Part shown: piece after piece, positions 1 to 30,162 of the stretch | Position numbering within the stretch: the stretch's first letter is position 1 | Layout: each line of letters opens with the position of its first letter | NCBI GenBank assembly: GCA_041159565.1 | Contig: JBEAXZ010000001.1 | Span: forward strand, 1-30,162 | Direction of reading: 5' to 3' | DNA length: 30,162 bases | Source of the DNA: Actinomycetota bacterium | GTDB taxonomy: Bacteria > Actinomycetota > Actinomycetes > Nanopelagicales > Nanopelagicaceae | The notes under the pieces: generated by a model | What the model saw: the letters and a program-made list of their open reading frames with translations, nothing else | Told to the model about the DNA's origin: nothing | The model's database searches: none | Position numbers and translations under genes: made by a program

Positions 1-383
1 TGCTCTGCTTTCCAAGGTCTAAGCGGCTCGAGAGAGTGAGCAGTTACAACATGAGGAATGCCAAATATCTTTGCGGCAAGGTGGCCTGCAAAGTTCGCGT
101 ACCAGGTATGACTATGGGCAACATCAACCTCGGCTAGGTATCTTGAAATCTCCTCACCGAGAAGCAAGGCTTGAAAGGCTGGGTTTATCTGGTTCAACTC
201 TTCGGCGAGTTGATGTCCAATAGCGCCTGTGCGAGTTGGGCCATAACAATGCACCTCAGCGGAAATCTCAGGGATCTTTTCTAGCGCCGAGACCAAATTT
301 GTTACGTGTACACCAGCGCCACCATAAATATGTGGGGGCCATTCCTTAGTAATCATGGCGACTTTGACCTGTTTATTGCCCAC
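1..383 (-). CDS. glgA: Glycogen synthase (GT4, actinobacterial GlgA/GlgM type), N-terminal part; runs off the left edge
   Basis: Not in the ORF track because it is truncated. The minus strand reads (V)GNKQVKVAMITKEWPPHIYGGAGVHV, the typical actinobacterial GlgA N-terminus, and lies divergent from glgC. GTG at 383 is preferred because TACTCT lies 6 nt upstream; an in-frame ATG is at 386. Confidence 0.88.
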   Translation of the reverse strand, partial: MGNKQVKVAMITKEWPPHIYGGAGVHVTNLVSALEKIPEISAEVHCYGPTRTGAIGHQLAEELNQINPAFQALLLGEEISRYLAEVDVAHSHTWYANFAGHLAAKIFGIPHVVTAHSLEPLRPWKAE

Positions 384-389
384 CATCCA

Positions 390-399
390 AGAGTATCGT
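390..399. promoter_or_regulatory. Overlapping divergent -10 hexamers for leaderless glgA and glgC
   Basis: Plus-strand TATCGT (394-399) is 6 nt before the glgC ATG at 406. Minus-strand TACTCT (395-390) is 6 nt before GTG at 383. Neither gene has a recognisable SD. Confidence 0.6.
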
Positions 400-405
400 T
401 AGGAC

Positions 406-1629
406 ATGGCCCGCCTTGATCTTCCGCTAGGAATAGTTCTTGCTGGCGGTGAAGGCAAGCGTTTGATGCCGCTAACAGCGGATAGAGCAAAGCCGGCGGT
501 ACCTTTTGGTGGCTCCTATCGTTTAGTTGATTTTGTTTTATCAAATCTTGTTAATGCAGGCTTTTTGAAGATTGCAGTGTTGACTCAATACAAGTCACAT
601 TCTTTAGATCGTCACATAACCACAACTTGGCGCATGTCAAATTTGTTAGGTAATTACATAACACCAGTACCTGCACAACAGCGATTAGGTCCCCGTTGGT
701 ACACGGGAAGCGCAGATGCAATTCTGCAAAACTTCAATTTAATTCATGATGAGAATCCAAAGCATGTAATTGTCTTTGGTGCCGATCACGTATATCGCAT
801 GGATCCAGATCAAATGTACAAACAACATCTGCAAACTGATGCTGGCGTTACGGTGGCGGCCATCCGAGTTAAGCGCAGCGAGGCCTCAGATTTTGGCGTA
901 ATCGAACTAGCTGAAGATGGCATAACCATAAAAGCATTCCATGAAAAACCTAAAGATCCACCAGCTATGCCAGGCCATCCTGATTTAGCGTTGGTGTCGA
1001 TGGGAAATTACATCTTTCGTCGTGATGCTATGGAAGAGGCTTTGATAATTGATTCTGAGGATATCGAGAGTCGTCACGATATTGGCGGCAACATAATTCC
1101 TGCGATGACCAAAGCGGGCTTAGCTAAAGTTTATGATTTTGCAAACAATGTGGTGCCGGGCGAAACAGAACGTGACAAAGGTTATTGGCGAGATGTAGGT
1201 TCGATAGATTCATACTTTGATGCCCACATGGATTTAGTTTCCCCACTTCCTATCTTTAATCTCTACAACCGTCAGTGGCCCATACTCACAAATCCACCTT
1301 CAAACCCACCCGCTAAATTCTCTGAGCGTGGTATTGCCTTTGATTCGGTTGTAGGCGCTGGTTCCATTATTTCTGGGGGAGAGCTGCGCAGAACCGTTGC
1401 CTCCTACGATGTAATGGTTAACCGAGATGCTGCAATCGAGAGCGCAGTACTAATGCCAGCGGTGAAGATTGGCGAAGGCGCAAAGATAAAGAATGCGATT
1501 TTGGATAAGAATGTAATAGTGGAGCCTGGCGCAACAATTGGTTACGACCTCGACCGAGATCGCCAACGCTTTACTGTTTCACCTGGTGGGATTGTTGTTG
1601 TTGGAAAAGGCATAACGGTAAGTCGTTAA
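406..1629 (+). CDS. glgC: Glucose-1-phosphate adenylyltransferase (ADP-glucose pyrophosphorylase)
   Basis: Motifs [42 protein letters not shown] and YWRDVG, plus a C-terminal left-handed beta-helix region. Confidence 0.97.
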
Positions 1630-1714
1630 AATCAAGGATTTTTTCATAGGCTAGAATTGGCCCAGGTCAAAGAAGACCACTTCACTAGATTCCAAATTAA
1701 TCGGAGTAATTCTT

Positions 1715-2740
1715 ATGCGTTTTGGTGTGCTGACAGGTGGCGGAGATTGCCCAGGTCTGAATGCGGTAATCCGCGCAGTAGTTCGCAAAGGTGAGAAAGA
1801 ATACGGCTACGAGTTTGTCGGTTTCCGTGATGGCTGGAAGGGACCACTTGAAGGTTTAACCATGCCACTCAACATCGCTGCGACGCGAGGCATTTTGCCG
1901 CGAGGCGGAACCATTCTCGGTTCATCACGTACCAATCCATTCAAAATTGAGAATGGTGTCGAGCGCATCAAGGAAAACCTTGCCAAGATGAATATCGATG
2001 CATTGATTGCGATTGGTGGCGAAGATACTTTAGGTGTAGCTACCAAGTTAGATGCTCTTGGCGTAAAGGTGATTGGTGTTCCTAAGACTATTGATAATGA
2101 TCTAAACAATACTGATTACACATTTGGCTTTGATACAGCGGTCAATATCGCTGTCGAGGCGATTGATCGTTTGCACACAACCGCAGAATCACATCACCGC
2201 GCTTTAATTGTTGAGGTTATGGGTCGCCATGCAGGCTGGATTGCATTGCACTCTGGTTTAGCTGGCGGAGCATCCTGCATTTTGATCCCTGAGGTTCCCT
2301 TTGATATCGAAAAGGTTTGCCGATATGTGGAGTCACGCTTTGAGCAGTCTTATGCGCCAATCATTGTGGTAGCTGAAGGTGCACTGCCAAAGGATGGCGA
2401 CCTGATTACCAAAGACTCAACCTTGGATGCTTTCGGACATGTTAAGTTGTCGGGAATTGGTGAATGGCTGGCCAAGGAGATTGAAAAGCGCACTGGTACA
2501 GAGGCTCGAACCTCTATCTTGGGTCATATTCAACGTGGTGGAACTCCAACCGCATTTGATCGAGTGCTAGCAACCCGTTTCGGACTACATGCTATTACCG
2601 CAGCTCATGAGGGTGACTGGGGCAAGATGGTTGCGCTTCATAGCACCAACATCGCTCGTGTTCCACTGGCTTCGGCAACTGAAAAGTTGAAGACGGTAGA
2701 TCCAGCCTTGTTAGCTGAAGCAGAAGTCTTCTTCGGATAA
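1715..2740 (+). CDS. pfkA: 6-phosphofructokinase, actinobacterial group III (mixed-substrate) type
   Basis: Motifs GGGDCPGLN, GGTILGSSR, GGEDT, PKTIDND, EVMGRHAGW and LGHIQRGG. SD GGAG lies upstream and a candidate -10 TAGAAT is near 1653. Confidence 0.95.
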   Translation: MRFGVLTGGGDCPGLNAVIRAVVRKGEKEYGYEFVGFRDGWKGPLEGLTMPLNIAATRGILPRGGTILGSSRTNPFKIENGVERIKENLAKMNIDALIAIGGEDTLGVATKLDALGVKVIGVPKTIDNDLNNTDYTFGFDTAVNIAVEAIDRLHTTAESHHRALIVEVMGRHAGWIALHSGLAGGASCILIPEVPFDIEKVCRYVESRFEQSYAPIIVVAEGALPKDGDLITKDSTLDAFGHVKLSGIGEWLAKEIEKRTGTEARTSILGHIQRGGTPTAFDRVLATRFGLHAITAAHEGDWGKMVALHSTNIARVPLASATEKLKTVDPALLAEAEVFFG

Positions 2741-2782
2741 TTACCCTTCACGGACCATACCGAGTTATCTACCCTTAGAGAC

Positions 2783-4141
2783 ATGAATAGCAATCCAGGC
2801 AGTGCAGTTGGATTAGAAAATCTTTTTGATTCGACATTGCCAGCTGCCCAGCAACCTTCATGGCCAGATGCTCAAGCTTTAGATAATGCGGTTAATGAGT
2901 TAAAAGTTTTACCTCCATTGGTATTTGCGGGTGAATGTGACAACTTAAAGGCACGTATCGCTGAAGCGGCCGAAGGTAAAGCATTCTGGTTGCAGGGTGG
3001 AGATTGCGCTGAAACCTTTGCTGCGGCTACCGCTGATTCAATCAGAAATCGCATTAAGACAATTTTGCAGATGGCGGCGGTTTTGCAGTACGGGGCGAGC
3101 TTGCCGGTAATCAAGGTGGGACGCATGGCTGGACAGTTTGCTAAGCCGCGCAGTAATGATTTTGAAAAAAGAGGTGAGGTAACTCTTCCTGCTTATAGAG
3201 GGGATGCGGTTAATGATCTTGAGTTCACTGCCGAGGCCAGAAACCCAGATCCTTCTCGTTTGGTAAAGGTTTATCACACCTCATCAGCGACCCTAAATCT
3301 AGTTCGAGCTTTTACTCAAGGTGGTTTTGCTGATCTCAGATTGGTCCATGAATGGAATAAGGGTTTTATAAAAGATTCAAAAATTGGTGCCCGCTATGAA
3401 GCAATGGCAAATGAGATTGGACGTGCGCTGGACTTCATGCGCAGCGCAGGTGTCAATCCTGAAGAGTTTAAGACCGTTGATTTCTACGCTAGCCATGAAG
3501 CATTAATTCTGGAGTACGAAAAGGCGCTCACCAGAATCGATTCCCGCACGGGTAATCCTTATGATGTTTCCGCACACTTTGTCTGGATAGGAGAGCGGAC
3601 TAGGCAGATTAATGGCGCACATATGGATTTTGCAAAGAAAATCAAGAATCCAATTGGTGTAAAAATTGGTCCAAAGACCACCCCTGAAGATGCATTGTCG
3701 CTAATAAAAGAGTTGAACCCTGATAACGAACCTGGTCGTTTGACCTTTATTACCCGCATGGGAGCTGGAAATATCAGAGCAGTTCTACCAGCCATCGTTA
3801 AAGCGGTAAAGGATTCCGGCGCAAAGATTCTCTGGGTCTGCGATCCCATGCATGGAAATACTTACGAGGCTCCAAGTGGTTATAAAACCCGTAAATTTGA
3901 TGATGTTTTAGAAGAGGTAAAGGGGTTTTTTGAGGTTCATCAAACCCTAGGAACACATCCAGGCGGGATTCATATCGAGCTAACTGGTGATGATGTAACT
4001 GAGTGTGTAGGTGGAGGAGAGGAAATTTCCCATGATGACCTGGCGACTCGTTATGAAACCGCCTGCGATCCTCGTTTGAACCACACCCAATCTCTCGAGC
4101 TCGCATTTTTAGTCGCTGAGATGTTGCGCGACCGCAAGTAG
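2783..4141 (+). CDS. aroF: Class II 3-deoxy-7-phosphoheptulonate (DAHP) synthase
   Basis: Motifs LQGGDCAE, GRMAGQFAKPRS, WIGERT, CDPMHGNT, HIELTG and CDPRLN. TACCCT lies 7 nt before the ATG, so it is probably leaderless. Confidence 0.95.
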   Translation: MNSNPGSAVGLENLFDSTLPAAQQPSWPDAQALDNAVNELKVLPPLVFAGECDNLKARIAEAAEGKAFWLQGGDCAETFAAATADSIRNRIKTILQMAAVLQYGASLPVIKVGRMAGQFAKPRSNDFEKRGEVTLPAYRGDAVNDLEFTAEARNPDPSRLVKVYHTSSATLNLVRAFTQGGFADLRLVHEWNKGFIKDSKIGARYEAMANEIGRALDFMRSAGVNPEEFKTVDFYASHEALILEYEKALTRIDSRTGNPYDVSAHFVWIGERTRQINGAHMDFAKKIKNPIGVKIGPKTTPEDALSLIKELNPDNEPGRLTFITRMGAGNIRAVLPAIVKAVKDSGAKILWVCDPMHGNTYEAPSGYKTRKFDDVLEEVKGFFEVHQTLGTHPGGIHIELTGDDVTECVGGGEEISHDDLATRYETACDPRLNHTQSLELAFLVAEMLRDRK

Positions 4142-4144
4142 TAA

Positions 4145-4642
4145 GTGCGAATGAACCTTGAAATTCTGAATTATCAGGAATTAAAAACCCCGATTGGAAA
4201 TCTAACCATATTAACTGAGGCCGATACCTTGGTGGCCTGCGGCTTTCTCTCAGTCAATAATTTGATGAAAGGTTCTCCTGATGCAGAGATTAAGCGGAGG
4301 GTTAAACCCGATCAAATAACGGGATTAATTAGAGATTACTTTGAGGGAGATTTGTCGGCAATTAATTCAATCAAGGTGAGGCAGCCTGGAGGGGAATTCT
4401 CTCAAACCGCTTGGCGTGCGATGCGCAAGGTCAGAGTTGGAAATGTAATCTCCTATGCAGAGCTTGCAAACAAAGCGGGTTCACCGAAAGCGGTTAGAGC
4501 AGCAGGTTCTGCCTGTGCTAAAAATAGAGTCGCCATAGTTGTCCCATGTCATCGCATTATAAAAACCGGTGGTGGTTTAGGAAATTATGCTTATGGTCTT
4601 AAAGCCAAAGAGTGGTTGCTAAGCCACGAAGGCGCGTTGTAA
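4145..4642 (+). CDS. ogt: Methylated-DNA--protein-cysteine methyltransferase
   Basis: Active-site PCHR, the SYAELA...AVRAAGSAC helix-turn-helix, and KEWLLSHEG near the C-terminus. Confidence 0.92.
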   Translation: MRMNLEILNYQELKTPIGNLTILTEADTLVACGFLSVNNLMKGSPDAEIKRRVKPDQITGLIRDYFEGDLSAINSIKVRQPGGEFSQTAWRAMRKVRVGNVISYAELANKAGSPKAVRAAGSACAKNRVAIVVPCHRIIKTGGGLGNYAYGLKAKEWLLSHEGAL

Positions 4643-5668
4643 CAATCTCTGCAAGATTTCACTGGCCTGTTGAATCTGCGGTGCTGTGATATCCATGTGG
4701 GTTACCAACCTTACATAATTGGGCCCTAAGGCACTTATTAACAATCCTTCAGATTTTGCATTAGAGGCAAACTCTGCAGCGGTTAATTTAGCCCCCACAA
4801 GATCTAATCCCACGATATTAGTATCGACAAGATCTGGATTTACAACTGACGCTTGGGCCTCTTGGCACGCCTTTGCTAACTTCTTTGCATTGACATGATC
4901 ATTTGCCAGAAGTGGAATGTTGTTATCTAGTGCGTAATGGCCGGCTGCTGCTAGCAAACCAATCTGCCTCATGCCTGCCCCATAGCGCTTACGCCAAACC
5001 CTGGCCTTTGCGACCTTATCCTTATTTGAAATCATCAGTGAACCAACCGGTGCACCAAGTCCTTTAGATAAACAAACGCTTATAGTGTCAAAGAATTTTC
5101 CATACTCCTTAAAAGCTACACCACTAGCAACATGAGCGTTCCAAATTCTGGCCCCATCTAGGTGCAGTGCAATTCCTTGTCCTTGAACCGCGGTGTACAA
5201 CTTTTCAATCTCAGATAGAGATTGCACTGTTCCGCCACCAAAGTTGTGGGTATTCTCAATAGCAATTGCTGTTGTAGAAACTAAATATGGTCCAGAGTTT
5301 GGTCTGGCATAACTCAGCACATTGGCATGGTCGAGCAAACCTCTCTCATCCCGCCAAGTTCTAGTTGTTATTCCGCTAAATACCGCAGCAGCGCCTAACT
5401 CTGCCCGTGCAATATGTGAGTTCGCTTCACACAGAAGCTCTTCTCCGGGAGCAACCAAAGTTCTAATACCTAGTTGATTGGCAAGTGATCCAGTCGGAGT
5501 GAAAACCGCTGCCTCTTTACCAAACAAATCCGCGACCCGTTCCTCAAGTGAGTTAACTGTTGGATCATCACCATAAACATCATCACCAACCACAGCCTCT
5601 GCAATTGCAGCTCTCATCCCAGCAGAAGGCTTGGTAACGGTATCTGAACGCAGGTCGATTAACTCCAT
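4619..5668 (-). CDS. ltaE: Low-specificity L-threonine aldolase (PLP-dependent)
   Basis: Motifs IDLRSDTVT, VGDDVYGDDPTV, ENTHN, HLDGARIWNA and CLSKGLGAPVG. Start moved from 5680 to ATG 5668, which has SD AAGGA upstream. Confidence 0.92.
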   Translation of the reverse strand: MELIDLRSDTVTKPSAGMRAAIAEAVVGDDVYGDDPTVNSLEERVADLFGKEAAVFTPTGSLANQLGIRTLVAPGEELLCEANSHIARAELGAAAVFSGITTRTWRDERGLLDHANVLSYARPNSGPYLVSTTAIAIENTHNFGGGTVQSLSEIEKLYTAVQGQGIALHLDGARIWNAHVASGVAFKEYGKFFDTISVCLSKGLGAPVGSLMISNKDKVAKARVWRKRYGAGMRQIGLLAAAGHYALDNNIPLLANDHVNAKKLAKACQEAQASVVNPDLVDTNIVGLDLVGAKLTAAEFASNAKSEGLLISALGPNYVRLVTHMDITAPQIQQASEILQRLLQRAFVA

Positions 5669-5692
5669 AAAGTCCTTCATAGAGAAATAATC

Positions 5693-6565
5693 TCAGGCGG
5701 TCTCGTTATTGTGAACCCTTGCAGAAACTTTAGGTTGCACAATTGCCAACATGGCAATTAAAACCAAGGTGCCACCTACAGCCAGACGGAGGGTAAATGG
5801 CTCCATGCCGTACATGAAGGAGAACATGGCGGCAAATACCACCTCCATAGTGAGAATAACCGCCACCTTCGTGGTTGAGATTCTGGCTTGTGACCAGGTC
5901 TGGATTACAAAAGCAAAAGCTGTTGCAAATACCGCAGTGAAAATAACTACTGACCAAACCTGTAAATCTGGTGGAGCCTTATACCCATTTAGTAATGCGG
6001 GGATAGCAGACAAGATCGCGCATCCAACTAACTGGATAACGGTTAATGCGTAGGCGTCAAACTCTTTACTCCAGGCACCAAGCAGAATTATGTGCAGCGC
6101 AAAAAAGATTGCCGAAGCTAAGACAAATAGCTCTCCAACTCCGATACTCCAACCATCTACTGAAAGTATGGCAAGACCAGTTACTGCCAGGGCAATATAA
6201 AAACTCATCAATAGATTGAATCTTTCCTTTAGAAATAGAAAAGCTAGAAGAGGGGTAAATACAACATATAGACCGGTTATGAATCCTGTGATTGCTGGAG
6301 TAGTCCTTTCCAGACCAAGCGTTTGCAAAATATAGCCAGCCCCCAAGGCTGTTCCGATGGTCAAACCTTTGACGACTAACTCCTTATTGAAGAGGCGAAG
6401 TACCGATGGCTTTATCAAGACCATCGCAAAGGCTGCAACCAAGAATCGAGATACTAGAAAGCTATAAACATCCTGTTGGTCCAATATGTCTTTCATCCAG
6501 ACAAAGGAAATTCCCCACATGGCGGCAACCGCAAGGAGAGCCCACGGCGCTAATTTCATCTGCAT
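5693..6565 (-). CDS. EamA/DMT-family transporter, substrate unknown
   Basis: About ten hydrophobic segments in two repeats, with AMWGISF, SRFLVAA and GELFVLASA. Its start overlaps the nfo stop (TAATG). Confidence 0.88.
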   Translation of the reverse strand: MQMKLAPWALLAVAAMWGISFVWMKDILDQQDVYSFLVSRFLVAAFAMVLIKPSVLRLFNKELVVKGLTIGTALGAGYILQTLGLERTTPAITGFITGLYVVFTPLLAFLFLKERFNLLMSFYIALAVTGLAILSVDGWSIGVGELFVLASAIFFALHIILLGAWSKEFDAYALTVIQLVGCAILSAIPALLNGYKAPPDLQVWSVVIFTAVFATAFAFVIQTWSQARISTTKVAVILTMEVVFAAMFSFMYGMEPFTLRLAVGGTLVLIAMLAIVQPKVSARVHNNETA

Positions 6566-7446
6566 TATTTATCTCGCATTTTCTTAAGGGCAGCAACTTC
6601 GCGACCATGCTCAGGTTCTTCACCGGGGGTTTCTAATATAAGTGGTGCATTTGCAATAGCAGGATGAGCGATTAATTCGGCAAAGGGTTCAATTCCTAAT
6701 TCTCCTTCGCCTAAGTTCTGATGTCTATCTTTAAGTGAACCCAAAACATCCATCGAGTCGTTGGCATGGATGAGCTGGATCCGTTCCTTGCCGGCGACTT
6801 CAACTAGTAGGTCAATAGTTTTGGTCATGCCACCTTTGGTTTTAATGTCATGGCCTGCTGCGAAAACATGGCAGGTATCGAGACAGACACCAACTTTAGG
6901 ATGCCACTCCAGAGCTTCAAAGTACTTTGTTAAATCATCTAATTTCTTAACCAGAGACTGACCTTGACCAGCTGTTGGTTCGAGAAGTAACCAAGGATCT
7001 TTGTCATCTAATTTTTCTAAGATCGGCATCATGCCCTTATGGATCTGTTTCCAAGCTTGCTTAACATGAGCCTCATCGACCGCTGATCCAGTATGGATTA
7101 CTACTCCAAGAGCACCGATATCTCGGCCTCGCTTTAGTGAGTACTGTGTTGAGGCCAGAGAGTTTTTATAGGTTGCTTCAGTAGGGGAGCCCAAGTTGAT
7201 TAGGAATGGGGCGTGCACGTAGGTTTCAATATCCAACTCTTGAGCTTTAACAATAAATGCTTGGTCCGCTTCTGGGTTGGCAGGAGGCATAGCCCAGGTT
7301 CTGGGGCTGGATGCAAATACCTGAATGGCCTCCGCTTTAATGGTTTGGGCATATTGAATTGAACGCTTTGCCATGCCTCCGGTAGTCGGAACATGAGCGC
7401 CAATTCTTGGCTTCTTTACAGATGAGCTATTGCTCTTTGCTGGCAT
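6565..7446 (-). CDS. nfo: Endonuclease IV (AP endonuclease)
   Basis: Motifs IGAHV, HAPFLINL, VIHTGS, LLEPTAGQG, CLDTCHVFAAG, HANDS, DRHQNLGEG and ILETP. Confidence 0.95.
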   Translation of the reverse strand: MPAKSNSSSVKKPRIGAHVPTTGGMAKRSIQYAQTIKAEAIQVFASSPRTWAMPPANPEADQAFIVKAQELDIETYVHAPFLINLGSPTEATYKNSLASTQYSLKRGRDIGALGVVIHTGSAVDEAHVKQAWKQIHKGMMPILEKLDDKDPWLLLEPTAGQGQSLVKKLDDLTKYFEALEWHPKVGVCLDTCHVFAAGHDIKTKGGMTKTIDLLVEVAGKERIQLIHANDSMDVLGSLKDRHQNLGEGELGIEPFAELIAHPAIANAPLILETPGEEPEHGREVAALKKMRDK

Positions 7447-7450
7447 TTGG

Positions 7451-9337
7451 TCACCCTACAGTGATAGTCACTGTTGAGCCACGTTTTACCTTGGTCCCTA
7501 CCTTTGGTGAGACGTTGGTTACTACCTTAGTTTTCTTGTTTCCAACACTCTTAACAACCACCTTGAGATCCAAATCCTTCAACGTTGCAACCGCCTTATC
7601 TTGAGGAAGGGAAAAAATATTAGGAATAAAGACAAACTCTGAACCCTTTGATACCAATAGGGTGATCTTGCCTCCCTTATCTAATTCACCAGCTGCGGGG
7701 GATTGGCTTATTACGGCACCTATTGGTAAATCTTCGCTAAAGATGTACTTGATATCTACCTCGAAACCAGCCTCAGTCAACTCATTTAGAGCTTGTTCTC
7801 CACTCTTTCCTTTGTAGCTACTTACACCAATCTGCTCAATACCTTTTGAAACAAATATGTTGACCTGACTATCACGCTTAATCCGTTCACCTGCGGTGGG
7901 AGCAGAGCGCATTATGAAACCTTTAGGAAACTCCGAGGAAAACTCTTCTAATACCTCACCCAAAATCAACTTGTTATCCTTCAAAAGGTTCTCTGCGACT
8001 TCAATCTTTAAACCTTGTAAATTGGGAACTGAATAACGCTCTTTACCGCGAGATACTGTTACTGCAACAGTTCCATTGGTATCAGCCCTGCCTCCGCCAG
8101 CGGGCTGTGAAGAGATTACCTTTCCTTCCGGAATATCCTCGCTGAACTCTTCGCGAGCAATCGCAAGGTTTAAACCCAAATCCTCTAATTGGCTTTTGGC
8201 TTGCTTAGTAGTCAAGCCAGCCAGAGATGGCACAACAACCTTTGAGCCGGGACCAACGATTATGTACCAGGAAAAGATACCGAGGACTAATGCCAGCCCC
8301 GCCGCAATCCTACGATTTCGCTTAACCCGTGGAGAGGCGTTGCTCTTCTTTGTGGACGCGGTTTTCTCTTTTTTCGCCACAGTTTCCTCTTTCTGGATAC
8401 TCTTCTTGTTTCGGGTTTTGCTCTCTTTTGCGTTTGATTTGATTTGCACTGGAGGAAGATCCAACTCCAAACTCAACTGCCTTCGCTTGGGGTCAAGCTT
8501 TTCAGAAAGCGTTCTTAGTAACTCCTGTAACTCGCCAGCATCTTTTGGTCTTTTATCAGGATCTATATCGGTTGCCTTCAAAACCAACTCATCAACCTCT
8601 GGTGAGATATTTGAGTTTAGTGTTGAAGGAGCCGGTACACGATCATTTACATGGCGTATGGCGATCTGAACTGGATCTTCACCTTGATAAGGTTTCTGAC
8701 CGGTAAGTAGTTCAAATAAAACTATACCTAGTGAGTAAACATCACTTCTAGCGTCGGAAATACCTCTTTGTACCTGCTCGGGAGAAAGATATGAAACGCT
8801 TCCCAAAATAACACTGGACTCTGCGGTCATGGTGCTACCGAGCAGAGCTCCACGGGCTAATCCAAAATCAGCAATTTTTATGCGGCCCTCTTTGGAAACC
8901 AAAATGTTCTCTGGCTTAATGTCTCTATGAACAATTCCTAACCTATGCGCTGCCGCGAGCGCACTTGCCACCGGCGTAACTAATTGCAGGGCTCTTTCAG
9001 CAGGTAGTGCACCCTGCTCATGTAGATAGTCTCTTAGAGTTGAACCCTCAATTAGCTCCATGACTATGAAGACACATGGTGTTCCACCTTGATTCCAACC
9101 TTGATCCAATACGGCGACGATATTTGGGTGCGATAGTGATGCCGCAGCTTTTGCCTCCCGGATGAAGCGAGAGACAAATTGTTCATCCTGAGCCAAATGA
9201 GGATGCATGACTTTCACCGCAACTTGACGGTCAAGACGTAAATCTAATGCTGCATAAATGGTGGCCATGCCACCTGAGGCAACAATTCGAGTGAGTTGAT
9301 ATCGACCATCAATTACTTCACCCGTTAAATCTGACAC
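7451..9337 (-). CDS. Stk1/PknL-like PASTA-domain Ser/Thr protein kinase
   Basis: Kinase motifs GGMATIY, VAVKVM, HRDIKPEN, DFG and YLSPEQ, one TM helix (about residues 345-365), then repeated PASTA-like units. TAAAAT lies 7 nt before the GTG, suggesting its own leaderless promoter. Confidence 0.95.
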   Translation of the reverse strand: MSDLTGEVIDGRYQLTRIVASGGMATIYAALDLRLDRQVAVKVMHPHLAQDEQFVSRFIREAKAAASLSHPNIVAVLDQGWNQGGTPCVFIVMELIEGSTLRDYLHEQGALPAERALQLVTPVASALAAAHRLGIVHRDIKPENILVSKEGRIKIADFGLARGALLGSTMTAESSVILGSVSYLSPEQVQRGISDARSDVYSLGIVLFELLTGQKPYQGEDPVQIAIRHVNDRVPAPSTLNSNISPEVDELVLKATDIDPDKRPKDAGELQELLRTLSEKLDPKRRQLSLELDLPPVQIKSNAKESKTRNKKSIQKEETVAKKEKTASTKKSNASPRVKRNRRIAAGLALVLGIFSWYIIVGPGSKVVVPSLAGLTTKQAKSQLEDLGLNLAIAREEFSEDIPEGKVISSQPAGGGRADTNGTVAVTVSRGKERYSVPNLQGLKIEVAENLLKDNKLILGEVLEEFSSEFPKGFIMRSAPTAGERIKRDSQVNIFVSKGIEQIGVSSYKGKSGEQALNELTEAGFEVDIKYIFSEDLPIGAVISQSPAAGELDKGGKITLLVSKGSEFVFIPNIFSLPQDKAVATLKDLDLKVVVKSVGNKKTKVVTNVSPKVGTKVKRGSTVTITVG

Positions 9338-9347
9338 GGATGGAATT

Positions 9348-9926
9348 TTAGATGAAACTCATCCCATCGATGCGAATAGTCGCGCAATCGCGGGTGTTTT
9401 CCTGCTTAAAATGCTCTGATTCCTGCATTTGCCAGAGAATCATGTGATTTTGAATGTAATCACCATCACGCCGTAGAACTCGATTTAAACCAACCTCAGC
9501 TTCAATATCAATCCAAATGAGCTGGTCTAAATATTTGCGTACCGCCCGTTGCCCAGATCCAACCCCTTCGAGAATTAAGAGATCTGGAACCATGAGTCTT
9601 TGTAGTTCACCGTACTTCATGTTTAGCCAATCAAACTTACGGTATTCGAATGACTTACCTTCACTAACTGGCTTTGCGATACCAATCTCTAAGTTCTTAG
9701 TTAATGTGACACTGAGTGCGTTATCCCAACCGTCATATAGGTCATCCATATGAACTACTTCAACCTTTAGATCGGAGTAGTTACTCTGCAGCTTTTTGGC
9801 CAGGGTGGTCTTGCCCGCGCCCGCAGGACCATCGATCGCGATTATCCGAGAAAATCTACTTCGTCTTTCACCAGTCTCTACTGTTGAAACAACATCGGAA
9901 AGGGATATAGCTGAACTCTCAGTCAT
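9348..9926 (-). CDS. Uridine-kinase-like P-loop small-molecule kinase, substrate unknown
   Basis: Walker A DGPAGAGKTT, HMDDLYDGW and ILEGVGS. ATGA overlap with the upstream Pnu transporter. Confidence 0.8.
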   Translation of the reverse strand: MTESSAISLSDVVSTVETGERRSRFSRIIAIDGPAGAGKTTLAKKLQSNYSDLKVEVVHMDDLYDGWDNALSVTLTKNLEIGIAKPVSEGKSFEYRKFDWLNMKYGELQRLMVPDLLILEGVGSGQRAVRKYLDQLIWIDIEAEVGLNRVLRRDGDYIQNHMILWQMQESEHFKQENTRDCATIRIDGMSFI

Positions 9927-10504
9927 AGTTGAGTCTTCTGCTGCAATTTGCGCCAGCTAAACCAACCAAAGATTGCGAGAATGGTTAGCGCAACGTAAAG
10001 AACTGCAGTAAACCAATACTTTTGATTTGAGTAGTGATAAGTGGCAAATAGATTTATGCCAATCCATAAACTCCAAGCTTCGTGGCGCTGTAAGACCATA
10101 ACAATTTGTGCGACTGTGCTGGAAACCAATAGGAATGAGTCTGGCCTAGATGCTGCTGCTCCAATGTCAGAGAGAATCGGAGCGCTAACCAACCACATGC
10201 CGATCAGAGCCAGCGCCCACATACCGCGTTCCTTGTTGCTCATATATTTAGGTTGGGCACCAGTGGCATTCCATCCAAACCAGCCCCAAACCGCGGCTGA
10301 AATGAAAACAATCTGCAATAAGGCGCTGGCTAATAGATCAACCTCATAAAAAAAGATTCCGTACAAGGTGCTGCTTATTACCCACCAAGGCCAGGCGATT
10401 CTCTTACCTAAAGCCCCGAGAGTTACCGCAATAAAAGATGCAATTACAGAGGCAAACTCCAAATAGGTAACGCCATAACCCCAAGCGGTGAAGAAAACAG
10501 ACAT
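9923..10504 (-). CDS. pnuC: PnuC-family vitamin transporter (substrate unresolved: thiamine, a thiamine precursor, or nicotinamide riboside)
   Basis: Multi-TM protein with AWPWW, LLQ, STVAQ and the Pnu signature WxxWxxxN (WSLWIGIN). The true start is ATG 10504 (SD GGGAG 6 nt upstream); the track start at 10528 lies inside the riboswitch. Confidence 0.85.
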   Translation of the reverse strand: MSVFFTAWGYGVTYLEFASVIASFIAVTLGALGKRIAWPWWVISSTLYGIFFYEVDLLASALLQIVFISAAVWGWFGWNATGAQPKYMSNKERGMWALALIGMWLVSAPILSDIGAAASRPDSFLLVSSTVAQIVMVLQRHEAWSLWIGINLFATYHYSNQKYWFTAVLYVALTILAIFGWFSWRKLQQKTQL

Positions 10505-10507
10505 GAT

Positions 10508-10590
10508 TAGCTCCCTTCCAATTCGCATTACCGAACTGGTCTGACGGTCGACCCGCAGGTCCTCTCAGCCAACTTTTGGCTCCCGATTGG
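10508..10590 (-). promoter_or_regulatory. TPP-riboswitch-like element with non-canonical P4/P5
   Basis: The minus strand reads CCAAU-CGGGAGCCAAAAGUUGGC-UGAGA-G-GACCUGCGGGUC-GACCG-UCAG-ACCAGUUCGGUAAUGCGAAUUGGAAGGGAGC. It has P2 CGG/CCG, P3 GCCAA/UUGGC, the invariant UGAGA, P3a GACC/GGUC, L5 GUAAUG, and a 3' GAAGGGAG that is also the pnuC SD. Confidence 0.85.
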
Positions 10591-10595
10591 AATAG

Positions 10596-10605
10596 AGATT
10601 AACAT
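10596..10605. promoter_or_regulatory. Overlapping divergent -10 hexamers for the riboswitch-pnuC unit and crtYc
   Basis: Minus-strand TAATCT (10601-10596) is about 7 nt before the aptamer 5' end. Plus-strand TAACAT (10600-10605) is 5 nt before GTG 10611. Confidence 0.55.
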
Positions 10606-10610
10606 AAGAC

Positions 10611-10943
10611 GTGCTCCAATACAGTTACTTCGCCATGCTGGCCTTTACAGTGGTTGGGTCTTTTTGGCTGGAATTTATTTTCAAAGTAGGTGTATTGCGA
10701 AGGATGAAAAGGGCTTTACTGAGCATTATCCCTACCGCAACTATTTTTCTGATTTGGGATTACTACGCAGTTTACTCTGGACACTGGTTTTTCGATAAGC
10801 AACAGGTTGTCGGAGTTTATGGTCCCTCTGGCATACCGCTTGAGGAGTTTCTATTTTTCTTGGTAGTTCCGCTAGCTGCTTTGATGACAATTGAAGCGGT
10901 TCGCGCCGTTAAGAAACACTGGTCATTTGGAGATGAAATATGA
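10611..10943 (+). CDS. crtYc: Heterodimeric lycopene cyclase subunit (CrtYc-like)
   Basis: Small membrane protein with FLIWD, WFF and IPLEEFLFF. Lies in the carotenoid cluster and overlaps the next gene (ATGA). Confidence 0.85.
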   Translation: MLQYSYFAMLAFTVVGSFWLEFIFKVGVLRRMKRALLSIIPTATIFLIWDYYAVYSGHWFFDKQQVVGVYGPSGIPLEEFLFFLVVPLAALMTIEAVRAVKKHWSFGDEI

Positions 10944-11245
10944 CCTACACCCAATTAGCTCTACTTGCCGTTCCGTTGGTAGTAATTTTTGATTTATATA
11001 TTACCCGCTCTAGAATTTTGAAGCGTAAAAGCTTTTGGAACGCATACGCAATTTTGGTTTTTTTCCAATTAATAACAAACTGGTGGCTCACATCTAGAGG
11101 AATTCTTACCTACAGTGCTGATGCGATAACAGGGCTGAGAATTGCTGCCGCTCCTGCAGAAGACTTACTTTTCGGTTTCACAATGATCGTGATGACGATT
11201 TCTTTGTGGATGTATTGGGGTAGAAAAGGTGTACAGCGAGATTAA
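10940..11245 (+). CDS. crtYd: Heterodimeric lycopene cyclase subunit (CrtYd-like)
   Basis: Small membrane protein with MTYTQLA, TNWWLT and PAEDLLFGF. Confidence 0.85.
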   Translation: MTYTQLALLAVPLVVIFDLYITRSRILKRKSFWNAYAILVFFQLITNWWLTSRGILTYSADAITGLRIAAAPAEDLLFGFTMIVMTISLWMYWGRKGVQRD

Positions 11246-11247
11246 GG

Positions 11248-12156
11248 TTAGCGAACCTGTACCGCTTTAAACCAAGCTGGTAAAGCAACTTTGGCGCGAC
11301 GCAGAGTTGAGGTTTTGGCACGGTTATTGAAAACGTCGTAATCAATCTTTTCAACCTCATCAACGATTCCACAATAAAGTTCGCTAGCTGCCTGAATGCA
11401 GGGACGCGCTTCAGGGTTTAGCAGGGCAATACCTGAATCAGCTTTGGCTTGAAGCTCACGCACCCGATTAATTTGAAACTTCAAAGCTTCTATTACCTGA
11501 GGCGTTAACTTTCGCTCTTCCAACATTTTTCTGGAGACTCCAAAATGTTGCAGTTCTTGTAAAGGCAGGTAAACACGGCCTCGCTCCAAATCCTCGCCAA
11601 CATCTCTAATGAAGTTGGCGAGCTGGAAGGCAACTCCGAGATTCTCCGCTAGAGGCAGCGCTTCATTCTTTCTACCTTCTAACGTTCCCAACACATGAAC
11701 CATTTGTAATCCGATTACTGCAGCTGATCCATAAACATATTCCATAAGATCATCAAAACCTTGATACTCGGTTACGATTAAATCCATTGCCATAGAATGT
11801 AGGAATGCTTCAAAGTAGGAGATGGGAATTTCAAATTTCTGTACCGTGTCCACTAAAGCCGCCCCTACATGGTCAGAGCTTCTGCCGTTAGAGATATCCT
11901 GCAGCATCTGATCGCTCCAGCGTCTCAGATAATCTGACTTTTCCTGATTTGAAAGTGTGGAGGCCAAATCATCAACGATTTCATCGGCATAGCGAGCAAA
12001 TCCATATAAGGCATGTACATGGGGACGTTTAGCTTTTGGAAGCAGCAATGTGGCTAAGTAATAAGTTTTACCATGCAGCGAATTGAGTCTCTTACATTCT
12101 GCATAAGAGGCTCGAAGTGCTGGTTGGGTAATTCCAGCCGCTGTTAACTCATCCAT
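11248..12156 (-). CDS. crtB: Phytoene synthase
   Basis: Motifs HGKTYYLAT, ALYGFARYADEIVDD, YVYGSAAVIG and QLANFIRDVGEDLERGRVYLP. Confidence 0.96.
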   Translation of the reverse strand: MDELTAAGITQPALRASYAECKRLNSLHGKTYYLATLLLPKAKRPHVHALYGFARYADEIVDDLASTLSNQEKSDYLRRWSDQMLQDISNGRSSDHVGAALVDTVQKFEIPISYFEAFLHSMAMDLIVTEYQGFDDLMEYVYGSAAVIGLQMVHVLGTLEGRKNEALPLAENLGVAFQLANFIRDVGEDLERGRVYLPLQELQHFGVSRKMLEERKLTPQVIEALKFQINRVRELQAKADSGIALLNPEARPCIQAASELYCGIVDEVEKIDYDVFNNRAKTSTLRRAKVALPAWFKAVQVR

Positions 12157-12169
12157 AGTTGATTAAAGA

Positions 12170-13651
12170 CTACTTGACTGGCCCAACGATTCTCTCAGCG
12201 GCTAATCTTCCAGAGATTAGAACCATTGGAACACCAACCCCAGGCTGCGTTCCACTTCCAGTAAAGACCACATTGTCAAAGCCCTTAGCTAAATTCTTTG
12301 GTCTGAATGGTCCGGTTTGGAAGAAGGTGTGTGCGCTAGCAAAAGGTGCACCACGTTCTAGTCCCATGGCTTCCCACTCCAATGGCGTGGTTATGTGTTC
12401 GACCTCGATTGAATCGGCAAAACCTGTGTAACCGCGTTGTTCCATAGTTCTCAACATTTGATCGCGGTACTGGAGTTTGGTTTTCTTCCAATCAATATCA
12501 GCATCGAGGTTTGGGGTAGGGAAGAGAATGTAATAACTATGTTTACCTTTGGGAGCGAGTGCAGGATCATCCTTTGAAGGAACGGTAACTAAAAGGCTTG
12601 GGTCGCTCATTAAAGTTTTCTTCTTGATTAGTTCATCAAATACGCCATCCCATGATTCGCCGAAGTGAATGTTGTGATGAGCTAGGTGATCATAGCTTCG
12701 TGAAGAGCCGGCCAAAATTGTTACACAAGAAGGTGAATAGTTAAGGCGCTTGATTGATAAAGGGGATTTCCCTAATAGATCTCGCCATGCTACCGGTAGA
12801 TCAGGATTTAGGACCAGTGCATCACATTCGATCCGTTCGCCACTCGAGGTAATTACAGCTGTCGCTCTAGAACCACTCTTCTCAATTGTTTCTACGGTTG
12901 TGTTGTACTTAAACTCAACGCCATGCTTTGCAGCTGCTCCAGCCAAAGCTCGTGGAAGCGCATGCATTCCACCTTTTGGAAAGAAGACGCCATTAACCGA
13001 ATCCATGTAGGCAATAACCGCATAAATTGCCAGTGCTTGCTGTGGTGACACTCCGGCATACATTGCCTGGAATGAGTAAACCTTCTGGGTTCTGGGATCT
13101 TTTAGAAATTGTGAAACTTTTGGCGCTAATCTTCTAAACCCGCCAAGGGCAATTAACCGGGCCAAATTTGGAGTAAGCAAGTTTAAAGGCGTATCAATAT
13201 TTCTATCAATGAAATCATTCATTTCATAGCGGTAAAGCTTGGTAACAAACTCGACATAACGACGATATCCCGCCGCTTCATCACTGCCGATTACCTTTTC
13301 AATCTCAGCCTCCATTTGAGCGGTATCAGCATGAACATCTAACTGAGATCCATCATGATAAAAAGCTCGATATAAAGGCTGAAGCGGCATCAACTCGAGC
13401 CAATCCTCCAACTTCTCGCCAACGCAGGCCAGAGCATCAGAGATTAAGTCCGGCATGGTTAGCACAGTCGGTCCGGTATCAAATGAATAACCGGATTTCT
13501 CCAATAAACCATTTCGACCACCGGGAACAGATTCCCGCTCAATTACAGTGACTTTTCTACCTGCGCCTGCGAGACGTAAAGCGGTGCTGAGTCCAGCCAA
13601 TCCAGCCCCAACTACAACAACATGATCGCTCTTACCTTTGATGGTGCGCAT
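12170..13651 (-). CDS. crtI: Phytoene desaturase
   Basis: Motifs VVGAGLAGL, FDTGPTVLTMP, FPKGGMHAL and PGVGVPMVLISGRLAAERI. Sits between crtE and crtB. Confidence 0.93.
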   Translation of the reverse strand: MRTIKGKSDHVVVVGAGLAGLSTALRLAGAGRKVTVIERESVPGGRNGLLEKSGYSFDTGPTVLTMPDLISDALACVGEKLEDWLELMPLQPLYRAFYHDGSQLDVHADTAQMEAEIEKVIGSDEAAGYRRYVEFVTKLYRYEMNDFIDRNIDTPLNLLTPNLARLIALGGFRRLAPKVSQFLKDPRTQKVYSFQAMYAGVSPQQALAIYAVIAYMDSVNGVFFPKGGMHALPRALAGAAAKHGVEFKYNTTVETIEKSGSRATAVITSSGERIECDALVLNPDLPVAWRDLLGKSPLSIKRLNYSPSCVTILAGSSRSYDHLAHHNIHFGESWDGVFDELIKKKTLMSDPSLLVTVPSKDDPALAPKGKHSYYILFPTPNLDADIDWKKTKLQYRDQMLRTMEQRGYTGFADSIEVEHITTPLEWEAMGLERGAPFASAHTFFQTGPFRPKNLAKGFDNVVFTGSGTQPGVGVPMVLISGRLAAERIVGPVK

Positions 13652-14713
13652 TTATAAGCTCCGTTGGGTAGCGATGATGGCCATTTCCTCTAATGCACGG
13701 CCAATCTTGGTATCAATAAGTGGATCTCGCAATGCGAAAACGGCTTGCTCGGTCAACTCTGTGATGAGCTTCTCAACCTTGTCCTTTGCCCCGCAACCCT
13801 GGATTATTTGCTGTAGTTCGGCAATTTCTCCGTCAGAGATGTCCTGTTTACCAAGACCATTCTGGATTTTCTCTTTGTCTTCTGGAGCTGCCAGCTCCAT
13901 GGTTGTCGCGATTAACACAGTGCGCTTTCCTTCACGTAAATCATCACCAGATGGCTTTCCAGTGATTTTGGAATCGCCAAATACCCCAAGGAGATCATCG
14001 CGTAATTGAAAAGCTTCACCAAGAGGTAATCCATAACTGGAGAAAGTTTGGAAGAGATCGCTTCGCCCTGCCAGTGCAGCTCCAAAGTGCAAGGGCCTTT
14101 CGATGGAGTACTTGCCTGATTTGAATCGAGCTACTTTTAAAGATCTCTCAACACTTGTCGTAGCTAGCGCACCTTCCAAAACGTCCAAGTATTGTCCAGC
14201 CATCAACTCATCGCGCATTTCACAGAATACTTCTTGGCAATTAATAAACTCTGACTGAGCGATCCCAGATTCCACTAACATTCGATCCGCCCAGACCAAA
14301 GCCAAATCACCTAACAAAATTGCAGATGCGGTACCGAATCTTTGCGGATCGCCTTTTAAATTCTCCGAGCGATGAATGCCTTCAAATAATTTGTGAATGG
14401 CGGGTTTATTGCGCCTGGTATCTGACCCATCCATAACATCGTCATGAATTAGAGCGCAAACATGGACCAGCTCCAGCGCTGTACAGGCCTTTAAAATCTC
14501 TGGCCGAGGGTTTGCGCCACTCGCCAGGTAGCCCAAGTAAGCAAAAAGGGGCCTAAATCTTTTTCCACCATCATTTATGAAATCTGTCATCGCCTTAGCC
14601 ACAGGCGTTAACTCTGAGCCAATACTGCCCAGGTTGGCGCTTCGAGAGGTGGTGAACTCCGCCAGTATCTGATTCAGCTCATGTCTAATCTGAGAAAGTT
14701 CCAAAGATTTCAC
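13652..14713 (-). CDS. crtE: Geranylgeranyl diphosphate synthase (IdsA2/CrtE-like polyprenyl synthetase)
   Basis: Motifs GGKRFRP, LIHDDVMDGSDTRR, GQYLD, KSGKYS and FQLRDDLLG. Confidence 0.92.
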   Translation of the reverse strand: MKSLELSQIRHELNQILAEFTTSRSANLGSIGSELTPVAKAMTDFINDGGKRFRPLFAYLGYLASGANPRPEILKACTALELVHVCALIHDDVMDGSDTRRNKPAIHKLFEGIHRSENLKGDPQRFGTASAILLGDLALVWADRMLVESGIAQSEFINCQEVFCEMRDELMAGQYLDVLEGALATTSVERSLKVARFKSGKYSIERPLHFGAALAGRSDLFQTFSSYGLPLGEAFQLRDDLLGVFGDSKITGKPSGDDLREGKRTVLIATTMELAAPEDKEKIQNGLGKQDISDGEIAELQQIIQGCGAKDKVEKLITELTEQAVFALRDPLIDTKIGRALEEMAIIATQRSL

Positions 14714-14719
14714 GGCGCA

Positions 14720-14729
14720 ACGGTACCCT
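14720..14729. promoter_or_regulatory. Overlapping divergent -10 hexamers for leaderless crtE and metF
   Basis: Minus-strand TACCGT (14725-14720) is 6 nt before GTG 14713. Plus-strand TACCCT (14724-14729) is 8 nt before ATG 14738. Only 24 bp separate the two starts. Confidence 0.58.
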
Positions 14730-14737
14730 CCCGCTAT

Positions 14738-15586
14738 ATGTCTGGCTCGCCTACTTTTTCCGTTGAATTCTTTCCGCCCAAGGATGAGGCGGGAGAGGGC
14801 CGACTATGGGAGGCTTTAGCAGCCTTCGCAGATTGTCGCCCCGATTTCGCATCTGTCACCTATGGCGCCGGAGGTTCCTCTAGAGATCGCACCATAAAAA
14901 TTACCTCTGCTATAACCGTGCGCACCGGCATTCCAACTATCGCTCACCTAACATGTGTCGGCTCCACCAAAACAGAACTAGAAAAAATTCTGCAGCAATA
15001 TTCAGAATCTGGAATTAAATCTATTTTAGCCTTGCGTGGCGATCCTCAAGGTGGACCACAAGCCGATTGGATTTCGACGCCAAATGGATTTGATCACGCC
15101 GACGAGTTAGTTTCCTTAGGAGTACAGAGAGGTTTTGAAGTTGGCGTTGCCGCTTTTCCAGATGGCCACCCATCATCCAAAGGGGATTTCTCAAAAGATA
15201 TTGCAGTCTTATTGGAAAAGGAGAGAAGAGGAGCCAGTTTTGCGACCACTCAATTTTTCTTCGAGATAGATAAGTACTTTAATTTGGTTCAAAGTTTGAA
15301 GTTGGCTGGTTCTAAACTTGCTATTTTCCCCGGGATATTGCCCATAACAAATATCGCACAATTAAATCGCATGTCTCAGCTTTCAGGAACCCCAGTTCCA
15401 ACTCACGTGCAAGAAAGAATCTCGCAACATGAGTCGGATCCAGTGCGATTAAGAGAGGCTGGAATCGAGATTGCTGTAGAAATTTGCCAAGAGTTATTGA
15501 ACAGGGGAGTACCTGGCTTGCACTTCTATACGATGAACTCTGCAGTTTCTTCTAAAGAAATAGTCAGACGGATTGGTTTGAAATGA
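14738..15586 (+). CDS. metF: 5,10-methylenetetrahydrofolate reductase
   Basis: Motifs FSVEFFPPK, SVTYGAGGS, HLTCV, LALRGDP, TQFFF and GLHFYTMN. Start moved to ATG 14738 to avoid overlapping crtE. Confidence 0.94.
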   Translation: MSGSPTFSVEFFPPKDEAGEGRLWEALAAFADCRPDFASVTYGAGGSSRDRTIKITSAITVRTGIPTIAHLTCVGSTKTELEKILQQYSESGIKSILALRGDPQGGPQADWISTPNGFDHADELVSLGVQRGFEVGVAAFPDGHPSSKGDFSKDIAVLLEKERRGASFATTQFFFEIDKYFNLVQSLKLAGSKLAIFPGILPITNIAQLNRMSQLSGTPVPTHVQERISQHESDPVRLREAGIEIAVEICQELLNRGVPGLHFYTMNSAVSSKEIVRRIGLK

Positions 15587-16212
15587 AGCGGGAAGATTTC
15601 TTTTTAGAGTGGAGCAAGCTACATGGTGATGCAGAGATTAAAGGCATCGTCAAAGGCTGGCTATCTATTAGTTTTGCAGTTTGCAGTTTCATTTCTAAAT
15701 TAAAAGTTACACCCAATGGATTGAGTTATTTATCCTTGCTTTTAGCTGCTGGTTTTTTAATATTTATTGATTCAAACTGGGCAATTGCGCTACTGGTGTT
15801 ATCACTTGCGGCAGATGGCCTGGATGGAACATTGGCAATTATTACTGAACGCGTCAGTAAGTGGGGCGCAGCTCTTGATGCTGTTGCGGATCGAATAGTC
15901 GAAGCCATATGGGCGATTGGCCTTTATTTTTTAGGCGCTCCTTTAGAAGTAGTTGTATTGGCTTGGTTGGCGGCCTTTGTGCAGGAGTACATGAGAGCAC
16001 GGGCTGGAGGATTGGGCTTTCATAACATCGGGGTGGTCACAGTTGCAGAAAGGCCAATCCGAGCCAGCATGGTATTTATCGTCTTGGTTGCAAGAGCTGT
16101 TGAACTCGATCTTAGCTTTGGAATATCAATTTTCTGGGCTGTGCTTCAAACCTTCTCAGCATTTACTGTTTTCTTTACTCTTCGACAGCTGTTGCGACAA
16201 TCTCAGCGCTAA
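15583..16212 (+). CDS. CDP-alcohol phosphatidyltransferase family protein
   Basis: Contains TPNGLS and DGLDGTLAI-x7-GAALDAVADR, the family motif with the usual Arg replaced by Ile. ATGA overlap with metF. Confidence 0.82.
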   Translation: MKREDFFLEWSKLHGDAEIKGIVKGWLSISFAVCSFISKLKVTPNGLSYLSLLLAAGFLIFIDSNWAIALLVLSLAADGLDGTLAIITERVSKWGAALDAVADRIVEAIWAIGLYFLGAPLEVVVLAWLAAFVQEYMRARAGGLGFHNIGVVTVAERPIRASMVFIVLVARAVELDLSFGISIFWAVLQTFSAFTVFFTLRQLLRQSQR

Positions 16213-17683
16213 TTCCTACCAGAGGCAGCCCGCCTCCTGGATGGGCAGATCCGCCCACGCAATAAAGGTTTTTAATCGGGGAACGGTTTTTGGCGCGCAA
16301 GAATGCCGAGCGCACCCCATTACTAGATGTTCCATATATAGATCCACCTGGAGCGCTTACGTTGATTTCTAAATCTGCGGGAGTTCGAATCTCCATTACC
16401 TGCAATCTGGAGCGAACCTCCAAGCCACGCAACTCCATCAAATCAATAATGTGGTTGGCATAACTCTCTTTCAATCCGGGCTGCAGCCAATCAAAACCGG
16501 TAATTGGCTCATGTCTTGGAGCATTAATTAGAACAAACCAATTTTCTGAAGTTTCATCTTTAAGCATTTTAGGATCACCGGGATTGCAAATATAGATTGC
16601 GGGATCACGAACAGGCTGCTTTTCCTTAAAGATCTGATCAAACTCAGCGTCATAATTCTCTGGAAAGAAAACGGTGTGGTGGCCCAGATTGGATTTTCCC
16701 GATAAGCCAAGCAATAAACTGAATCCTGAGAGGGAAGGAGTAGCTTTTTTCAATGCTTTTCTCGCGCTGTTTGTCCTCCTGACTTTGGGAAGTAGTTTGT
16801 TGTAAACCAATTCAGCATCAGCATTTGCCACGACAACATCTGAATAATGCTCGGAATCATCTTCTAACTTAACCCCAATAGCAACCTTGTCCTTGAGTAA
16901 GATGTTTTTAACCGCCGAGTTGAATCGAAGATCGACACCTAAATCTCTAACTCGAGACTCCAAAGTTGTTGCCAAGCCGCCCAGGCCACCTTCAACATGC
17001 CAGGCGCCAAATGCCTCTTCGACAAATGCAATGGTTAGTAGAACAGCAGGAACTTCACGTGGATCAGATCCAGTGTAGGTTGCATAGCGGTCAATAATTT
17101 TTCTCAAGTAGGGATTGTTGGTGTATTGATTAGTTAAGTTTCGCAGAGATGTAGATGGTGCAATTGTTTTTAGATCCTTTAGAAAAGATTTGCGTTTTAG
17201 GATTTGAAGTGGTGATCTAAGCTCACTTTCAATAAAGGATTCCCGGGAGGCATCCCACATTTTTTCTGCTCGGGATAAGAGTTGATGCCATTCTTGCCCT
17301 GCCTGTGCACCAAATGCTGCTGCAATCGCAGATACGGTGTTGTTATGAGATAGATTGGGGAAAACCACCTTTACTCCATCATGAAAGATATATGTAAAGG
17401 CGGGATCCACTGGCTTGATGTTTAAGAGATGTTCAATTCGCTTTCCGGTCTTCAAAAAAAGATCACGGTAAACTGCAGGGAGAGTAAGTAGTGATGGGCC
17501 GGTATCAAATGCAAAACCATCAATCCACTCAGTTCGGCATTTGCCTCCAGCAAACTCTGCAGCCTCGAAAATCTGAACCTTGTGGCCACGTTTAGCTAAA
17601 CGTGCAGCGGTAGCCAAGCCCCCCATTCCCGCACCAATAACAATCACCCGTTTGGGTGACTCGGTAACCCGGTGGTAACTCAT
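16175..17683 (-). CDS. Second CrtI-family FAD carotenoid desaturase/oxidase, probably CrtD-like (1'-hydroxycarotenoid 3',4'-desaturase)
   Basis: Motifs IGAGMGGL, FDTGPSLLTLP and HPGGGLPLV. Co-transcribed with GT2, CruF-like and CrtA-like genes. The CrtD assignment rests on context. Confidence 0.8.
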   Translation of the reverse strand: MSYHRVTESPKRVIVIGAGMGGLATAARLAKRGHKVQIFEAAEFAGGKCRTEWIDGFAFDTGPSLLTLPAVYRDLFLKTGKRIEHLLNIKPVDPAFTYIFHDGVKVVFPNLSHNNTVSAIAAAFGAQAGQEWHQLLSRAEKMWDASRESFIESELRSPLQILKRKSFLKDLKTIAPSTSLRNLTNQYTNNPYLRKIIDRYATYTGSDPREVPAVLLTIAFVEEAFGAWHVEGGLGGLATTLESRVRDLGVDLRFNSAVKNILLKDKVAIGVKLEDDSEHYSDVVVANADAELVYNKLLPKVRRTNSARKALKKATPSLSGFSLLLGLSGKSNLGHHTVFFPENYDAEFDQIFKEKQPVRDPAIYICNPGDPKMLKDETSENWFVLINAPRHEPITGFDWLQPGLKESYANHIIDLMELRGLEVRSRLQVMEIRTPADLEINVSAPGGSIYGTSSNGVRSAFLRAKNRSPIKNLYCVGGSAHPGGGLPLVGISAEIVATAVEE

Positions 17684-18768
17684 ATTTGTCTACCTCGCCA
17701 GACCAGCTCACCGCGACTCTTTCGGTACCAAGAGAGAATTATCAAATACATCCAGAGGCCAGCACTAAGTGGATGCAGTGAAGCACTGCTAACAACTGAG
17801 TTGGTCTTGAAAGCCACTAGCAATCTGGATGCCACCAAGGCGAAGTACCCATACCACCCTGAAATTTCGCCACTCAAACCTAACGCGATTGGCAGTATGG
17901 AAGAGGTAAAGAGAATTACTATTGCTATGGCCGCTCCGATAGGAGAAACAAAGGCTCGCCATTGGGATTTGCTGTATCCCTCAATAAGTTCAGCTGCGTT
18001 GTTATACATCCTACAGATCGCAACCTTCGAACCATCTGCAACTCCGCCAGAAAAACCACCGCGAACCAATAATCGACCAAGCTCTAAATCATCCAGAACC
18101 TCAGATTTAATCGCTTCGTGGCCACCAGTTTTTAAATAGGCCTCTCGTTTCACGATAAGAAACTGACCATTGGCTACCACCATAGATGGTCTACTCAGTT
18201 TTTCAGCCAAGCGAAGTGGAAGTGAGGCGAACCATGACCATTGCAACAAAGGTTGAGCCAATCTTTCAAGAAATGTAATAGCTAATTGTCGCGGATATGG
18301 CGATAGAAAATCCCAGGCCAAACGATCCATCAAAGCAATTGAACTACTAACTGCGTAAGGGCTGAGACGTACATCGGCATCAACAAATACCAAATACTTG
18401 GCCTGCGACTTTTGCGCCAACTGATGGCAAGCAAAGTTCTTTCCTAACCAGCCATATGGGAGTTCTGAGCCAGAGTGAACAAATAGATTTGCAGCTGAAA
18501 ACTGGCTTATTTGCTCCACGGTGTCATCAGAGGAGCTATCGTTTAACATCACTATTTCAAAATTGCTTAGGCCCTTTTGGTTTAGAACTGATTCCATCAA
18601 CCCGGGTACGTTTTGGGATTCATTACGCAAGGGAATCAGTATTGAAACAGAATCAATTAAATCCGGTATTTCTTGGTTTTTAACCACCCGAACTGTAAGG
18701 ACATTCAGAGCTGTAATGGCGAGAATTAATAGGTTTAGTCCCAACAGAAACTCGGCCAAAATCTGCAT
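17680..18768 (-). CDS. Family 2 glycosyltransferase, likely carotenoid glycosyltransferase
   Basis: Motifs ILIPLRNE, WLGKNFAC, FVDAD, ANGQF and VLDDL, with N- and C-terminal TM segments, in a carotenoid context. Confidence 0.85.
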   Translation of the reverse strand: MQILAEFLLGLNLLILAITALNVLTVRVVKNQEIPDLIDSVSILIPLRNESQNVPGLMESVLNQKGLSNFEIVMLNDSSSDDTVEQISQFSAANLFVHSGSELPYGWLGKNFACHQLAQKSQAKYLVFVDADVRLSPYAVSSSIALMDRLAWDFLSPYPRQLAITFLERLAQPLLQWSWFASLPLRLAEKLSRPSMVVANGQFLIVKREAYLKTGGHEAIKSEVLDDLELGRLLVRGGFSGGVADGSKVAICRMYNNAAELIEGYSKSQWRAFVSPIGAAIAIVILFTSSILPIALGLSGEISGWYGYFALVASRLLVAFKTNSVVSSASLHPLSAGLWMYLIILSWYRKSRGELVWRGRQI

Positions 18769-18770
18769 CT

Positions 18771-19577
18771 TTAATCGCGACGACCAAAACGCACAGAGAT
18801 GAAGTAAGCCAAGACATATAACCCTAGAGCGGATCCGGAAAAGAATGCGACTCCCGGTCGATCAAAGAAGAAGGCATTTGCAACTATTCCACCTATCAAA
18901 CTCCAAGCTAAAAAGAATTCAGGGACGGCGCGGCTAGCGCCTAATGATCTGCGCTCTTTCGGTAACAAAATATTCAATAGCGCCATTAAACCCATGCCAG
19001 TTAGTAGCCAGCCAAATGTATTGGAAAGCGGAATCTCAGGCTGAAACGGAACTGTTCTACCGGTTATCTCCCAACTCCAACGACCAGCAGAGACCATTTG
19101 TGGATCTAGGAATAAATCCCATGACATCAGTCCATAACCGCCTGCTAAAAATACCCAATTAGGTGCTATGCGACGCGCTGCAAGAAATATCGGATGAGCC
19201 ATCATTATCCAGGCAAACGGAACAACTAGTGGCACTCCGTAAACTTGATAACCCAAGGTTCCTGAGTACTCATAACTTCCAAAAGGCCAAGAGGTTCGAA
19301 CCCCTATTTGTTCTACAACTAGCGCATATAAAAAGGTAATAACCAAAAAACGAATTGCATAGGAAATCCCATATGCAAACCATGAATGCAACAGCATCGC
19401 GCCGGCCGCCCAGTAAACAGTTGCAATTGTTATTAACCGAAGCACCTCACCATCAGTAATTGGATAGGCAATTTGCAACCCCAATGCAACTGTTAAGACA
19501 GATAGCAAAAGGAAGTTTTGAAATGGCGTGATGGTGCGTCGTGAATCCCGTCTAGGACGAAAATTGCGTACCGACAT
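18771..19577 (-). CDS. cruF: Carotenoid 1',2'-hydratase (CruF/DUF422-like)
   Basis: Motifs EQIGVRTSWPFGSYEY, GVPLVVPFAW, SWDLFLDP and PLSNTFGW. Confidence 0.8.
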   Translation of the reverse strand: MSVRNFRPRRDSRRTITPFQNFLLLSVLTVALGLQIAYPITDGEVLRLITIATVYWAAGAMLLHSWFAYGISYAIRFLVITFLYALVVEQIGVRTSWPFGSYEYSGTLGYQVYGVPLVVPFAWIMMAHPIFLAARRIAPNWVFLAGGYGLMSWDLFLDPQMVSAGRWSWEITGRTVPFQPEIPLSNTFGWLLTGMGLMALLNILLPKERRSLGASRAVPEFFLAWSLIGGIVANAFFFDRPGVAFFSGSALGLYVLAYFISVRFGRRD

Positions 19578-19591
19578 AGGGCAATTGTGCC

Positions 19592-20257
19592 TTATAAACT
19601 CCCAAGCTCTTTAGTGACGGCAAAGCGAGCAAACATCTCTTCGGCGTACCAGTTTTCACGATGTGTAGCAGCAATAGCAGCCTTATGCGCCTCACCCCTG
19701 TAGGCAAAGTTGCGTACCGCATCTGCGGATTCCCAAATTGAAAATGTTCCCTGTAAGCCAATGGGCGCCTCACCAATTCCAATTGCAGCCTTCAGGCCCG
19801 GAGAGCTATGCAAACTACTGGTTACAGGTGGAACGCTGCGCCAAAAAATCAAATTCTTGCGCCACTTAATTCTGGCTCTAGTAATCGCAACCACGGCTCC
19901 CTGCCAATTTGCTGGCGAATGCGATAGCTGCGCGAAAGGTTTTTTGCTAGACCAAGCTCCGTGGACTGAAATAGGGGAGAGTTCAACTACATACTCGGAG
20001 ATTGAGTGCGCGCGCCAACGACGGAGCAATGCACTATTCTCAAATTGAGAAATCTCGTTTGGATCAATCACAATCAAAAGCCCCCAACGCAGCGCATCAG
20101 CATCTCTAGGAGTAAAGGTTTCTCCCTTGCCTGTTCCGAGCAATTTCCAAAAACTAATACTGGGAGCGCGCCAAAGTGAGATCCGATCCAATGCCATTCT
20201 CGAGATAGCCCAGAGAACCCTCTTTTTTTCAATTCGCCAAAAATAAACTCGAATCAC
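19592..20257 (-). CDS. crtA: CrtA-like (spheroidene monooxygenase family) carotenoid oxygenase
   Basis: Motifs FWKLLGTGKG, VAITRARI, GIGEAPIGLQGTFSIW and HRENWYAEEMFARF, with conserved His residues. Confidence 0.78.
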   Translation of the reverse strand: MIRVYFWRIEKKRVLWAISRMALDRISLWRAPSISFWKLLGTGKGETFTPRDADALRWGLLIVIDPNEISQFENSALLRRWRAHSISEYVVELSPISVHGAWSSKKPFAQLSHSPANWQGAVVAITRARIKWRKNLIFWRSVPPVTSSLHSSPGLKAAIGIGEAPIGLQGTFSIWESADAVRNFAYRGEAHKAAIAATHRENWYAEEMFARFAVTKELGSL

Positions 20258-21075
20258 TTCGCCAACTCCGCAGCCTTCTTGATCTCATGCACCACATCAA
20301 GAGGTGAGTCCCACATGGGAGCATGACCAGTTTCAGAGAAAATTATCCACTTGGCATGCGCAGGAGCGATAGATCGCTCCTGACAGGTAGTCGCAGGTAA
20401 AGTCTTATCACTGTCACCAAAAATTATTGTTACAGGAATTGACTCGGGGATATAACTATCGAACCTTTTCATCAACATGCCATCCCAAGCCGGGTAATAT
20501 CCCTCAGCTCCAGCTATCGCAAGTGTCGCATCCAGACAGGTTTCATAACTTAACTCTCGCCAACGTGGTGAAACATCTGAAAAACCCAACATTCGAGCGG
20601 CTTCAAAGTGCAGCGCGGTTGGTGCCAACTTTGCAGTATTGCGCGCCAGAAACCGTGCTAGTGCGGTGCCCGGATAACGCGCGTTGTAAGGGTTTAGCCA
20701 CAATCCAGCAGGAGCTAATCCCGTCAAAGAAAGCACGCGATCTGGCGCCCAGCTGGCCATTTCCATGGCAACCCAACCACCAAGTGAGTTTCCTGATAGG
20801 TGGAAAGTGTCAATCTGAATTGAATTTAATTTATCTAAAACATACCCGGCAAGAGAATGTGGATCCATGGGCTGACCTTTTGCGTAAGAACTCTTTCCAT
20901 GCCCTGGAAGATCAACTGCAATTACTTGAAAGCTCTGGTTTAGAAGATTACGAATTGGTTTCCATACCGAACTTGCAGAGCCCAAGCCATGAATCAAAAC
21001 CAGTGGCTCACCACTTCCGGAAATCTCGCAATGCAATGATTCCAATTCAATGGCCAACTTTCGCCGGAGTTGCAT
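20254..21075 (-). CDS. Alpha/beta fold hydrolase
   Basis: Motifs LIHGLGS, DLPGHG, nucleophile elbow GNSLGG, GDSD and GHAPMWD. GTGA overlap with crtA. Start uncertain (ATG 21075 or a downstream TTG). Confidence 0.88.
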   Translation of the reverse strand: MQLRRKLAIELESLHCEISGSGEPLVLIHGLGSASSVWKPIRNLLNQSFQVIAVDLPGHGKSSYAKGQPMDPHSLAGYVLDKLNSIQIDTFHLSGNSLGGWVAMEMASWAPDRVLSLTGLAPAGLWLNPYNARYPGTALARFLARNTAKLAPTALHFEAARMLGFSDVSPRWRELSYETCLDATLAIAGAEGYYPAWDGMLMKRFDSYIPESIPVTIIFGDSDKTLPATTCQERSIAPAHAKWIIFSETGHAPMWDSPLDVVHEIKKAAELAK

Positions 21076-21535
21076 GGGCGGCCATCATTAATTCAGCAAA
21101 TGAGGTCGGAAACACAGTGTGTGGATGCCCTGCGGCGGCCCAGATTTCCGAATAGTTATCTAAAGCTAAATCAATCAGAGTAATTGCCGGAGAATTTAAC
21201 CAACCAATAGGGGCGACACCACCAACGGAGTATCCGGAAATCTCTTTAACAAAATCAGCATCTGCTCTACCCAGTGCTGGCACTTTAAGGAACTCTGCCA
21301 CCAGCTCGGTATCTACCCGATGTCCGCCAGATGTAATTACAAGAAGTGGTTTTGCTTCTGGCAATTTGAAAACCAGAGAGGAAGCGATTTGACCAACCTC
21401 GATACCAAGTGCGGCTGCGGCCTCTGCTGCCGTGCGGGCGCTATCTGAAAGTAGTTTTATCTCACCTTTCATTCCGCTGGCTGCAATTGCTGCTTTGGCC
21501 CGCTGAACTGCAGCTTTCTCTAAGACGCCATCCAT
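21047..21535 (-). CDS. YbaK/EbsC family aminoacyl-tRNA deacylase
   Basis: Motifs ARTAAEAA, QIASSLVFK, SGYSVGGVAPIG and WAAAGHP. TAGACT lies 7 nt before the ATG. Confidence 0.9.
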   Translation of the reverse strand: MDGVLEKAAVQRAKAAIAASGMKGEIKLLSDSARTAAEAAAALGIEVGQIASSLVFKLPEAKPLLVITSGGHRVDTELVAEFLKVPALGRADADFVKEISGYSVGGVAPIGWLNSPAITLIDLALDNYSEIWAAAGHPHTVFPTSFAELMMAAHATPAKVGH

Positions 21536-21556
21536 GGCGCAAAGTCTAGAGAGTGT

Positions 21557-21952
21557 TTACAGCGTTTGTATTAAATCTTGAACCAACGCCTTGATCTGAT
21601 TGCGAATCGGTCTAACCGCATCAACGCCTTGCCCAGCAGGGTCATCAAGCTTCCAATCCAAATAACGCTTACCAGGGAAAAATGGGCAAGCATCTCCGCA
21701 GCCCATGGTTATGACGACATCTGAGGTTTCCACTGCGCTAACAGTTAGAACCTTGGGAACTTCAGCACTGATATCAATGCCTTCCTCCAACATCGCAGCA
21801 ACAACAGCGGGATTAATCGAGTCGGCAGGTGCAGAGCCAGCTGAACGGACCTCAACCCAATCTCCAGCGAAATGGTTTAGATAAGCGGCCGCCATTTGAG
21901 AACGCCCAGCATTATGAACACAGACAAATAACACTGATGAAGTTTTGCTCAT
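21557..21952 (-). CDS. arsC: Arsenate reductase, LMW-PTPase fold, three-Cys (thioredoxin-coupled type)
   Basis: P-loop CVHNAGRSQ, plus VITMGCGDACP and WKLDDPAG. Confidence 0.88.
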   Translation of the reverse strand: MSKTSSVLFVCVHNAGRSQMAAAYLNHFAGDWVEVRSAGSAPADSINPAVVAAMLEEGIDISAEVPKVLTVSAVETSDVVITMGCGDACPFFPGKRYLDWKLDDPAGQGVDAVRPIRNQIKALVQDLIQTL

Positions 21953-22587
21953 GATCTAACCTTTCTTACCATTATTAATGCAGCAGTTACCGCAGTAATT
22001 AGTTGTACAAGGACAAAGAGAGTTACAGAAGTTGGGGCGATTCCAGCAGGTGCATCTGTTAATGATCTTGACACGGTAACGGCTGGGTTAGCAAAAGAGG
22101 TCGAAACGGTAAAGAAGTAAGCCCCAAAAATCCACAATGGAATAATTTTCCACGCTGACTTAGCATCCGCGGAAAGCGCCAATAACACTAGGCCAAGAGT
22201 TGCGATCACCTCTCCAATAACCTGCCCACTGTCAGAACGCTCTATTTTACTGAGCACCAAAAAGGAATTTGAAAACATAGCATTTGCTAGCGCTACTCCA
22301 ATTACGGCGCCAGATATCTGGGCCAAAACATACCCAACCAAATCTTTAGGCTGAATCCGCTTACAAATAACTGCCGCCAGCGAAACCGCAGGATTCAAAT
22401 GAGCTCCGGATATTGGTGAAAAAACCTTGATCAAAACCGCTAGCGCTGCCGCTGTAACCGCAGCATTTATTAGAAGTGCGATGGCGCCATCTGTAGTTAG
22501 CTGATTGGCCATGAAGGATGATCCAACTACGGCAATGAGTAATGCTGCAGTTCCAACAAGCTCGGCGAAAAACCTCTCTATCTTCAT
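21949..22587 (-). CDS. MIP-family aquaporin/aquaglyceroporin (AqpS-like, probable arsenite channel)
   Basis: Two NPA motifs (GAHLNPA and FANPAVT) and FAELVGT. Start ATG 22587 overlaps the tauE stop, and its stop overlaps the arsC start. Confidence 0.88.
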   Translation of the reverse strand: MKIERFFAELVGTAALLIAVVGSSFMANQLTTDGAIALLINAAVTAAALAVLIKVFSPISGAHLNPAVSLAAVICKRIQPKDLVGYVLAQISGAVIGVALANAMFSNSFLVLSKIERSDSGQVIGEVIATLGLVLLALSADAKSAWKIIPLWIFGAYFFTVSTSFANPAVTVSRSLTDAPAGIAPTSVTLFVLVQLITAVTAALIMVRKVRS

Positions 22588-23333
22588 GAGATCACCCAAG
22601 TATCGGTCAATGTAAAAATAGCAATTGCGAAAACAAAAATCGCAAAGGCTCGCTTCAATGTAGCTGGCGACAGTTTGGAGGAGTGGTGAGATGCAAAGCG
22701 AGATACAACTAAAGCCGTTAGGGCCATTAAAGCTGGAACCGCCCAATTAACCTCATCCCAGTGCCGGAAATGAGCAAAAAATCCAGTCAAGGTATTGATG
22801 GCGATAATAAACAGCGAGGTGCCGGCTGCTTTTGCCGGCGCAACGTTATAGAACAAAATGAGAATTGGAATTGCTAAGAATCCGCCGCCAATTCCAAATA
22901 AGCCGGTAAGTGCTCCAATAACTAAGGAGATTGCAATCAGGGCAAGTGGTGAAATTTTTCTTTCTGTAGAGGCTGTGGGCGAGGGAACTAGCATCGAGAG
23001 CCCAGCAGTAATTAGCACTAGAGCAAAGCCAGTCAGAACCAATCTCTCAGGAATGCTGGGGAGTAGATATGCACCAAGTAAATTTGTAGTTAAGCCAATG
23101 GCCCAAATGATTAGCGCCTCTTTGATCAAAACCTCTTGCTTTTTGAACTTGGGCATCAAGCCAGATGCGGCGCCAATAAAAACTACCAACAGGGAAGCGG
23201 TTGTAGCTTGTACAGGATTTAAACCAAATAAATAAATTAGCGCCGGAACTGCCAACATGGACCCGCCCGCACCTACATAACCCAGAACCGCGCCGATGCC
23301 CAGGCCGCAGATGACGGCTAGTACTAAATCCAC
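22584..23333 (-). CDS. TauE/SafE-family (sulfite exporter-like) membrane protein
   Basis: Two repeats: GYVGAGGSMLAVPAL and GLFGIGGGFLAIPIL...AAGTSL. TACCTT lies 6 nt before the GTG. Confidence 0.88.
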   Translation of the reverse strand: MDLVLAVICGLGIGAVLGYVGAGGSMLAVPALIYLFGLNPVQATTASLLVVFIGAASGLMPKFKKQEVLIKEALIIWAIGLTTNLLGAYLLPSIPERLVLTGFALVLITAGLSMLVPSPTASTERKISPLALIAISLVIGALTGLFGIGGGFLAIPILILFYNVAPAKAAGTSLFIIAINTLTGFFAHFRHWDEVNWAVPALMALTALVVSRFASHHSSKLSPATLKRAFAIFVFAIAIFTLTDTWVIS

Positions 23334-23362
23334 TAGCCGAAGGTAGCCGCTTTAGAAATGAA

Positions 23363-23397
23363 AATCCCCTGTACCGCAATACGTGGCACAGGGGATT
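23363..23397 (-). terminator. Intrinsic terminator downstream of doxX
   Basis: Perfect 10-bp stem AATCCCCTGT/ACAGGGGATT with an extendable inner stem, followed on the minus strand by UUCAUUUC. Confidence 0.75.
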
Positions 23398-23429
23398 AAC
23401 TAGAAATTCACCTGAAGTGAACTATTAGT

Positions 23430-23843
23430 TTAGAGGTTGAACAACCCTTCAGTAATAGATGGACCGAAGTCGACGCCGCTGCCAACCATTACGAAAATGA
23501 TTAGCGCAGCTCCTGCGAGAGAGAGATTCTTGAAAAAGTTGATGGTTTCACCCTGCTTCGCCTGCTCATCCTGGATGGTCCAGAAGTTGTGCATTAAGAA
23601 GGCTGATGCAATGAGGAAGATAGCTAGGAGCAATGCACCTAGATCTGCATAAACTCCAAGAGCAACATAAAGTCCGCCAATAATAAGCATTAATCCAGTA
23701 ACAATTACTGAGAGTTTGGCTGCAGGGACCTTCTTATATTGCGCATAGCCTGTCATGGCCTGAAGTTTGGTTAGGTGTGCGATACCTGAGTTGATAAAGA
23801 TCAGTGCAAAAAGCACACGACCAAGCACAAGGAGGATATCCAT
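23430..23843 (-). CDS. DoxX-family membrane protein
   Basis: Motifs LGRVLFALIFINSG, FLMHNFW and FFKNLSLAGAAL. SD AAAGGA upstream. Confidence 0.9.
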   Translation of the reverse strand: MDILLVLGRVLFALIFINSGIAHLTKLQAMTGYAQYKKVPAAKLSVIVTGLMLIIGGLYVALGVYADLGALLLAIFLIASAFLMHNFWTIQDEQAKQGETINFFKNLSLAGAALIIFVMVGSGVDFGPSITEGLFNL

Positions 23844-23866
23844 ATTTTCCTTTCATAGTGGGGCAT

Positions 23867-23913
23867 GATTTAGTTGAAGAGTAAACCAATTTTATTGAAA
23901 TTTCAACTAAATC
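23867..23913 (-). promoter_or_regulatory. doxX sigma70-type promoter overlapped by tandem palindromic operators
   Basis: Minus-strand TTGAAA-N17-TACTCT (23906-23878). A 12-bp inverted repeat GATTTAGTTGAA/TTCAACTAAATC and the palindrome TTGAAATTTCAA overlap it. Confidence 0.68.
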
Positions 23914-23926
23914 AGCGTGTCGAGGC

Positions 23927-23965
23927 AAATAAAAACCGCGCCCGACCGAAGCCGAGCGCGGTTTT
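23927..23965 (-). terminator. Intrinsic terminator downstream of the 5'-nucleotidase gene
   Basis: Minus strand AAAACCGCGC-UCGGC-UUCG-GUCGG-GCGCGGUUUU-UAUUU: a 15-bp stem including G-U pairs, a cUUCGg tetraloop and a U tail. Confidence 0.85.
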
Positions 23966-23980
23966 GCGCTAACCCTTAAT

Positions 23981-25990
23981 TTAAGGATTTACTTTGGTGA
24001 TGCGTCCATCTAGGGCAGGGATTTGAATCGCCTTGCCGCCAGCTGATGCCTCTTGTACCGCTTCAATGAATACATCTACGAGTAGTCCACGTAGTTTGGC
24101 TTTTGAAGGGGTGAAGAAGCCGACATAACCATCTCCGCCGTAAATCATGAAGTCAGGAACTGCAATGGTGTACTCCTTGGAGTCCTTTGCAATCGCTGTT
24201 CCATTTGGCAAGGTCACACTCTGAACTCGAGATCCGACTGGCTTTGAGGTATCAAAGCTGAACTTGAATCCGGAGATCTGTGGGAAGCGACCATCGCCTG
24301 GCCAGTTGCTAACACCGTTTTCAAGCGCCTTCCAGAGATTTTCGCCGGTGATTACAGATACTCCGACTGTGTTTCCAAATGGATAAACAGCGAGAGCATC
24401 ACCAAGAGTTACATCGTATGGAGCAACCTTGTCGACACCTGGACGGTTGAAGCTCTTGTTAGCAGGTACATAAGTGGCAGCTGGGAACTTATCGCGGATT
24501 CCGCCACCATTTATGAAAGCGAAATCAGTGGCGTACTTCTTGCGCATTGCATCTGCTGTGAAGTTACCAATTGCGGCTTCACCCGCACGCTGCACCTGAG
24601 GTGATCCACCTTGAGCAAAGATTCCATTAACTGAACCAATCTTTACATCAAGCTTGGCGGTTAGTTGGTCCTTGTACTTCTTGACCAACGCTGCACCTTC
24701 TGCATTGGGAGTTAATGAAGCAAAGGCGGAACGAAGAACAACATCAACAGTTGAACCACGTACGCGACTTGATCCATCAAGGCATACAGTCACTCTGTTG
24801 TACTCCTGGCCAGCATTGCGAACCATGGCAACCAGAGCACCGTTAACTGCTGCATTTCCAGCTAGTGCTGAGTTGTATGTCTGGTGACTATGGCCACCAA
24901 ATACAACGGCAGCGCCCTTGATTTGCTTAGCCAAATCAATCAATTTGCCCTTAGCTTCGCCATCACGGTTTTCTTGCCAACCCTGATGAAGTAGCGCAAC
25001 GACAAAATCTGCGCCGGCTGCTTTGGCCTGCTTAACCGCGGCGTTGATGCCATCAACCTTCTCAGAGATTACTAACTCTTTGCCGCTGTAGCTTAGATTT
25101 CCAGGGAAAATCTGCTCTTTAGTCTCCTCGGTGTTTGCTCCGACAAATCCAACACTTACTCCACCGCGTTCTACGATGTGGAAAGCCCTAGCTGCATTAG
25201 CACCACTTTGCAGTGGCTCTAGAGAGCTGTAGTTAGATGCAACCCACTGGAAATCAGAGGCTGCGATAACTTTTTGTACATGTGCCAAGTTGCGATCATG
25301 TTCATGGTTTCCAAAACCTGAAACATCAAACTTGAGTAGGTTCATCGACTCCACAGTTGGCATCTCTTCAAACTGGCTTGAGATTGGGGGAGCTGCGCCG
25401 AAGTTATCACCCGCCGACATTGTGAAGGTAGCTGGATTCTTGGCACGTTCAGCGGCAAAGGCGCTCATTAGTAGAGCGGTACCAGCGTTTGCTGAAGTTC
25501 CCTCAATCGCACCATGGAAATCGCTGAGTTGTAGAAGTTGAACAGCTTTCCATGAACTCCTTGCTACTCCAGCAAGATCTGTTGCACTAAATGTCTTACT
25601 CCAAGTTGCAGCTTTGGAGAAACCATACGCATTGACGGCTTTAACTGAGATGGTCGCGCTGGTTTGACCTTCAATTATTGGCAGAGTAACAACACCAGTT
25701 GTTGTTGCTGGCAAAGTGATTGGGCAGGAGCCCTCTCCACCTGAAACAACATATGAATTGACTGCAGGTGATGCAATGACTTTGTCGAAGACCACTCGAA
25801 CACCGTTTGATGTTAGGTATGCCTTCTTAATGACTGGAGCTGCAGGGACCGCATATGTATTTGCAGTGACCTGCGGGGAAGTGAGCACCACTAGTGCGGA
25901 GGTCGCTAGCGCTAGAGCGCTGGCAACCGCAGAGATACGTAGACGGAGGGATCTACCCTGGGTCTGCGCTTGAGAGGTATGTGTGATCAC
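23981..25990 (-). CDS. Secreted 5'-nucleotidase/metallophosphoesterase (UshA-like) with an N-terminal FN3-like domain
   Basis: Metal-binding motifs SDFHG, AGDN, GNHEHD, LHQG and GGHSH; C-terminal domain NGGGIR, YPFGN and FPQISG; signal-peptide-like segment ending VTA. Start placed at GTG 25990 (uncertain). Confidence 0.88.
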   Translation of the reverse strand: MITHTSQAQTQGRSLRLRISAVASALALATSALVVLTSPQVTANTYAVPAAPVIKKAYLTSNGVRVVFDKVIASPAVNSYVVSGGEGSCPITLPATTTGVVTLPIIEGQTSATISVKAVNAYGFSKAATWSKTFSATDLAGVARSSWKAVQLLQLSDFHGAIEGTSANAGTALLMSAFAAERAKNPATFTMSAGDNFGAAPPISSQFEEMPTVESMNLLKFDVSGFGNHEHDRNLAHVQKVIAASDFQWVASNYSSLEPLQSGANAARAFHIVERGGVSVGFVGANTEETKEQIFPGNLSYSGKELVISEKVDGINAAVKQAKAAGADFVVALLHQGWQENRDGEAKGKLIDLAKQIKGAAVVFGGHSHQTYNSALAGNAAVNGALVAMVRNAGQEYNRVTVCLDGSSRVRGSTVDVVLRSAFASLTPNAEGAALVKKYKDQLTAKLDVKIGSVNGIFAQGGSPQVQRAGEAAIGNFTADAMRKKYATDFAFINGGGIRDKFPAATYVPANKSFNRPGVDKVAPYDVTLGDALAVYPFGNTVGVSVITGENLWKALENGVSNWPGDGRFPQISGFKFSFDTSKPVGSRVQSVTLPNGTAIAKDSKEYTIAVPDFMIYGGDGYVGFFTPSKAKLRGLLVDVFIEAVQEASAGGKAIQIPALDGRITKVNP

Positions 25991-26060
25991 GGGCGGATAC
26001 TGACATGAGTTTGGCGTGTCGTTGCTGAACAACACTTCTGGGGCCGGTCGGGCTTGTGCC

Positions 26061-26082
26061 TGTCAGGGCGGGCCGCTAAGGT
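26061..26082 (+). promoter_or_regulatory. PafBC/RecA-NDp-type DNA-damage promoter
   Basis: TGTCAG-N10-TAAGGT matches the mycobacterial consensus TGTCGG-N10-TANNNT. ATG follows 8 nt later. Confidence 0.65.
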
Positions 26083-26098
26083 TCGAACAAATGTTCGA
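26083..26098. promoter_or_regulatory. LexA (SOS) box
   Basis: TCGAAC-AAAT-GTTCGA is a perfect match to the actinobacterial TCGAAC-N4-GTTCGA. It overlaps ATG 26091 and lies upstream of dnaE2/dinB. Confidence 0.9.
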
Positions 26099-26366
26099 AA
26101 AATCTGAAATATACCTAGCTGGCGGCGAACCCATCGAGTTTGTCCACAATGGCCAGCGTTTTCGCATACACACAGTTCTCTCCTCCTGGCGGGAGTCGGG
26201 TGGCTGGTGGAATCGGGCCAGCGATGGCTTATTCCGCCCCGATGATGGATCTCGGATTCTCTGGCGGGTTGAGGCGGCTCCAATCGGGGCGATGAAAACC
26301 TTTGAGATAGAGCGTGAAGAGGGCGTTGGTTTATGGCGGATTCGTCCCACCTCACGCCCGGCTTAA
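26091..26366 (+). CDS. Small DUF6504-like protein (resembles the ImuB C-terminal module)
   Basis: Pattern PIEFVHNGQRFRI..VLSSWRESGGWW...WRVEA...WRI, located directly upstream of dnaE2. Start moved from 26016 to ATG 26091. Confidence 0.65.
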   Translation: MFEKSEIYLAGGEPIEFVHNGQRFRIHTVLSSWRESGGWWNRASDGLFRPDDGSRILWRVEAAPIGAMKTFEIEREEGVGLWRIRPTSRPA

Positions 26367-26378
26367 AAGTTAAAGATC

Positions 26379-29300
26379 ATGAGCTTCACCCATCTACATG
26401 TAGCTAGTGGTTTCTCATTTAAATATGGCACCACTTTGCCTGACGCATTAGTAGCTAAAGCAAGAGATTTTGGCATGCACTCTATGGCTTTAACTGATCG
26501 TGATGGTTTATCCGGTGCTATTAGATTCACTCAAAGCTGTTTGGAAAATCAAATATCTCCAATAATCGGGGTCGATATCTCATATGAAAATCAAACTCGC
26601 ATCACCCTGCTGGCTACACCAGGCAAAGGCTGGTCATCTTTAGTCAGAGTTGTTACCCAACTTAAAAATTATGGCGCTCCTTGTGATCTTAACTTTTTAA
26701 AACAAAACTCAAACTATACTCAAAACCTACTAGCTTTACATGGTCCAGATTCAGAGATTTCCCGGGCTTTAACCTCGAGACGTTATGACAAAGCTTTGTT
26801 AATTTTTAACTCTGCTCGAGATTTATTTATAGATCAAAGTATCGAATGTGTTTCCCATTTGATTTATGGTGATGGTCCGAAATCCACTACCCATGCCGCC
26901 CGCATGCTTAATTTTGCTCGAGATCATGATTTGCCGGCGGTTTTAACCAATGCGGTAAGGATGAAAAGCAGGGAAGATGCACCGATAGCTGATGTATTAG
27001 ATGCCACTCGCAACTTACTGCCTCTACACAAAAAAGTCGTAGAACGTAAAAACGCAGAAGCTTTTTTGAAAAACTCAGATGAGATGATTTTTATTGCCGA
27101 TAAAATCGCAGCTGCTGCTGGAGAAAGAAATGCAAACCAGTTATTAAAAACCACAACAGAATGGGCTGAGCGTGCGGTTTTATCGCCACAATCAGATATC
27201 GGCTTAGGCTCTATCCACCTTCCCGAACCAGATGTTGTGGGCGCTAAATCTCAACTAGAGCTAACCGCACAGCTCCGGAGTCGAGCCTATGCCGGGGTTA
27301 ATTGGCGTTATGGTGGTTTGAGTTCAGAGGTAGAGGAGCGTTTAAATAAAGAGCTCTCCATCATCGCTAGCTTGGGTTATGAATCTTATTTTTTAACAGT
27401 TGCAGATATAACTGACAGAGCACGAAATACTGGAATACGAGTGGCGGCTCGAGGTAGCGGCGCCGGATCTTTGGTCTGTCATCTTTTAGGGATTTCTGGT
27501 GTCGAGCCTCTATCTCTAGGGCTATTAATGGAGCGGTTCTGCTCACCGCTTCGTAAGGCGCTGCCAGATATAGATATAGATGTTGAATCAGCGCGCAGAT
27601 TAGAGATTTATGATCAAGTCTTTGAGAGTTACCAACAACGCTGCGCCACGGTTGCGATGTTTGATAAGTATCGAGCCCGTCATGCGATTCGAGATGTAGG
27701 TGCGGCGCTATCACTGCCACCGATGGAGATAGATTTAGTAGCAAAGTCCCTACCTCATATTCGAGCTCGAAATATCTCTCAGGCTTTAGAAAATCTGCCA
27801 GAGTTAAAGAACCTTAATCTGACATCTGGAACTTGGAAGATGGCAATTGGCCTAGCTGAAAGATTAGATGGCTTGCCACGAAACTTGGCGATGCATCCTT
27901 GTGCGGTAGTTATCTCAGATATCGGTCTTTATGATCGCGCCCCAATAGAAATAAATGCCAGCAACTACCCGATGGTGCAGTGGGATAAGGATGATGTAGA
28001 AGCTATTGGGCTATTAAAGCTAGATATTCTCGGAGTCAGAATGCAGTCAGCCTTAGCTTACTCAGTATCTGAGCTGAAAAGGAGCGCAAATCTTTCTCTT
28101 GATTTAGATGCTATTCCACTAGATGATCCAAAAACCTTCGAACTTATTCAATCAACCAAGACATTGGGTTTATTCCAAATTGAAAGTCCAGGTCAGCGAG
28201 AGTTAGTGGGGAAGTTCGCTCCACAAAGTTTTACCGATTTAATTATTGATATCTCACTTTTCCGCCCCGGCCCAGTTAAGAGCGACATGATTACCCCATT
28301 TCTAAATGCTCGCCAAGGCTGGAAAGATAGAGAGATTTTTCATCCCGACTTATTAGAGATTCTCGATGACACTGAAGGGGTAGTTGTTTTCCATGAACAG
28401 GTAATTGAAATCATCGCGACACTAGGTGGAGTTACCTTGGCGCAAGCCGATGAAAAACGCCGTGCTTTAGGGGATAAGAAGGGTCAACAAGAGGTTTGTG
28501 ATTGGTTTTTTCCAGCAGCCACAGCACGGGGCTACTCCCTAGAGGTTGTTACCAAGATGTGGGAGGTGCTGCGCGCCTTCGCCTCCTTCGGATTTTGTAA
28601 AGCCCATGCTGCAGCTTTTGCTTTGCCTACCTATCAATCAGCCTGGCTAAAGGCCCATTACCCAGCAGCTTTTTTAGCTGGGGTCTTAACCCATGATCCA
28701 GGAATGTACCCAAAGCGTTTGATACTTGATGAGGCAAGAAGGTTTGGCGTGAAGATTGAAAAGCTTGATATCAATAAATCTGACCGCAGCTACAGAGTTG
28801 AAAATGATTCCAGTATTCGCCTGGCCCTGGCTGATATCTCTGGAATTAGCGATAGTGAGATTGATGCGATATTGAGTAATCGCCCCTTTGTTGATTTGGC
28901 TGATTTTGTGCACCGCAGTGGCGTAAGCCGTCCTACCTGTGAAGCACTGTTAATGGTTGGAGCTTTTGATGCTTTATATCCCGACACTTTGAATCGTAGG
29001 GATTTATTACTGCATTTAAATGATCTATATAAATGGTCCCGCACCTCAAGCAAGGCGTTATCTAATTTAAGTGGCTCTCAACTCACCTTTGGTTTTACCC
29101 CCGAGTTATCTAAAACCGGTTTACCTGATCTGCAGGCCCACGAACAGGTTAGAAATGAAATAGAGTTTTTAGGGATGGATATCTCTCATCACATGATGGA
29201 GTTCTATGCTGAGTTTTTAAATCAAATCGGAGCGGTTAAATCCTCAGATTTAATAAAACAACGCTCTAACTCCTCAATTCTAGTGGCTGGAGTAAAGGTG

Positions 29301-29558
29301 ATTTTGCAAACCCCGCCTATCCGATCCGGTAAAAGAGTTATCTTCGTAACCCTAGATGATGGCAATGGTTGTAGCGATGCAACCTTTTTTGAAGATGCCC
29401 AACGTTCTTATGCTGAGACGCTCTATAACTCAAAATTACTTTTAGTCAGAGGTAATTTACGTCGCACAGGTGCCCGTGGTGTTTCAATAAGAGCAACAGG
29501 GGCGTGGGATTTATCAGCCGCCTATGAAAAGTGGCGTAATCTCGCGCTCTGTGAGTGA
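26379..29558 (+). CDS. dnaE2: Error-prone DNA polymerase III alpha subunit DnaE2
   Basis: PHP-like HLHVAS and ALTDRD with degenerate metal ligands; RGSGAGS, catalytic PDIDID, HPCAVV, KLDILG and FGFCKAHAA; C-terminal OB fold; SOS box upstream. Confidence 0.92.
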   Translation: MSFTHLHVASGFSFKYGTTLPDALVAKARDFGMHSMALTDRDGLSGAIRFTQSCLENQISPIIGVDISYENQTRITLLATPGKGWSSLVRVVTQLKNYGAPCDLNFLKQNSNYTQNLLALHGPDSEISRALTSRRYDKALLIFNSARDLFIDQSIECVSHLIYGDGPKSTTHAARMLNFARDHDLPAVLTNAVRMKSREDAPIADVLDATRNLLPLHKKVVERKNAEAFLKNSDEMIFIADKIAAAAGERNANQLLKTTTEWAERAVLSPQSDIGLGSIHLPEPDVVGAKSQLELTAQLRSRAYAGVNWRYGGLSSEVEERLNKELSIIASLGYESYFLTVADITDRARNTGIRVAARGSGAGSLVCHLLGISGVEPLSLGLLMERFCSPLRKALPDIDIDVESARRLEIYDQVFESYQQRCATVAMFDKYRARHAIRDVGAALSLPPMEIDLVAKSLPHIRARNISQALENLPELKNLNLTSGTWKMAIGLAERLDGLPRNLAMHPCAVVISDIGLYDRAPIEINASNYPMVQWDKDDVEAIGLLKLDILGVRMQSALAYSVSELKRSANLSLDLDAIPLDDPKTFELIQSTKTLGLFQIESPGQRELVGKFAPQSFTDLIIDISLFRPGPVKSDMITPFLNARQGWKDREIFHPDLLEILDDTEGVVVFHEQVIEIIATLGGVTLAQADEKRRALGDKKGQQEVCDWFFPAATARGYSLEVVTKMWEVLRAFASFGFCKAHAAAFALPTYQSAWLKAHYPAAFLAGVLTHDPGMYPKRLILDEARRFGVKIEKLDINKSDRSYRVENDSSIRLALADISGISDSEIDAILSNRPFVDLADFVHRSGVSRPTCEALLMVGAFDALYPDTLNRRDLLLHLNDLYKWSRTSSKALSNLSGSQLTFGFTPELSKTGLPDLQAHEQVRNEIEFLGMDISHHMMEFYAEFLNQIGAVKSSDLIKQRSNSSILVAGVKVILQTPPIRSGKRVIFVTLDDGNGCSDATFFEDAQRSYAETLYNSKLLLVRGNLRRTGARGVSIRATGAWDLSAAYEKWRNLALCE

Positions 29559-29562
29559 ACCC

Positions 29563-30162
29563 ATGCCAGAACATTCCACGATTCTGCATGTAGATATGGA
29601 TGCATTTTTTGCATCTGTCTCAGAGCTGGATTACCCGCAGTACAAAGGTAAAGCCTTAGTAGTGGGTGCCGGAGCGCGCGGTGTAGTTCTATCGGCAAAT
29701 TACGAGGCTAGAAAATTCGGCATCAGAGCTGCGATGCCGGTTGCTCGAGCGCAACGTATGGCGCCAAATGCAATCTTTATCCCACCAAATCATGAAAGGT
29801 ATTCAGAGGTATCTCGCAAAGTAATGGAGATCTTTCTGGAGTTCACCCCATATGTCGAGCCACTTTCTTTAGATGAAGCATTCCTTGATGTCACTGGCTC
29901 GAGGAGATTATTTGGCACTGGTCGAGAAATTGCAGAGTTGATTAGAAAACGGGTTTTTGAACAGGAGAAAATCACCTGTTCGGTTGGAATCGCCTCAACC
30001 AAGTTCATCGCAAAGTTAGCCTCTGGACGTTGCAAGCCAAATGGGGTTTTAGAGATTGCGCCGGATCGAGTTTTAACTTTTCTGCACCCACTTCCAGTTA
30101 GTGAAATTTGGGGAGTAGGGCCAAAGACCAATGAAGAGTTGCAGAGATTGGGGTTGCGTACC
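29563..30162 (+). CDS. dinB: DNA polymerase IV (Y-family), N-terminal part; runs off the right edge
   Basis: Not in the ORF track because it is truncated. Reads MPEHSTILHVDMDAFFASV...SANYEARKFG...SLDEAFLD...SVG...KFIAKLAS...IWGVGPKT. An alternative in-frame GTG is at 29551. Confidence 0.93.
   Translation, partial: MPEHSTILHVDMDAFFASVSELDYPQYKGKALVVGAGARGVVLSANYEARKFGIRAAMPVARAQRMAPNAIFIPPNHERYSEVSRKVMEIFLEFTPYVEPLSLDEAFLDVTGSRRLFGTGREIAELIRKRVFEQEKITCSVGIASTKFIAKLASGRCKPNGVLEIAPDRVLTFLHPLPVSEIWGVGPKTNEELQRLGLRT

What the first reader, a model, noticed from the sequence alone, without database searches (positions are those of the whole stretch)
9348..10504. Pnu transporter coupled to a uridine-kinase-like enzyme: candidate non-orthologous vitamin salvage kinase
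Seen in sequence: pnuC and a 192-aa P-loop kinase overlap by ATGA, and both sit under the riboswitch. The next gene, the PASTA kinase, has its own candidate -10 (TAAAAT over the stop codon), so this looks like a two-gene regulated unit. Established knowledge: Pnu proteins are facilitators that need a trapping kinase. Known partners are NadR-type NR kinase, thiamine pyrophosphokinase or riboflavin kinase. Eukaryotic NRK1 has a uridine-kinase-like fold. Inference: this enzyme could be an undescribed thiamine/HMP kinase or a bacterial NRK-like enzyme. The transporter motif ends WxxWxxxN. As I recall, Asn is typical of NR-transporting PnuC and Asp of many thiamine/riboflavin Pnu proteins. If so, the transporter and riboswitch point to different substrates, which makes the unit more curious.
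Basis: partly seen in the sequence, partly recalled or inferred. Interest (0 to 1): 0.68.

Follow-up and report, generated by a model that had tools for sequence, protein, structure and literature searches.

The report
Probable new-fold thiamine (vitamin B1) kinase
Abundant freshwater actinobacteria that cannot make vitamin B1 carry a riboswitch-controlled importer plus an unstudied kinase that probably does the missing step of trapping imported B1, with a protein fold not known for that job.

Summary
In detail: pnu (9923-10504) overlaps a 192-aa P-loop kinase (9348-9926) by ATGA, behind a TPP-like RNA, and pknL has its own conserved -10. The organism is an acI actinobacterium (Nanopelagicaceae). 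The proposed substrate conflict fails: the motif residue is Asp in 159 of 182 orthologues and toggles about 10 times. In 151 genomes of the order, 137 have this Pnu, 11 others have a ThiB-type thiamine ABC importer instead (no overlap), and the last 3 make thiamine. ThiL is found in 150; TPK in none; ThiE and ThiD in 4. A thiamine-to-TMP kinase is therefore missing. This kinase is found in all 148 genomes with an importer and, in a distant clade, follows ykoEDC, mostly under a TPP riboswitch. It has a UCK/PRK fold but lacks the ribose-diol residues of UCK and NRK1. Best reading: a non-orthologous thiamine kinase (about 0.72; no assay). The PnuT assignment is published, and the RNA type lacking the pyrophosphate pocket was mentioned in 2017. 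The scan noted the RNA variant and this operon type on other DNA before.

The parts
10596..10604 (-). Candidate extended -10 promoter (TG-T-TAATCT) of the operon; transcript predicted to start just before the aptamer, leaving little or no P1 5' strand
   Evidence: TAnnnT lies 8-12 nt before the aptamer in 161/175 non-redundant loci; inferred, not mapped
10518..10586 (-). Variant TPP riboswitch aptamer: pyrimidine-sensing half (CUGAGA at 10563-10568) and L5 loop intact; the J4/5 and J5/4 internal loop (pyrophosphate pocket) deleted, so P4-P5 is one 8-bp helix (10518-10539)
   Evidence: Rfam alignment with both 2-nt loops missing; covariation over 53 sequences, 92.8% of cells paired, 0/500 shuffles as high; 5' arm 8 nt in 170/171 Pnu-linked copies versus 9-10 nt in canonical ones
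10511..10517 (-). Shine-Dalgarno-like AAGGGAG directly 3' of the aptamer, 6 nt before the pnu ATG; suggests direct translational control
   Evidence: sequence; mechanism type common in Actinobacteria (PMC2258182)
9923..10504 (-). Pnu-family transporter, functionally PnuT (thiamine facilitator); motif W144-W147-N151 at 10052-10075
   Evidence: 137/151 genomes, mutually exclusive with a ThiB-type ABC importer; PnuT role proposed in PMC5301498
9348..9926 (-). P-loop kinase of UCK/PRK/PanK-I fold, PRK06547-like; predicted thiamine kinase (thiamine to TMP). Walker A at residues 33-40 (9807-9830); D61, E120, R149, R153, D154 invariant in acI
   Evidence: distribution
9345..9350 (-). Candidate -10 (TAAAAT) for a leaderless pknL transcript; marks the end of the regulated unit
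   Evidence: conserved just before the pknL start codon across orthologues
7451..9337 (-). PASTA Ser/Thr kinase (PknL-like); positional landmark, probably transcribed separately
   Evidence: the same gene follows thiO-thiS-thiG in genus g32

Best explanation
A minimal vitamin B1 salvage operon. The Pnu protein lets thiamine in by facilitated diffusion. The P-loop kinase phosphorylates thiamine's hydroxyethyl OH with ATP to TMP and traps it. ThiL, encoded elsewhere, makes TPP. The leader is a TPP riboswitch that has lost its pyrophosphate pocket, probably reads thiamine or the total B1 pool, and controls translation of the coupled pair. Shown here: gene anatomy, conservation, fold, pathway presence and absence, transporter exclusivity, RNA structure change. 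Inferred: substrate of the kinase, ligand of the RNA, direction of regulation.
For: (1) Pathway hole in 151 genomes of the order: ThiL 150, TPK 0, ThiE 4, ThiD 4; no ThiK near cut-off in 5 near-complete genomes (20-22 bits versus 299). PnuT does not bind TMP or TPP (PMC5749112), so TMP must be made inside. (2) Pnu is found in 137; 11 of the other 14 are exactly the genomes with a SfuA/ThiB importer, and the 8 of these checked have a canonical-type TPP riboswitch on it; the remaining 3 have ThiE and ThiD. (3) The kinase is found in 149/151, including all 148 genomes with an importer. The two without it have canonical TPP-thiO-thiS-thiG-pknL and divergent thiE at this same locus. (4) A distant clade of the family directly follows ykoE-ykoD-ykoC in 6/40 other Actinomycetes loci, 4 of them with a TPP riboswitch, and stays beside yko even when gene order changes. 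(5) Catalytic Asp and Glu are kept, while the ribose-diol Asp segment is missing and the Arg is Gly in acI (roles from PMC1994991); thiamine has a single primary OH. (6) Variant riboswitch-pnu-kinase also occurs at an unrelated locus in family f50.
Against: No enzyme assay exists. 32 of 40 non-acI class loci show no thiamine neighbour, and in Micrococcaceae the domain is fused to PabB, so the wider family may have other or broader roles. Kinase absence rests on one genus (one event), and G142 keeps the kinase with de novo genes and no importer found. An APH-family phosphotransferase gives faint ThiK scores in 4/5 genomes. The ThiK search covered only 5 genomes. Residue equivalences come from profile alignments through T. 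thermophilus UCK, not from superposed coordinates.
Confidence: 0.72

Rival explanations
1. The transporter imports thiamine, but the kinase is a broad or differently specific small-molecule kinase riding in the operon; TMP comes from ThiL acting twice or from the APH-type phosphotransferase.
Against: Two distant clades are each tied to a different TPP-regulated vitamin importer; overlap with pnu is conserved; the APH protein sits among acyl-CoA and alcohol dehydrogenase-like genes and was not found in 1 of 5 genomes.
Confidence: 0.13
2. Bacterial NRK-like enzyme with an NR-transporting PnuC (NAD salvage).
For: TIGR01528 PnuC above cut-off; Asn in this copy's motif; NRK1 shares the fold (Z 13.0).
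Against: Asp in 159/182 orthologues; a TPP-class RNA upstream, with no NAD riboswitch family matched; exclusivity with ThiB; NadA in 5/5 genomes; equivalents of NRK1 Asp56 and Arg129 not retained; NRK1 ranks well below UCK, PRK and PanK.
Confidence: 0.04
3. Ordinary uridine/cytidine kinase, as databases name it.
For: Best structural match is human UCK2 (Z 19.3, rmsd 2.4, 166 aligned); JGI names many homologues uridine kinase.
Against: 33-38 bits against udk cut-offs of 180-220; the NYDHPDAFD segment is missing, the ribose Arg is Gly, and the base-recognition His/Tyr column is variable; cyanobacterial PRK and PanK-I score within 1 Z of UCK2.
Confidence: 0.04
4. The unit handles a thiamine fragment or vitamer (HMP, HET, or a degraded thiamine) or the kinase pyrophosphorylates thiamine directly.
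For: The RNA keeps the aminopyrimidine pocket and loses the phosphate pocket; YkoEDC is listed for both B1 and HMP (PMC6593275).
Against: ThiE and ThiD are found in only 4/151 genomes, so HMP-P or HET-P would have no onward route; ThiL is kept in 150/151, which implies a TMP intermediate.
Confidence: 0.07

Closest known systems
PnuT plus thiamine-trapping kinase operons (Shewanella woodyi PnuT; PMC5749112)
   Same: Pnu facilitator with a co-encoded kinase; the logic of uptake and trapping
   Different: The partner is neither ThiK (APH/choline-kinase fold, own knowledge) nor TPK, but a P-loop UCK/PRK-fold protein; no outer-membrane receptor; variant aptamer
acI THI element plus pnuC proposed as PnuT (Kang et al. 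2017, PMC5301498)
   Same: Same lineage and the same riboswitch-transporter pair
   Different: In the passages found, that paper does not discuss the downstream kinase or the altered aptamer, and says nearly all salvage enzymes are missing
E. coli ThiK (TIGR02721)
   Same: Predicted reaction, thiamine to TMP feeding ThiL
   Different: No match of this protein to TIGR02721 at E 0.01; different fold
Uridine-cytidine kinase (UCK2, T. thermophilus UCK) and human NRK1
   Same: Fold, Walker A, catalytic Asp and Glu, lid Arg-Asp
   Different: Ribose-diol residues and base-recognition residues not retained; family-specific YxGW, W100 and W/F165; 16-22% identity
PRK06547 family (NF005115, hypothetical protein)
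   Same: Best family match; C. glutamicum has a member over cut-off (control)
   Different: 113 bits, below the cut-off of 173; family has no assigned function
TPP riboswitch RF00059, and the P4-P5 variants mentioned as unpublished in McCown et al. 2017 (PMC5473149)
   Same: P2, P3, P3a, CUGAGA, L5 loop; the variants are said to bind thiamin about as well as TMP and TPP
   Different: Here the internal loop is cleanly deleted; whether this is the same variant cannot be checked, as no sequences were given in the text read

Membership tests
Pnu transporter family | PF04973 / TIGR01528 match and WxxW(x)3D/N motif | tested here: met
PnuT (thiamine-specific Pnu) | Genomic context of thiamine salvage (TPP riboswitch, replaces another thiamine importer) | tested here: met
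PnuT (thiamine-specific Pnu) | Measured thiamine binding or transport | not testable with these tools
   needs liposome or uptake assay
PnuC (NR-specific) | Link to NadR or an NAD riboswitch; Asn as a specificity marker | tested here: not met
   no NAD riboswitch or nadR at the locus; Asp in 159/182 orthologues
UCK/PRK/PanK-I P-loop kinase superfamily | Fold, Walker A, catalytic Asp after strand 2, Glu of xxEG | tested here: met
   Z 19.3, rmsd 2.4, 166 aligned; D61 and E120 invariant in acI
Uridine kinase (udk/UCK) | Score above udk cut-offs | tested here: not met
   33-38 bits versus 180-220
Uridine kinase (udk/UCK) | DHPDAFD ribose-binding segment, lid Arg, base-recognition His/Tyr | tested here: not met
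   segment is a gap against the profile; G146 in 55/59 acI; column 103 variable
NRK1/NRK2 | Asp56 and Arg129 holding the ribose 2',3'-diol | tested here: inconclusive
   equivalents appear absent, but mapped through the UCK alignment rather than directly
ThiK or TPK | Match to TIGR02721 or PF04263 | tested here: not met
   no hit at E 0.01
PRK06547 (NF005115) | Curated cut-off 173 bits | tested here: not met
   113 bits; homologous, with acI as its own moderately supported clade (SH-aLRT 88)
Thiamine kinase (functional class) | ATP + thiamine gives TMP | not testable with these tools
   inferred from pathway hole and context only
TPP riboswitch RF00059 | Pyrimidine-sensing helix with CUGAGA and L5 loop | tested here: met
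   invariant in 53 sequences
TPP riboswitch RF00059 | Pyrophosphate pocket (A61, C77, G78) and gathering score | tested here: not met
   loop deleted, 38.1 < 54.3 bits; CG after P5 absent in 162/171; roles from 10.1101/2025.01.21.634073

The most novel reading that the evidence does not exclude
The PRK06547-like family is the missing actinobacterial thiamine kinase: a P-loop UCK/PRK-fold enzyme unrelated to ThiK and TPK, used by about 60% of sampled Actinomycetes, and in acI paired with a riboswitch retuned from TPP to free thiamine when the de novo thiOSG operon was replaced in place by an uptake-and-trap pair.
Probability: 0.45. Interest if true: 0.75.

Novelty: new variant of a known kind. 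Interest (0 to 1): 0.62.

Why it matters
acI bacteria dominate many lakes and are thiamine auxotrophs, yet their genomes show no known way to activate imported thiamine. This gene fills that hole with a specific prediction that one assay can test. It would give a function to an unannotated family found in 154 of 251 sampled Actinomycetes genomes, now mislabelled uridine kinase or aminobenzoate synthetase, and add a new fold to thiamine phosphorylation. The locus also offers a natural series for how a riboswitch's ligand pocket changes when biosynthesis is swapped for uptake.

Tried and rejected
Rfam at gathering found nothing in the window; the aptamer appears only at E-value threshold. MFE folding of the leader was uninformative (z -0.86). 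The sigma-70 scan found no promoter; both -10 boxes rest on conservation. A class-wide test of kinase versus TPK anti-correlation failed: the 95 PF04263 hits cover only a short N-terminal stretch of the model (about positions 6-45), and the one checked is a SteA-like protein. SteA was not found in G000 or 5 near-complete acI genomes with one query. Longer-form searches found no fusion to a thiamine gene, only PabB, NUDIX, acetyltransferase, peptidase and HATPase partners. A NadR-like AAA_28 hit in one Planktophila-type genome has no pnu beside it. The ESM Atlas gave only unannotated or uridine-kinase-named clusters. Literature searches found no report of a P-loop thiamine kinase or of this gene; the library is incomplete. 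I could not confirm from the tools where the C. glutamicum homologue lies. The careful tree did not finish; the quick tree was used. No complex prediction was run. Unpublished genomes: G212 (locus L352) served only as the SteA query and identification; G042 and G464 appear only in tallies; no main claim rests on them.

Full report
Observation. The window encodes, on the minus strand, a Pnu-family transporter (9923-10504), a 192-aa P-loop protein (9348-9926) and a PASTA Ser/Thr kinase (7451-9337). The first two overlap by ATGA. TAAAAT covers the kinase stop, 7 nt before the pknL GTG, and a similar hexamer stays just ahead of the pknL start in orthologues with very different intergenic lengths. 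This supports a separate, leaderless pknL transcript and a two-gene regulated unit. Close homologues are named Nanopelagicaceae, and the loci of the pattern scan whose titles were listed come from freshwater actinobacterial genomes and MAGs. RNA-pnu-kinase is conserved in 30/30 genus loci and in 11 genera.

The RNA. Rfam finds nothing at gathering but aligns a full TPP model at 38.1 bits. The alignment lacks exactly the two 2-nt strands between P4 and P5. In the E. coli aptamer these hold A61, C77 and G78, which bind Mg and the pyrophosphate (10.1101/2025.01.21.634073). Over 53 orthologues the proposed structure is 92.8% paired with compensatory changes, and CUGAGA and the L5 loop are invariant. 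The 5' arm is 8 nt in 170/171 Pnu-linked copies. None of the top non-acI phylum hits that could be parsed shows this closed helix; nearly all keep the CG after P5. McCown et al. 2017 mention unpublished P4-P5 variants that bind thiamin about as well as TMP and TPP. Earlier scan reports describe this variant on other DNA; I had seen it independently.

The transporter is a thiamine importer. The published motif is WxxW(x)3D/N. Orthologues at this locus have Asp 159 times and Asn 23 times, with about 10 changes on the tree. In a sample of 151 genomes of the order, 137 have this Pnu. Eleven have a SfuA/ThiB thiamine-binding protein, and all 11 are among the 14 without Pnu. The eight checked carry a canonical-type TPP riboswitch on that ABC operon. 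These swaps fall in four genera, and two have Pnu-bearing sister lineages on the kinase tree, so they are several events, though not 11. The last three genomes have ThiE and ThiD. Kang et al. 2017 had already proposed PnuT from the THI element.

The pathway hole. ThiL is found in 150/151 genomes, TPK in 0, ThiE and ThiD in 4. ThiK scores are 20-22 bits against a cut-off of 299 in five near-complete genomes; the one examined is an APH-family protein among dehydrogenase genes. PnuT does not bind TMP or TPP. Imported thiamine therefore needs an unidentified kinase to become ThiL's substrate. The candidate is found in 149/151 genomes, including all 148 with an importer. The two without it (genus g32) carry thiE and a canonical TPP-thiO-thiS-thiG operon directly before pknL at the same locus. 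So the salvage pair occupies the place of the biosynthetic operon; the direction of replacement is inferred. NadA is present in 5/5, so there is no matching NAD gap there.

Independent context. The related family PRK06547 occurs in 154/251 Actinomycetes genomes. Of 40 non-acI loci, six have the kinase right after ykoE-ykoD-ykoC, four of them with a TPP riboswitch, and two have variant RNA-pnu-kinase at an unrelated site. In Mycolicibacterium the kinase lies either after or before the yko genes. The yko-linked kinases fall in a clade far from the acI ones. The other 32 loci show no thiamine neighbour, and Micrococcaceae fuse the domain to PabB. This is the main caution on extending the claim to the whole family.

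The protein. The model is confident (pLDDT 96.6). It matches UCK2 (Z 19.3), cyanobacterial PRK (19.1) and PanK-I (18.7), with NRK1 at 13.0. Walker A, D61, E120, R149, R153 and D154 are invariant in acI, consistent with an active alcohol kinase; the equivalent Asp36 and Glu98 are essential in NRK1. The UCK segment carrying the ribose-binding Asp is missing from the profile alignment, and the lid Arg is Gly in 55/59 acI sequences (Arg in most other members). Y64, W67 and W100 are invariant in acI, and residue 165 is always aromatic. A diol-free, aromatic pocket would suit a thiazolium alcohol; that is inference.

Mechanism and verdict. Most likely: thiamine enters through Pnu, is trapped as TMP by this kinase, and ThiL makes TPP; the aptamer, with the SD at its 3' edge, limits translation when B1 is plentiful (0.72 for the kinase's role). 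The design is known. The enzyme class in this role appears undescribed in the literature I could search. It is a new variant of a known kind, directly testable; interest 0.62.

Noticed in passing
G000:C132 (L033): A second copy of RNA-pnu-kinase-pknL with about 41-56% protein identity; its closest loci are 73% identical and include a g26 genome. Probably a contig from another acI bin rather than a duplication.
   Followed up: partly
L166 (G039:C11) and P0245-P0250: In Micrococcaceae the kinase domain is fused N-terminally to PabB (aminodeoxychorismate synthase I), the likely source of the misleading name aminobenzoate synthetase.
   Followed up: partly
L123, L124 (G142, G088): Two g28 genomes have a thiC-thiM-thiE-thiD cluster away from the pknL locus, while keeping the kinase; possibly regained biosynthesis.
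   Followed up: partly
L181, L182 (family f50): Variant riboswitch-pnu-kinase next to a tRNA gene at a locus unrelated to pknL, suggesting transfer of the whole unit.
   Followed up: partly
L352-L357: PF04263 (TPK) passes its cut-off on SteA-like proteins in many Actinomycetes, which would falsely fill the thiamine-kinase gap in automated reconstructions.
   Followed up: partly
window 10611-19577: Carotenoid cluster: two lycopene-cyclase-domain proteins (Pfam) and, by inspection, crtB-, crtI-, crtE-like genes, a second desaturase and a glycosyltransferase; metF lies within it.
   Followed up: no
window 26016-29558: A 116-aa ORF followed by a 1059-aa DnaE2-like polymerase subunit (by inspection).
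   Followed up: no
L075, L084, L100: A few Pnu-linked aptamers (9/171) keep CG right after P5 with a 1-nt longer 3' arm; possible intermediates between canonical and closed forms.
   Followed up: partly

What the first reader, a model, noticed from the sequence alone, without database searches (positions are those of the whole stretch)
10508..10590. TPP-like riboswitch with an intact pyrimidine sensor but a remodelled pyrophosphate sensor: possible altered-ligand variant
Seen in sequence: the 5' half is textbook (CGGGAGC, P3, UGAGA, P3a, ACCG) and L5 GUAAUG is kept. The canonical actinobacterial 3' half, ACC-UGA-(P5)-CGWAGGGAG, reads here ACC-AG-UUCG-GUAAUG-CGAA-UUG-GAAGGGAG. The U that pairs in P4 is A, the J4/5 A is missing, the conserved J5/4 C is G, and extra bases are inserted. 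CCAGUUCG/CGAAUUGG can therefore form one continuous 8-bp hairpin with no internal loop. Alternatively the 5' (CC)AAU can pair with AUU(GG) as P1, removing P4. Established knowledge: the J4/5-J5/4 internal loop binds the Mg2+-pyrophosphate of TPP, while UGAGA binds the HMP ring. Inference: the RNA may sense unphosphorylated thiamine, HMP or TMP, or use a different switching mechanism on the embedded SD (GGGAG, 6 nt before ATG 10504).
Basis: partly seen in the sequence, partly recalled or inferred. Interest (0 to 1): 0.78.

Follow-up and report, generated by a model that had tools for sequence, protein, structure and literature searches.

The report
Loop-less thiamine riboswitch before PnuT
This is a real, lineage-wide derivative of the vitamin-B1 (TPP) riboswitch that has lost its pyrophosphate-binding loop and controls the only thiamine uptake operon of the abundant freshwater acI Actinobacteria; such variants were briefly reported in 2017, so it is an informative example and not a new class.

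Summary
On the minus strand (core 10517-10586) lies a TPP-type aptamer with an intact pyrimidine pocket and L5. Both strands of the J4/5-J5/4 internal loop are deleted, so P4-P5 is one 8-bp hairpin. Rfam RF00059 scores it 38.1 bits, below the gathering score of 54.3.

It is not decay. The same architecture is in 149 of 151 genomes of the order and in at least 119 species-level acI/Nanopelagicales records, one copy per genome. It always stands before PnuT plus an overlapping P-loop kinase (72 of 72 loci with enough sequence). Two other actinobacterial families have loop-less forms before PnuT, with compensatory changes that prove the helix. Canonical aptamers in larger genomes of the same family precede ThiO, ThiC, CytX and a thiamine ABC binding protein.

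Closed genomes lack TPK, ThiE, ThiD and ThiK but keep ThiL, so the kinase is a candidate thiamine kinase.

McCown et al. 2017 already mention P4-P5-mutated TPP variants that bind thiamin, TMP and TPP alike, and Kang et al. 2017 noted the acI THI element. This scan met the theme before on other DNA (e1-5126852, e1-3913920). Verdict: new member of a known kind, moderate interest.

The parts
10596..10604 (-). Candidate extended -10 promoter element (TG-n-TAATCT). It predicts a transcription start about 10587-10590, 0-5 nt before P2.
Evidence: The only invariant or near-invariant columns upstream of the aptamer in 38 sequences spell G..TA...T. The element lies 7-10 nt from P2 in all genera read by eye. 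The simple sigma-70 scan found no -35/-10 pair, so this is an inference.
10517..10586 (-). Aptamer core of the TPP-riboswitch derivative (P2, P3, J3-2, P3a, J2-4, continuous P4-P5)
   Evidence: RF00059 at 38.1 bits, below the gathering score. Own model R1 scores it 89.2 bits. The structure is supported by covariation.
10563..10568 (-). J3-2 CUGAGA, the pyrimidine (HMP-ring) sensor
   Evidence: Invariant in all 36 aligned variants and identical in canonical aptamers of the same family.
10518..10539 (-). Continuous 8-bp P4-P5 hairpin (CCAGUUCG / CGAAUUGG) capped by L5 GUAAUG (10526-10531). The canonical 2x2 internal loop is absent.
   Evidence: The cmscan alignment shows both loop strands deleted. 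Pair 3 is AU 28, GC 4, CG 1, UA 1; pair 4 is GU 26, GC 6, AU 1, UA 1; pair 6 is UA 24, CG 9.
10511..10519 (-). Purine tract GGAAGGGAG. It holds the last two P4 bases and the Shine-Dalgarno core GGGAG (10511-10515), 6 nt before the start codon.
   Evidence: Read from the sequence. The tract abuts P4 in every variant sequence.
9923..10504 (-). PnuC-family facilitator, predicted thiamine transporter PnuT (193 aa from AUG 10504)
   Evidence: PF04973 at E 3.2e-34 and TIGR01528 at 76 bits. Always the first gene after the element. PnuT assignment follows Kang 2017.
9348..9926 (-). P-loop small-molecule kinase overlapping the pnuT stop (ATGA); candidate thiamine kinase
   Evidence: PRK/uridine-kinase family hits. 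AlphaFold model with pLDDT 90. Nearest folds are uridine-cytidine kinase, PRK and PanK at TM 0.6-0.7 and 16-21% identity. Present in 72 of 72 loci with room. TPK, ThiE, ThiD and ThiK were not found while ThiL is present in 5 near-complete genomes.

Best explanation
The stretch is a functional, vertically inherited derivative of the TPP riboswitch. It sits at, or within a few bases of, the 5' end of the pnuT-kinase mRNA of acI (Nanopelagicales) Actinobacteria. The half that recognises the aminopyrimidine ring of thiamine is intact (P2/P3, CUGAGA, and L5 for docking on P3). The 2x2 internal loop that holds the Mg2+-pyrophosphate in canonical aptamers (thiM A61, U62 / C77, G78, from my own knowledge of the structures) has been deleted, which leaves a plain 8-bp P4-P5 hairpin. 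Most likely the RNA still binds the thiamine moiety. Having lost the pyrophosphate site, it probably reads thiamine, TMP and TPP with little discrimination, acting as a sensor of the whole thiamine pool and not of TPP alone. When occupied, the compact fold hinders ribosome access to the Shine-Dalgarno tract, which begins 2 nt after P4. That lowers translation of the thiamine facilitator PnuT and of the translationally coupled P-loop kinase, which probably traps thiamine as TMP for ThiL. Shown here: the anatomy, the conservation, the covariation, the gene linkage and the pathway gene content. Inferred: the ligand, the relaxed selectivity, the direction of control, the transcription start and the kinase substrate.
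For: Anatomy and sub-threshold RF00059 match with both loop strands deleted. The leader is conserved in 34 of 36 genomes of the genus. It is in 149 of 151 genomes of the order, with a clean score gap between variant (59.6 bits or more) and canonical (50.9 bits or less) under model R1. It is in at least 119 species-level acI records. Covariation supports all four helices, including the continuous P4-P5. Every variant precedes PnuT, and 72 of 72 loci with room show element, PnuT, kinase in that order. Canonical aptamers in the same family precede ThiO, ThiC, CytX and a thiamine ABC binding protein, and those genomes lack a close PnuT. Loop-less forms also precede PnuT in two other families. TPK, ThiE, ThiD and ThiK were not found while ThiL is present. 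acI strains are thiamine auxotrophs with a THI element before pnuC-like genes (PMC5301498). PnuT carries thiamine but not TMP or TPP and relies on trapping by a kinase (PMC5749112). P4-P5-mutated TPP variants are reported to bind thiamin about as well as TMP and TPP (PMC5473149). Outside L5 and the CC/GG pairs, the helix sequence is not conserved between families, which argues against a new specific pocket in that arm.
Against: No binding or expression data exist for this RNA. The 2017 remark gives no sequences, so it is unknown whether its variants include this architecture. Within the order the P4-P5 sequence is nearly invariant and keeps a G-U wobble at the position of thiM G60, which could still hold a metal-bridged phosphate. 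A loop-less variant precedes thiO in a genome that also has canonical aptamers, which fits ordinary TPP sensing as well. No conserved P1 or anti-SD helix was found, so the way binding reaches the SD is not shown. NCBIfam names the transporter PnuC (nicotinamide riboside). In family f52 the kinase behind PnuT resembles the NadR ribosylnicotinamide-kinase domain.
Confidence: 0.55

Rival explanations
1. It is still an essentially TPP-selective riboswitch. The pyrophosphate is held in another way, for example by hydrated Mg2+ in the groove at the conserved A-U / G-U step of the shortened arm, and only the architecture has changed.
For: TPP is the end product that canonical switches on transporter genes sense. 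The G at the thiM G60 position is kept, as a G-U wobble, in 26 of 34 distinct sequences. The P4-P5 sequence is nearly invariant within the order. Loop-less or altered forms also precede thiO and CytX.
Against: The two residues that contact the pyrophosphate directly in solved structures (C77, G78; own knowledge) are deleted. The G-U is replaced by G-C, A-U or U-A in other lineages, so no conserved metal site is evident. McCown 2017 reports that P4-P5 mutants lose discrimination.
Confidence: 0.27
2. It is a true specificity switch. The aptamer prefers unphosphorylated thiamine or TMP, the expected product of the operon's own kinase, and binds TPP worse. That would make it a distinct ligand class.
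For: The operon's kinase has a phosphoryl-transfer P-loop fold, and ThiL is the only thiamine enzyme found, so TMP is the immediate product. The arm is shortened by two layers, which could suit a shorter ligand.
Against: There is no evidence for any element that would exclude TPP. The only published remark describes similar, not reversed, affinities.
Confidence: 0.1
3. The ligand is not thiamine-derived. The operon would be a nicotinamide-riboside uptake unit (PnuC plus a riboside kinase), and the TPP fold would have been re-purposed for NR, NMN or another compound, or for the free pyrimidine HMP.
For: TIGR01528 (PnuC) scores above its cut-off. The kinase fold is nearest to nucleoside kinases. 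The f52 kinase resembles NadR-RNK.
Against: The HMP-ring pocket is unchanged. These genomes have no other recognised thiamine transporter and are thiamine auxotrophs. ThiL is retained without any other source of TMP. The Pnu HMMs do not separate PnuT from PnuC.
Confidence: 0.05
4. It is a decaying, non-functional remnant of a TPP riboswitch or a sequencing or assembly artefact.
For: It scores below the Rfam threshold.
Against: It is present and structurally maintained, with compensatory changes, in hundreds of independently assembled genomes, including closed ones.
Confidence: 0.02

Closest known systems
TPP riboswitch / THI element (Rfam RF00059; e.g. E. coli thiM, and the ThiO/ThiC/CytX/ThiB leaders of larger Nanopelagicaceae genomes seen here)
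   Same: Same P2-P3-J3/2(CUGAGA)-P3a-P2' sensor arm, same J2-4 ...ACC, same L5 (G/A)UAAUG, same placement of the SD right after P4, and a thiamine-related downstream gene.
   Different: The J4/5-J5/4 internal loop is missing on both strands. The third P4 pair is flipped. No conserved P1 is found. The score of 38 bits is below the gathering score of 54.3, so Rfam-based annotation misses it.
TPP riboswitch variants with mutations in the P4-P5 pyrophosphate-binding core (McCown et al. 2017, RNA 23:995, citing Roth et al. in preparation)
   Same: The defining trait is the same: the pyrophosphate-binding core is altered while the rest of the aptamer is kept. They occur in many bacteria and sometimes beside canonical copies in one genome (seen here in G340).
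   Different: No sequences or architectures of those variants are available in the library searched, so identity with this loop-deletion form, its acI distribution and its PnuT-kinase linkage are not documented there.
THI element upstream of pnuC-like (PnuT) genes in acI genomes (Kang et al. 2017, Sci Rep 7:42252)
   Same: The same locus type in the same lineage; they found it with RF00059 and proposed PnuT.
   Different: They treated it as an ordinary TPP riboswitch. The missing loop, the coupled kinase and the ThiL-only pathway logic are not described in the passages read.
Bacteroidetes OMthi-pnuT-tnr3 operon under a canonical TPP riboswitch (Costliow and Degnan 2017; scan note e1-1413736)
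   Same: A riboswitch-controlled PnuT with a trapping kinase.
   Different: There the kinase is a thiamine pyrophosphokinase that makes TPP directly, and the aptamer is reported as canonical. Here the kinase is a P-loop phosphotransferase and the aptamer lacks the pyrophosphate loop. I did not test the Bacteroidetes side.

Membership tests
TPP riboswitch (RF00059) | Score at or above the Rfam gathering threshold (54.3 bits) | tested here: not met
   38.1 bits. Canonical family members score 55-72 bits.
TPP riboswitch (RF00059) | Pyrimidine-sensor arm: P2, P3, J3-2 CUGAGA, P3a | tested here: met
   Aligned without gaps to the model. CUGAGA is invariant, and P3 and P3a covary.
TPP riboswitch (RF00059) | Pyrophosphate-sensor internal loop J4/5-J5/4 between P4 and P5 | tested here: not met
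   Both strands are deleted in the cmscan alignment. The continuous helix is supported by covariation.
TPP riboswitch (RF00059) | L5 loop (UAAU) for the L5-P3 tertiary contact | tested here: met
   GUAAUG or AUAAUG in all variants. The contact itself is not testable here.
TPP riboswitch (RF00059) | P1 helix closing the three-way junction | tested here: inconclusive
   cmscan marks the P1 pairs as non-canonical. The 5' tails are not conserved between genera. The conserved -10-like element 7-10 nt before P2 suggests that the 5' strand is hardly transcribed. No read evidence was obtained.
TPP riboswitch (RF00059) | Selective binding of TPP over TMP and thiamine | not testable with these tools
   Needs in-line probing or ITC.
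P4-P5-mutated TPP variants with relaxed specificity (McCown 2017) | Mutated pyrophosphate-binding core in an otherwise typical TPP aptamer | tested here: met
   definition from PMC5473149.
P4-P5-mutated TPP variants with relaxed specificity (McCown 2017) | Similar affinity for thiamin, TMP and TPP | not testable with these tools
   Only stated in the paper for its own, unpublished set.
NAD+-II (pnuC motif) and other Rfam riboswitches associated with pnuC | Match to any other Rfam riboswitch model in the leader | tested here: not met
   Only RF00059 matches the leader. The other weak hits are chance-level and lie elsewhere.
HMP-PP riboswitch (thiS motif) | Small terminator-embedded aptamer before thiS | tested here: not met
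   No Rfam hit, no terminator in the leader, and the downstream gene is a Pnu transporter.

The most novel reading that the evidence does not exclude
The acI element would be a distinct specificity class of the TPP fold. It would be tuned to unphosphorylated thiamine or to TMP (the product of its own operon's kinase) and not to TPP. It would work without a P1 helix as a 5'-terminal aptamer whose P4 arm abuts the ribosome-binding site. It would be paired with a previously unrecognised P-loop thiamine kinase family that, with ThiL, is the whole vitamin-B1 pathway of the most abundant freshwater bacteria. An even more radical reading, a re-purposing for nicotinamide riboside or NMN, is not excluded, but I give it under 5%.
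Probability: 0.15. Interest if true: 0.7.

Novelty: new member of a known kind. Interest (0 to 1): 0.47.

Why it matters
acI/Nanopelagicales are among the most abundant freshwater bacteria and are thiamine auxotrophs. This element is their only recognisable thiamine-responsive regulator, and standard Rfam annotation misses it. If it reads the thiamine pool and not TPP alone, it shows how a streamlined cell couples a passive vitamin channel, a trapping kinase and one RNA sensor. It would also supply a natural, compact thiamine aptamer and a well-sampled, covarying example of the P4-P5 variant group, which has so far been mentioned only in passing. The linked kinase is a testable candidate for the thiamine kinase step, for which no known enzyme was found in these genomes.

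Tried and rejected
- **Long P1 (CUCUAUUCC with GGAAGGGAG) that would sequester the SD.** It is attractive in this genus and in some others. I rejected it as a conserved feature because the 5' tails differ even within a genus and overlap the conserved -10-like element.
It is complementary here, but P4 is proven by four different pair types at two positions. My fixed-register test was off by one base for the window and gives no clean statistic, so I rely on the visible diversity of the tails.
- **SD pairing with Phe codons early in the coding region, and CCAA pairing with the Trp-codon UUGG.** Both appear in the minimum-free-energy fold. The distance from the start codon to the FTAW motif varies from 4 to 15 codons between genera, so I treat both as chance.
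- **Mapping the transcript start from reads.** Only assembled contigs of relatives covering the aptamer core were laid, which is uninformative.
- **Sigma-70 promoter scan.** No hit.
- **Listing weak RF00059 hits across the class.** I sampled five weak-hit genomes instead.
- **C132 of the assembly as a paralogue.** Rejected: it has the same synteny, so it is a co-binned relative's orthologous locus.
- **Looking for the published form of Roth et al.** Not found in the library.

Full report
**What is there.** The element lies on the minus strand. The order of parts, 5' to 3', is as follows.
- A short, variable 5' tail.
- P2 (CGG, pairing with CCG).
- P3 (GCCAA-AAG-UUGGC).
- The invariant CUGAGA.
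- P3a (GGACCU-GC-GGGUC).
- GA, then the P2 3' strand.
- J2-4 ending in ACC.
- The hairpin CCAGUUCG-GUAAUG-CGAAUUGG.
- AA, then GGGAG, then six bases, then AUG 10504.

Infernal finds no Rfam family at the gathering thresholds in the whole window. With permissive thresholds RF00059 (TPP) matches 10499-10596 at 38.1 bits against a gathering score of 54.3. In that alignment the two model columns of J4/5 (AU) and the two of J5/4 (CG) are deleted. P4 reads CCAG/UUGG and P5 reads UUCG/CGAA. The precise description is a clean deletion of the 2x2 internal loop plus a compensated flip of the third P4 pair.

**Surroundings.**
- The next gene is a PnuC-family transporter (PF04973, E 3.2e-34).
- Its stop overlaps the start of a 192-aa P-loop kinase of the PRK/uridine-kinase type.
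- A PASTA Ser/Thr kinase follows.
- Upstream and divergent are lycopene cyclase subunits and phytoene synthase.
- The genome is a 0.98-Mb, 72.7%-complete assembly.
- Protein relatives are named Candidatus Nanopelagicaceae.

**It is not a one-off.**
- The leader is found in 34 of 36 genomes of the genus, with the 3' half almost invariant.
- Over 101 genomes of the family, 81 have an RF00059-like hit but only 11 exceed the gathering score. Closed single-contig genomes have exactly one hit, at 30-46 bits.
- Reading the 30 best loci shows a complete split. Hits over the threshold keep ACCUGAU...CGUAGGGAG. All sub-threshold hits of the ACCAG type have loop-less helices.
- Every one of those loop-less hits precedes a PnuC-family ORF. 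The canonical ones precede ThiO, ThiC, a CytX-type HMP permease and a thiamine ABC binding protein.
- A covariance model of the variant (R1) hits 149 of 151 genomes of the order. Variants score 59.6 bits or more and canonical aptamers 50.9 bits or less.
- An exact-pattern scan finds at least 119 species-level records. Essentially all are acI, Planktophila or Nanopelagicus MAGs and single-cell genomes.
- Of 80 such loci, all 72 with enough downstream DNA show element, PnuT, kinase in that order.
- The larger genomes of the family that carry only canonical aptamers lack a close PnuT.
- The second sub-threshold hit in this assembly (contig C132) has the same synteny. It is a co-binned relative's orthologue, not a paralogue.

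**Structure.** On the family alignment 95.6% of cells pair, against 12-46% when partners are slid. I then looked outside the order. Close PnuT orthologues occur in two other actinobacterial families. Their leaders also lack the canonical loop, with 0-1 unpaired bases on the 5' strand and a 0-3-base bulge on the 3' strand. In those genomes this is the only RF00059-like element. With these sequences included, 5 of the 8 P4-P5 pairs change on both sides:
- The third pair is AU 28, GC 4, CG 1, UA 1.
- The fourth pair is GU 26, GC 6, AU 1, UA 1.

Outside L5 and the CC/GG pairs the helix sequence is not conserved between families. That argues against a new sequence-specific pocket in this arm.

**Expression platform.**
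- The SD tract abuts P4 in all sequences.
- I could not find a conserved P1. cmscan marks its P1 pairs as non-canonical, and the 5' tails differ widely.
- The only conserved upstream columns spell an extended -10 (TG-n-TAnnnT) 7-10 nt before P2. This suggests that the mRNA starts 0-5 nt before the aptamer.
- That start is an inference. The sigma-70 scan found nothing and the read lay was uninformative.
- Pyrimidine-rich tails complementary to the SD exist in this genus and in several others, but they overlap the -10 and are not conserved.

I therefore propose translational repression by occlusion of the SD next to the folded aptamer, with the detailed switch unresolved.

**Pathway logic.** In five near-complete genomes of the family:
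- Thiamine pyrophosphokinase, ThiE, ThiD and ThiK were not found above their cut-offs.
- ThiL was found in all five, above its cut-off in four.

ThiL's substrate TMP thus has no known source except phosphorylation of imported thiamine. PnuT proteins are facilitators that carry thiamine but not TMP or TPP and depend on trapping by a kinase (PMC5749112). The co-transcribed kinase models confidently (pLDDT 90). Its nearest folds are uridine-cytidine kinase, phosphoribulokinase and pantothenate kinase at 16-21% identity, which are phosphoryl-transfer enzymes acting on hydroxyl groups. It is a reasonable candidate thiamine kinase, though this is not shown. Two cautions apply. NCBIfam calls the transporter PnuC. 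In family f52 a different, NadR-RNK-like kinase follows PnuT.

**What is known.**
- Kang et al. 2017 already reported a THI element before pnuC-like genes in thiamine-auxotrophic acI strains and proposed PnuT.
- McCown et al. 2017 state that a large collection of TPP variants mutated in the P4-P5 pyrophosphate-binding core exists in many bacteria. They bind thiamin about as well as TMP and TPP, may read the whole pool, and sometimes occur beside canonical copies.
- I found no later paper that describes them.
- I saw the same-genome situation in G340, where three canonical aptamers coexist with one loop-less one before ThiO.
- A further P4-P5 variant precedes CytX in G389.
- Earlier notes of this scan reached the same view on other DNA (e1-5126852, e1-3913920).

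**Verdict.** This is a real, strongly conserved riboswitch derivative. The altered-selectivity reading is the most likely one but remains untested, and the concept is already in the literature. What this analysis adds:
- The exact architecture.
- Its order-wide, single-copy distribution.
- The strict link to PnuT plus a kinase.
- The ThiL-only pathway logic.
- The likely absence of P1.

**Note on data.** The class-level samples included genomes flagged as unpublished (G042, G245, G247, G251, G257). They enter only the tallies and the statement that class-level hits of 50.5 bits or less are mostly canonical. No specific claim rests on them.

Noticed in passing
window 9348-9926 (-): A 192-aa P-loop kinase is translationally coupled to pnuT. 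It has a uridine-cytidine-kinase/PRK/PanK-like fold and no close solved relative. Together with ThiL-only genomes, this makes it a candidate for an undescribed thiamine kinase family.
   Followed up: partly
G000 contig C132 = L002:459-1614: The assembly holds a second copy of the whole locus (phytoene synthase, variant element, PnuT, kinase, Ser/Thr kinase). It is only about 50% identical at the protein level, so the bin contains DNA of a second acI population.
   Followed up: partly
window 10596-10613: The 106-nt gap between the crtYc start (10611, + strand) and the pnuT start is almost filled by the aptamer. The candidate -10 of the riboswitch promoter lies only a few bases from the divergent gene's start codon.
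   Followed up: partly
L161:1501-1610 (G340) and L287:189-299 (G389): Other P4-P5-remodelled TPP aptamers in the class. One precedes ThiO in a genome that also has three canonical aptamers. One precedes a CytX-type HMP permease and keeps the canonical 3' CGUAGGGAG while losing the 5' UGAU.
   Followed up: partly
L131:878-1447 (G293, family f52): Behind PnuT sits a P-loop kinase unrelated to the window's; it weakly resembles the NadR ribosylnicotinamide-kinase domain. Two different kinases have therefore been recruited to the same position.
   Followed up: partly
window 10526-10528 (-): The conserved L5 (GUAAUG) contains an AUG in frame with pnuT, so mechanical ORF calling gives a 201-aa product starting inside the aptamer. 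The SD-preceded AUG at 10504 is the likely start.
   Followed up: no
window 10612-10647 (-): There is a weak SAM/SAH riboswitch match (16.9 bits against a gathering score of 40, E 0.24) opposite the crtYc coding region. It is most likely chance.
   Followed up: no
L164, L169, L171, L174, L175, L197: Several public MAG records that carry the acI-type element are labelled Bifidobacterium or Clavibacter. These are probably taxonomic mislabels of freshwater acI bins.
   Followed up: no
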